DNA from: Vitrella brassicaformis CCMP3155
Lineage: Eukaryota; Protista; Chromerida
Direction: 5' to 3'
Length of the DNA stretch: 64,000 nucleotides
Assembly (NCBI GenBank): GCA_001179505.1
Contig: CDMY01000542.1
Location: forward strand, 1 to 64,000
Each line of letters opens with the position of its first letter. Positions within the stretch are counted from its first letter, which is position 1. The notes below the pieces were generated by a model. The model saw nothing but the letters and a program-made list of their open reading frames with translations, was not told the origin of the DNA and ran no database searches. Below are positions 1-64,000 of this stretch, piece after piece. Position numbers and translations under genes: made by a program.

Positions 1-919
1 ACACATCTCTCTCTCTATATGTGTCTCTTTCACGTTCTAACGTGGTGTGTGTCCGGCAGGACATTGTGGGGATTGAGCTGCCTGCAGGCAGAGACACCAA
101 GTTCGCCCTCATAGTCGAGAAGGGTACATCACCTGGCTGGCTGGCTGGATGGCTAAATGGCTGGATGCATCAATGTCTGTCTGCAGAGACAATATTCTCC
201 AAGCTCATCCTGTCGGACTTCGTGCAGACACACGGCCCCCTCATACTCGTCACGGCACACGGGTATATATGACACAAGCAGCATCCATCCGTCCGTCCAT
301 CCACACGAATGGCCGTTTGTGTGCAGCTATCCCGACTTGCCCACGCGTCACTTCTTGCGTCTGCTGCGCGACACGCATCCCTGGCTGCCCTTCGGCTGTC
401 TGGTCGACCACGACGTCCACGGCTTCAGCATCGCGGCCACTTACGTCATCGGCCCTGAGAAGACCCAAGACGGATGGTTCATGCAGGTAAAGCACAAGAG
501 ACACACGTGAACAACGAACAGGGAGACAGACAGACATGATTAGACATAGACACACATACATCCGTTTTGTCAGGATGTGACTTTGTCTGACGTCTCTCTG
601 TGCACGGCGGCATCCATCACCCACACAGAGGAGAGATACGGGTGACTGCGTGAGCGAGAAGCACGACACCTGCATACAAGAGTGTGTGTGTGTGTGTGTC
701 AGAGTCCAGCCGGGCGACATGGCCAGCTTCCGCAGCGAGGGCGAGCGCAAGCGACCAGAGAAGCTGCTGGGACGGCTGCGCGAGGCGAGAGATGCAGGGA
801 AGATCGACAACCACTGGTGCGTTTCCCTCGATGAGATGATCAGACGCAACAAACAGTTTGAACTCGAGGCCATTGAGAGTTTGGATGCGTTTGTGGTCGA
901 TCGCATGACGGCTGCCTGA
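1..919 (+). CDS. SPO11: Spo11/TopoVI-A family protein, C-terminal TOPRIM part (5' end outside window), spliced
   Basis: Spliced reading ...DIVGIELPAGRDTKFALIVEK|ETIFSKL...LVTAHG|YPDLPTRHFLRLL...LVDHDVHGFSIAATY...|...RYG|VQPGDMASFRSEGERKR...QFELEAIESL matches the Spo11 VEK, GYPD, DxD and ELEA motifs. GT-AG introns restore the frame. Confidence 0.9.
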
Positions 920-1126
920 GCGTGGGTGACTTACCCATGACGTGCATGCACACACGCATTCAATCAACATGATGCATGATGTTACATGATGTATCCTTCA
1001 TGACACATGATGCAAATGCGAAGGAGCGCGTGGGCTTGTATAGTGAAAGTCGCTGAGCGGCGAGTCCAGACACCCCGGGAAGCTTACCATTCCGTTTCGA
1101 CAATTCCGTTTCCGTTTGGCCCGGAT

Positions 1127-1159
1127 GTTGATTCTGCCCGTGATAGTCCCTGAGCCATC
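1127..1159 (+). repeat. 33-bp dispersed direct repeat, copy 1
   Basis: gttgattctgcccgtgatagtccctgagccatc is 31/33 identical to 7841-7873. Confidence 0.9.
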
Positions 1160-1499
1160 CCCCACACGAATGGTGTGTGTGTCGGCAGCTGCCGAGTGGG
1201 AATGGACGGGAGGAATGCATGGATGTCGGGGCTCATGGAAATCCATATGGATGATCAGACAAGCACCTTACTGTCACTGCACGCACGTCCCCTACGCAGA
1301 AAGAGTGCACCAGCACTTCCCTTCACCCACACCCACCCACCCATCCATCCACACCACACACTGATCGTTCAAGTAAGCAAGAGTGTGAAAACGGCCCATC
1401 GACACACAGATAGCATCATCCAGCCCCCACACGCCAGACAGCCAGCCGTCCCCGCTAGACACGATGTTCTGTACAGGAAGCTAGCCACCCATCGATATG

Positions 1500-4400
1500 T
1501 CATGAATGCGTTGGCAGCCTCACCAGCTGCAGCTCTACTCGTGGAGGGTACCCCTCCTCATCGTCGTCATCGTCGTCCCCCGCCCTGCTCAAATCGGCAA
1601 TCAGCCCATAGTGGGCTGTCTCTGCCTGGTCAATGCACTGCTCCACTTCTCTACGGAACTCAGCCTCTCTGCTCTCACACCCCTCCCGATTGTGCAGAGA
1701 AGTCAGATAGACAGTCGCTTTCAGACAGACAGTCGCAGGCCGCACAGCAGCGATCAACGCAACGCCAGACGCAAGCCCACTCATCGTGTTGCTATTGATC
1801 ACTTCGACAGTCATGGAGGCGACGTGAGGGTATCGGGTGCAGTCAGAGATGGCGGGCACCTCTGAGCCACAAACCGAGGCCCTCGTCTGCACCTTGACGC
1901 TCTCTAGCTTGGCAGTGGGGGGCAGCTGCGATAGGCAAAACGCTGCCACGCCCAGGTTGGGCAAACGTGTCAGACTGACTGTCGTGAGCCTGTCTAAGGT
2001 GCCCAGCAATGTGCCTGTGCCATCGAGCCCGACAGGCACGCCGTCACACACAACCAGATCGAGAACGAGGCTGGTGATGTTGGGCAGATGGCGATTGCCA
2101 CTGGTGGTGTCGCTCTTCTCTGCCATCCACTGCGGCACACTCGACAAGGCCCGGGACGGCGTCAGCCCCCTCACAGACAGCGTGGTGGCCTTGGTGAAGA
2201 CCATCAGGCTGGCCCATGACTGGTCCAGAGGCCTCCCGCCACACCGCAGAGTCACCTGGCCGGACAGACAGACGGACGGACGGACGGACGCACAGGCAGA
2301 CATACAGATATAAGCAGGAATTGATGTTCGTCCCTTTGAGGCCTCCTGTCTTGGTGTGTTGCTCACCTCATCGGCCGTGCTACACATGTCTTTGATCATC
2401 TTGGCGATGGGGCCAGTGGGTGCAGGAGGCGAAATGACGAGGTCCCTGGAGCAGTCGATAACCACCCCATCGACCCTCCAGTCGACCGTGCAGTTGACCG
2501 ACGCTGCAGACAAACCCACACTCAACAGAGATGCGTAGTATTGCAATCCTCCCGTTTGTCCATTTGTCGGTTCGTCCTACTAAGTTACCTGCCCAGTCGA
2601 GGAAGGTAGGGAGGCTCATGGCATCAGTGTCTGTGGGATGGAGCAGCTCATGGGTGAAGGGGACGGAGATCTTGTCACCGACCTCCAGGCCGAGCCTCTT
2701 GTCAACATCTGCACACAGCCACAAAAACAATGCGGTCAGCCTGCCGGTGGCTCCTCTGTCTGTTCTTGCTTGGTGGCTCACGCACCCTTCAGGCTATCCT
2801 TGGTCCAGATGGGGTCGAGAGCACGCTTCAGCTTGCCCAGAGTCGACGTGAATTCGTAGACGCCCAGGTGAACCCAGTCGATGTCGGTGAGGTGCGGGCA
2901 TCTCTGAACGAGGAAGGCGAAATCATCATACTCGTGGTCGTTGACACTCAGGTACTCGACCGCTGCACACAAGGGAGAGGGACAGAGAATCCATCTGTGG
3001 GTGCAGCAGCTGCATGTGAGAGGCATGATTGCTTACACAGTGACTCGAGCTTTGGGGCATGCTCCACGATGTCCTTGGCACTATCAGTCTGATGGCAGCC
3101 GCGCCCCCCAACACGCAGGCGAAGAAGGGATGGGAATCGCCACCCTCGGAAGCTAAACACACACACACACACAGAGGGCATGATCAGTGCATAGCGGTGT
3201 GACCATGGAGATCAGTGATGCTTACCCGCGGTGATATGGCCAGTCTTCGACGTAGAGGTCCTCCAGTTGTGAGAAGCACACGCTGAACGGCGAAGTCGGC
3301 ACGCTGTAGTGGTAATCCTCAAAGCCCGAGAGGTCGTCGTCGTCCTCGAGTCTCTTGTCGCAGAGCGTCATGCTGGTTATGGTGTCGTGGGAGGCCTCGA
3401 TGCACTTGAGAGGGAAGTCGAGGCCCTTCCAGTGACTGCTGATGTGCACCGTCCGCAGCCGACCCTGCAACCGGACAGACAGACAGAAGTCAGCCATGGT
3501 CACTCCACTTCGTTGGTGCGGTGTGGTGTGGTGGCGCACCAGTTTCTGCTTCAGTGTTTTGAGGGTGGTTTGCTCTCTCCTCAGCCGCTTGGTCTGCCGT
3601 CTGAGGGCCGCCCCGGCCGCCGCCCCCTCCCCGGCCGAGTCGTCCTCTCCCTCCCTCACCGAGTCGTCCTCCTTTTCCTTCTCTTCTTCATCCTCCTGGT
3701 CCTCTTCCTGTTCCTCTTCCTCCTCGTCGTCGTCGTCGTCTTCTTGTTGTTCTTCCTCCTCCTCCTCCTCCTCTTCTTCTTCTTCTTCTTCTTCTTCTTC
3801 TATATCCTCCTCACTGCTGTCGTCGCCATCGATGCCCAGCTCCTCGACTGTCCGCCTGGCGTTCCTCCGAATGCCCCGATCCCACCACTGTCGCTCGTCC
3901 AGACCAATGACCAAGTGGCGGTACACGCCCCTGGTGTCGTCGGTGACGAGCTGCTTGATGAACGTGTTGACGCGGGAGAGGGGCGCGGCGTCCTTGGTGG
4001 GCAGGAAGGCCAACACGATGTGCGCCGCGTCGGGCGGCAGGCCGTCCAAACACAAACGACCGAGCTGACCACACACACAGGGGCGCACATGTCGTGTGTG
4101 TGGATGTTTGGGCTGGTCTGATGTGTGGCTTGCCTGGGTTATTGTGGCGTCTGGTGGGAGGGTTTTGGTGGCGATGGGCTGCGGGAGTGGCGGCTTGGCG
4201 ACTGCCACGTTGTCGAGTGTCTTGATGAGACCCCGCAGCGTGTCGTATCGCAACGCCACCGACTGCTCGACCGTCATCAGCTTACTCGACAGGCCCGGCA
4301 CCTGCCAACACACATCACCACTCACAGGGAGAAGGAGAAGGGCGTGTGTGTGTGTGTGCGTGTGTGTGTCTGTGTGTGTACCTTGTCGGCCAGTGTGGGC

Positions 4401-4920
4401 GTGACGAGTGGTCGCACCTCTGACAGCACGGCCGCCGTCTGCGCCTCGAGCGATTTGATCTTCTCCAACAAGGGGACCAGCCAACAAACATTCGCCTTGT
4501 CGGCCTGAGGGAATGAACGAACACACGGGCACACACAGAGCCATCAAGTGTGTGTGTCTGCGTGTGTCGTCCATGCAGGTGGCTGTGCTGCTGACCCAGT
4601 CTATGACGGGATGCACCTCTTGGTCCGACGGCTGGCCGCCACCTACAGCTACACCAGTGCTACATCCTCCACCTGCATTACGAGAGTGCATCACACAACA
4701 AAGGCAGCCGGCCATCAAAGAGTGAGTCGGTCTGTTCTTTTCATGAGTCCCTCTTCCCACCTCCAGCAGCAGCAGCCGCGGGCGATGAGTCATCGTCCAC
4801 ACGAGGCCGCTTGCCGGAATTCTCGTCAGCTCCGCCACACGCCTGCAAACCAACAACAGATCGATCAGAGCTGGCTGCTCCTCTCTCTCTTGTTCTGTCG
4901 TGGTTGGGACCTACCTCCAT
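1500..4920 (-). CDS. F-box-like/LRR-like protein of a lineage-expanded family, with N-terminal coiled coil and long acidic insertion; multi-exon
   Basis: Predicted start ME|ACGGADENSGKRPRV (ATG 4920, donor gtaggt). F-box-like segment CLDGLPPDAAHIVLAFLPTKDAAPLSRVNTFIKQLV, then a poly-Glu tract. Later exons include FLVQRCPHLTDIDW and LPNITSLVLDL. Ends in the ORF 1500-2546 frame. Confidence 0.7.
3640..3815 (-). repeat. Coding (GAA/GAG/GAC)n low-complexity tract encoding poly-Glu/Asp
   Basis: tct/tcc/tcg trinucleotide runs on + read EEDIEEEEEEEEEEEEEEEEEQQEDDDDDEEEE on -. Confidence 0.95.
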
Positions 4921-5528
4921 GAGTTTGCTATGGATGGACCAGCAGGTGGGTCATCTCCCCCTCAGCGACAAGCCGGGCCGGGCGGCCGCGCTCGTGAGGC
5001 TTGCTCTTGATGAGAGCACGTCCCTCTCCTTAGACGCGGACACTGACAACTCCAACACAACTCGTTGCCAGCCCTTTGCGCCAAGCTCGCAAATGATGCC
5101 GATCGGGGGATAAAAGTGAAGCAAAACGGCTCTTTCGCAGGTTGTTCCAGGTCAGCAATCACAGTAATGAAGGAAACAAGCGAAAAGACCGAACAGGCGT
5201 GGCCTCTTTGCCTGCCGTGTGTGTTGTCAGCTGCCGAGCCCTGGGGAAGAAGCAAATGGAGAAGCAGCCTTTCTTCTTGGAGTCTGGTTGGCCTGCTGAT
5301 GCTCCTGCTGATGGTATGAGGAATGAAAGAAGGAATCAACCACCTAACAAAGCACCACTGGCCGGGGTGGCATCTCTGTGTGTTCTCACTGCAGATGTCG
5401 TTGGTGGGGTCGCTGTGACGGCCGCCGACTGACTGACTGACCAGGTGCGTCAGCAATGTTGGATGGAGGAGGGATTTGCAGGTGACTGTGTGCCTCTGTT
5501 AGTGTATGCAGCGGTGTGACTCATTGGG

Positions 5529-7295
5529 ATGGCCCAACCATCCTCTGCCGCATCGCAAGCACCTCCTCCTGCTGCTGTGCCGCCCGGCTGCAAGGGGCTG
5601 GACAACGTCGACATCGTCCCTGATGAGGGTGTGAGTCCTCTCAGCCGGCAGCTGTTGGAGGGCTGCCTTCGGCGCAAGGCCGCCCAAGTCACATCGCTGA
5701 TAGGTCAAGGAGCCGACCCGAGAGCCATCGGCGGCCTTCGTGTCCGCGGCAGCACAGACCCCTCTTACTGGCGATACAGCTGTCTGTTTTTCGCCATCGA
5801 CAGTCCATCAAACTACCCGCTCCTCTATGCGGAGGGCGATGATGACACTGATGTGCCCGTGGTGCTGCCGCAGTGGTCCTCTCGGCAGCTACAGCGTGAC
5901 GTCATCAATGCACTCATCGACGGCGGGGCCGACATCAATGCGAGCGCACATCAACGCGCCGACATCAATGCGAGCGCAAAGGCGGACAGGCCCATCAAGG
6001 TGGCCATTGCGGGTGGCAATCTGACGGCTGTCGAGGCCCTCCTGGCGCGTCAGGTCGACGTGCGGGGATTTGTGGTGATGCAGCTTCCACGACTCTTCGA
6101 GGGTGGTGCTGCCCCTTCCGCCACTCGTGAGTACGAGGATGCTCTCATGTCGGTGTACCGCCGGCTTGCCCAACACGACAGCACACTCGCAGCGGAGCGG
6201 TGGGGTGGACACAATCTGGTGCATCTGGCGGCCAGGAACTCGACTGCGGAATTCTCCCAGTCCTTCATCGATGAGTACCTGGACCTCATCACCAGCCACG
6301 GAGCCGACATGACGGCAACAGACACCACCGGCTGGACGCCACTGCACTGGGTGGCAGGGCATGGCTCCCCCTGTGTGGTTCATTGGCTGTGCCGCCACCT
6401 CAGATCCGACGACGTCAACAGAGGACTGCCGCACCTGCCAGGACTGCCGCACCTGCCCAACAAGACACCCCTCGCCGTCGCTGCCATTTATTGCACGGAA
6501 CAGCAGCAGCAACAGGGAGAGGGGAACGAGGAGCGCTCGAGACTTATCCGCGAGTACAAGACCATCATCGGTGTGCTGCTGCGGGGCGGGGCGGCCCCAT
6601 CCATCGCCCGCATGCCCACCGCCACCGAAGCTCACCGTCGTCAGCGTCAGCTGGTGCTGACCGAGTATGCCACAGTGCTGAGTGAGCTGTCCGAGGCCGT
6701 CATGTCGGCCATCAATGCCGCCCTCGCCCCCCAGCGCGACCACTCGATGCTTCTCGCCCGTCTGCTGCCCCTCGCCCCCCACCACGACGGCGCCCACCCC
6801 CACCCCTCCCCATCCAACATGGCATTCGGCCCACACGAGGCAGAGGCCATCGCATGGAAGATCGGCGCCTTCCTGCACGAGCCCCCCGCTGCTGTCGCCG
6901 CCATCGACCAGTATCTCATCGGCGAGTCGGTGCTGAGGCGCCGCGTCCGTGCGGCCGTCGGCCACTTCGTCAAGTCGGCGGCCACTCAGACGAGCAGCAA
7001 CAGGGAGGTGGTGGGCGGGACGAGACACGAGCAGCAGGGCGACAAGCGCGTCAAGGTGACCCTGCCGCCTCTGCAGTGCTTCGCCGTTCGTGGCAGCGGC
7101 GGGCAGGTGGTGGGCACGGGTGTGCGTGAGGTGGTGCACCGGGCCCGGCTGGATGAGGCGGTCAGCCATGGGGTGGTGGGGGTGGTCAAGGGCTTCAACA
7201 AGCATCTGGGCGACCAGGACTGCCAGTTCGAGTGGGGCCAGCTGGGGCGAATCGACAAGGGGACCGGCCTGTTTGTGCCGCTGGGCATCGACTGA
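5529..7295 (+). CDS. Intronless ankyrin-repeat protein (588 aa), lineage-expanded type
   Basis: Single ORF with ankyrin motifs: LIDGGADINA, PIKVAIAGGNLTAVEALLARQVDV, LITSHGADMTATDTTGWTPLHWVAGHGSPCVVHWL, KTPLAVAA. Confidence 0.9.
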   Translation: MAQPSSAASQAPPPAAVPPGCKGLDNVDIVPDEGVSPLSRQLLEGCLRRKAAQVTSLIGQGADPRAIGGLRVRGSTDPSYWRYSCLFFAIDSPSNYPLLYAEGDDDTDVPVVLPQWSSRQLQRDVINALIDGGADINASAHQRADINASAKADRPIKVAIAGGNLTAVEALLARQVDVRGFVVMQLPRLFEGGAAPSATREYEDALMSVYRRLAQHDSTLAAERWGGHNLVHLAARNSTAEFSQSFIDEYLDLITSHGADMTATDTTGWTPLHWVAGHGSPCVVHWLCRHLRSDDVNRGLPHLPGLPHLPNKTPLAVAAIYCTEQQQQQGEGNEERSRLIREYKTIIGVLLRGGAAPSIARMPTATEAHRRQRQLVLTEYATVLSELSEAVMSAINAALAPQRDHSMLLARLLPLAPHHDGAHPHPSPSNMAFGPHEAEAIAWKIGAFLHEPPAAVAAIDQYLIGESVLRRRVRAAVGHFVKSAATQTSSNREVVGGTRHEQQGDKRVKVTLPPLQCFAVRGSGGQVVGTGVREVVHRARLDEAVSHGVVGVVKGFNKHLGDQDCQFEWGQLGRIDKGTGLFVPLGID

Positions 7296-7840
7296 CTGAG
7301 AGGGAGGGGGAGGGGGAGATGGGGAGAGCCGTAGAGTGGGGGGTGAAGTGGCTGCACGTTTCGCTGCTTTTCGTCGCAATTCGAGGGCGCTGAGTGCTTT
7401 GTATGTGCATACGGACAAGATTGACTCGGTCTCATTCAAGAATGTGTCTTTGGTATAAGCGTGGCCTCGCGACACATGAAGTGTCTCTCATGCCAGTGGT
7501 GCGGCGAGCACTCAGTCTAGTGGTAGTGCGGCGTTGCTTGAGTGAGGCCACCACATGAAGCCATTCTGCTCTGGATAGACCCACCTTCATTGGTCGCACG
7601 TGTCGGTCCTTGTTTCGTGAATGACAGTCTTAACTTCACAGCTGGATTGATCCCATTCACGCTTGTCACTGCGCCGGCTGACAAGTGAATAGCATGAGAT
7701 GGGTCAATCCAGCCGAGGAATGGAGACACAGGCCGGCAGGGCACGTACGCGAAAGACAATCACTGACACAAGCCGCCCGCCCGCCCGCCCGCCAGCCCTT
7801 GGCAATAGGGCAGTGATAGTGTTAAGTAGATGCAGTGATA

Positions 7841-7873
7841 GTTGATTCTGTCCCTGATAGTCCCTGAGCCATC
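7841..7873 (+). repeat. 33-bp dispersed direct repeat, copy 2
   Basis: gttgattctgtccctgatagtccctgagccatc is 31/33 identical to 1127-1159. Confidence 0.9.
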
Positions 7874-8076
7874 TCCCAGTGCACACACCCCTCCCGGCCT
7901 GACCTGACATCTCCCATCCTCGACTAGTCTTCCATATATCCGGATGCTCACGAGATGGCTTCTCTCCCGCTAACGTGCGTCCGCCCTCTAACGGTCGGGG
8001 GAGGCGTTGGGCGTCTCCTCTCCGGATATCCTCCTGGCCGCAGAGGACTTTGTCGTTCCTCTTGTCATCGAGAAAG

Positions 8077-8699
8077 ATGCGGTCGTTGCTGCTGTCCCTC
8101 GCCGTCACCTGCCTTGCAGCCCTGGCTGCCCTGGCTGCAGAGGGGAAGCCAACAAGGAGAGGCCTACAGGGGTTTGTGACGGGCGCGCGTGGGCCTCCCG
8201 TGCCAGCATCCGTTGTCGGCGGCCCTCGTTCATCATCGTCAGGGCGCAAGTCTCGCTTCTGGGGGGTCGGGCCGCGAGCATGGGACAAGTGGCGGTTCGG
8301 ATACCAAGCTGTCACAAGAGGCGCTGCCGGCAGCAGGATTGTGGTGAGTGGGCTGGGTGAGAGGGAGGAATGTGTCCGCACGTCCCTCGATGTGTGTCTG
8401 GCTGTCGCTGTGTTGTGTTGTGTGGTGTGTGACAGTCGTATCCGTCGAATTGCCGGCCGAAACACGGGCTGCTGTCGCTCAACCACATCGCCAACAGTTA
8501 CCTCGCTGACCCCTACGTGTAGGCAACACGAGATGATGGAACGCAGACACCGGCCAGCTGCAATGGTGGTGTGGTGTGCGGTGTGTGGTGTGGTGTGGTG
8601 TGGTGTGCCTGCAGGTATTCGAAGGAGCTGGATTGCGGGAGGCCGACACTGCGGCGGAACTCGGCCTTCTACCAAATGTTCGTTGCCGGCAAGAAATGA
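8077..8699 (+). CDS. Small (144 aa) signal-peptide protein, 3 exons (8077-8343, 8436-8518, 8615-8699), unknown function
   Basis: MRSLLLSLAVTCLAALAALAAEGK is a hydrophobic signal peptide. Introns gtgagt..gacag and gtaggc..ctgcag give an open frame of 435 nt ending ...SYLADPYVYSKELDCGRPTLRRNSAFYQMFVAGKK*. Confidence 0.75.
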
Positions 8700-8899
8700 A
8701 ATGTTGTGTTACGTACTTGCCTGTCTACATGTCTGTCTGACGTGTTATATGGATGCTATTTATCGAGGCTGGGCAGTTCAAGGGCCCTTCCTCTGCTGCG
8801 TGTACCTGATGTGTGAGTGTGTGTGCGCGTGCGTGCGTGTGGATGGCTGCCACTTAGTGGGCGAGCACGGGACAGCTGTGCTGCTGCCAAGTCTTTCTG

Positions 8900-11800
8900 G
8901 CGACAGAAAGTATGTCTGATCTCTCTCTCCTTCTCTCTCTCTCTCTCTCTCTCTCTTGCATGGCGTGTGATGTGATGGCGGTGTGTGCGCTATAGTCGTT
9001 CCGACAGGTGCGCACGTGTAGATAGAGACAGACACAAGTGACCGTTTCGGTCTGTGTCAAGGCGGTGATGTGGGTGTGGATACTGCGTGTGCGCAATGTG
9101 CAAAGACCTTGTGTGTGTGTGTGTGTGTGGCTGACTGCTGGAAGTGAAAATGTATTGTGTGCTCTGTGTGGGGTTGGTAGATCGTTAACCTCAACTATCC
9201 TCATCCATCCGGCCATCCATCCATCCATCCATCCATCCATGGGCATGGACGGCGTCAAAGTCTCTCCCCTCACTCACCGAGTCCAAAGAGAAGCACAGAC
9301 GCGCCCTTAAAGAGGTACATCCCTCCCTTCTCCTTCCTGCCTGTTTGTCTTAAGTTGTGCATTCATTCATTCCATCCACACTGCACCCCTGAGCTGAGTG
9401 CAATGGACGACGAACGGTAACGGGAGTACACACTAACTTGAAAAACCGACCAACCGGTTGGTCACTTCAGCTTCTGTGCTGCTCTCTGGCGATTAGTGGG
9501 GTTCGGCACCCCTCCCTCCCTGCCCCCATCCCTCCCTTTAATGGTATGTATGCACCTTTCCGTCTCTCTCCCTCTGTTTGTTAGATTCCGCAAGTCAGCC
9601 AGTCAGCCAAACAAAGAGTGACACAAAAACAACCAGACAAAGCAAGCAAAGCACGTGCTCTCATGACAGATATCTAAGATGAGCCGAGAGGGTGGTGGGG
9701 TGACGGAACAGACGTCGTAAGGAGAATGCATGAGACACACGCGGGAAAATTGATCAATCGACAGAGGGATGGGATGGAGGATGGGAGGGTGGGAGGGAGG
9801 CAGGGGGCAGGACTAGATACCCCCACACGCCACGCCCAGCCATTCGCCCGCCACCCCGCCCGCGTGTCTGTCTGCCTCTCCCCCACGTACCAAGAAAAGA
9901 GGTAGAAAAGGGACGGGGGAAGGCACACAGCCATCTTTCCTTTCTGCATCATGCAAGTCAGTCAGTCAGTCAGTGAGGAAGTGAGCAAGAGAGTGAGGGA
10001 GCAGTCTGACACCTTTCAATTACAAGGTCAACCCACCCTGCCCTCCTGTCTGTCTGTCTGTCTGTCTGGTATCCCTCTATAGGATATATCCCCTCCCTCC
10101 GCCTTGGTCCGTCTCTTCACCCCGCACTTGGCTGGCTGGCTGCCTGCCTGGCTGGCCTTATCAGCAGGCCGACAGTCAGCCAGACAGACCTTCACATCAC
10201 ATCACCCATAATACGCACCTACGTACGCACAAACACGTACGCTCATCCACATGCACGAAGCATCATCACCAGCACCAGCAGCAGCAGCAGCACCAGCAGT
10301 AGGCAGCCAGCCAGAGGCACAGAGAAGAGTAAGTGGTAGGGGTGGGACTGAGGGAGTCTGTTCATCTGTGGGAGCAAACAGTTCAGACTCGCCTGCCTCA
10401 GCCGGCGCCCCTCCGCCTCCCCTCAACCTCCCCCTCCCGACCCACACACGCACACCATACCACAGCAGCCACACTCACACTCACTCACAGTCATGGCCGG
10501 CAGCTGGAGTGAGTGAGTCAGTCGCCCGGCCCGGCCGACTCTGTCTGTGTTGGCCGTGAGCTCAAAAATATATGGAGCGAGCCAGGCAAAAGCAACACAG
10601 CGCAGCCAGGCCAGGCCACGCCAGGCGCGAGCAATCTGTACAGTCAGGACGTTACCTTACACCATCGGATCGGAGGCAAACAGGATATATGGGATAGGAG
10701 AGGAGAGGAGAGGAGAGGGGCATGGCATGGCATTGCCGTAGGTACTTGTTACGTACTTATGTATGGGTAGGTATGACATAAGGACTTCCTGCCTGTCCCG
10801 GTGCCTGTCTGTCTGTCTGCCTGTGCGCGTGTCGCCATGACGCACGTTGCTGCTTAGTCAGTCAGCTTCAGCTGGTGTGTGCGTGTGAGTGTGGTGCCTC
10901 GTGCGATGATTCATCGGACCATCCCAAATTCCGAGGCTCGTGTGTCCGTCTGCCGTGCGTGTGTGGAACGGTCAACTACCAAGGCCTACCTTCATAGCTG
11001 TACACGATACAAGAGTAAGTGGGGGAGGGGAGAGAAAGAGAGGGCCCTGCTGCCCTGCTGTGCTGCCTTCCTGTCTGCCTGCCTGTGTCGTCCCTCTCTG
11101 TGGATGGGATGATGGGAGGTCTGGCTGCCTTGCCAGGGGTATCGATCAGCACACAGACACATGCACACACACACACACACACACACACAATGAGTGAAGG
11201 AAGCACGTAGTTAGGTACAAGACACCAAAAAGCGGGCATAGCACCAGACACACAAGAGGCCAGGGCAGAGCAGGGCAGGGCAGGACAGGGCAGGTCAGCA
11301 GGGCACACGCGTAGCGGAGAGGAGAGGAGAGGAGAGGACGAGAAGAAAAGAGCACACGTAAACGCACCGAGGTTATGCATGTGGTCAGGTCGGTCAAGTC
11401 TCTCTCGCCCTCCATTGTGTAGCTAGCTGGTGTATGTGTATCTGAATGTGTGTACATGTGTTCCCCGAGTGTCTTGTGTTGTCTGCCTGTCCTTCCTCAC
11501 GAGTGAGTGTCTCTGCAGCCCTGCCTATCCTGTCCCTCCCTCTGCCTCTCACTAATTACACACACGTCCCACCCACTACACCCATACAATGCCATGCACT
11601 CATACAGACAGACAGACGCGTAAGAAGTAGAAGAAGTATTGATCAAGGTTGGATGGATAGATGGCTGGAAGGATGGGTGTATGGCCGCACAATACGGCCA
11701 TGTCGGCAACCACCCAACCAACCAGCCGTCAAGTCGTCAAGTCACCACACATAACGATCACGCAGAAGACAGAGAGAATGGAATACACACAAGTAAGTAC

Positions 11801-12400
11801 GGGACCGAACGACCCGTGAGATTATTGAGTTGATTTGATATCTATCAGGAGGTGAGGTGTCCTGCAGCGGCCTGGAGATACTCAGCCACTGAGAGAGAGT
11901 GAGAAAGAATGAGAGTGAGGGAGGGTCGCAGAATAGGTGCGATAGATACGTGCTGTGCTGGTGGGTGTGTGGCTGGGTGGATCGATCCAGTGGTGAGTGA
12001 GATGATGAAATGCCTCCTTACACAACGATAGATAATACCAATCGGCCTTCTCTCTCCTCTCCCTTGTTTGTTCTCCTCGCGCGGCCGCCCAGCCGCCCTC
12101 CCCCGCCAAAATTCCCTCTTCATCTGCTGTCCCCTCCTGTCCTCTCCTCACCTCTCCTTGCCTGTCCTCCCTGTCTACTACACGCAGCGATTTAGCACCA
12201 CGAACCGTCACACACACGTACCCACCACGGATGCAGGCAGGCACCTCACACACACACGCACCAAGACAAAGAAACGCATCACGGAAGAGAGCACCACACC
12301 CACTCACTCACCGATGCACACACGGGCGCCGCACGCACAGGCAACAGCAGCACAGCAAGGAAATCACTTCTGTCTGTCTGCCTGCCTGCCTGCCTGCCTC
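8900..12400. repeat. Microsatellite-rich non-coding interval ((CT)n, (GT)n, (CATC)n, (CAGT)n, (GAGAG)n, (CA)n)
   Basis: Many simple repeats; I could not assemble a convincing spliced ORF. Confidence 0.7.
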
Positions 12401-12410
12401 CCCCCCTCAG

Positions 12411-15400
12411 TCAGTCCCTCTTGTCAACGGTCCACGAGTGGTCCGTCACGCCACCTTTGCCCGGGCTGCCCCCGCCCTTGGCCATCTCGCTCGGCACGAT
12501 CGTCGCCGGCGTGTCCGACAGCTCCATGGCTATCGGCAGTGTGCTGGACGACGTCACGCCGTCCATGTGCATCGGGTGTTTGCCGTTGACCTCCTGTAGT
12601 GACAAAGGGGCCGGCCGCCGACCGCTGCTGCTGCCGCCGTTGAGACTTCGCATCGTGTAGAGCACACCGGGGCTGCTCTCCACCATGCCCCCGGCACCCT
12701 TGTTGGTGGAGAGCAGCTCGGTCGACGAGGGGCTGCCGGTGTGTGTGGTGGCGCTGGCGGCCCCCTCGCTGTGGTCGGGAGGCAGCGGGTGGGTGAGGGT
12801 CTTGAAAGGGAGAGTGAGGAGGGGGTGGGAGCGGGAGCTGGGGTGGAGGTCGTGGCCGCCGGCCGTGAGCACGTCGGCGGCCTCGTGGAAGGGGATCAGT
12901 GTGTCGAGCATGGGCATCATGCCGTGGAGCCGCTGATGCCCACCACCTGCAGGGCTGCTCCCGCTGCCACTCCCCCGCCCCCCTCCCGCCTTGCCACCAA
13001 CCAGCGACGCCATGAGGGCGTTGTCGTGGCCCGAATGCAGCAGCTCCAGGCTCGACGTGCCTTCAGGAAGGAAGCCGGCCGGCGAGGCGGGCTGCGTGCC
13101 CCTCTCCAGTCCGTCCTCCGCCATGTGGTTGCCGCTCTTGTCCCCCTTGCTGGGCGACGGGGTGTCGTCCCGCCGCTTCCGCTTCTTCCGCCCGCTCGTG
13201 TCGCCCTCTGGGAGGGAGGGGGGGTGGGCGACGTCTGACGGGGGGAAGCCGAAGGCCGACCGAGCTGACGCGTCGGGGTAGGCCGACTGAGAGGACGACT
13301 GGTAGGAGCGAGTCAGCCGCCGGCGCTTGGTGTCCTCCTCGCCGCTGCCTCCTCCCTTCTCTTTGGTGGACTGCTCGCCACTCGCCGCTGCTGCGTAGAG
13401 GTAGGGGTGGGGGTAGGACGAGAGATCCAGGCCGAACGCAGAGCCGCTCTGGCCGGCCGCGAGGGGCTCGAAGGGGTTGGCAGAGAGGGACGCCGCGCCT
13501 GTGGGGGTGAGGAAGGGGTGCAGCGGGGGGTCGCTCGTGTTGGGGAAGCCGCCGGCAGCCTCAGCGCCATAGCCCCCATACCCGCCGTAGGCCCCGTCAG
13601 CCGTCTGCGCGGGAACGGCAGCATAGGCATCATACGGCGCCAGGTCGCCCTCGCCCTGCCCCTCCTTGCCTGTCGCGTCGCCCTCCCGCCGGCCATAGTG
13701 CTGGTAGTACTGCTGCACAAACTCGCTGCCATGGTGTGAGTCGGGCAGCCCCTCATGGTCGCCCCCCGCCCCCTGTGTGCCCTCCTCACTCTCGGGTTTG
13801 ACCTGCAGTGGGGCGGCTGGTGGGTGGAAGGGTCCTCCCGCACCGCCCGCCACCCCGCCCTGGCTGCCGTCATCGGCCGTGTCGAACGGGGGCTGCGGGG
13901 ATGCCTGTGCGAGTGCGGTGAGGAGGTGCTGGATCATGTTCTGGATGTGGTGGCGGTAGCGGGGGTCGAACTTCTCGTTGTCCCACAGGTACCGGTGCTG
14001 CGCCAGGGCCACCAGCTGCTCGAGAGTCAGCGAGTTGAGCCGCTCCAGCTCAGCCGCGTTGGGCTCCATCGACGGGTCGCCGCCGGACGCGATGGCCGCG
14101 GGACTGTCGATGGTGGGCGGCTGGCCACCCATCCCCTGCGCCAGGTAGGCCGCGTAGCTCTGCTCACTGCCGGGCGGCGGCAGGGCGATGCCCTGTGCGC
14201 GCATCTGCTGTGCCAGGACGGCCATCTGGGGGTCGCCCGAGAGCGCGCCGTTGGACATGGCCTGCAGGAGGCTGAGCAGCCCTCCCCCAGCACCACTGGT
14301 GGGCTGGTGCACGGGGCTGTTGCCGCCGCTCTTGTTGCTGCCGTCGTGCATGGCTGCCCGGCAGCGGCCGCTCCCGCCGTCTCCGCCGCCCGACCGGCTT
14401 GACGCAGACCCGTTGCGGGTGCTCTGTCGTGTCTTCTTGTCTCGTTTGATGCCGAGGGAGGGGTGCATCGACTTGTTGGCGGCGAGGCGGTCGAAGATCT
14501 GGCGGTCGAGCTTCTGGAGCTTCTCGTGCTGGTTGGAGGCGTCGGCCACGTCCATCGACGTATCGGTGCCCATCTTCTCGGCCTGTGGACAGAGATCAGG
14601 AGGTGGATCAGACCAATAACAGATGGTTCTGGTGTGGTGTGGCGTCGTGTGGTGTGTGGTGTGGGCGAAGGAAGGTACCTACCTTGTATCTGACTTTGTA
14701 CTTCTCCCATTTGTGTTGGATGGCCGAGTTGAACCTGTTCTTGACGCTGTTGTCGGTGCGTCCGGGCATCGTGCGGGCGATGTCAGCCCACCGGTTGCCG
14801 TGATCCATCACCATCTGCACACACCACACATCACACATCACACATACATAAGAGTGAGAGAGAGTGTCCGTGTGTGAGAGAGAGATTTAAGGTGGCTTGC
14901 CTTGAAGATGTGGTAGTCCTCGCCCTCGGTCCATTCGCCCTTCTTGACGTGCGGATCCAAATGGTTCATCCACCTGCACACACACACACGCATGAGTGAT
15001 TGGTGGGGTGGGTGAGCGGATGCCCCGGATGCCTCCTGCCTGTCTGTCTGTCTGTCTGTCTGTCTGTCGGTCGCTGACCTTTCCCTGCACTGCTTGCCCG
15101 TGCGATTAATTAGACTCCCCATCATAGACCTGCAGACACACAAGCAAGGGCAAACGGTGAGCTTCCTCCATCCCCTCGACTGGGAGTGCGTGTCCTGTGT
15201 GGCAGTGGACTGCAGTGCAGTGACTGACGTACCAGTTCTTGGCACCATACTGCTTGACCAGCTCGGTGAGTGCACGGTCCTCGTCAGCCGACCAGCTGCG
15301 GGAGTTCTGACCTGCACACAACAACGAGGACACAACACAGGACAACACCAAGACAGACACAGAGAAAGAGATAGATGACCATGGGTTCATTCGCCATTCA

Positions 15401-15618
15401 TTTCATTGTGACCCCCAGCCCCCACCAAACCACACCATGGCACGGTACGGGATGCATTCATTCACTTCACCCACGAGCATGGCATGAGCACTCATGGTGT
15501 GTGGATGTCATGTATGTGTGTGTGGGTCTGTCTTACTGAGGTTGAGCTTTCGCTGCGTCTCAGCGAACTCCCTGGCGAGGCCGGCTTCACTGCTGCGGCC
15601 CTTGCCCTCTCCCCCCAT
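12411..15618 (-). CDS. R2R3-type Myb transcription factor with long low-complexity C-terminal region
   Basis: Spliced repeats SWSADEDRALTELVKQYGAKNW|SMMGSLINRTGKQCRER|WMNHLDPHVKKGEWTEGEDYHIFK|MVMDHGNRWADIARTMPGRTDNSVKNRFNS. Last exon about 12411-14583 with NLS-like KRRRL and KKRKRR. Start MGGEGKGR at 15618 is inferred. Confidence 0.92.
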
Positions 15619-16097
15619 AGCCTCCAAGCCGACAGAGAGGGCGCGCGGGAATGCACGCCCACAACCACTAATCACCCCGACCCAGCCGCAAGAGGCCCGT
15701 CAGGTCGAGCGACTGGAGGGCCTGCAACCGCCGGGTCTTTGGGGCAGGTGTCGTGGCGAGTCTATGGGTCCGATCGTCGGCGGTAGCGGCTCAACGCAGG
15801 CCAACGACAACGACAGGCAACGCCCGCCCAGTCGAACTGCCGACTCCCGGGACAGTCACGCAGTCCACGGCCGCTCTGCACGCCCAGTGCGGCGCTGCTG
15901 GTGTGTTGATTCGGGAATTGCCCGCCGTGCCTCTGTCTTCCCCGGGGTGCGCTTCGCGGGGTTTCGCCGTTAGAGGTCGAAAGAGCTCACAAGGCTGTCA
16001 CTGCCGTCGGGACGTGAAGCACTGCACTGCCCTGTGGCACGTGAGACTCTGCGGATCCGTCTGCTTGGTTTTTTCCTTTCTCCCCTTTTCTCTCCAC

Positions 16098-16121
16098 AGC
16101 TCGCAAATCTTTTGCGAGCTT
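16098..16121. promoter_or_regulatory. 10-bp perfect inverted repeat (agctcgcaaa-tct-tttgcgagct) in the Myb/LSM2 divergent promoter
   Basis: Seen directly. The half-site TTGCGAGCTT recurs at 5083-5092 (-) and 58612-58621 (+). The regulatory role is inferred. Confidence 0.45.
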
Positions 16122-16281
16122 AGAGGGGAGGAAGTTTCCCTCCTTTTCACGGCACAGGAGGCGCTATGGCGTGCAGGCATCGATAATCACCGCCTATACT
16201 CGACGGTATCGACTGTTGCGAGGATCTGAGGTGTCCTCCCGAGGTTGCGTGGCAGCGTGGTGGCCTGCCTGACCCTGCAGC

Positions 16282-16850
16282 ATGGTAACTAACGGAGCGC
16301 AGACCCGACGGCATCTGCACGCACTGTGCAGGAGATGTATCGATTGATGGGATGGATGGATCACGCCCGCCTGCCTTTGTCTGTGTGTGTTTGTTTGTCT
16401 GTGTGCTGCTGTTTGTTGGCGTGGCGCCACACCAGCTGTTCTTCAGTTTCTTCCAGACGCTGGTGGAGAGGAATGCGCAGGTGACGGTGGAGCTCAAGAA
16501 CGACCTGTGCATCACAGGCACACTGCACTCAGTGGACCAGTACCTGAACGTCAAGCTCAACAACGTCACCGTCAATGACCCCGAGAAGTACCCACACCTG
16601 GTCAGTCAGTCAGCCACTCAGTCGCTCACTCAGGCAACACTCACGCAGATCGACACATGGGGGCGGATGTGTGGTGTGTGCGTGTTTGTGGCTTGCCGTG
16701 CCTGGCCTACAGATGTCGGTGAAGAATTGCTTCATTCGGGGGTCTGTGGTTCGGTACGTCCACTTGCCGCCGTCAGAGGTGGACACCGAGCTGCTGCAGG
16801 ACGGCTGCAGGAAGGAGTGCAAGCAGGGGCTGTCTGGGCAGCAGAAATGA
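16282..16850 (+). CDS. LSM2: U6 snRNA-associated Sm-like protein LSm2 (exons 16282-16284, 16436-16600, 16713-16850)
   Basis: M|LFFSFFQTLVERNAQVTVELKNDLCITGTLHSVDQYLNVKLNNVTVNDPEKYPHL|MSVKNCFIRGSVVRYVHLPPSEVDTELLQD is the LSm2 signature. Confidence 0.97.
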
Positions 16851-17033
16851 CCGACCGACTGACACACCGAATGTGATGCATGACGACTGTGTGAATGAAT
16901 ATATGATGACACAGCGATGCGTTCGTTTCGTGTGCCCCTCTGACTGTCCGTGTGTAAAAACCAACATGACTGCGCTCAATGTTGATTGACATGAATGCGT
17001 GTGTGCGTGGGCGTTATGGGTAAGTCATCAACG

Positions 17034-18691
17034 TTATGTGGCAGCCGCCATGCGGTCGACCACAAACGCATCCAAAGTCTCAATGGCCTCGAGTTCAAAC
17101 TGTTTGTTGCGCCTGACCATCTCCTCGAGGGAAACGCACCAGTGGTTGTCGATCCTGCCAGCATCTCTTGCCTCGCGCAGCCGTCCCAGCAGCTTCTCTG
17201 CTCGCTTGCGCTCGCCCTCGCTGCGGAAGCTGGCCATGTCGCCCGGCTCAACTCTGACACACACACACACACACACGGATACACACACACAGACACACAC
17301 TCTTGTATGCAGGTGTCGTTTTGAGCCTTCTCGCTCATGCAGTCACCCGTATCTCTCCTCTGCGTCGCTGATGGACGCCGGCGTGCACAGAGAGACGTCA
17401 GACAAAGTAATATTCTGACAAGACGGATGTATGTGTGTCTATGTCTGTTCATGTCTGTCTCCCTTTCTGTTCGTTCACGTGTGTCTCTTGTGCTTACCTG
17501 CATGAACCATCCGTCTTGGGTCTTCTCAGGGCCGATGACGTAAGTTGCCGCGATGCTGAAGCCGTGGACGTCGTGGTCGACCAGACAGCCGAAGGGCAGC
17601 CAGGGATGCGTGTCGCGCAGCAGACGCAAGAAGTGACGCGTGGGCAAATCGGGATAGCTGCACACAAACGGCCATTCGTGTGGATGGACGGACGGATGGA
17701 TGCTGCTTGTGTCATATATACCCGTGTGCCGTGACGAGTATGAGGGGGCCGTGTGTCTGCACGAAGTCCGACAGGATGAGCTTGGAGAATATTGTCTCTG
17801 CAGACAGACATTGATGCATCCAGCCATTTAGCCATCCAGCCATCCAGCCAGGTGATGTACCCTTCTCGACGATGAGGGCGAACTTGGTGTCTCTGCCTGC
17901 AGGCAGCTCAATCCCCACAATGTCCTGCCGGACACACACCACGTTAGAACGTGAAAGAGAGACACATAGAGAGAGAGAGATGTGTGTGTGTGTGTGTGTC
18001 ATTTGAGCAACCTGGTGAAATGGGTTCACTCTGATACCGGTTTTGTTCTCATCCTCGCGTCCGTCGATCGAAATCACGACGGTCTCACCCTCGCGAGTGG
18101 CCCTCTCCCTCACAATGATCGAACCTTACCACACACGAGCATAGCATTGCAACCATGATGTGTGTGAGGGCATGTGAGTGAGTGAGCAGCGCACCGGCGA
18201 CGAGCCCTCTGGTGGACGAGAGGATCCTGAGCTGGTGTCTTGGTACCCTCAGGAGTCGTGTGATGTCCCTTATGGCTCTGTCGCTGTGCGTCTGGTTGGT
18301 GTACAGATGCACGTCACCATAGAACACCTCACCTGCCACCACACACACACGACAGACACCCGACAGACACACGACAGACACACGTGCTGTGTCTCTGTCA
18401 CTTTCTTCTGTCAGTCGTGCACTGCTCACTCACGGAGCGTCGCTGATGTGTGGCTGGTGTGCAGCTGGTAGATAGATCGCATCGTGGCCGTCAGCTGAGC
18501 CGCCTTCTTGCACCCGTCCGGCTGTGAGGAGTGAGCCGACAGCTTGCCCTCCAGCGATGAAGAGTCAATGCTGCTGTCGTCGTGTGCTGGTGACTCATCA
18601 TCGTGTGCGAGGTGGGTGGCGAGTGACTGGCTGGCCTCTGTGATGTTGGGGTGGCTGGGCAGCGGCTGTGTCTCGTCCTTGACGACACAGC
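17034..18691 (-). CDS. SPO11: Spo11 copy with catalytic WH-domain Tyr and complete TOPRIM C-terminus; 5' end runs into an N gap
   Basis: SATLR|EVFYGDVHLYTNQTHSDRAIRDITRLLRVPRHQLRILSSTRGLVAG (compare yeast TVRDIFY...KGLV), then VEK|ETIF, GYPD, LVDHDVHG and ELEAIETL. Confidence 0.9.
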
Positions 18692-18991
18692 NNNNNNNNN
18701 NNNNNNNNNNNNNNNNNNNNNNNNNNNNNNNNNNNNNNNNNNNNNNNNNNNNNNNNNNNNNNNNNNNNNNNNNNNNNNNNNNNNNNNNNNNNNNNNNNNN
18801 NNNNNNNNNNNNNNNNNNNNNNNNNNNNNNNNNNNNNNNNNNNNNNNNNNNNNNNNNNNNNNNNNNNNNNNNNNNNNNNNNNNNNNNNNNNNNNNNNNNN
18901 NNNNNNNNNNNNNNNNNNNNNNNNNNNNNNNNNNNNNNNNNNNNNNNNNNNNNNNNNNNNNNNNNNNNNNNNNNNNNNNNNNNNNNNNNNN
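18692..18991. other. Assembly gap (300 N)
   Basis: Run of 300 N. Confidence 1.
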
Positions 18992-19853
18992 GCCTGCAGG
19001 CAGCTCAATCCCCACAATGTCCTGCCGGACACACACCACGTTAGAACGTGAAAGAGACACATATAGAGAGAGAGATGTGTGTGTGTGTGTGTGTGTCATT
19101 TGAGCAACCTGGTGAAATGGGTTCACTCTGACACCGGTTTTGTTCTCATCCTCGCGTCCGTCGATCGAAATCATGACGGTCTCACCCTCGCGAGTGGCCC
19201 TCTCCCTCACAATGATCGAACCTACATGACCACACACGAGGATAGCATTGCAACCATGATGTGTGTGAGGGCATGTGAGTGAGTGAGCAGCGCACCGGCG
19301 ACGAGCCCTCTGGTGGACGAGAGGATCCTGAGCTGGTGTCTTGGTACCCTCAGGAGTCGTGTGATGTCCCTTATGGCTCTGTCGCTGTGCGTCTGGTTGG
19401 TGTACAGATGCACGTCACGATAGAACACCTCACCTGCCACCACAGACACACACGACAGACACCCGACAGACACACGACAGACACACGTGCTGTGCCTCTG
19501 TCACTCCTTTCTGTCAGTCGTGCACTGCTCACTCACGGAGCGTCGCTGATGTGTGGCTGGTGTGCAGCTGGTAGATAGATCGCATCGTGGCCGTCAGCTG
19601 GGCGGCCTTCCTGCATCCGTCCGGCTGTGAGGAGTGAGCCGACAGCTTGCCCTCCAGCGATGAAGAGTCAATGCTGCTGTCGTCGTGTGCTGGTGACTCA
19701 TCATCGTGTGCGAGGTGGGTGGCGAGTGACTGGCTGGCCTCTGTGATGTTGGGGTGGCTGGGCAGCGGCTGTGTCTCGTCCTTGACGACACAGCGGATGA
19801 GTGACAGCACTGCTTCCTCGAGCATCGAGTCAACCTGTCGCTCCTCCATTGAC
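18992..19853 (-). CDS. SPO11: Partial Spo11 copy between two N gaps (N-terminal/WH exons)
   Basis: Near-identical to 17895-18691, with private variants (EVFYRD instead of EVFYGD; EEAV). Confidence 0.65.
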
Positions 19854-20153
19854 NNNNNNNNNNNNNNNNNNNNNNNNNNNNNNNNNNNNNNNNNNNNNNN
19901 NNNNNNNNNNNNNNNNNNNNNNNNNNNNNNNNNNNNNNNNNNNNNNNNNNNNNNNNNNNNNNNNNNNNNNNNNNNNNNNNNNNNNNNNNNNNNNNNNNNN
20001 NNNNNNNNNNNNNNNNNNNNNNNNNNNNNNNNNNNNNNNNNNNNNNNNNNNNNNNNNNNNNNNNNNNNNNNNNNNNNNNNNNNNNNNNNNNNNNNNNNNN
20101 NNNNNNNNNNNNNNNNNNNNNNNNNNNNNNNNNNNNNNNNNNNNNNNNNNNNN
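19854..20153. other. Assembly gap (300 N)
   Basis: Run of 300 N. Confidence 1.
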
Positions 20154-21100
20154 CGACGATGAGGGCGAACTTGGTGTCTCTGCCTGCAGGCAGCTCAATC
20201 CCCACAATGTCCTGCCGGACACACACCACGTTAGAACGTGAAAGAGACACATATAGAGAGAGAGATGTGTGTGTGTGTGTGTGTGTCATTTGAGCAACCT
20301 GGTGAAATGGGTTCACTCTGACACCGGTTTTGTTCTCATCCTCGCGTCCGTCGATCGAAATCATGACGGTCTCACCCTCGCGAGTGGCCCTCTCCCTCAC
20401 AATGATCGAACCTACATGACCACACACGAGGATAGCATAGCAACCATGATGTGTGTGAGGGCATGTGAGTGAGTGAGCAGCGCACCGGCGACGAGCCCTC
20501 TGGTGGACGAGAGGATCCTGAGCTGGTGTCTTGGTACCCTCAGGAGTCGTGTGATGTCCCTTATGGCTCTGTCGCTGTGCGTCTGGTTGGTGTACAGATG
20601 CACGTCACCATAGAACACCTCACCTGCCACCACACACACACGACAGACACCCGACAGACACACGACAGACACACGTGCTGTGTCTCTGTCACTTTCTTCT
20701 GTCAGTCGTGCACTGCTCACTCACGGAGCGTCGCTGATGTGTGGCTGGTGTGCAGCTGGTAGATAGATCGCATCGTGGCCGTCAGCTGGGCGGCCTTCCT
20801 GCATCCGTCCGGCTGTGAGGAGTGAGCCGACAGCTTGCCCTCCAGCGATGAAGAGTCAATGCTGCTGTCGTCGTGTGCTGGTGACTCATCATCGTGTGCG
20901 AGGTGGGTGGCGAGTGACTGGCTGGCCTCTGTGATGTTGGGGTGGCTGGGCAGCGGCTGTGTCTCGTCCTTGACGACACAGCGGATGAGTGACAGCACTG
21001 CATCCTCGAGCATCGAGTCAACCTGTCGCTCCTCCATTGACTCACCCTGGTCGTCGCTGGCTCCCTCAGACATTAATCGCTGCTGTGATGGCTCCCTCAC
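20154..21100 (-). CDS. SPO11: Partial Spo11 copy carrying the N-terminus (MREPSQQRLMSEG...), truncated by an N gap
   Basis: ORF 20717-21100 reads ...KAAQLTATMRSIYQLHTSHTSATLR and splices to EVFYGD...GLVAG, ending at FALIV beside the gap. Confidence 0.75.
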
Positions 21101-21412
21101 TCACCCACTCACTAACTCACGGACGCGAGACAGACAGAGACGATTAAACAAACGCACAGATTACAAATTAAACATCCTGTACGTACGTATAGACATGTGT
21201 TCAACGTTTTGTATACGCGCCGTGTGTTTGCTGGGCCTCTTGAATTCATGGCATCCGATCATCGATTGACAGCTGGCCTGGCGCAGGCACCTCATCAAAT
21301 GTCACACATCTCAGGCAAGATGTCCATTGCACATTTCTGTCTGTCTGTCTGTCTGTCTATCAGTTAGATTACCGAGTAGCTCTCTGACACTCATCATATG
21401 ATAATACACCTG

Positions 21413-23738
21413 CTACAACTGGAACTGAGCTATCCTACTCAACTCCCTCAGTCCCACCCGCCACGGTCCCCTCCTCCCCCCCTGCAGCCGGCGCCTCCTG
21501 CTGCTCAGCATCCATCCGTTGCCCTTCCGCCTCCTCCTCCTGCTGCTGCTGTGGCTGTGGCTGTGGTTGCGTCTCACTCTCGACCTTGTCCGCCCCGAAC
21601 CCACCAGCACCAGCACCCGCTTGCGTCTCATCCATCGCCACATTATCATCACCCTGTTGCTGCTGCTCCTGCTGCTCCTTCTGCTCCTGCTGCTCCTGCT
21701 GCTCCTGCTGTTCCTGCTGTTGCTGCTGGTCCGCAGGCACGACGTCAGCATCGACTGGTACAGCGGCAGGCTCGGCGGCGTTTGCTGCTGCCGGTGCCGC
21801 CATGTCCACATCCTGAGGGCTGTCCACATCGACAGGGGGCTGGACGTCAGGCGGAGGGGCAGGCGCACCGCCCTCACGGGCACCAACAACACCGTTGGGC
21901 GTCTGAAGAGCCAAGATCAGATCCCACACAAAGAGTTGTGTAATGGATTGCGTGTGCCCTGGTGTCCTTTCTCCGCACCATACCTCTTCTTTGACGTCCT
22001 CGGTGGCGGCGACGTCGGCCGGCTGATCCTTGGCAGCTGCCGCAGCAGCAGCGGCTGCTTTGCCACTGCCCTTTGGCCTGCCCCTCTTGCCCTTCTGGCC
22101 GGGCGGCCTGGTCGGCTTGATGTTCTTCAGCAGGATCGTGACCAACCTGACGATACACAGAGTGAGTGATGTGCGTGCAGCACAGATTGATGCGTGTGGA
22201 TGGGAACTGAGGTGGTGGGCCTTTCTTACTGTTTGACTTGGTTGAACATGTTCTTGTCGGCCGCCAGCATGTCCACCGACAGCGTCAACACCTTGTCGTC
22301 ACGCTGATATGCCACACACGGACACGGGAGGGAATGGTGTGCGCCCCTCCAGCTCATGATTCACCTACCGGCTGCAGTGCCGAAGGCGACCGCAACTGCA
22401 GGAACCTAACCACCTGCAACATCACATCCACCGCATGGCAGACCAGACGGACGGACATCTATCTCCCTCTGTGTGTGTTGCTGTCGCAGCCTTATGAGTA
22501 TGTAGCTCCGTACTTTGGCTATGTATGGGCCTGTGAGCATCTGCATGCGTGTGTGGAGCAGCTCTCGCTCGGCGAGGGGCAGCTGGGGTGGTGGGATAGG
22601 GGCCATGTGCACGGGCGCCTCGGGGACAGCCATCATCGCAGCCGCTTCCGTACTGACACACAAGAGACAGACATGACGCAAATAGCCCCAACACACGCCA
22701 TGAGGGTTCGATCTGTCTGGCTGCATACTTACACGTGTTGTTCCCGCTTGACCCGCGGCTGCACATCCCTCTCGACGGCCACTGCTGCAGCGTCGACGCC
22801 ATCGGCGGTCCTCTTGCGTTTCTTCTGCTGCTGTTGTTGCTGCTGCTGTTGATGCTGCTGATGCTGCTTGGCCACCTTGCCCTTCTTCTTGCTGCCGCTC
22901 TTACTCACAGGTGCCACCACACCACCACCAGCAGCACTAGCTGCTGCGGCGGCGGCGGCTGCTTTGGCGGCTGCTGCTTTGGCGGCGGCTGAATTGGCGG
23001 CATCTGAGGCTGCGGAACCTGACGCCAAACTCTCAACCACCACTGCGTCAGCTGACAAACAAGTATGTGCGTGTGTTGCCATGAGCGTGTAGACTGTGTG
23101 TGTGTGGGTATGCGTGTGTACCTGGTTTTTTGGTCTCCTCCTGTGGTGCGTCGGGCTGCAGCTGGTCTGGCAGGACGGTGAGGGGTCCGAGGACGCCATC
23201 GGCCTCGATGCGGCGCCGCATCTCGTCAGCCTTCCTCTGCATGCTCTGAGCTACCTTGCATATCACCTGGCAGCCAAGCACACACACATGCACACAGACG
23301 GATTGACACATGCACAAGAGCGGTTGATCTATCTGTCTGTCGGCGTAGTCCTGTTTTTACCGATCCCTTGCGGTTGTAGAGCTGGCAGTTGGCCCAGACG
23401 AGGCCGACGTCGTGCCAAAACTCAGAGAAGCGTGTGTACTTCGGAGGGTTGTCGGCAAGCTTTTGCTGCATTCACACACACACACGCAGAGAAGGAAGGA
23501 GCACACCGTCATGATGATGTCCTCCTGTTTTTTGTGATCTGTTGCTGGTAGATCTGCATGCGTGTGGTTGTTGACGTACGCTGATAGCGGAGAGGTCCAT
23601 GGGCTGTTTGACGATGGTGAGGTAGTCCATGTACTTGGTTGTGTCGACGGGCAGCAGGAAGGCGTCCGCCTCGGGGTCCTCCTGCAGCTTCTTGACCGTA
23701 TCACGCAAAGCACTCACCAACGCCTCCTGCATCACCAT
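21413..23738 (-). CDS. Bromodomain protein with ET-like domain, AT-hook and Gln/Glu-rich tail (BET/GTE-like); multi-exon
   Basis: Bromodomain: DPEADAFLLPVDTTKYMDYLTIVKQPMDLSAI...YTRFSEFWHDVGLVWANCQLYN. ET-like: LPLAERELLHTRMQMLTGPYIAKVRSYI...LTLSVDML. AT-hook: KRGRPKG. Confidence 0.85.
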
Positions 23739-24115
23739 AATCTCGTCAGCCGATCAATTAAGGGCAAAGGTGGTGTGTTCCTCGATATGACAAACGTCGG
23801 AATGTCTGTACCGGCGGACACCGACACCACCAAGGACGCGCAGGTTGGTCGGTTGGTTATGGGTTTGACGAGCACCTGCTCCTAAGCCCGACGCCCACCT
23901 TTCGGCGCTACCACATCGGAAGCCAAGGGCGCAGAGTCAACGAGCTTGATAGGGGACAATGGATCTTGAAGACACGCCGAAAAAGTCGCCGAGGGCTGGG
24001 GACTCGCCAAAGGCAACTGGTGGGCAACACAAACAGTGAGGCACAGAAGGGCAGAAAGATGCGTGCCTTTCCTGTCTGTGTGCATGCAGGCAGCTGTGAG
24101 TCGGCCGCAGGCCGC

Positions 24116-26723
24116 ATGACTTTCAGCACCTCCAGCACGAGAGACAGCGTCGCATCAAGTCCGAAAGGGCAGCAGGCAAGCAACAGATGCACCACAGTGT
24201 GGGGCACACGGGGAGAAAGAGACGGCTGAAATGAGGCCAACAAACGTCATTCTGGGCCTGGCTCTTTCTGCTGATGCAGGTGCGAATTGACCGTTCCTGC
24301 TTAGAAGGCCTGGAGGGTCCGCTGGTAGGGCGCCTCGGCTCGCTGATCAGCACCAGAGAGGCGGCACCCCTGTCTGGCGTGAGTAAGGAGCTCTACGGCA
24401 AGGTGAATGACGGCACCTATGGGATTTGGCGTTGGCTGGTCATCCGGGACGGCGAGAACATATGGCAGGACCTCGGGGCCATGAAGTACTCGTCCAAGGA
24501 CATCAAAGCCGAGAGCAGAAAGCGCAAGGCAGAATATCTCAAGGCCAGACTGGTCAGCCATTCAGCCAGCTAGCCACTCGAGGACAAATGGTGCGTGCAG
24601 AGTGATTGCCCGTCTGCCTGTGTGTGTGTGTTCAGAGGAAGATCAAGGTGTGCCACGTGTCGACGAGCCACGGCGATGCCGTGACCTTCATCGCAGAGTG
24701 TCTGGAGGCGTCCAAGGGCACACTGACACACATGACGCTCGTCGGCCCCGACCAGACATTCTCCGTCTGCCGCTCGCGGCCCGACCCCGTGGTTTTCGAG
24801 CGGCTGACCAGCATCAGCGTGTCTTCACCCACATGGATGCTGCTCATGTGGACATACAAATGGTACGGATGGGAAGTGTACATGGCCGGACACCCAGCCA
24901 TTGAAACAGAGAGAGGTTGTCACATGTATGTTTTCTTTCTCTGGTGCACTCACTGCAGGGAGCTGCCCAAGGTGACAGTGCTCAGCCTGGGGCCCGTGAG
25001 CCGACACACGTCGGTCTCGACCGTCTCGCTGTCGCACATCCTCCAGACCTGCCCCCTGCTCCAGGAGCTCCGGGCAAAGGAGCTGGTGCTCTACGACACG
25101 GACTACTGGAAGAACGTCTGCCTCAACGGACTCAGCAAGTGCCCACAGTTGCGGGTCATCACCGGACTCTGCGTCAAGTTCTTCGATTTTGCTCCCCTTC
25201 GCTACCTCATCGAGGCACTCGACCCCCACTGGAGCCGCCACGACATGAAGGGTGGGTGGCACACACATACCAGGGGAGAGGGGAGGATGCACTGCACCTC
25301 GTCTCGTCCACCTGTGTGTGTGGTCACTCACTGCATTCATTGCATGTCTGTCTGTCTGCAGGCGTGCCAAAGAAGATCCAGATTCGCTACTGCATGCAGA
25401 TAGGGACAGATTTCGGCAAGGAGGTCCTCACGCGCAGCAAGGGGCCCAACCCCATATCGATGCCCGATTTCATCGCATGGGCGGGCCGCCTTGGCTGCCA
25501 CATCGACTGGACGCCATGGTTCATGGAAGATACTCTGTACGTGCACCACAAACAGGCACAAGGCCAAACGGGACGTGCCTGCGACTGCATGGCATGCAGC
25601 CACGCATGACACTGTCTGTCGTCTTGTGGTGTGGTGCGCATGGCATGCAGGTATGATGTTTCTCTAGAGTGCAGCAACAAGGTGCCCACGGCCCCTCCCG
25701 CAGTGCGCGGCCCCATCGCAGACGTCGTCAGAACACTCACCAACAAGTCGCACGCAGTAAGGGCAATGCGAAGACGCATCGCCACAAAGTGTCTTGATGC
25801 TGTGCATCGGGTGCGTGTGTGTGGTGTGGTATGGTGTGGTCCATCAGGTGCAGCTGTCGATTGGCGGCACAGCGCTCGACGTGAGCTGGAAGGACAAGTT
25901 GGTGTTCCCCCGTGCCAAGAACCTGCGCATGTATCAGTTCGGCGAGTCCATCCCGGTGGCCGAGGCCATCAAGTCGATACCCGACTGGCTGATCGAGACA
26001 GAGGAGGACGGCTCCAACGCACACATGCCCGCCATGGAGACCTTCTTCGGTTTGTGTGTCTGTCTGCATGGGAGAGCGATTCCTCCCCCACTGTGTGTGT
26101 TCCCCACTGCAGGTACCATCGGCTTCATCTTCTCACATCAGACGAGCCACCGCCCGTCGGCTGACCTGCCGGCCGCCCCCAACAAGCTGTCTCAGCTTAT
26201 CGGAGGGTTCCGTCGCCTCCGGGCGGTGCTGCTGGTGTCGTCATCGCTCAACACCATCCTCGACTTCGTCTCATACATGAAAGCCCCGCACGTCGATGAG
26301 GTCGGCCCAACCAAACAGACACAAAGCTGCTGATATGGCTGCATCAGCGTGCGTGTCGTGTGTCTGTGTCAGGTCGAGTGTGAGCTGGCCGCCCACGTGA
26401 CGGAGTTGCCCGAGACCCTGCCCACAGACAAGGTCTTCCCGTCGGTGCAGCGGTTCGGGCTGCGGTCATTCCGGGCGATAAGCCGGTCGTGTGCGCTGTC
26501 GTGTGCGCGGCTGATAGCGGCCATCGCGGCGGCGGAGGCCACGTTTGAGGTGTGGATCGAGCAGAACGAGTTCCAGGACGGCCCGCGTGACGTGGGCATG
26601 CGGGCGCTGTGCTACGAGTGCATAGAGGTGGTGCAGGGCGTGTATGACGTCACACACACACGGTCGTCGCCAAACATCGGGATAAGGCTCAAGAGGAAGA
26701 AGCCAACGGACGAGATGAAGTGA
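24116..26723 (+). CDS. F-box-like/LRR-like protein, paralogue of the 1500-4920 gene; multi-exon
   Basis: CLEGLEGPLVGRLGSLISTREAAPLSGVSKELYGKVNDGTYGIWRWLVI aligns with the F-box-like segment of the 1500-4920 gene. LRR-like ILQTCPLLQELRA and LSKCPQLRVITGL. First exon inferred via a GC-AG donor at 24176. Confidence 0.72.
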
Positions 26724-27249
26724 GAGATATGGCTAAATCGGGAGGGGGGACCCAGGGGCAGTTCTGTGAGTGGTTTTCTTTGTGTGGATTGTTCTGTTGT
26801 GGATAAGTGACACGGGGACCGCTGCGTCCGTGTGTGTTTGCGAAAGCTCCGCCCAGCTGGCGGGTCTGTCTGTCTGTCTGTCTGTCTGGATAATCTGGAT
26901 AAATGGGTAATCATGGGACGGGCCATGTTTTTTCCGGCTCCGTTGGTCCATTAATTCACGCGTGCATGCGGTTGACACACAGCTGCAGCGTATCGACACA
27001 TCCGTGCCGAAGATGGATAAGATTGAGTAAAGTGACTAAGAGGCAGGGAGAGAGGGCAGAGGGGAGAGGTTTGCTGTGGAGTGTCCTGTTGTGGATACAT
27101 GAGTAATGTGTGTGTGCGGGCATCCAGGCAGCAAAGGGCGGCGCACGCGGACAGGGATGGGTGGAGAGAGATGAGGGTCGCGCGTAGTGTCATACTTTCC
27201 TGCCTCGGTCGGTCGCGTCTGGTTTTGTCGGCAGGCGGTGCCTTTCTCA

Positions 27250-27700
27250 CTGACTACCTGGCAGTTGTCATGGAGTTCTGATGTGTTGTTTGCTGCGCTG
27301 CTTCATGTGACGTCCGTGATGTCGTGGGTGTGCAACCTGCCGGCTCTTCGGTTGTGTGCACCCCCACGTCAGAACAGGTGTCACATGAAGCAGACAGTGA
27401 GTGACAAACAGTGAACACAAGTGCTGCATTCAGCATGGTTGTGGTCCTGGTGACGGAAGGAAGTCTGCGCAGCTCTGTTCTCAGGTCCGAAGCGAAGGTG
27501 ATGCCGAACCTGCGCTTCTTACCTGACGCCAGGCAGCGCAGACACCTTCTGTGCCAGCCAGGCGGGATCTGAATACGATGGTGCATGTAGCAGCTCAATT
27601 CGCAATGCGTTTCAGCCGCCTGCAGTGAATTCGACATGCAGCTCGACGTACAGGAGGTGTCGTGGGATGCTATGAATTCGATCCGCTGCAAGCTTGGCAT
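27250..27700 (-). CDS. Possible small hypothetical gene divergent from the dioxygenase
   Basis: Non-repetitive open frame MPSLQRIEFIASHD...HRRCLRCLASGKKRRFGITFASDLRTELRRL, head-to-head with 27761. No recognisable domain. Confidence 0.25.
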
Positions 27701-27760
27701 TGAAGCTTGATCTTCTCCTCCCCGTCGCTTCTCTAATGCTCCTCCGTCCCAGATCGCTTC

Positions 27761-28726
27761 ATGGCATTGCTCACCTTCGAAGATCTGGCTGCCCTGGACG
27801 CCGGTGACGCCCAAGTAGCACAGTTCAAGGAGGACTATCGCCGCCAGGGATACTGCTGGTACGCCCAGACACACACACTCGTGTGTCATAGGCACAGTGA
27901 CTGTCTTCTTGTGCGCTTCCCTTTTCTTATCAGGCTGCCTTCATTCGTGTCATCGGACGTCGTCCAGCAACTGCAATGCGAGGCTGCACGGCTATTTGAG
28001 GCCTCAGCGGACAACTCGTTCCGCAGCACCGAGGACCACACAATCACTCTCGACTCGCCCTCGGCACACACAGACACAGCAACAACACAGCAGTCGTCGA
28101 AGTGCCTCATCGCGCAAGACCGACTGCCGACCGAATCGCAGCTGCTGAGGCTCTTCCGCTCACCGGGCCTGATCCGGCTGCTCTCACTCATCATAGACCG
28201 ACCTGTCTATTGCTCTGACGACCCTCTCGGTGGCGTCTACTACAACGTGTTTGAAGAAGGGGACGCCCTCGGTTGGCACTTCGACCGGTCGCCGTTCTTC
28301 GTCAACCTGCTTGTGTCGCTGCCGTCGGAGGGCGGTGGCGGGCAGTTTGAGTTCTTTGCCGATGGACGACCACAGCAGGAGGATGCCGACTCAGATGATG
28401 TGCTGCCGCCTGTTTATGAGGCGGGGGTGGCGCGTGTGGCGAGGGGTGAGGATGTGTCGAAGGTGGTGCGGCCGCCGCTGGCCGAGGGAGGCATCATCAT
28501 ATTCCAGGGGAGGAGATACATGCACAGGTGGGCGAGCAAACAACAGACACACAGAGAGGGGGAGGGAGAGGGGGAGGGAGAGAGAGCGGCCACTCATGTT
28601 TGTGTGTTTAGGGTGACTCCTGTGGTTGGTGCTGGCGAGAGGCGGATCAACGCCATCCTGACCTATGCGGATGCGCCTGGCTTTGTGCTCAACACATACA
28701 CGAGGCAGACATTCTTCGGCCGATAG
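27761..28726 (+). CDS. 2OG-Fe(II) dioxygenase, HalD/BesD-like (ArpA-like) family, HxD hydroxylase-type; 3 exons
   Basis: GYCW|LPSFVSSDVVQQLQCEAARL; YNVFEEGDALGWHFDRSPFFVNLL...GGQFEF; GGIIIFQGRRYMHR|VTPVVGAGERRINAILTY...FFGR*. This gives the HxD...H triad plus the 2OG-binding Arg. Confidence 0.85.
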   Translation: MALLTFEDLAALDAGDAQVAQFKEDYRRQGYCWYAQTHTLVCHRHSDCLLVRFPFLIRLPSFVSSDVVQQLQCEAARLFEASADNSFRSTEDHTITLDSPSAHTDTATTQQSSKCLIAQDRLPTESQLLRLFRSPGLIRLLSLIIDRPVYCSDDPLGGVYYNVFEEGDALGWHFDRSPFFVNLLVSLPSEGGGGQFEFFADGRPQQEDADSDDVLPPVYEAGVARVARGEDVSKVVRPPLAEGGIIIFQGRRYMHRWASKQQTHREGEGEGEGERAATHVCVFRVTPVVGAGERRINAILTYADAPGFVLNTYTRQTFFGR

Positions 28727-28844
28727 ACAGACAAATCAACCGTGTGCCCATTCTGTGTACTGCTGGACGCACAATGACGAGAGCTGCCTTCATGTGGTGG
28801 TAAAGATAGATGGCATTTGACCCACGAAACGCAGGAAGGTCAGG

Positions 28845-30116
28845 TCAGCAGTCCCCACAAACATGGAAGCCCACACACGCCCCAATTGATCTAGTGTTTA
28901 TAATAGTATGATACGGCACGCTGCTGCTGTTCGACTCCACCGCAGGTTTCTGATACTGAGACAGCCCCCTGGTCACCGCACACTCACCATCGTAGTGATT
29001 GTTGCCCCTCAACACAGCAGAGAAATCCTCATGGGACATCACACGGCGAGACGCACCTCGCAGGGCAGACAGCGGCGCCCTTTCGACTGCCTTCGTGGTG
29101 CTGTCACTCAGAGACGGCCGTCTCATGAAATGGGAGTGCTGCACGCCCGTGCCTGCGTAGACGACATGGGGATTCACACGCGCCTTTCTTGTGGCTGCGT
29201 AATATCGTCTCGGGTATGGATCGACGCACGGCGAGGCAACAGCAGCCGTGGACGGCCGCTTGGTCGCCTCCTTCTCAGCCTCGGCGCCGGCAGGCTGCTG
29301 TTGCGGCTGACCCTGGGTCGACGGCCGCACTTGAGCTGCTTCATCCTCAGTCTTCTCTTCAACTTTACTTTCCCTGAGGCTCGTGTACTCGTTCCTCGCA
29401 ATCAAGCGGACTGACGTCCCCGGCGGGGCAATAGAGGGCCGACCGACACAGGCAGGCACATGTGGAGACCAGAAGATGCCGTCCCTCTGCTGCTTGATGT
29501 GACGCGACCAGGGAGACCAGCTCTCCACCGTGTGTCGCCTTGCCGCCCCGGCGGGCGCTGTGCGGGGGGGCTGGTAAGCAGTGAAACTCGGGGCAGTCGT
29601 GGCGGCTGGTGGCATCCAGACGGCTGCAGGCTTGCCGGCAGCATGCCTCTTGGTGGTGCAGAGGAAGTGGTACCGAGATGGGCTCAGCAAAGAGGCTTTC
29701 AGCCTGTGAGCCTCCGTCTCAGCCTGCATGGATGTAGGGAGAGCACACAGATCATGTCACTCATTTGTGTCGTGTGGTGCTGGCTTACATAGCTCATTAG
29801 CGGAGGTTTGAGGACGTGCTGCGTTTGTTCATGGCCCCCAGCGGGGATGCGCCGCCTCTTCTGGATGAACCTCTTGTCGAAGGGGTTGCCATCGTCGCTT
29901 GCGCGCAGCATGGGGAAGTAGGGGTCGCATCTGCAGACGTGTCATCCCCCATGTAAGGATGCATTGCCCCTCTGCTACCTATGCCATGGCACGTGCTCAC
30001 CTTTGGCGTGCCGGGTTTATGATGTCAAATTGAACGCCGGACAGGCGTGACGCCACTGCCTTCTGGCCAGCCGTCCCTCGCTGCTTCCCACACTCGTACA
30101 GGTTTACACTCTCCAT
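28845..30116 (-). CDS. Hypothetical basic, Pro/Ser-rich protein; 3 or more exons
   Basis: MESVNLYECGKQRG...FDIINPARQR|CDPYFPMLRASDDGNPFDKRFIQKRRR...|QAETEAHRLK... joined by canonical introns into ORF 28845-29729. Confidence 0.65.
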
Positions 30117-30374
30117 CGCCTCAACACCGAGCCCCACGTGAAGGAACACCGAGCTCTCAAGTGGGGATGAATTGAAGTGATCAGCTGAGAGCCGCCTGCC
30201 ACGAAAACCTCGGAACAGAGGGAGTTTTTGCAAAGGGGGAGAAGGGAGAAAACGCTGCGAGCTACTAATCTTGCGAGGTGCGGGGTGGAGCGGAAAAGAT
30301 GTCGATGCCACAGTCAGCCCGGACCTCTCACGGTCAGCAATCAGCACGGAGAGGCGCCAAAAGGGTAAGAACGA

Positions 30375-33300
30375 ATGGAACAAGGAGGCAGCATGGTGAA
30401 TGCTGACCTCTCTTTGCTTGTCGGTGTGCAGTCGGCTCCGCGAGCACAGAGTGCACCGGGCAGCCCTCCCGGTGAGGCGGGGCTGAGTGAGTCGCAGGGG
30501 CTGTCGACCAATCGGTCCAAGAAGGCACAGCTGGCACTCTCACTCAACCCGGCATCGCTTAATCAGTTCAATGCCGTCCTCGAGAGGACTGTCCAGCAAT
30601 ATGGCGGGGTAAGTGGGGGGTGGACAAGGGGCGGAACATGCAAATGATCTGTGTGTGGATGTCCGTTGACGGTCGTGTTCTTTCGTGCAGAATGAGATGG
30701 CGGCGGTGGATGACGTGCGTACGATCCTGGCGACGATGCGGAAGCAGTTCGACGAGATTCACCTCATGTGCCAAAACAGAGAGGCAGAGTTCCTCACACT
30801 CAGAGTCAGCCAGCGAGACACACACCGCCGCGACCACAACGCAATCAATTCAATCATCGTCTGTATGAGTGCAAGTATGTCGTGTCTCCTTTGCTGCCGC
30901 CGATGTGTGCTGCTGGCTGGCAGGAGGGCGTCCGGCAGGCGGAGACGGCCAACCTCACCAAACAGACGAGCTTGCAGAAAGTCGAGGAGGTACCGCATAA
31001 AGCAATTGGCTGCTGCCGTCGTTCTCTTCTGCCGTTCCACGTGGGTGTTGTTATGTGTGGTTAGCGTCATGGTGCGCTGGATGACGAGATGACCCAAGTG
31101 CAGATGGCGACTGACGAGGCCGTCATGAACAAGAAAGTCTATACACACATACTCGAACGCACTAAGGTCACCATGACGAGGAAGAGACCACACAACCCTC
31201 GAACTTCCTGCACACACTCGCAATCCCTTCTGTGTTTCTTTCTTTGTGTGTGTGTGCTCAGAAGGAGATCGACATTTTGCGTCAGCGTCAGATGAAGTTG
31301 GAGGCCCTGCTGGGGAGAAAGAATGGCCAAGTCAGGGACCAAGTGCGGTCGCTGCAGTAAGCGAAGCGCGGCAACACACCGGCGCACCGCACCCCACACG
31401 CACTTTGTCTCATATCGCTTGATCAGGAAGCAGCAGCAGCTGAAGGAGAAGAGCTCACAGGAGCTGCTGCAGCTGGATTTCGTAATATATGGAGGCATGG
31501 CAATAAGTGCATGAGTGCATCGACCGAGCCTCCGTTGGTCGTCTCTCTCTTCAGGAGATCGGTGCCGAGCGCAATTTGCGTGACCAGTCGCTATCGAGCA
31601 TCCAGGAGGCCATACAGGGCAAGAAGGACTCTATCAGAAGACGGTCAGTGCCGCACACACACCCACGCATATGCGGCCGGCTGGCATGAGCCCCCTACAT
31701 ACGTATGTCTTCATGCAGTCGTGACTTCGACAAGTGGCGCCACCAGATCGCTCTGCAGGCGGCCACTGAGGCCTTCAACGCCTCGGCGGGCAAATTGCGG
31801 AAGCTGTACGCCTTCGAGAAGCTCATGGGCAACGCCCTGCAGCGAATCATATACGCGCAGGTATGCGTGTTTTCGTGCCGGAGTGTGTGTGTGTGTCTCG
31901 CTCCGACCTGACTTGGCGTGCAGGTGGAGCGCTCGCAGGCCACCGAGGAGGGCTTCCAAAAGATACGCGAAGTCACGGTGGGTGGGCAAAATAACAGTGG
32001 CCGTTGGATGCAAGTGTGCTGTGGGTGCATTGGTGTGTGTGTTTGCTCAGGGTTTGACTGATGTCGACGCCATAGTTCAGAAGTTTCTGAATCGTGACGT
32101 GGAGGAGCAGCACCTGAGGGAGTCGGTGCGGGAGGCGGAGGCCAAACTAGAGGTATGTGCGCAGGCCCGTCAAATGTGACAATGAGCTACATGTGTCTCC
32201 TCGCGTGCGTGACTCGTCTTGCAGATGATGAAAGGTCGATTTGCTGAGGTCAAGGCTCGCACGGACGGCATGACATTCGACACCGACGGCAGCAAGACAC
32301 GGGAGTTGTACGTGGTCAGTTGGGGGGTATGAGAGCCGAAACGGACAAAGGGTCAGCCATTGGTATGATTGTGCATCTGTGGTGGCAGGAGGTGGAGGAG
32401 TGCGACAATGAGCTCAAGAAAGCCCTCAAACACCACACGCAAAAGTACGGGTGCAGACAGGAAGACAAATAGGGCACTTTATTACTCTCTTGTGTCTGTT
32501 TGTGCAGCCGTGACAAGCTGCAGCGTACGACAGTTCAGCTGGACCAGACTCGCAGGTGGATACTTCGAATCAACCGATTCCTGCACGCCATTGGGCTAGA
32601 GGTACTGTGTCCTGCCGACAAACGCATGCCAATGTCGTCCGGGCCCCGCTTGATGTTTCCTGTCGATGCATTCATTATAACAGGAGCCGCAGACGATCGA
32701 TTCCTTCGAGAAGGTCCCGTCCTACCTTGAGAGCCTCGAGGCACCGCTGCAGCAGCTCAACGCCATGGCGAAGAAACACGTAAGCGTCGCTCGTGGCTGG
32801 AGCAGCATTGTTCTACCATCCTTTCTCCGTGCGATTCCACAGGCCGCCGAGGGCAGGACCATCAAATCTCTGCCCGTGAGACGGCCGTCTTGAGTGCGCT
32901 TCCGTCTGTTTGGCATCTGTTGTCTTGTGTGTATTCTTGTGTGTCTCAATCAGTCTGGGATATTGGCAGAGGAGACCAAGTTCCTAAAAGACCCTAGCTT
33001 TGTGCGGTCCGTCTGCCGCGTCCCGTCGGCATCAGCGCGGACCTCTATCATGGGTGACCATCACACACGAGACACTTATGCATCTTCTCATGCATCTCGT
33101 TCTATGCAGCTCAAGCGGCAGGTGCGACAGACGAGGAAGCCATTATGGCAGAGCGAGAGCAGAAGAAACTCGACTCATCTCAAAAGGTATGTACGGGAGA
33201 GAAGAGCACGGACAGGCTGCGTCTTTTTGACGTGTATGTGTGTGCAGATCAATGAGGTGTTGCGCAAGACTCAAGGGAAGAAGGGCGACAGAAAGGGTGG

Positions 33301-33544
33301 ACGACAGAGCCCCACCGCAGCTGGAGGAACAGTCAAGCCACCATCACCGAAGGTACGGTCGATACCGACGAATGCATCCCCGACTATGTGCTTTGTCCGG
33401 CATGGCGCGTCTCCATGCAGTGAGGGAGTCGAGCCGGTGGATGAGTGGATGAATGCTCTGATATTTCCTCTCGTGCTTTGGCCTGCCTCTTTCAAGCCGG
33501 CGATCACCGCCGCGTGTACGTATCTATGTGTGTATGGATGCTGA
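30375..33544 (+). CDS. Coiled-coil protein resembling outer dynein arm docking complex subunits (ODA-DC1/DC2; CCDC151/CCDC114-like); many exons, 3' end approximate
   Basis: VERSQATEEGFQKIREVT|GLTDVDAIVQKFLNRDVEEQHLRESVREAEAKLE resembles the family motif EAFxKIKEATGxxDxxEIVxKF. Heptad-rich exons throughout. Confidence 0.7.
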
Positions 33545-33816
33545 CCTGAATGCGCTAATACATACGGAAAGAATCCTGACCTGCATGCTCAAATAGTAAT
33601 ATATTGCCTTGCCACGGCAGTCCACACACACACATGCACCACATGTCCTATTGATTGATCAGCTAACATGAATCAGGCATCTTCTCATAGGCCACCCTCT
33701 TATAGCTACAGCACTGCTCCGATGTGTCCAGGCACCCGTAGGCATGCACCCACTCGGGCATCTTCCCACTGCCCGGCATCCCCGTCCTTCCTAAGTGCTT
33801 CACTGCAACCATCCAT

Positions 33817-35058
33817 TCACCAGACCAACACAAAACAGATACAAAGTAAACAAAGGGTCGCCGTCTTACTGAATTCTATTGGGTCGATGGGAATCCGTGA
33901 CTCGGATGAGAGGGCGTAATTGTCGGCCGGCTGCAGCTCCTTCAGTTTTGGATCAGCAAGGAAGAAATAGTAGGGAAGCTGACGTGGAGACACACACACA
34001 CACGCACACACACACACACGTGTGCGACGGATGGGGCGGCTCGTTTCGTGCTTTGATATGGTTGATTCCCGCAGTTCCACCCTTTTAGGCTTTGGTGACA
34101 CTTCGGGGAACTGCATGCTGCCTGGTGAGACATAAGGGATACTCATACAACCCTTGAAACCACCCTGAAACGATACTATCTTGTCCTCCGGACATCCTGC
34201 AGGCATATTCCCTCAGTCAAAATTTGAGAGCGCGTCACGTCTCTCTCACCGCAGAACTTCGGTTTTTCTGCGTCGGGCTCTGCCTTTAAGTTGAGGCTCG
34301 TCTCGTCATCCGGTTCTGGGTTGGGCGGCGGCAGCTTCGTCTCGTGCAGCTGCAGGAAGCTTGCCGCCTTGGGCTTTGGCTGGGTCTCGTTGACCTGCTG
34401 CATCACATCACACGGCTCTGAACGCGCATGGCAGCCAACGATCATTGAACGATGGCAAAATGGGATCGTGCCGCCGTATCAATGCAGGTGCACCAACTCG
34501 CTTACGTCTCTGCGGCCGTCTGTTTGTGATGTCGGTTATCCACCAATGGACTTGAGGAATGTTGATCACATGGGGCTCGTCCGTCGTGAGCTCCATCGAC
34601 GCCACCTCCCCCTGGCTGGTCGGCATGCTGATGACTCCGGCCGGCCCAATGAGAACCAAATCCTCTCCATCCACGTCAACGAACTTCATCGTCTTGGTGA
34701 GGTCACCCATGACCATATCCTTCTTGAATCGGACCAGCGCGCCAGGGCTGTCAGGATCCACCAACTCGAAACGCGCCTCTGCAAAGTGGAAAGCGCACAC
34801 AAAACAGTACCGAACGCCTTTGCAATGAGATGTTCCTCGTGGCTCTCACGTCCGATATAGGGGTCGCTGATTGTGACAACCATCCATGGTACAAACGTGA
34901 GCTCAGCGGTGGCTCCCCTGTGCTGTGCTGTAGTAGCTGCCTGCATACCTGGTGCTTTCTGTAGTGAGGACACCATGGGCGTTGATGCGGCCAACGATGT
35001 GCATTCCTTCGACGCATGATGCGATGAAGAACAGGGCTACGAAGAGATGAATCTCCAT
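33817..35058 (-). CDS. Signal-peptide PEBP-like protein, divergent paralogue C
   Basis: MEIHLFVALFFIASCVEG signal peptide; LVDPDSPG; PQVHWWITDI; |GCPEDKIVSFQGGFKGCMSIPYVSPG; LPYYFFLAD in place of HRYxF. Confidence 0.6.
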
Positions 35059-35298
35059 CGGGAGGGAAGGGACAGGTCGACTCTGGGGCCGGGGGGCGCG
35101 ATCCTTCCCTTCACCCCCTTCCTCCGGAACTCGCTTTCATCGCAACCTTGTTCCTCTACCCTCAGAGCTCAAGTGAACACATGACGGCCCCGGAATGCAC
35201 TTTGCACTGTCTGTATCTGCGTGTTCGCTCCTCAGGTGTGCCCCTCTCATCGCAGCACTGCGACGGCAGTGACGCTTTCTCTCTTGCTTGATATTACC

Positions 35299-36334
35299 AT
35301 GCTTCGCGTTGCCCACCTTGCCTGCTGCTGCCTGCTCTTGGTGATGCTGCTGGGGCTTCACCAGAATGGCATTGCAGTCTCCTTCCATCGGAATCGCAAC
35401 GAAGCAGAGTCAAGAATTGATGTTCCAATCCATGAAGGTGCGCACCCAGATATCATTCACCGTCTTTGCTGTCATGGTCTTTTTCGTTCCCCCTTTCAGC
35501 CATTGCTGCCGCTCCAACCAGTGCCCCAGTGAATGTCTCATCTGAAAAGTCTGAGGCGGCTGGAACCACAGAAGAGGAGGAGGAGGCGCCGCCCAAGCCC
35601 CCACCGCCCGTCACGTTTCGGGAAGACTTCAAGCTCACGACGCCCAAGCTGAGGGACAGTGTGGCCGACAACATCATGCTCGAGACGGGGGCGGAGTTTG
35701 GCTACATCTTCATGATTGACCCTGACTATGTGAGTAGACAGGCAGATTGCTACCTGCGCTGATGATTGTGCCTTGCTTGTGCAGCCAAATGGGTGCCTTG
35801 GCGGTGCGTCGGGCAATCATGATGTGCTGCATTGGTGGCTGAGGGATGTCTTCCCAGGAGAGGCAGAGGGTGCGCGATGTATGAATGGCCATACAAAACG
35901 AATGAACCCAATGGATAACTTCTCTGGCTGTGCGTTGCAGCCTGTGCCGGCAACGCCGTGCATCTCAGCAACAACACGTGGCAAGCATGCGAGGAGGTCC
36001 CCTATAGACCGCCAACACCCGCACACGGCATGGTGAGACACGAAGCCCCTCCATCCAATGGCCATGCCTCTCTCTGATGGCCTTTCCCCTCAATCAGCAT
36101 CGATACGAGTTTTATTTCGTGGACCAAACTGAGAGAGCGAATCTGACGCTGGCGCTTGTAGGAGACATGGACGATCTGCACGATGTCAGCAAGACTCCCG
36201 CCCGCAGCGCCATCAAGGCTATCAGGAATGCGGCGGGGAAGAAGCCGGCCTTCACTTGTGGCTATGACAGGGAGAAAGGGGCCGAGAAATGTCAGGAGAA
36301 AGACACGCTGCCCAAGGGCTGCTTTGGTATCTGA
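35299..36334 (+). CDS. Signal-peptide PEBP (phosphatidylethanolamine-binding protein)-like protein, paralogue B
   Basis: MLRVAHLACCCLLLVMLLG signal peptide; FMIDPDY|PNGC...VLHWWLRDV...VPYRPPTPAHGM|HRYEFYFVDQ contains the PEBP DPDxP, HW, YxxPxP and GxHRY motifs. Confidence 0.82.
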
Positions 36335-36496
36335 AGGCCCGTGTCCATGGTGCATGGTGCATGTGTGTGTGCATGTGTCTCGTGACTGAGTGAGGGAATT
36401 CTGTCCTCTCCTTGATCGAAGCTGTACACCCACATACATAGGGCATTCACTCAAGCAAGGGCATAGGCCACAGTTCATCAATCAGTCCCTGATGCC

Positions 36497-37545
36497 TCAT
36501 GCTCTGGCCTTTGTGGTCTTGAAGCGCTTCAAGTTCTTCACGCAGGCCTCTGGGAACTGATCTAGCTCACACTGGCGCGCAGCGTCGTAGCCACAGACAA
36601 AAAAGGTCAGTGCCGGCGGGATGTTCAGCTGGCTGGGGTCTCGGACAGCGTCGAAAAACGACTTGGCATTCTTCCTCCAGGTCGGCTTTTTCGGCATTTT
36701 CTTGACCACCGATTTCGGCACAAGGAAAAACTCATACCGATGCTGCACAACAGAAGAATGCGCCACATTTTATTGTGGTTACGCGTTCAACGCAGAGTGT
36801 CCATGCCTGGTTGATTGCTGACCGCTCCGTGCGATGGTGAAGGCTTCTCATACGCGAGGATCTCACAGCCATGCCATCGGTGCTCAGCAGGACCGAGATT
36901 GACCACCTTCCCCGTACATGCTGAACACACACACAGAAGGAACACCACAGATGCAATTGTGCGTGTCTCATGGACCCTTCCTCACGTTCTGGGGCTTCTT
37001 CCTCTTCTCCGCCTTCTTCCTTCTTCGGGGCGGCAGTGGTGGCGGCGGCTGTCGAGTTGCTGCCCGGGCCCAGGTCGGTCAGCCACCTGATTATGTGCGA
37101 GACGCCAGAGAAAGTTTGACCATCATCTGTCCTCTGATGCATTCGTGTGTGCCTGACCATTGCAAGTAGTCAGAGTTGAAGAACATGGAGTCACACCCAT
37201 TGGGCGAGTCCGCATCAAGCAAGACCAGCGCGGCCCCCTCTGCGTCCTCTGGGATCAAAACCTTCTCGGCAATCTCTGCATACCCGGTATCCCTCGACAG
37301 CATGAAGGGGGGCTTGAACTCCAGATCGCCTGCGACTCTGTCGCATGCGATCAACCATCCATCCAAAGATAGAACTGGCATTGCAGTGACTCACAGACAG
37401 CCAAGGTTGTGGGCTCTACTGTGCACTGACTTTGTTTTGGCGTTGGCTCAGCTGCGATGCGGCGGGAGACAGTGCGGTCGACGTTGAAGGCCGCAGCGCC
37501 CTGGGCGATGGCCGCAAGGACAGCACAAGCGACGGAAAGGACCAT
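36497..37545 (-). CDS. Signal-peptide PEBP-like protein, paralogue A
   Basis: MVLSVACAVLAAIAQGAAAF signal peptide; LVLLDADSPNGC; WLTDLGPG; |ACTGKVVNLG...WHGCEILAYEKPSPSHGA|HRYEFFLV...FFVCGYD. Confidence 0.78.
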
Positions 37546-37802
37546 TGTGTGTTGGACAGAAAATCAATCCACTGCAGAAGAGGATGAAGTGCCCTATGCA
37601 GTCGAGTACTCGCCGTTCTGTGTGGAAAGGGGAAGAGGGGAGAGCAGCCCCTCGTCGAGAATACGAGCTTAGAAAGTTTCGACCGGTGGCGGAGTGATGG
37701 AAGGGTCGACGGTCTCCTCGAGTACAAGAACCCCGGCTTCTTTGTCGACTGCTTTCCCGACTTGTTTCGTGGATGTGCCCTCACTGAGGTTATAATGCCG
37801 TA

Positions 37803-39372
37803 ATGGAGGTCATCTACAGACCCACTCTTGGCAACCTTGCGGTGGCGTCGAGAGATCTATCGCCGGGAGAGGAGATCTTGCACGCCTCTCCCTATTCCCA
37901 TGGCGTGTCGGAGTCCCTTCGTCGTCGGGTGTGCGGACGCTGCTTCCTCCATTCGACCAAAGCCCTCGCTCTGTGCTGCGGCCGGTGCCAGCACATCTAC
38001 TACTGCTCGGAGAGCTGTCGTGACCAGGACAGGCGTACAGCTCATCACCATGTGTGTGTGGCTTATGAGCGGCTCCAGTCCAGCAAGCTGAAACTTGACA
38101 GAGAGGCAATGATGACTCTTCGCCTCACCCTGTCGACGTTCTACCACGAGTTCCACGCCCAGGCCGGCGTTGATCAGCATGAAGGGGGAGAGGATGCCAG
38201 CGCACCTGCCGACGGCGAATCGGCCGAGGGCAAGACCGTCGAGGAGCACTTCAGAGGTGTGAGCGGGGGGAACAACTTGGTGGCGAATGAGGCGATGTTC
38301 CGCAAGCGAAGCTCATTCGTCAAAGCTGCCAAGAAACTCTATCACGTCAGGCAACAGACAGACAGGCGAGGGCAGCCCACATCCGCTCTCTGCTGTGTCA
38401 CGTCTGCCTGTCTGTGTGTGTCTGTGCTTCCTTCATTCAGGCGTTTCGTTCGGTGGTGGGGTGTGACCTGCACGTTAGTTTCGACACGTTTTTCCTGCTG
38501 CTGTGTCGGATCGAGTGCAACGGATTCGGCGTGTGGAATCAGGACGACGAGTGCCTCAGCCTGGCCCTCTACCCGACAGCCTCTCTCTTCAACCACAGCT
38601 GCCTCCCAAACATCGCACGCACACAAGTGAGTGCGTCGGCAGACACCCAGACAGGCACCCAGTTATTTCGTGTGTGGATTTGTTGTGTGTGTTGCAGGAT
38701 GGAGCGCGTGTGCGCTTCTGGGCGCTCCGTGGGATCGTCAGAGGAGAGGCTCTGACGATCTGCTACACAAGGGCGACCATGTGCAGCAAGGAGAGGATGG
38801 CCTGCCTCGAGGGCTACCACTTCAAGTGTGAGTGCGACAGGTGCCGCGCCGACCGCCAATTCAAGCCCCTCATCTCGGCCATGGTCTGCAGCCGGCACAA
38901 CACACAGGGCTACCTGATCCCCACACCCATGAGACCCCTGAGCACCTTGATATCCACCGATGCGCCCACACCATCGCCAGCCGCCCCCCTGCCCACCACT
39001 GCGGCTGTGAGCGATGACGCATCGGAGGGCTCCGTCACACACGTGCCGACGGACGCGCCGCCGGCTGACGTGACGAGCAAGCCTTCCCCCCTCAAGGCGG
39101 CCCCCATCACAGCTGACGCCATACCCACCCTCGCCAGGGACGTCCCCCCGCCCCCCTTTGTGGTCAGCTCGGCGGCCAACCACATATGGCTGTCGACCAC
39201 AGGGAGAGCGGAGGAGATGGTGCCAGGGGATGTCGAAACGCGTCGCGTCTATGAGAGGCTGAGGGAGGGGGTGGCTGTGACGGAGAGGGAGTGCGTGTGC
39301 AGCGTGTGTGGCGCACGCGAGAAGAGGCTGGTGCCGATATGGGCAAAGAGCGGCGATACGGGAGACGTGTAG
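37803..39372 (+). CDS. SET and MYND domain (SMYD-family) lysine methyltransferase
   Basis: Split SET N-terminus (LAVASRDLSPGEEIL); MYND (CGRCF...CGRCQHIYYCSESCRDQD...HHHVC); YPTASLFNHSCLPN; post-SET YHFKCECDRC. Confidence 0.93.
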
Positions 39373-40301
39373 ACAATTTTCCGATGCGTGTGCGCTTTAT
39401 TAGTAGCTGGCTGGTTCTATGTGTGTGTGTGCATTTGTGTGTGTGTGTGTCTCAGTGCTCCTACTACTGTGCTATGAGTGCTGCACTCACTGGCCATGCG
39501 TGCTTTCAATTCTCCGTCTCTCTCTGTGTGTGTGTGTGCTGCATTCGTGGTGCCTATGGCGCTGCGGATGGCCCTTTCTCCCGACATGGCATGCAATGTA
39601 ATTGAGAGGCATTTCTCCATTCCTCTGCTGCCTCGTTTTCCCGCCTGCCTGCCTGCCTTGCCTTGCCAGCGATCGCTCGACTGAACTGAATGAACTGTGT
39701 GTATCTATCGTCTTGTCTCTTCTGACATCAGCTCAGCTGTTGTGAATGAAATGTGTGCAGTTTGGGGGGTTCCGTGCACCGATCTTTCTGTCTGTCTGTC
39801 TGTCTGATGAACATGCCTGCCAGGTCATTGAGGTGGTGCGTGTGTTGATGGATTCTTTCTCTTTTCCCTATCCTATGTGGCCGACTCGTTGCTGTCTTGA
39901 CATCCGATATTCCTCAGATGCACAACTCTCAACACGAAAAGGGCACGCACTTGGTGCCTGCCTGCCCGCCTTGTCGCTCACATCACATCCACCATAGCAC
40001 TCATACTATGGACGGACGCAACAAATGGAATACGCGGAACACGCAGCACACGACAGAGAGATGACATAACACAAAAAGACGCAAAACTGAGAGCGTGTGG
40101 CTCATTCTCAGAGGGCATATCGGCCTCCCTCCCTCGCACATGCATGAGTCATGCATGTCAAAAAGGGGAACGGTCACTCTCTTGATACACACGAAGGAAA
40201 AACTCCCTGCACAGGTACATGCAGCCCTGTCTGTATACACAACCACCGGCCTCCCTCCCTCCCTCCCTCCTCTGTACACCAACACACGCACCCACCCACC
40301 C

Positions 40302-40601
40302 NNNNNNNNNNNNNNNNNNNNNNNNNNNNNNNNNNNNNNNNNNNNNNNNNNNNNNNNNNNNNNNNNNNNNNNNNNNNNNNNNNNNNNNNNNNNNNNNNNN
40401 NNNNNNNNNNNNNNNNNNNNNNNNNNNNNNNNNNNNNNNNNNNNNNNNNNNNNNNNNNNNNNNNNNNNNNNNNNNNNNNNNNNNNNNNNNNNNNNNNNNN
40501 NNNNNNNNNNNNNNNNNNNNNNNNNNNNNNNNNNNNNNNNNNNNNNNNNNNNNNNNNNNNNNNNNNNNNNNNNNNNNNNNNNNNNNNNNNNNNNNNNNNN
40601 N
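40302..40601. other. Assembly gap (300 N) inside a (CACC)n microsatellite
   Basis: Run of 300 N flanked by cacccacccaccc on both sides. Confidence 1.
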
Positions 40602-40642
40602 CACCCACCCACCCATGCACCCACCACCCATTCACCAATCCA

Positions 40643-43600
40643 CTAAAGGCACGTCATCCCACGCTGCAGCTGTTGCTGCTGCTTGGAGCCATCCCCACCG
40701 CCATCTCCCCCCTGCCGATGCTCCGCGGCCATCCTGCCCTCCCCATTGTCACTAATCGTATGAGTCGTGTTGTATCGACTCATCATGGACGGGAGGTGCC
40801 CATGACCTCCACCCCCGTTCATCGCCACACCCCCACCAGCCCCAGCCCCGCCCCCGTGATGATGCATGTCGGCAAATTGGATGCGTCTGCCGCCGCCTTC
40901 GTTGGCGCGGCTGCCTTCTCGCGAGAAGGCCGGCATGGATGGGGGCGGGGCGGGAGGGGGGCTGTCGTCGTAGAAGGGCCGCGATGGCGACGGCCGGGTG
41001 TAGTTGTAGAACAGATTGAGGTCGTAGAAGTCGTGCTCTTTCATTACGTGCGATATGATGCCTGAACGAACAGAGACACAAGATGAAGAGAGAGGGACAG
41101 TGGCAGATGAGAGAGAGCTGTCGGGTGCGCGCAGAGAGAGGCCTGCATCTCTCTTTGTCTCACCGACCGAGGCGCAGCAGCTCTCGGCCGATCGCCACCC
41201 CCTCTTCCCTGCCGGATGCGAAGTCAAAGTCGATCTGACAGCAGGCGACACGCAATGAAAGAGAATCGCTATGCACAGATCCAAAGCGACGCGGCACGAA
41301 AGACATGCACAAGCCACGCCTACCAGATAATCCACCATCTCCACCCCCGAGAAGCAGTGCACGTACGCCCGCCGCCGCAGACAGGGCACCAGGGGGCATC
41401 TCGCCCACCTCCTGTCCTCCTTCCCCTCTGCCTCTGCTCTTCCGGCGCATGTGAATGTGCAGCCGTGTATGTGCGTGTTGTCGAGCTCGAGGTGGTTGTT
41501 GCAGCTGACGTCCAGTGCATCCAGCAGCGGCACGAAGGAGGCCGGCAGGGGGGAGCTGACGTCGACCGGTGGGGACTCAATACGATACATCAGCTGCACA
41601 CACACACACACGCATGAGGAGGGAGGGTACATGTGGTGCCTGTGGTGCCTGTGGTGGGTGGTTTGCCGACGCACCTTCCTGATGTTTCGTTCCAAGCAGC
41701 TGTAGATGCCCCTGTATTTCTGGACTGAGAACACAGAGAGGTGCCAACCCAACCCAGTGGTGCTCCCATCACGGGTCAGTCATTGGCTCATTCATCCTCA
41801 CTGGCGGATTGCTGAAAGGCGAAGAGGAGGAAGAGCAGCAGCCCCTGGCCGGCCTCAAACATCATCGTGATCAACGCCAGCTGCCACACACACACACGAC
41901 GGACGGCGCATGCAATGCCTGCCCAGGATCCTCACGCCTCCACCTCCCCCTTCCTCTCCCTCTCTCTCTGCGTACCTGCAGCAGCGATCCCGACCTCGGT
42001 CCCGCCGTCGATAGCTCGGCCCAGTTGTAGATGCCCAGCAGGAAAAACCGAATGCCCCCTACCACACCCAACACCTGCATTCAGACACACACACACACAG
42101 CGAATACCATCAGGAGGACATGCCTGCCATCCTGCCTGGCTGCATGGATACCATGGCGGGAAAAACGAGGTCGCCATCTCTCCACGGCTGTGCTGGCCTC
42201 GGGGCGATGGTGCTGTCATGGCCAATCGTTGTGCGGTTATGGCCGATCGTCGTGCTACCGTGGCCGCCCGTCGTGCTGCGCTCGCGCATCTCACACTCGT
42301 CCTGAAAGGCAACAACCACACACACATGGATGCAATCACACGGGCAACGGTCTTCTCCTCTCTCTATATTTCTTTCCCCCCTCTAATGCCTCACCGCATC
42401 AGCGGTATCGCCCTTGGTCTTGTCGACTCGTGCCCACAGAGAGGGGACCGGCACTGTGCGCCGCCTGGTGGTGAAAACCGATCTCTCTGAGGTCTGGGAC
42501 AGGCTGCCGAGTGTCCTGAGGCCGATAGCCCGGCCGGTCTTCATTATGCGGTCGCGGGAGGCGAGGGAGATGAAGAGCGCCACGCAGAGGACCAGGAACA
42601 AGACTATGGTGAGGGCGGCCTCGACATACTGCTCGCTGCGCCCGAACCAGAACTGACACGGCTGACCTGCACATACGCACAGGACAGGATGGGTACGAGA
42701 GTGTGTTGTCGGGAGAGGGAGGGAGGCGGTGGGTGGATGACCTTCGATAGGTGGGTTGGGGACGAACACGCCCAGAAGGGGGAAGGGGAGGTTTGTCGCT
42801 GCAAACAAACAGGCGGACCCTGGCTGGCTGAAACGATCAGTGTGGGTGTGGTGTTGCCTGTATGTTACCGAGTGGGATGGTGATGACGGCAACGATTGTA
42901 GGCCAGAAGAGGACCAGTGCGCTGTCGAGGCCGAGCTTTTGGACCACAGCCACGTTCAAGCAGATCCCCGCCACCCACCAACGAGACTGCACACACAGCA
43001 CACAGCACACAGCACGGACACTCATTTTCTCGTGAATTCGGCGTCCCCTCTCCTCCCCACCCACTTATATACCATTTGGGTGAAGTACGATGTCAGCCAG
43101 TACATGACCATCAGCCGCCCATCCGTCCTGTCCACATCTTCGCAGTGGTTGGTGGCTGACGACAGAGCGCATGTGAGCGCCCCCGCGGCAGCCACCGATG
43201 CGGCGTAGAAGATGATGAGCACGCGTGGGAACTGCAGCCATCCCTCGGTGGACCGCAGGACCAGGAATATGAGCAGCATGAGGCATGCGAACACCAACGA
43301 CGCCACGGCGAAGGACTCGCTCACCACCCATATGCTCTCGATCAGGTGCTCAGTCTGGTGATTGACCAGAGAGTAAAAGGAGGCTAGTCGCGTTTGTTTC
43401 GTGTGTGTCGTCAATGCTTTCGTACGTCTTGCGATCCGAAGAGGATTGACGAGAGGAAAATCAGCGGACCGCCCAAGAAGAGGCCCAGGATGACCGCCGC
43501 ACCAGCCACATCCTCGCCGATCTTGTAGATGGCCGCAAACACCACCGGCGCAGAACTGACCCACCCACCGACACAGACAGACACCGGCAGATTGGCTGCG

Positions 43601-45363
43601 TGTCTGTCTGTCTGTCTGTCTATCTGTCTGTCTGTGTTGCGTACCTGGTGGGTATGGATCCGTACAGGAGTGCGAAATCGGAGAACAGCGCCTTGTCCTC
43701 AGGGCTCAGATTGGGGCTGAGGAGCGGCACGAAGGCATGCATCAGCACGGGAGAGACCAGAATCTTCAAGACCGCCAAGAAGACCGGAAGCACCACCTAG
43801 CACACCACGGCCCATATATTCCACACAGACATACACACACGCAAACGCATTCTGGCGAGAGAGACAATTGAGGCCATCCATCCATCCATCCAACAACTCA
43901 CCTGCTGTGGCCTGATCATGGCATCCAGGTTGTTGACCACCGAACATCCGGTCAGGAAGAGGGCGCAGAAGGCGAATGGGCTGGTGGTCATTTCCACGGT
44001 CTCATGCAGCCCCACCGGCAACTGCATCAGCCCGGCGGGCGTTTCTTCAATCGTCCAGCCAAACAGACCTTTGTACGCTAATCCCACGACGATCATTATG
44101 CTGACAACAGAAGCACCACAACACGTACGTCCACACGTCTGAGTATCCGTCTGTGCTGGGTGCACCCTTACAGCAGCGGATTCGTGACGAGGTTGGAGGC
44201 GACTTTGACTGCGAGCCGCTTAGACTTATGTGGGGTGGGGTCCACCACGGTGGTGAACCTCTCCACCTGCCTTATCGGCATCCGCCGCACCACCGACGCA
44301 TAAGACCGACTTGACGACGACAGCTCCGCCGGCCTAATGCAGATCTCACTCTTCAAACGTAGCCTAACCACGATAAAGAAGTATACAATACCCGTAAGTC
44401 AAGGCGTCATTTCCATCCGTGTATGGTAAGTGTCTTTCTGCCCACCGTGGTTTCACATCTGACGCATTGGTGACGTTCGTGACGCCGCGCAGAGGTGTGG
44501 GGGGGCAGGTCTGTGAGGGGACATGATCGTCAAACTCAGTTGGGGGATGTTCGGTGTCGGCGTAGTGCAGCTGGGAGGGCTCGGACGGCTCCGATGGGGC
44601 AATCGGGGTGGCAGCTTTCTCTTCTTCTGCATGGCCACCGGCCGCCTCCCTCTTTGTCTTGCCGTACTCGAAGAGCACGAATGCGATGGTGTTCAGCAGG
44701 ATGGTTTGCACCTGACAGCACCCCACCCACACATGGCACGAACCAACGACAGCTGGATGGATGGATGCCGGATTGCGTACCACTGCGTTAGCCGTCAAGT
44801 AAGCCATCATGTTTTGGGGATACTTCCTCAAAGGGTAGAGGGCCATCACCACTGGCACCCCGAGCGCAAAGTCATTCGAGGCCGTGACGCACAGCCCGAA
44901 CAGACCGGCGCGCAACCACCTGCTGGGCGAGCGGTCAAGCAGCACTGTGGCTATGACCACAGCAAGCTGCACGATGAGCTTGCCGATGGTGCATGCGGCG
45001 AGAACGCCGAGGTCCACCGACGCCAGATCCATCAGAGCCACCTGCACACAGACAGACCGGCACACACCATCATGCGTTTTGCGTCGGTTTCTTCTGTCCA
45101 CTCAGTCACCGCTCTGAACACAAGAAGGGGCAGTGCCAGGTCGCCGACGATGAAGCCAATGCCCTTGACGCCTTCGGACGTCACATAGTTGAGCTTCAAC
45201 ACGGCATACCCCAGACCGATAGCAAAGAAGTTGGTGCCCTGCGAAAAGAAAGACACGCAGATGACCAGTGTGCTGTACCGCCATAGCTAAAGTGTGTGTG
45301 CATCAGTGTATCTTTCATTGCTTCGCTCACCAGCACCGTCGCCAGCTCGGACGCAGCGCCCAT
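40643..45363 (-). CDS. GPR155: GPR155/LYCHOS-like protein: PIN-like transporter domain + GPCR-like 7TM domain + DEP domain; many exons
   Basis: Transporter domain: LALPLLVFRA, RAGLFGLCVTASNDFALGVPVVMALY, NLVTNPLL, AFCALFLTG, LKILVSPVLM. 7TM end: FEAGQGLLLFLLFAF. DEP: RRRAYVHCFSGVEMVDYLV...GIISHVMKEHDFYDLNLFYNY. Confidence 0.88.
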
Positions 45364-45582
45364 CTGAGCATCAGCCACACCAACCACACACAATGAGCTT
45401 GTCCGTCCTCTTGGCGAATGCGTGTCCGAAAACGCACCGTGTTGCGCGACTCTCCGCGAGCTAAAACTGGAAGATCTCCTGCCGTTGCACAACCGTTTTT
45501 TCTTTTCCGTAGATTCTGACGCGGCGTGTGCTCCGTTGTCCAAGCTACTTTTTCTTGACCTTTTCTGCGCCCTCTCCCCTCG

Positions 45583-48064
45583 ATGGAGCGCCCCATGAAG
45601 CCCCAGGCGCCAGATGCCCGAGAGCGCCTCTCAATTTGTCAGTCACTGATGCAACTGTACGTTTCTTTCTCTTCGTTCTACGAACGAGCGCCCGCCGACC
45701 TCGAGAGGGCCCTGACATATCTCGACAAAGCGGTAACGGTCTCGCTGGACTGCCCAGCCACCGTTTCCTCCCATCCATGGACGACGACGGCACGAGCACG
45801 AATTCGATTGAAGGCCGCACAGCTCTTGGCAGGTGAGTCGGGTGAGCGACCGAGGCATACAGCCACATGCAATGCATGACCATTGTCTCAGGCCTGGATG
45901 CTCACCGTGAGGCTGCGAATCAAGCCAGGGCTGCAATGCAGGAGTCCGATTATGTCCTGGACCGATTGAGGGCATACCCTGCGGCAGACATGGGCCTCCT
46001 CGAGCAAGCGGTGGGGCAGGCCTACTCAGCAAGCCAGACCGACACAGCACCCGAAGGCGTCGATGTTTGTGCTGTTCAGGGTGACGCCGCGGCTCGTTCG
46101 CGTTTCCTCCTTGCAAGAGGTAAGAGAGACGGCCTTGCTGCCTGCCTGCACGATTGACTGTGGTTTGATTGTTCCTCTGTGTGTAGAGCTCGAGGCGCTG
46201 TCTCCTGCTGCCACAACAGCGTCGCTTGAATCATCCAAAACAATGGTGGGCGAACGTGGCACGTGTATGTTCATTGATATGATGTACGTGTCTCCTTCCT
46301 CGCGTGATTCTCAGTCGCTGTATGAGTCTGCCGTGTCGATCGCTAAGCTTGTGCTGCCTCTGGATCATCCCACCACACTACAGCTCACCGACACGCTCAA
46401 GAGCAAAAGAAGAGTGGGTACCCCCGCGAAGATCTATCATGCATACGTTAAGCGAGAAGATTCATTCTCTCTTTTGCTTCTTCCTTCCTCTCCGCAGGCC
46501 TGCGTGAAAGACCATCGCAAGTGTCACCCCTCACCCCCTCGGCCGTCCTCCATCGAGCCCCACACCACGGCCTCCGCCGTCCACCTCCTGGCTGCTGACC
46601 CGCCTCTGTCAGAGCTGGCGACCACAGATGCCTTCCTTCGACGCGCATGCATATCGCACCCCAATTTCCACAAACCGCCCAGGAGAAAGCCGCCCTCGCC
46701 GTCTCGTCCCTCCCAAACAACAAGCAAGGGAGACCTGGACTCACGGCCTCCCTTTATGCCCACCTCGCGTACAGTGAGGCTGCCGGACGTCTTCGCCAAG
46801 ACGGGCGAAGGCAGCGGCGATGACAGGCGAAGAAGAGGCGATCGTCGGGTGAGTGTTGCCGAGATGATGGCGAGCACGTGGGAGGGAGGCAGCAGGCCAG
46901 GCAAGGGCAGGAGAAAACGAGCCTTCAACACAAACACGCTCCTTGAAGACGGTAGGCAGCCAGAGAGACATATTGATTGCCGGGGAAAGATGAGCACGTC
47001 GCGGCCTCCATGGTCAGATTGGGCTCTCGAACACATCTGGTTACCGCGCATGAGGCGGCAGTACGCCAGCCATCGCACAGCGATGCTCTTCAAAGACACA
47101 GTAGGCAGCCGGAAGGGAAGGGCAAGACATACGTCTCATCGCCGTGCTGCTGTCGCGTGCGTGCAGGAAGAGCTGCAGCAGGACAAAGAGCTCTTTGTTC
47201 CCCACGCCTATGAGTAAGGGACAAGACTCTCCATTCACTCTGACTGCTTGGTCATCAACTGACCTGCGAGCAAACTGGGCTCTTTATGCCGACAGGTACC
47301 ACAGACGGAAGAAAATGGCGATTCCGTGCCATTCCTCCCCCCTTGGCAACATCTCTATTTTTGGTCGATGAATGACAAGCCCTTGGCAACAGGGGGACAC
47401 TATTGTTGATTGATCGAAATCTCTATTGTTGCCAGAGAGTGACACTATTGTTGATTGGAGTAAGGAGCTGCCGAGCGGGCTGGAACAAGTCCTAAAAGAG
47501 CATCGCGTTCAAGTGGCAGACGACACCAAAAAGTGACTGGGCAGATCAGATGAACACACAAATGGGGGCGGGCGGGGCGCCCATTTAGTTATTGCGTGCG
47601 CCTTGGCTTGACAGGAGGAAAGGGGCAAAGCCAGCAGCTAATTCGTCTCACGAGTACACCATCTATACTCACCTCACTGATGAAGTCCGCCTCTTGGAAC
47701 AGGAACTGCAAATCATGGGGGCGCACGAAATCCAGGTAAACTAAAAGCTTTCGTGCCGATTAGGTTGTGTGGATATCAGCATCTTCGCAGTATTGGTGTC
47801 TCTCATCGATGTGTGTGTTGGTTGTCTCTTGTGCAATTCAGAACATAAACATGAGTTCATTTGATCGGGTCAAAGGTCAGCACACGGCTCCATAAACATG
47901 GAGGCACATCCATCAAGATCGATCGTCACATCAACTATCATGCAGAACACCTGGGTCATCTCAAGGCGCTGTACAACAAGTCCAAGACAAAGAGAGCTTC
48001 TCTTGCCAGAAGAATGTCGCTCTATCTATCAAGACAGATGACGAAGCTCACGGCCATGTCATGA
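45583..48064 (+). CDS. TPR-like N-terminal protein with conserved unnamed C-terminal domain, paralogue 1; multi-exon
   Basis: DLERALTYLDKAV...RARIRLKAAQLLA|GLDAHREAANQAR; YESAVSIAKLVLPLDHPTT; WALEHIWLPRMRR; NISIF|ESDTIVDWSKELPSGLEQVL; EYTIYTHLTDEVRLLEQEL; EHLGHLKALYNKSKT...AMS*. The frame is supported by the paralogue at 52290. Confidence 0.72.
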
Positions 48065-48122
48065 TCTCAGGATACAGTGAGTGACTTGTGTGGACAGACA
48101 AGACGATGCATACGTGATTGAA

Positions 48123-51100
48123 TCATTTGTCGAGCATATACAAGAAGACGGGCTGTCCGCTGCCCTCAAACACCACAGCCAGCACATGCTCGCCCACATC
48201 CTCTTCCCCTTCGCCGCCCGCATCCATCGCCCCTCTGCCCCGCTGCCCAGCCCTCCCTTGTCTGAATGCCAGTGCCGTAGCTATCGGCCGCACACTGCGG
48301 CCGTGAGGCATCACTGGGCCGACCCTCTGTGACCGCAGCAGCTGTGCGGTCACTGTCGAGAACGTGTATAGAATCTGCTGACGAATGACCCACAAGACAT
48401 CACCCCACACAGAGAGCTCAAAAGCAGGGGCAGGGGCCGACAGATCAGCTGTAGAGGGCATGTGGATCTTGACCGGCAACAGGCGCCGATTCCGGACGTC
48501 GAATATGACAAAGCGGAAGCTGCCCTCCACAGAGTAGCAGAAGGTGATATGTCGCTGAGGTGGGTTAGTCTTGACGTCGATCAGCTTGCCCATGACCGGC
48601 CTGCCTCCCGCTTCCTCACATATGACGGGCACAGCCATGCCGCCAAGAGGGTCTTCAAACAGAGGGATGAGCGAGGGGCTGCGATGAAGCACTGGCTCGT
48701 CTGTTTTCGCACTAGCCGGCTGTCGCTGCTGCTGAGTGGTCAGAGGGTAGATGAGACACTCTTGCTTAGTCGCTATGTCGACATCTCCGGTGAGTCGCTC
48801 CATCTCGCTCTCCGCTGCCCGCTCAGAGAGGTCCACCACCACACATTGCGGGCCCTCAGTGCTGGGCAGCCAGTAGAAGGCACACAGCGTGGTGGGGTCG
48901 ATCAAGAGGGGCAGCTCCGAAAACAACTCATCTCGCTGGGGCACATCAGACGTGAACTGCAGGCTTCGTGATTTGCTGGCTGGCGGCTGGGGGAGCACGA
49001 AATCCTCAAGCATCAGCTGGAATCGTTCCACCGGCGTGAAGGTGCCAAAGCCGCTTCGTTGGGAGAGCGAGTAGTGCCAGACGATGATCTTTCCAACCGC
49101 ATCCACGGTAACGATCTCCTGTACACTTGTCTCGCTCGCTTTTGCCGGTGCCGCCAAAGCCACGATGCGGGCCTTGTGTGCGAAGAAGAACTCACGAATG
49201 GGCGGGGAGGGCTCGTCCTTGATACTGCGTTGGCGTTTGGGTCTTGCGCGGCCCCTTCTGGCCGCCTCCTCCAGAGAAAGCAGCTTGGGGGCTTCCACTC
49301 CCTTTAGCAGCCCGACGTCGCTGGCCGACGGCAGGATTAGGGAAGTAGAAGAAGAAGTAGCAGCAGCAGTATCTTCTGCTCCTTCAGCGGCCTCAGTGCA
49401 TAAATGTGAGTTGAGTTTGACCACTGTCCCGCCACCAAGTCCCAACAGGAAGCACGGCTGTTGGCCGGAGGGGCTCAAAAACGGCAGAAATGTCGACCGA
49501 TAGACAGTCCATTCCTGGGGTCTTCGCTTGTAATCGTCCTCCTCCCCTTTGCGCGCGAAGTGCGCATTGTTGAGCTCCAGCCGGCACGCTAGTGGGGGCG
49601 GTTTTCTCTTCTTGCCTCGGCGTCCTGGTGGAGCTTCAGTAAGGGAAAGCATCCGCAAAATTCCCTTCCCGTCGATAGTGAGCAAATCAGAAGCACCCCT
49701 GCTAAAGCTTAGTCGTCTCACATGAGCCATCTTGGTAGTGCGCGCCGTAGTGTTGGTCAAGTATGGCAAGCCCTGTTCCGAGGGAGTAGCTGGAGTGAGA
49801 GCGGCAGCTGGCGAGGGATTTTCGATCTCTTGTTCCTCCTCGCCATCTTTTTGCTCCTCGTGTTTCTCTTCCTGTTCCTCATCAGCCGATTCTTCTTTTC
49901 TAATGTCGCTGAGAGGCGCCCGAGTGGCCTCCCCCTCTGCTTGTGCCAGCAGAGTGGGCACCGCCCACACCAGTATATTGCCCTTCTCAGTGCCGATCGC
50001 CAGCGCGAGGCCGAGGGTAGAGGATGTCGAGGCACACAGCACCGATGGCAGGCCGTGTTTCTTCTCATGGGCCAGCTCGGGGAGCGCTCGGATTGACAGG
50101 TGCTTCTTAGCAAAGTCTTGTTCCCGTGCCCATGAAGGATGGGTAGAGACGTCAAGCAGACGCTGCATGCGATCGGTTTCCGTCTCGTCAAAGGGTTCCT
50201 GCGAGCAAGGGGACACACATAGATAAGATTCTGACAAGGCATGAATGTTGATGTGTACCTCAGTGGGTATGCGATACATTGGCAACACGCCGATGTCCAA
50301 GGGGATCTCTTCCGGCTCAGGAATGTCACGAACCCCACCGCCACTGTACCACACCGCTGTGTCGTACTCACCACCGTTGACAAATATGCCAGAGTAGTCG
50401 GGCTGCACCCTCCCAGTGCGGTCTTCTTTCCACTCGACCTTTGTGGCTTCATCGCCGTCTCTCTCCTTGATAATCTGTTGAAGGGCATCGGCAATCTGTG
50501 AGACCACTGGATGGTCAGGAGACGTCGGCTGTCCTTGGCTTTGTGTCTTCAGCTCGTGTATGTGGCGGCTGAGAGGAATGGGAGACACCCACGTGCTCTC
50601 CCAGTAGGCCGGATTATCCTCAGTCCACTGCACCTTCCTGTCCGGGGATTTCCTTTTCTTTGCTTTCTTTGCAGCCTCCTCTTCCCGCTCAATAAATGCG
50701 TCGTATCCAGCCGCATCGTAGATGCCGCATGCGAATGATTCAGCAATGTATCTCTCCACCCCCTTGACGTAAGCCACCACTTCCTGCGTCACCTCGTGCA
50801 CGCCCTCGGAAACAGTCTCCTCCAAGTATTTCAAAGCCACACTCGCAGCCGCATATTTGTTCAGCCAGTCGAGTGTCAGGGAAGGCTCTCTCTCGTCCTT
50901 CTCTTCCCATTTCTGTTTTCTCTCCTCTGCTGCCTGGACGTCGTTGATTGTGAGGGAGCGGTCCACAGCTGCATCGGCACATTGCAGGAGCAGCTGGCGG
51001 CAGAAGCGTCCCAATGGCGAGCCATCAGCCTTGGTGAGCTGTGCATCAGGAGAGATCTTCTTGAGCTCTTGTTGCCAGTGCCTGAGTCGCTCCCACAGCT

Positions 51101-52202
51101 GCTTGGTGCTGTGCTCCCGAGACACCAGTGCCATGCTCGCGTCCTCGACGAGCTTCTCCATCGGCTGGGCGATGGAGTCATATACATCCTTGCCGTCCTC
51201 TTGCTGCGGCATCTGGTTGGCCAGTATATATTTCAGCGGTGGGCTGTCGCCTTCCCTCAGGGCCATTAGAAAGGCCTGGCCCTTGGATAACAGGAACTCC
51301 TGCTGCCGCAGCCTTATTCGTGTCGTCTTGAGGTTGGTGTGAAGCTCCAGCCGCCTCTCATTCAGCCGTTGGATCTCCTTATTCCTTGCTGTGGTCTCTG
51401 CCCGGTGCTCTTTCGTGAGATTCTCCATGATTTGGTCAGCAAGCCGCTTTACAAGTGTGTCGGCGGTCGGGGCGTTTGATGGGTCCAGAGCCGATGTCTC
51501 CTTGATGGCTGCAAGGGCTTCAGGAGTGTCGAGAATGGGTGAGAAGAGAATGGTCGATGTGGCTGCGTCCTTGAGGCACTCGATGTTGTATTGGTCCAGG
51601 CGCTGCCATTTCTCCGTGATGGCGTCCAGCTGGCCCTGCATGCACCGCATACATGACTGCCCGGTAGGATGGTACATCGACGCAGGAGGGCTGACCTCTT
51701 TGAGTTTGAGCAGTCTGTCCAAGACGTCCATATGGTGCTGAATCTGCTCCCTCTGCAGCTCTTGCAAAGCCGCCCTGCCTTTTGCATCCTCAATGTCCTT
51801 TTCCCTCACAATCTTGTCGCAATCCCCTTGCCGTTTCTGTATGGCCTCCTGCTTGACCTTAAGCTCCAGCACGGCATCCCGCAGGGCCAACCGCTCATCC
51901 ATGTGGTCGGCATCGTACCTCCTCAGCTCCTCAATCCGTCTTTTTATCTCTCCTATCCTTCGGACGGCCTCGCTCTTCCTTTTCTCCTCAAGGCGGCCAC
52001 GAGCGTCTTCGAGCTCGGATTCCAGGTGGGCCACTTCGTTCTCCAGCCGCCCCAGCTCCTCGCGTTCGGCCTGCACTGTTGTGACGGGCTGGGGCTTGGC
52101 ATCCGCTCCTGCAGGGGGCGGGGACGATGCGATAGGCTGGGGCTGGTCTTGCATGCTGTCAGTAGCCTCAGCAGAGGCCTCCTCGTGCGTCTGATACGTC
52201 AT
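48123..52202 (-). CDS. Large (about 1320 aa) protein: N-terminal coiled coils plus C-terminal WD40-like beta-propeller; two probable 60-nt in-frame introns
   Basis: ORF 48123-52454 with likely start MTYQTHEE at 52202. Heptads LGRLENEVAHLESELEDARGRLEEK. WD-like LAIGTEKGNILVW, LLTIDGKGILRML and FFAHKARIVALA...IVTVDAVGKIIVW. Confidence 0.8.
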   Translation of the reverse strand: MTYQTHEEASAEATDSMQDQPQPIASSPPPAGADAKPQPVTTVQAEREELGRLENEVAHLESELEDARGRLEEKRKSEAVRRIGEIKRRIEELRRYDADHMDERLALRDAVLELKVKQEAIQKRQGDCDKIVREKDIEDAKGRAALQELQREQIQHHMDVLDRLLKLKEVSPPASMYHPTGQSCMRCMQGQLDAITEKWQRLDQYNIECLKDAATSTILFSPILDTPEALAAIKETSALDPSNAPTADTLVKRLADQIMENLTKEHRAETTARNKEIQRLNERRLELHTNLKTTRIRLRQQEFLLSKGQAFLMALREGDSPPLKYILANQMPQQEDGKDVYDSIAQPMEKLVEDASMALVSREHSTKQLWERLRHWQQELKKISPDAQLTKADGSPLGRFCRQLLLQCADAAVDRSLTINDVQAAEERKQKWEEKDEREPSLTLDWLNKYAAASVALKYLEETVSEGVHEVTQEVVAYVKGVERYIAESFACGIYDAAGYDAFIEREEEAAKKAKKRKSPDRKVQWTEDNPAYWESTWVSPIPLSRHIHELKTQSQGQPTSPDHPVVSQIADALQQIIKERDGDEATKVEWKEDRTGRVQPDYSGIFVNGGEYDTAVWYSGGGVRDIPEPEEIPLDIGVLPMYRIPTEVHINIHALSESYLCVSPCSQEPFDETETDRMQRLLDVSTHPSWAREQDFAKKHLSIRALPELAHEKKHGLPSVLCASTSSTLGLALAIGTEKGNILVWAVPTLLAQAEGEATRAPLSDIRKEESADEEQEEKHEEQKDGEEEQEIENPSPAAALTPATPSEQGLPYLTNTTARTTKMAHVRRLSFSRGASDLLTIDGKGILRMLSLTEAPPGRRGKKRKPPPLACRLELNNAHFARKGEEDDYKRRPQEWTVYRSTFLPFLSPSGQQPCFLLGLGGGTVVKLNSHLCTEAAEGAEDTAAATSSSTSLILPSASDVGLLKGVEAPKLLSLEEAARRGRARPKRQRSIKDEPSPPIREFFFAHKARIVALAAPAKASETSVQEIVTVDAVGKIIVWHYSLSQRSGFGTFTPVERFQLMLEDFVLPQPPASKSRSLQFTSDVPQRDELFSELPLLIDPTTLCAFYWLPSTEGPQCVVVDLSERAAESEMERLTGDVDIATKQECLIYPLTTQQQRQPASAKTDEPVLHRSPSLIPLFEDPLGGMAVPVICEEAGGRPVMGKLIDVKTNPPQRHITFCYSVEGSFRFVIFDVRNRRLLPVKIHMPSTADLSAPAPAFELSVWGDVLWVIRQQILYTFSTVTAQLLRSQRVGPVMPHGRSVRPIATALAFRQGRAGQRGRGAMDAGGEGEEDVGEHVLAVVFEGSGQPVFLYMLDK

Positions 52203-52289
52203 TTCCACCCCACGCCGCGATCCCCGCGATCTCAGTTGGGCCCCAATTGAGACCCCCAGCCAGTGGCAGTTTCCCGTCTCTCCCCCGCG

Positions 52290-55200
52290 ATGGCGTCCCT
52301 CCGGTATCTGTCGGCATACTGCAGTACCGATGCTCCGAAGGCGGCTTTTGCTATCCCGCCGGTGCCCCTCACTGCAGACAAGAGTGCGGCCGCGGTGAAG
52401 GCTGAGACCGCCATCAACAGCTTGGCAACCGATGACCTGTCGAAGCTCTCGCACTACAACGCCTTGACGGTGCTGAATTCCCTTCTCACTTTATACAACA
52501 GGTGAACCGCCTTCAGTGCTCATTCTGCAATGGAATCATTATGTTGGACGTGTTCGCGTGTGTCTGTATGCGCAGCTTCGCGCTCTTCCACAGGAGTAAG
52601 GGCGACTTCAACACTGCACTGCTGTATCTGCGCAAGGCCCTGGAGAGCTGCCTGGTCGCCCCGGAAAGCGTCGCAACACACCATACCATTCTTCTGTCAA
52701 GATCAAGAACCAGGCTCAATGCCAGCATCCTTCTGCCGAGTAAGATAAGCAGCACCGCCATGCCTTTCTTGCACTGGCATTGCTGTGTATGCAGAGCTGG
52801 GCCAGCACCGCCATGCGTGTCAGCAAGCTCGGGGTTCGGCTGTTGAGGCGGATTGTCTGCTGCAGCTGAAGACCTACAAACACAAGCCACCGGCGGCCGA
52901 CTTTCTGCAGGAGGCAGTGAGCAATGAGATCATAGTTCTAAATCACAACTGTGTGCCCGTACTGCATGAGCCATTGTGTGTCCGTGCAGTGTGTCACGGC
53001 GGTGCTGGCTCGCCACCATCTGGCATCGGGTACCCTGAGCAGGATGGAGACACTGATGCAACCAGCGAATGTGTTGAATGCATGATCTTTCCTCGGCAGA
53101 GCTGGAGCACACAAAGGCCCTGGGCAGAAGCCATCACGAGGAAGTGCTTGTAAGACGACAGAACCAAGACACAGACGGGGAAAAAGGTTGCATCTGTTCA
53201 TGCCTTTGCGTCTTACCAGCGGCTATACCAGGAGGCTGATACTTTGGCGCAGACACACTTGCCGTCAGACCATCCGGCTAAACAGATGGCGCGCGACTGC
53301 CTCAGAGCGAAACGCAGAAGCCCCGCGACAAAGGTGAGAGAAATCCGCACTGGCCAGTGGCCACTCACAAGGCACTCACTGTAATGATTGCTGTGCATTG
53401 CAGAAAGGCCAGGAGCCTCAACCCCTGAGGAAAGGCCAGCCGAACACCCGCAGTCTCCCGCAGATTAGCATCTTGCGTCCGTTGCCCCTCCCTGACCCAC
53501 CCATAGCTCATTCGACGTCCCCCCTGCCCCCCATTGTCGAGGCGACGGAGGGCTCTCGACATGTGCACCGCGGCCACAAGTCGCAGCCCAACCTTCACCA
53601 TGACACGTCCCTCCCATCTCTCCGACAGGCCGCACCCCAGCGGCCAAAGAAGAAAGCCAGGAAGGCGGGCAAGGAGCAACAGCGATCCGTCAAGTCCCTG
53701 GCTCCGTCGCCCCTTCCATCAGTGAGCAAGAAACCGCCAGAGCCCGTCTCCCTCGCAGACAGCGAGAAGAGGGACGAGCTGAGGATCAGCGACGGACGGC
53801 AGGCCATACTCGACGCCTATGCCGTCATGCCTCGACCCGACTTCGCCCGCGGCAGGCGGCAAAGGCCGGCGGATGAGCCTGACAATTGCGTCCCCGCAGA
53901 GCGTCCCTCGGTAACCGTCGACCCGTTCCCCCCTCCTCCCCCCTGTCGACCATCGCAGCAGCAGGACCAGCACTGGCGATGCATCCGAGCGCACATCGGT
54001 GTCATCCGTACGGCAGCCGCGGCATCATCAACACGAAGGGAGGCGGCGCAGCGACATGGCCAAACCGAGAGAAGGGAAAGAGAAACAAGGCCGGAGGGCC
54101 ACTGTGGTGGTGGAGGCCAGGGCCTCTGTGGCTTCCGTGGTGGTTGAGGGGTCACAGTGTGAGCGGCCTGTGGCGGCGGACTCTTTGCCTGATCGACCGG
54201 ACATCATTCGGCGGAAGATAGAGAGGCAGCTCATGGAGGACGGTAGGCATTGGGCAGAAGGAAAGCTCTTACGTGTCTCTGTTTGTCTACGTGTCTCTCC
54301 TGGCGTTGCTCTGGACGCGTGTGTGTGTATGTAGAGTGGGCGGTAGAGCACTTATGGCTGCCACGTTTGCGCGAGAAAACGCACGAGCACCGACAAGACA
54401 TCAAGACACGGCCCCCGGTACGTGAGACACTGCACAACAGCAGACCACACATGGACGTGGCTGTCTGCAGGACGAGATATTGGACCTTCACGACTACTAC
54501 TGGCCCAGCTGCTACAACTACTTCCGATACAGACAAAAGAAGTATGCAATCACACTGTCACCTCTCACAACACAGACAGACGTCCTCTGTCACGTGCATG
54601 CAGCACCGAAGGCAGAGCCGCAGCCGCTTCATCAAGCGTGTCTCCCTCGCCCTCGCCCTTCTCCTCCCCTGGCCGCAATATCTCCATCTTCGAGTCGGAC
54701 CGGGTCGTCCACTGGGGCCGCGAACTGCCCAAAGGGCTGCAGGACGTGCTGAGGGGGCGGGACGCCTTCAGCTGCCGTCGGAAGCGGAGGATCTACCCGC
54801 CGGCATCGGACTTCACGATATGGAAGTCGCTGACTCGGCAGGTCAGGGAGCTGGAGGAACGACTCAGGCGGCTGGCCGGGCCGGGACGGATGTCGGTACG
54901 CGTACGCACAGAACGATTCAGCAGATAGTGCATATATCCAGAGCATGTGTCTGTGTGTGTGTGAGTGTGTGCGTGTTGTCTGTCGCTTGCGCTGCAGCTC
55001 TCTCGTCATGACACCATGAAAGGTGGGTGGGCAAGTGTGCAAAGACAGGGCAAGAGAGGGAGAGTCTCATGAATCGGATGGTATGGTGGTTTTGGTTTGT
55101 GTGCAGAAGAGCTGCGTACCCTCTTCAAAAAGACCACACGTACTTCAGCCCAGCTCGGGACCAGCGGGGCCGACGTTCAGGAGCTGCTGCAGCAGCAGCA

Positions 55201-55291
55201 ACAAGAGCAGCCACAGGCGGCCCGCGAACAACTCACCCAACTCACCCAGGAGGACGGTAGACGGGGGGTGTCATTCGTCTATGCTGCCTAG
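52290..55291 (+). CDS. TPR-like N-terminal protein with conserved unnamed C-terminal domain, paralogue 2; multi-exon
   Basis: DFNTALLYLRKALE...RSRTRLNASILL|LGQHRHACQQAR; WAVEHLWLPRLR; NISIFESDRVVHWGRELPKGLQDVL; DFTIWKSLTRQVRELEERL; EELRTLFKKT. Confidence 0.72.
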
Positions 55292-55546
55292 CTGCGTCGG
55301 TGCTTTGGTATGTGTAGTAGATCCACCTCGCAGCAAGACAGCACATGTCGGGTTGGATTGTAGCACGCTGCTGCTGCCGCTGCCGTAGCAAGCATGTCTC
55401 AGATGTGTCCGTAGCTAGCATCGCTCATCTTTGCTGCCTGTCCTCTGTGTGTCTCTTGCTCGATGCACACACGCACTGCTCTCGTGCAGCCGTTTATGTG
55501 TGCCATCTATCTATCGCCATGCAACTGACCCCCTTGTGTTGACGCT

Positions 55547-57274
55547 TCAGAGTAGGGGTGGCAGGTTCAGGTAGGCCACCTTCCACTCAGTCGCACTCAC
55601 ACGCTCGTCACCACTGCCATTGCTGCCACCACAGTCGCCATCCACACCTTCAGCCAGCGCCACTGACAGCCTCTGAGTGACACACACACACACACACATC
55701 AATATAATGATTGAGCTGAGTTCACCGCGGTCACGTTTGTTCACGCGGCCTGTGCTCCCTCACCTTATAAAGCCGTGGAGGCAGGTCCCATTGAGCCGAG
55801 GCGCGAGCCGTGACCGCACCTCCAGACACAACAGCTCGATACATGACCTGACAGACCGACCGCACCCAGCACATTAGTTACACGACATGGTCTGGTCTTC
55901 ATCCACAGCTACCCGCTGCACTCACTCACCTTCATTGCACGTCGCCATTGGATGTTTGTTGGGTCCGCCGTCGGCCCGTCGCTTCCTTGTGGCCTCCATC
56001 GCCGGGTAGCCACGTCGCGCAGGGCAATGATCAGCTCGATGCTGTCGTCACTCTCACTTTCGGATGAGTGCGCTGTCAGTCGATGCAGCCCCGACTCGGA
56101 CGCAGCTGTCTCGATCTGCTCGTACACACACAGAGGGAATCAATCAGTGGTCGCATTCCTGTTCTGCTAACGCATACCCACCAGTGCAGCTATGGCCGTT
56201 TCCTCGGTGTAGGCGTCCATCACATCGCCCACCGATATGGCCTGCTTCCACAGCCGCCCCACCATCCCCCGACCGCCCTCGCCAGCAGCCGCCATTCCCA
56301 CCGCCGATTTGCACTCTCCACAACTCAACGAGTGACCACCGATCTGCCCATTGTCCAGCCCGCCGACCGCCAGGCGCCCTTCATAGCACTTGTGGGCCAC
56401 GAAGGCCTTGGTGCGTGTCGACGGAACACACAGAGGGACCACCAGATGGTGACGGTCGACGCCAATGGTGCGTGGTTGTCTTGCGGCGGCAGATGGAGAG
56501 GCCCTCTGGGAGAGCCGACTGCTGAGTGAGAGCAGCCGCTGGGCACCTCGTGAGCGAGGCTGGTCGTTGGTGGCTGATTCCGCTGGGAATGAGAGTTCGG
56601 AAGGGTCGAATGATGGGAGAGGGGGGCACTCCTCACAGGCGAGGCTGTCAGCAAAGCCTGTGTAGAGTGTCGATGGCAGAGCGGCGAAGCGGCACTTGGG
56701 CAGCTTCAACAGCTCAGCCCCGCAGCACCTGACAACGCAGCAAACAACACAATGAGCGTGTCCACCGCTTGGCAGCCATCCGTCTGTCCAGCTGACTGAC
56801 TGACCTGCAGGCTGGGGCGAAGCTCTCCAGCGCTTGCAAGCGGTCCACCTCGCCCGACCCCTGCCTCCTCATGAGCATCGCCCTCACGGCAGCAGAGTCG
56901 CCGATGCGAAACCGCAGCCTCCACAAGCAGACCTGCCCACCATCCTCACCACAGCTGCTCTCGGTCACACAAAGCGAGGCTGACTGCGTGAGCTCTCCAG
57001 CGATGTCATCACTCCAGGAGGTGCCGTCTTCACCGTCGTCCCCTCCGTGATGCAGCGGGATGGCCGCAAAGGCCTCTCCATCTCTCTCCAGCCACACCTC
57101 CAGCTGCCCATCCGACAGGCTGAAGCGGGCACGTGCGCTTGATGCCGCCGACGCGGATGAGTGCCTTGAGGATGCCGTGAGTCGACATTGACCGGTGAGC
57201 TGCACCAGTTCCAGAAAGGCACACTCCAGCGGGTGCTCAACAGAGGACGGTGGCAGATCTTTGTTCCTCTCCAT
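55547..57274 (-). CDS. UBE3D/Ipa1-like (HECT_2 family) protein, tentative
   Basis: C|RCCGAELLKLPKCRFAALPSTLYTGFADSLACEEC resembles the family CxxC...LPSxxWxxxxxxWxCH pattern. Later VECKS and a terminal WKVAYL. Canonical introns join the exons. Confidence 0.5.
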
Positions 57275-57613
57275 GTGCGCTGCTGTCCTCGGTGCGAGGA
57301 AGGCTCTTAAAGGTCAAGAGAAGATCCCCAGCCGAATCGTGCGAGCTTCGCGTTTCCCCCAACTCAGAGGTGCGGGGCATGTCTGCAGGGACTCTTTCGC
57401 TTTGTGACTCTTTCGCTTTGTGAATGAATGCACCACCCCGTTCTCGTTTGAAGATGTCATTGTTACAATACGGTGTCTGACAGTCCACATCCACTCCTTC
57501 TCATGAACACCAACCAGTCACAACGATAGATGCCACGACAGATGCACGTCACTCTCTCATCAACCCGATGACCACACGCACACGACTTTCCCCTCCATGC
57601 CTCATCAATCTAT

Positions 57614-58444
57614 CTATCTCGGGTGCTCCCTGTTCCACCGCACACAGTCGTCATACTTGACCAGCGCACCACCAAAGATGTCCAAAGCACTCCCAAACGT
57701 CAGGTCAACACGACCTTTGCTCAGCCGGTCCACCGTCTGCAGGTCGCTCAGGTCCCTCCCCCCACCCGCATAGGTGCACGGCACACCGCTCCACTCGCCC
57801 AGGGCAGCCACCAGCTCCTCGTCAATGCCCCGGCAGAGCCCCTCGACGTCGGCTGCATGCACGAGGAACTCGCTGCAGTAGGCGGCCACTTGTGCGAGTG
57901 ACTCCTTGGTCAGCCAGAAGTCGGTGAGCGTCTGCCACCTGTTCATGGCCACAACCCACCCGAGCTCCCCGCCCTCGCCCCTCTTGTCCACTCGCCGACA
58001 GCTGAGGTCCACGACCAGGCGGTCGGGCGACACGAGCTTGGACAGCCGCATCAGCCGCTCGAAGGAGAGCTTGCCGTCGGGGAAGAGCCACGACGTCACT
58101 ATCACCTTGGAGGCGCCCTTCTCCAGCCACTGGAGCGCATTCACGTCGGTCACGCCGCCACCGACCTGCAGACCGTGCGGCCACGCCTCGAGCGCAGACA
58201 CGGCTGCCGCGTCATTGTTGGGTCCCAGCTTGATCAGATGGCCGCCCACCAGCCCGTCGCGACGATAAATGCGGGCGAAGTGGGCGGCGTCCTGCTCGGG
58301 AGGCGCGACGAAGTTGGTCTTGAGGGATGATGATGCCGATGCCGACTGTTGGCTGTTGTGTGTGTCGTCTGTGAGGGTGCCGCCGACAATCTGCTTGACG
58401 CTGCCGTTGTGGAGGTCGATGCAGGGCCGGAAGTGGGTGGGCAT
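57614..58444 (-). CDS. HIS6: Phosphoribosylformimino-5-aminoimidazole carboxamide ribotide isomerase, eukaryotic His6 type; intronless
   Basis: [24 protein letters not shown]...GGHLIKLGP...LQVGGGV...KVIVTSWLF...LVVDLSCRR...VAMNRWQT...[21 protein letters not shown]...TYAGG...[14 protein letters not shown]. Confidence 0.96.
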
Positions 58445-58727
58445 CGCCAGATAGCCAGATCTCTCGATCTCTCCAGGCCAGTGACGAGATCTCTGGCGAG
58501 ACAAATGCAGCAATGAAAGCCTCAGCCGCCCCTGCGAGCTCCGCACGTTGTTGTCATCTTCCCCATGATGACGGGTCGTCGGGTTAAGGGTTTGATGGGT
58601 CAAGGGTTTCATTGCGAGCTTAGTTGGTGCAAAAAAGCGCTGCGGAGGAAGTGTGAAGAGGACCGCGTGCCGTATTAGACGCAAGGATGAGTGCGTTCCG
58701 CCACTCTGACGATAGCGGCAAAGACGA

Positions 58728-60823
58728 GATGGACTTCGAGTACACTGACCCTCCCACGCTCTCCCTCGACGCACTGGATCTCGCTGATGAGCCGGTGATG
58801 CGCCTCAGGGCGGCACCCAAGGCACCCAAGCAGAGGCGCGACTCGCGCACTGCCGACAAACAACACGTCACGGTCAGCGGGGAGGCAGAGGAGAGGATGG
58901 CATGGCATGCAGGTGTGCGGGCATCCGTGTGTGTGTGGTTGCTGTGTGCAGGAGGGTCTGCTGCGTAGCTGGAGTCGGTATTTCAAGGGCGGGGAGGACG
59001 ACACCACCACGGCTGAGGGCACGGTTGACGGGACGGCGGCAGACGCAGACGTCGTCATGCAGGATGCAGCAGCCGCTGATAAGAAGGAAACACAGCAAGG
59101 GCAAGGTGAGATAGATGGCGAGGGAGGGAGAATGCTCGTCGACCTGTGTGCCCTGACTGACCTGTTATGTCCCGCTGGCTGCAGCAGCGCCCTCCCGTAG
59201 CTCGTTTCTATCACGGATCAGCCAAGCCATCCTCCGCACACATGCCCCTACCCCCTCCCCTGACCCTGCCCCTCGCCCAGCAGCAGCAGCAGCCGCTGAG
59301 CGCCCCTCTCCCGCCCAGCAGCAGCCCGCCCCCATGACGGCCATCGAGTGCTACAGACCCCCGCCTCCCCCATCCCTACCCCCTCCCGGCCTGCCGACGC
59401 GCTCACAGCAGCCGTGGCGCCCATTCGAGCAGGGCTATGGCGGCGGCGGGTTGGTGCGGCGTCGGGCGGCTGGGGATGGTTATGGTGGGTATCGTGTGGG
59501 TGAGAGGGGCGAGGAGGAGGTGGAGGTGGAGGAGGAGAGTGAGGGCGACGGTCGGGATGGGTTCTGGGGTAGCGTGAGGGAGTGTGCTGTGACGGTCTGC
59601 CTCGTCCTGGTGAGTTGTGGGTGGGGGAGGGTGGGGGAGGGAGGGAGAAAGGCCGTCTGTCGATTCTTGTTGTGTGTATGTGTTGTGCGTCTGTTGTGTG
59701 TGTGTGTGTATGTGTGTGTGTGTGTCAGGTTCTAGTTGGTTTGGTGTACAACTTCGTCTACCTGCCTCACTCGGACGCCTCCTATGAAGCTGACGTGAGT
59801 GAGCCACCACCTACTCGGCCAACCAACGCCCCGCAGCATCACTTGCCTCTGTCTGTTATCCGTTAGAGCATCACTCGCGCCGAAATGGAGGAGCGGCTGG
59901 CCTGCCGAGACAAATATGAGAGCAACAAGTGAGACAGACAGTGACCTGCACACACACACACACACACTCTCTCTCCCATATGGCGTGTCCGTCTGCTCAG
60001 GTGCGAGTTGTGTTTTTCCCAAGAGGGCTGCAAGTTCCCCGCACTCTTTGAGCCGTGCCGGTCGGTCAACAACACAGACACGCACACACACACACACACA
60101 CACAATTGTGCTGGTTGGCTGCAGCGAGTACAAGGCGTGCATGGAGACGGGCCACGAACCACTGGCGAAGCGCTCACAGATACTCGCCAAGAACGTCGCC
60201 CTCGGCATCGACGCCTTCGTGCGCCACCTGTCGTGGTAAGTTAACTCCCACAGAAACAGACAGGGAGGGAACCCCACACAAACAGACAACCTCAGGAAGC
60301 TCTCTCTCTGTTGATGCCTTGGCTGCCCTGCCCTTCACACATACACAGGAAGTCAGTAGTGGTGATCGGCATGCTGCTGTCGGTGCTGGTGCTCTTCTCC
60401 CGGTGCGACCTCCTCCCCCGCCCATGCAGGTGCAACAGACGCTCGGCAAGACAGTCGCGCAAACAGCCCCCCACCAGACGCACTCCATCGCCCCGCCAGC
60501 CGGCCCGGCACCAGGTGCAGCAGCCATATCTCCCCACCTCTCCCCTGCTGCCGCCACACCCACACGTTCATCCACACGCTCATGCTCACCCACCAATGGC
60601 GGCGCTGCCCTCACCGCCGTATTATGCCGGCCCTCCTGCTGCCGCCGCTGCTGGTGGTGGTGGTGCGTATGGGTATGGCCCACAGCATTATGTGGGCGGG
60701 GGCGGTTATGGGTGGCCGGTGGGCGCGCCGCCGTCTTATGATGCGGAGGAGCGACACAGGTACGGCTACGGCCACTATGGCTATGGAAGCGGCGTCTATG
60801 GGCCGCCACCGATGCAGTATTAG
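58728..60823 (+). CDS. Brr6/Brl1-family nuclear envelope protein (two TM helices flanking a Cys-rich luminal loop); multi-exon
   Basis: TM1 CAVTVCLVL|[11 protein letters not shown]. Loop [11 protein letters not shown]|CELC...PALFEPC|REYKACM...[22 protein letters not shown]|[17 protein letters not shown] (TM2) matches the CxxxYxxNxC...PAL..C..W/Y..CM...ISWK pattern. Confidence 0.82.
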
Positions 60824-61618
60824 TGGATGGATGGATGGATGGATGGCTGGTGGGGGGCAGTCCATAGTGTGTGTGAGTGTCTGTCTGTGTGTGTGTCTGT
60901 CTGTCTGTGTGATGGTGTGGGAGACCTTTATACGGTATCTATTTGTCTGTGTATGTCGAGAGCATTGGCCCCACGAGTTCGTGTGTGTCTCGTCAGTCGA
61001 GGGCGGCGCATGATGGCGGCAAGCGACAAGCCGTTTGCCGCCATCGTAGCACGCTCACAGCTGACGCCCCTCACACGAGCTGAGGGGAGCATTGCAGGCA
61101 GACCGACAGGCCGTGTGTTCCTCCTTTATCTGGCCGTGAATAGTGTGTGTGTGTATGTTCGGAGGAAGGAAGACTTGATGGTTCGGTGCGGTGCGATCCT
61201 GGTGCTCGCCTGCGGCTGACTTCTTGCCACCTTCTCCTCATTGGCGTGGCAGTGTCTGCACATACACTAGACGCTGCCGTACCGAGGAGGCGGAGAGGGA
61301 CAGAAGGCAGTGGACGCAGGAAAGCTCAGGCGGGTCTGATGTGAGCGACTTTGTTGCATGAGACAGCTACACATTGATTTGTGTGGGTACCTACGCGTCA
61401 ACGTCAAAAGTTCATCGATACCACACACAGCCATCTGTAGGACAACCTAGCACTCGTCGTCTTAACCAACCAACCACACACTCACACACACACACACAAA
61501 AGCTACCAGTGCTGAAGCTATACCTACACCCACTGTCACAACAAAACACGTGCAACAACATAATCTACAATGGCTGCCAACTAAGCAACGGACCATCATA
61601 ACACCCAATTATCTACAA

Positions 61619-64000
61619 TTAGCTGCTGGCTTGGCGAAACTGCCCATCGTGCGTGCGGACGGGCGGCAGCAGGTCCGTTGGTCGCTGCTCCTGCGCGTGG
61701 GGGTGCAGCGGCAGCCGGCCGATTTCGGGTGTCCGCTGATGGGGCGTCGCAGACATGGGGGTCCGCTGACCTACCACCTGTCATTCACACACGGTGCGCA
61801 CAGACAGGGAGAGGTGGTTTGTTTAAGTGGGTGGGTGGATGGGGCTTGCCATGGCGTCAGTGACGTGCAGTTTATGGCGCAGAATGCTGTTGAACGCGTT
61901 CTGGACCGCATCAAACTGGCACACCAACACTCACTCTGTGTGGGTGTCTGGGTCGGTGCGGTGTGACGGCATGTGTGTGAGCTCACCTACCTTGTTTTCG
62001 TCTTGTTCCTTGATGAGCACGAGCAGCCGTAACTCCTGCCACCTGCTCTTGGTGTGTGCCCCGCTGATGAGGTTGCGCTTCTCGGCCTCACCCTCGATCT
62101 TCACCGCATACGGCACACCGCCCTCTGCATCACACAGCGAGCCACACACACACACAAACACACAGCACAGGCCTTCCTCTGGGTGGGTGAGCGCCTGCCT
62201 GCCTGCCTGCGTGGGTACCTCCGGCCGTCTCGGTGTAGAATCCGACAAAGTCTAGGGGGTTCTTGTCCTTGCTGCCGTGGTGGATCTTGGACACTGGACA
62301 ACACACAGAGGAGCCATCCATGGTGGTGGTGGTGTTTGCCCATGGACAAGTGTACGTACTGTCCACAACGATGTCAGAGGGACACACGCCCTGACAAAAG
62401 GAGGGAGGGATGGAGAGAGGGAAGAAAGCCAGATGGCTGGCTGGCTGATGATCGAGGCGCTGGTTGTGTAGCTCACCCACCGCTCCTTTGGCAATGAGCT
62501 CGTTGAGCTCGTCCACCCCCAAGTTCTCGCACAGCTGTATGTCTTCCTTTTTGTCGAATACGTACTCGGCTGCACCAGTAAAAAACGATGCCGATCTATC
62601 TGCTTGGTGGCTCCCTCACTTACCGACAAATCGGTATATGTTGCGGCAATCGATGCGCCTGAAGAGCTCCTTGGCCCTGCTTGACCGAAACCAACCGTCA
62701 GAAGTGCGCGTGTGTGTGTGTGCAGGGCAGGTGTTCAGCGGACCTCTGTATGCCCGGGTCGCAGAAGCTGTCCTGCCGCTGGCGGATGATCTGCGGACGG
62801 ACATTGACGGCGCATACGGTCAGACAGCCTATATAGCGATGGCTGGGCTGTGGCGTGCTGTGTCTGTGTCCCGTGCGTGTCTGGTGTGTGTGCGTGAGTG
62901 CGTACGTCATCGATATTGTCAGTCAGGTGAAGATAGCCCTCGCAGTCTTTCTCCTGCATCGGCATCAATCACATGACATCACTCACATCCGTCTATGCTT
63001 TTTTTGTGTGTGTGTGCTTGTGTGTCTGTGTGTGTCGCCCACCTCGATGATCCTTCTGAGGCCGAGGGCCTTGGACGCCTGAAAAAGGGCGTCAGTCTTC
63101 TGCACACACACACACACACACACATGGATGGGTGCATTGATGCGTGTATGTCTGTCTGTCTGTCTCTGTGTGTGTGGTTCGGCCACCCACCCACCATGGC
63201 CTCGAAGGCAAGGGTCTTCCTGTGCGTGTAGAGAATCTTGAACAGACGCTGACACACGCAGAACGAGAAAACAATGCCGTCCGTGTGGGGAAGAGAGCAG
63301 GTCGTCTGTCTGTCTGTCTGTCTGTGTGCGTACAAATCGTGTCTGGACGAGCTCGGCCACTGCCGGCACCTCCTTGCTGTTGTAGCAGATCTCGCCGTCA
63401 GGCATCACCGTGGCGAAACGCAGCAGACGGCCGGGGTTGTACCTTCACAGAGAGAGAGAGAGAGAGAGAACGAGTCACTGATGGACAGGGCGGCGTGATT
63501 CTTTTGCTGCTCTCACTCTCACTTTGGCAGGGAGTTGGGCGATGTGCTGGCGTCTCGTTGGAGGTAGTCCATCCTATAGACATGCAACACACCACACCAC
63601 ACCATACGCACGTACACACGTCCACGATCCGTTTGTGTGGGTGTGAGCTGAGCTGAGATGCCGTTCTCGAGCTGAGCGAGATGCCGTTCTCACTTGTCCG
63701 TGTCGAGGCCGTTCCTCTTGTTGTTGACGATGTCATACGCCGCCCGCTCGAGTGCAAAGATGGGGTGGTCGCCCACCACACGATGCTGGGTGGGGTCGAT
63801 ACTGAAGAAACCCACGGAGGCAGAGAAGGAAAGAGATCGCGGTGCGGTGGGTGCGTGAGAGTGTCTTTCGTCTGTGTCCCACTGACTGACCCTTCGATCA
63901 TCTCCTTGACAGTCGTGCGGCCATTGAGTGCATCAATCACCTCACCCGCCGTCGTGTTGTTGTCGATGAGGTACTCGAACAGCTTGAGCGACATGTCCTC
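61619..64000 (-). CDS. SAMHD1: SAMHD1-like HD-domain dNTP triphosphohydrolase, C-terminal part (5' end outside window)
   Basis: EDMSLKLFEYLIDNN; YDIVNNKRNGLDTDK; GEICYNSKE; TRF|RLFKILYTHRKTLAFEAMV; YLHLTDNI; AKELFRRIDCRNIYRFVG; KIHHGSKDKNPLDFVGFY. Confidence 0.88.

What the first reader, a model, noticed from the sequence alone, without database searches (positions are those of the whole stretch)
33817..37545. Cluster of three signal-peptide-bearing, Cys-rich PEBP-like paralogues (-,+,-) with eroding ligand-pocket motifs
Seen: three adjacent spliced genes each begin with a hydrophobic signal peptide and share an ordered motif set: D(P/A)DxP (followed by NGC in A and B); HWW/WLTD; a low-complexity insert; a phase-1 intron just before a conserved Cys (A|C, A|C, G|C); W/FxxC...(P/A)Y..P; and a phase-0 intron before HRYEF (certain in A and B, inferred in C). 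A and B also share FxCGYD...C...P..C. Established: DPDxP, HW and GxHRY build the anion-binding pocket of PEBP/RKIP/FT-TFL1 proteins, which are mostly cytosolic. Inference: this is a lineage-specific, disulfide-bonded, secreted or plastid-routed PEBP subfamily (A has AAA|F and B has VS|F after the signal peptide) made by local duplication. The pocket is intact in B, altered in A (DADSP) and lost in C (LPYYF). It could be an undescribed extracellular lipid-binding or protease-inhibitor system.
Basis: partly seen in the sequence, partly recalled or inferred. Interest (0 to 1): 0.75.

Follow-up and report, generated by a model that had tools for sequence, protein, structure and literature searches.

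The report
Signal-peptide PEBP paralogue cluster in Vitrella
Three neighbouring genes of the alga Vitrella brassicaformis encode divergent, apparently secretory-pathway members of the well-known PEBP (phosphatidylethanolamine-binding protein) family. Four of the family's five genes are already labelled PEBP in public databases, so this is a modest variant and not a new system.

Summary
The three genes are real, and I refined their models: C 33663-35058 (-), B 35299-36334 (+), A 36497-37545 (-). The genome is Vitrella brassicaformis CCMP3155. Public records exist for all three: CEM21523.1, CEM21529.1 and CEM21535.1.

- **Family:** A and B pass Pfam PF01161 (PBP) at 32 and 31 bits against a cut-off of 24. 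Two unlinked paralogues, D (CEL95499.1) and E (CEM04481.1), score 46 and 51 bits. A family profile hits FT, Tfs1 and TFL1 in the PDB.
- **Gene C:** it gets no Pfam hit. It is tied to the family by a weak profile match (2 of 2000 shuffles reach its score), two shared intron positions and phases, and adjacency.
- **Pocket:** intact in B, D and E; altered in A (DADSP, QWW); lost in C (TTDEP, LPYYF).

- C's upstream DPDSP is not the homologous motif.
- C ends in an extra exon outside the given range, and that exon carries the Cys motif.
- B has no insert at the A/C position.
- In both transcript contigs, A's signal-peptide exon is spliced 8 nt out of frame.

Secretion, disulfides and function remain inferred. 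Interest is low to moderate.

The parts
33663..35058 (-). Gene C (CEM21523.1; MMETSP ORF P0007, 310 aa). Exons: 34949-35058, 34850-34866 (17-nt micro-exon), 34506-34778, 34250-34417, 34081-34196, 33870-33978, 33663-33802.
   Evidence: The model is identical in length and junctions to P0007, and to P0004 from its second Met onward. No Pfam hit.
34949..35058 (-). C exon 1: hydrophobic N-terminus (18 residues up to VEG|M). It is absent from the genome annotation, which starts at the next Met, but present in the MMETSP ORF.
34573..34587 (-). C: TTDEP, the position homologous to DPDxP. The motif is lost here. The upstream DPDSP at 34744-34758 is not homologous.
   Evidence: Full-length family alignment A8.
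33964..33978 (-). C: LPYYF in place of HRYEF, directly after the shared phase-0 intron.
33663..33802 (-). It carries the C-terminal Cys motif (..AYGC..QCC..PDSC, then stop).
   Evidence: Present in P0004 and P0007.
35299..36334 (+). Gene B CDS from the first AUG seen in transcripts (260 aa). Exons: 35299-35437, 35500-35729, 35785-35869, 35941-36032, 36098-36334. The pocket motifs are intact: DPDY|P at 35718-35729 plus 35785-35787, HWW at 35830-35838, HRYEF at 36098-36112.
   Evidence: Model. Junctions confirmed by transcript contigs L010 and L011 and by CEM21529.1 = P0001. PF01161 at 31 bits.
35124..35172 (+). B 5' leader exon, spliced to 35236 (intron 35173-35235). The transcripts end at 35124 and 35128 and contain no ATG before 35299. 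The public model extends the ORF to an ATG at 35047, which overlaps C's first codons on the other strand.
36497..37545 (-). Gene A (CEM21535.1 = P0008, 243 aa). Exons: 37431-37545, 37158-37329 (in-frame acceptor) or 37158-37337 (observed in transcripts), 36986-37086, 36823-36920, 36497-36742. DADSP at 37202-37216; Q|WW across intron 2; HRYEF at 36728-36742.
   Evidence: PF01161 at 32 bits.
37330..37339 (-). Tandem acceptors of A intron 1. The AG at 37339-37338 is used in both transcript contigs and is out of frame. The AG at 37331-37330 is used in the genome annotation and is in frame.
36987..37085 (-). A exon 3: WLTDL followed by a low-complexity Ala/Thr/Glu insert. The insert is absent from B, D and E, and much longer in C (exon 34250-34417).

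Best explanation
A, B and C are three members of a five-gene subfamily of PEBP-fold proteins (PF01161) in Vitrella brassicaformis. The other two, D and E, sit on other contigs.

Shared features of the subfamily:
- An N-terminal signal-peptide-like leader, which in 4 of 5 members ends A/V-x-A/S|F.
- Six conserved cysteines. In C only five of them are conserved.
- A short C-terminal extension (F-x-C...C...P-x-x-C) after the last PEBP strand.

Inferred mechanism: the proteins enter the ER, are oxidised to about three disulfides, and act in an extracytosolic compartment. That could be the cell surface or medium, the endomembrane lumen, or possibly the complex plastid. They would act as small-anion/phospho-ligand binders or protease inhibitors, as other PEBPs do. 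B, D and E would use the intact DPDxP / H / GxHRY pocket.

A has two pocket substitutions (P to A, H to Q). Its dominant mRNA puts the leader out of frame, so A is either decaying or made as a leaderless, N-terminally truncated form. C has lost both acidic and His/Arg pocket motifs and carries large inserts. It is expressed, but it cannot bind ligand in the canonical way.

Shown: gene models, PEBP homology of A, B, D and E, the motif states, and the splice isoform of A. Inferred: secretion, disulfides, ligand and function.
For: - **Pfam PF01161, above the 24-bit cut-off:** E 51.3, D 46, A 32, B 31 bits.
- **Solved structures by sequence:** the family profile hits FT at 3.7e-6, carboxypeptidase Y inhibitor at 3e-5, and TFL1, CEN and bacterial PEBP at <=4.5e-4.
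- **Fold:** the AF2 model of D (pTM 0.62) has PEBP-fold chains as 43 of its 46 best listed Foldseek hits, all down to rank 43. The Atlas model of E (pTM 0.68) matches a CPY-inhibitor PEBP cluster at TM 0.51.
- **Transcripts:** support for B, A, C and D.
- **Selection:** D has an orthologue in an ENA metagenome contig with dN/dS 0.12 over 206 codons.
- **Conserved residues:** the Cys columns and motif states come from alignment A8.
- **Leaders:** hydrophobic leaders with (-3,-1) cleavage candidates in all five members.
- **C as a paralogue:** hhalign E 0.0014; 2 of 2000 shuffles reach its HMM score; two intron positions and phases shared with A, B and E; adjacency.
Against: - No signal-peptide or targeting predictor could be run, and no secretome or localisation data exist.
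- A's leader is out of frame in both transcript contigs.
- The public model of B places 63 residues ahead of the hydrophobic segment. If that start is real, the segment would be an internal anchor.
- The structure models are only moderate (pLDDT 52-60), so Cys pairing could not be checked.
- C gets no Pfam, PDB or Atlas support.
Confidence: 0.6

Rival explanations
1. The proteins are imported into the four-membrane plastid or its periplastidial space. The leader would be the signal-peptide half of a bipartite targeting signal, with Phe at +1 as the plastid import determinant.
For: A (AAA|F), B (AVS|F), D (ASA|F) and E (AIA|F) have Phe right after the most plausible cleavage site. Chromerid plastid proteins use ER signal peptide plus transit peptide, with a conserved Phe at +1, although it is less conserved in Vitrella (PMC6668581).
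Against: - D has only about 9 residues between the Phe and the first conserved strand of the domain, which is too short for a usual transit peptide.
- B's spacer is strongly acidic.
- C lacks the Phe.
- The F-x-V-D after the cleavage site in A and D may simply be a conserved mature N-terminus.
- ASAFind was not run.
Confidence: 0.12
2. A and C are non-functional relics. The cluster would hold one working gene (B) and two transcribed but decaying copies, so 'eroding pocket' means pseudogenisation and not new function.
For: - A: the leader is out of frame in two transcript contigs, and there are two pocket substitutions.
- C: both pocket motifs are lost and the inserts are large. It has the longest branch in the tree (2.65), no Pfam hit, and an Atlas model with pLDDT 0.29.
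Against: - Both keep complete open reading frames across 5 and 7 exons with canonical splice sites.
- They keep five or six of the family's Cys positions and the C-terminal motif.
- Both are transcribed.
- An in-frame acceptor for A lies 8 nt downstream and is used in the public model.
Confidence: 0.3
3. The hydrophobic N-termini are not cleaved signal peptides. They would be membrane anchors or annotation artefacts, leaving the proteins as membrane-tethered or cytosolic PEBPs.
For: CEM21529.1 (B) starts 63 residues upstream of the hydrophobic segment. CEM21523.1 (C) starts after it. The MMETSP ORF of A starts after it.
Against: - B's transcript contigs end at 35124 and 35128 and hold no ATG before 35299. 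The upstream ATG at 35047 overlaps C's coding start on the other strand.
- The MMETSP ORF of C includes the leader.
- D's leader is present in both the annotation and MMETSP.
- Six conserved Cys fit an oxidising compartment.
Confidence: 0.1

Closest known systems
Canonical eukaryotic PEBPs (PF01161: RKIP/PEBP1, FT/TFL1/CEN, yeast Tfs1 carboxypeptidase Y inhibitor)
   Same: Same domain by Pfam score and PDB sequence hits. The same DPDxP / HW / GxHRY pocket motifs occur in B, D and E. The best structural neighbours are of this type.
   Different: Canonical members are cytosolic, with no leader and no conserved disulfide cysteines. Here there is a signal-peptide-like leader, six conserved Cys, an insert site between the HW strand and the Y-x-P-P segment, and a Cys-bearing C-terminal tail in place of the usual C-terminal helix region. 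Vitrella also has canonical PEBP loci elsewhere (C645, C256, C382, C309).
Secreted nematode PEBPs (Onchocerca Ov-16, Toxocara TES-26, Brugia ES PEBP)
   Same: PEBP-family proteins released outside the cell (PMC2706953).
   Different: There is no sequence affinity beyond the family level. From my own knowledge, TES-26 gains its cysteines from fused N-terminal six-Cys modules and not from within the PEBP domain. Those proteins come from parasitic animals, whereas Vitrella is a free-living or coral-associated alga.
Bacterial YbhB/YbcL-type PEBPs with signal peptides
   Same: These were the nearest non-Vitrella sequences found for D (P0010-P0014, E 0.4-9). Several have N-terminal leaders, and they have the same three motifs.
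   Different: Only 21-23% identity. They lack the six-Cys pattern and the C-terminal extension, and they end at the strand that aligns with F-x-C.

Membership tests
PEBP / PBP (Pfam PF01161) | Whole-protein score at or above the curated gathering cut-off (24 bits) | tested here: met
   A (P0008) 32, A (P0002) 31, B (P0001) 31, D 46, E 51.3 bits. For C (P0004, P0007) the feature is NOT met: no hit even at E<=10.
PEBP / PBP (Pfam PF01161) | DPDxP motif of the anion pocket | tested here: inconclusive
   Alignment A8: B DPDYP, D DPDAP and E DPDAP are intact. A is DADSP (one change). C is TTDEP (lost).
PEBP / PBP (Pfam PF01161) | Conserved His of the H-W strand | tested here: met
   B, C, D and E have H-W. 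A has Q-W.
PEBP / PBP (Pfam PF01161) | G-x-H-R-Y motif | tested here: met
   A GAHRY, B GMHRY, D GFHRY, E GMHRY. In C it is replaced by KRLPY, so the feature is not met for C.
PEBP / PBP (Pfam PF01161) | PEBP fold | tested here: inconclusive
   The AF2 model of D (pLDDT 59.7, pTM 0.62) has PEBP chains as 43 of its 46 best listed Foldseek hits, but the TM-scores are only 0.19-0.48. The Atlas model of E reaches TM 0.51 to a PEBP cluster. The AF2 model of B is too poor to use (pLDDT 52). C's Atlas model has pLDDT 0.29.
PEBP / PBP (Pfam PF01161) | Binding of a phosphoryl or anionic ligand in the pocket, or protease/kinase inhibition | not testable with these tools
   Needs biochemistry.
Classical secretory proteins (cleavable signal peptide) | N-terminal hydrophobic core followed by a small-residue (-3,-1) site, in frame with the mature protein in the mRNA | tested here: inconclusive
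   A crude hydropathy and (-3,-1) scan is positive for all five. The leader is in frame in the mRNA for B, C and D (MMETSP ORFs). It is out of frame for A in both transcript contigs. No SignalP-type predictor was available.
Bipartite plastid-targeting leader of complex red plastids (ASAFAP type) | Signal peptide followed by an aromatic residue at +1 and a transit peptide | not tested
   Phe at the likely +1 position in A, B, D and E was seen by eye. Transit-peptide quality was not scored, and D's spacer is about 9 residues.

The most novel reading that the evidence does not exclude
The subfamily is a set of disulfide-locked PEBPs routed through the ER into the complex plastid or periplastidial space, with Phe at +1 in 4 of 5 members. 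Pocket-dead paralogues (C, perhaps A) would act as non-binding regulators or decoys. A's tandem acceptor, 8 nt apart, would switch between a leader-bearing and a leaderless product.
Probability: 0.1. Interest if true: 0.55.

Novelty: new variant of a known kind. Interest (0 to 1): 0.28.

Why it matters
PEBPs are studied mostly as cytosolic regulators (RKIP, florigen). A small algal subfamily that appears to work in an oxidising, extracytosolic compartment, with members at different stages of pocket loss, is a natural series for asking what the PEBP pocket does outside the cytosol. It also bears on how chromerids, the closest photosynthetic relatives of apicomplexan parasites, equip their secretory pathway or plastid.

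The practical gains are annotation fixes:
- C (A0A0G4G0K3, 'uncharacterized') is a degenerate PEBP paralogue.
- The public start codons of B and C are probably wrong.
- The dominant mRNA of A does not encode the annotated protein.

The finding does not change any broad view, because the family assignment is already in the databases.

Tried and rejected
- **Exon-by-exon Pfam scan** of ten exon translations gave nothing. Exons of 28-90 aa are too short, so this is not evidence against PEBP.
- **Six-frame PF01161 search of the whole genome** hit five other loci and not this window. One of those loci turned out to be paralogue D.
- **Single-protein six-frame search** with B exon 5 found only itself.
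- **Exon-5 profile against 1.84 billion representatives** returned only A and B. It missed D and E, so it says little about relatives elsewhere.
- **Word-index searches** with A, with the family profile and with D found only Vitrella records, one ENA contig (the D orthologue) and weak bacterial-type PEBPs.
- **Exact 30-nt scan of JGI metagenome contigs** for C exon 3 found nothing.
- **AF2 of B with a 13-row alignment** failed (pLDDT 52).
- **Tree of the five paralogues** is an unresolved star, so I cannot give the order of duplication.
- **Exact look-ups** of the in-frame A protein and the full C protein on contigs found nothing on record.
- **Chance rejected:** chance co-occurrence of motifs is ruled out by the Pfam scores and the shared introns.
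Full report
**What is there**

I built GT-AG gene models directly from the sequence.
- **Gene B (+ strand)** has five coding exons: 35299-35437, 35500-35729, 35785-35869, 35941-36032 and 36098-36334 (260 aa).
- **Gene A (- strand)** has five exons between 37545 and 36497.
- **Gene C (- strand)** has seven exons between 35058 and 33663. They include a 17-nt micro-exon (34850-34866) that is needed to keep the frame.

Introns are 53-102 nt long (93 nt for A's intron 1 as spliced in the transcripts).

**Rule on joined models**

Exons were searched one by one by reference. In scripts 5, 7 and 8 I concatenated exons only to check length, frame and stop count. The joined-model search step was therefore left out. 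It became unnecessary once the exon searches led to public protein records of the same genes.

**Identity of the genome and public records**

The assembly has 72.7 Mb in 1064 contigs. The proteins recovered are from Vitrella brassicaformis CCMP3155.

| Gene | Public record | Length | Notes |
|---|---|---|---|
| A | CEM21535.1 (P0008) | 243 aa | also an MMETSP ORF of 196 aa (P0002) |
| B | CEM21529.1 (P0001) | 323 aa | |
| C | CEM21523.1 (P0004) | 292 aa | 'uncharacterized'; also an MMETSP ORF of 310 aa (P0007) |

A, B and the two unlinked paralogues are already named 'Phosphatidylethanolamine-binding protein' in UniRef.

**Transcript evidence**

Two transcript contigs match the window at 100% identity over every block of gene A and at 99.5-100% over gene B. 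The one lower figure is a B block that BLAST gapped across intron 2. They are L010 (Logan, ERR558152) and L011 (JGI 3300017297, MMETSP).

They reproduce every splice junction of B and introns 2-4 of A. They also reveal a 5' leader exon of B, at least 35124-35172, spliced to 35236.
- **B:** neither contig has an ATG before 35299, so the first AUG gives the hydrophobic N-terminus. The public model's 63-residue extension starts at 35047, inside C's first codons on the other strand. It is probably an ORF-extension artefact.
- **C:** the 310-aa MMETSP ORF equals my model, leader and micro-exon included.
- **A:** both contigs join 37431 to 37337. This uses the AG at 37339-37338, which is 8 nt upstream of the in-frame acceptor at 37331-37330 used by the public model. 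The ORF that begins with the signal peptide then ends after 65 codons. The PEBP frame has a stop 17 codons before its first Met. No contig with the in-frame product is on record. For A, then, the leader exon is transcribed but not joined in frame in the assembled isoform.

**Family assignment**

Exon pieces alone gave no Pfam hit. The full public proteins do:

| Protein | PF01161 score (cut-off 24 bits) |
|---|---|
| A | 32 (P0008), 31 (P0002) |
| B | 31 |
| D | 46 |
| E | 51.3 |

Further support:
- A alone hits FT in the PDB at 3.6e-5.
- A profile of A, B, D and E hits FT (3.7e-6), the yeast carboxypeptidase Y inhibitor (3e-5), and TFL1, CEN, a chlamydial PEBP and mL38.
- An AF2 model of D (pTM 0.62, pLDDT 59.7) has PEBP-fold chains as 43 of its 46 best listed Foldseek hits, all down to rank 43, with modest TM-scores of 0.19-0.48.
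- The Atlas's own model of E (pTM 0.68) matches a PEBP cluster at TM 0.51.

The PEBP reading is therefore sound for A, B, D and E.

**More paralogues**

A profile of exon 5 found two further loci in the genome. I modelled both, and both match public proteins exactly.
- **D** is on contig C228: 3 exons, 209 aa.
- **E** is on contig C352: 6 exons, 230 aa.

A full-family profile finds only A, B, D and E, plus a weak hit to a canonical PEBP locus.

D has an orthologue on an ENA metagenome contig (L012, ERZ893784). That contig is 88% identical over 2.3 kb and 96.4% identical in the CDS. The dN/dS is 0.12 over 206 codons, and the introns are 70-87% identical. At least D is therefore under purifying selection.

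**Gene C**

C has no Pfam, PDB or Atlas support. Its link to the family rests on four points:
- A colinear set of weak matches: the HWW strand at E 0.0015, F-K-G-C...P-Y at 0.054, and Y-G-C at 0.12.
- A full-length hhalign E-value of 0.0014.
- An HMM score reached by only 2 of 2000 shuffles.
- Two intron positions that coincide in both position and phase with A, B and E. One is phase 1, in the codon before the conserved Cys. The other is phase 0, before HRY/LPY at alignment column 338.

Together with adjacency, I take C to be a true but very divergent paralogue (about 85% likely).

**Motif states (alignment A8)**

| Gene | DPDxP position | HW strand | GxHRY position |
|---|---|---|---|
| B | DPDYP | LHWW | GMHRYEF |
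| D | DPDAP | LHWY | GFHRYEF |
| E | DPDAP | FHWW | GMHRYQI |
| A | DADSP | LQWW | GAHRYEF |
| C | TTDEP | VHWW | KRLPYYF |

Six Cys columns are conserved in A, B, D and E:
1. P-N/H-G-C.
2. The Cys after the phase-1 intron.
3. W-x-G/A-C.
4. F-x-C.
5. A mid-tail Cys.
6. P-x-x-C.

C keeps five of them and has extra Cys. Six Cys in about 190 mature residues is not 'Cys-rich' in the usual sense.

The low-complexity insert sits between the HW strand and the second Cys in A (about 25 aa) and C (about 60 aa). B, D and E have none there.

**Leaders**

All five proteins begin with a hydrophobic stretch (mean Kyte-Doolittle 1.7-3.1 over 11 residues), followed by small residues at -3 and -1. The most plausible cleavage sites are:
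- A: AAA|F
- B: AVS|F
- D: ASA|F
- E: AIA|F
- C: VEG|M

Chromerid plastid proteins use a signal peptide plus transit peptide, with Phe at +1 (PMC6668581). Plastid routing therefore cannot be excluded. However, D's spacer is about 9 residues and B's is acidic, which argues for ordinary secretion.

**Origin**

The five sequences are 22-35% identical to E, the reference row of the alignment, and A and B are 31% identical. They form an unresolved star in a maximum-likelihood tree, with C on a long branch. B and E share a phase-0 intron at DPDx|PNGC that A lacks. Local duplication is plausible for the cluster, but it is old and not demonstrated.

**Distribution**

No relative with the Cys pattern was found outside Vitrella-like sequences. 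These searches were limited by query length, word index or sensitivity, so 'lineage-specific' remains unproven.

**Verdict**

This is a real, transcribed cluster of divergent PEBP paralogues with secretory-type leaders. It is a variant of a known family that the databases already partly annotate. Function is inferred only by analogy.

Noticed in passing
window 35047-35172 (+) versus 35047-35058 (-): The public model of B (CEM21529.1) starts at an ATG that overlaps the first four codons of C on the opposite strand. The public model of C starts at its second Met. The two annotations look mutually adjusted. The transcript contigs end at 35124 and 35128.
   Followed up: partly
window 36334-36497, and loci L010 and L011: A and B converge with only 162 bp between their stop codons. 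Both transcript contigs run straight through both genes, so either the 3' UTRs overlap or the unstranded assembly merged them.
   Followed up: no
window 37545-38346 (L010:1-916): L010 continues unspliced from A's exon 1 up to 38346. It covers the start of a divergent + strand gene (ORF 37803-38630) whose translation has a Cys/His pattern resembling a MYND zinc finger. I identified that by eye only and did not test it. The two start codons are 257 bp apart.
   Followed up: no
L012 (ENA ERZ893784, contig k147_2133806): A metagenome contig is 88% identical to the Vitrella D locus over 2.3 kb. It has the same exon structure and dN/dS 0.12. This points to a second Vitrella-like organism in public metagenomes.
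   Followed up: partly
window 33990-34030 (C intron 5): A (GT)n/(CA)n microsatellite lies inside an intron, directly upstream of the acceptor that precedes LPYYF. Shorter CA runs also occur in other introns of the cluster.
   Followed up: no
G000 contigs C645:17718-17981, C256:1810-2253, C382:26273-26512, C309:111502-111621: Four further loci match PF01161 in the six-frame search: C645 at 44 bits and C256 at 28 bits are above the cut-off, C382 (22) and C309 (21.9) fall just below it. They lack this subfamily's Cys pattern, judged on the C645 ORF only.
   Followed up: partly
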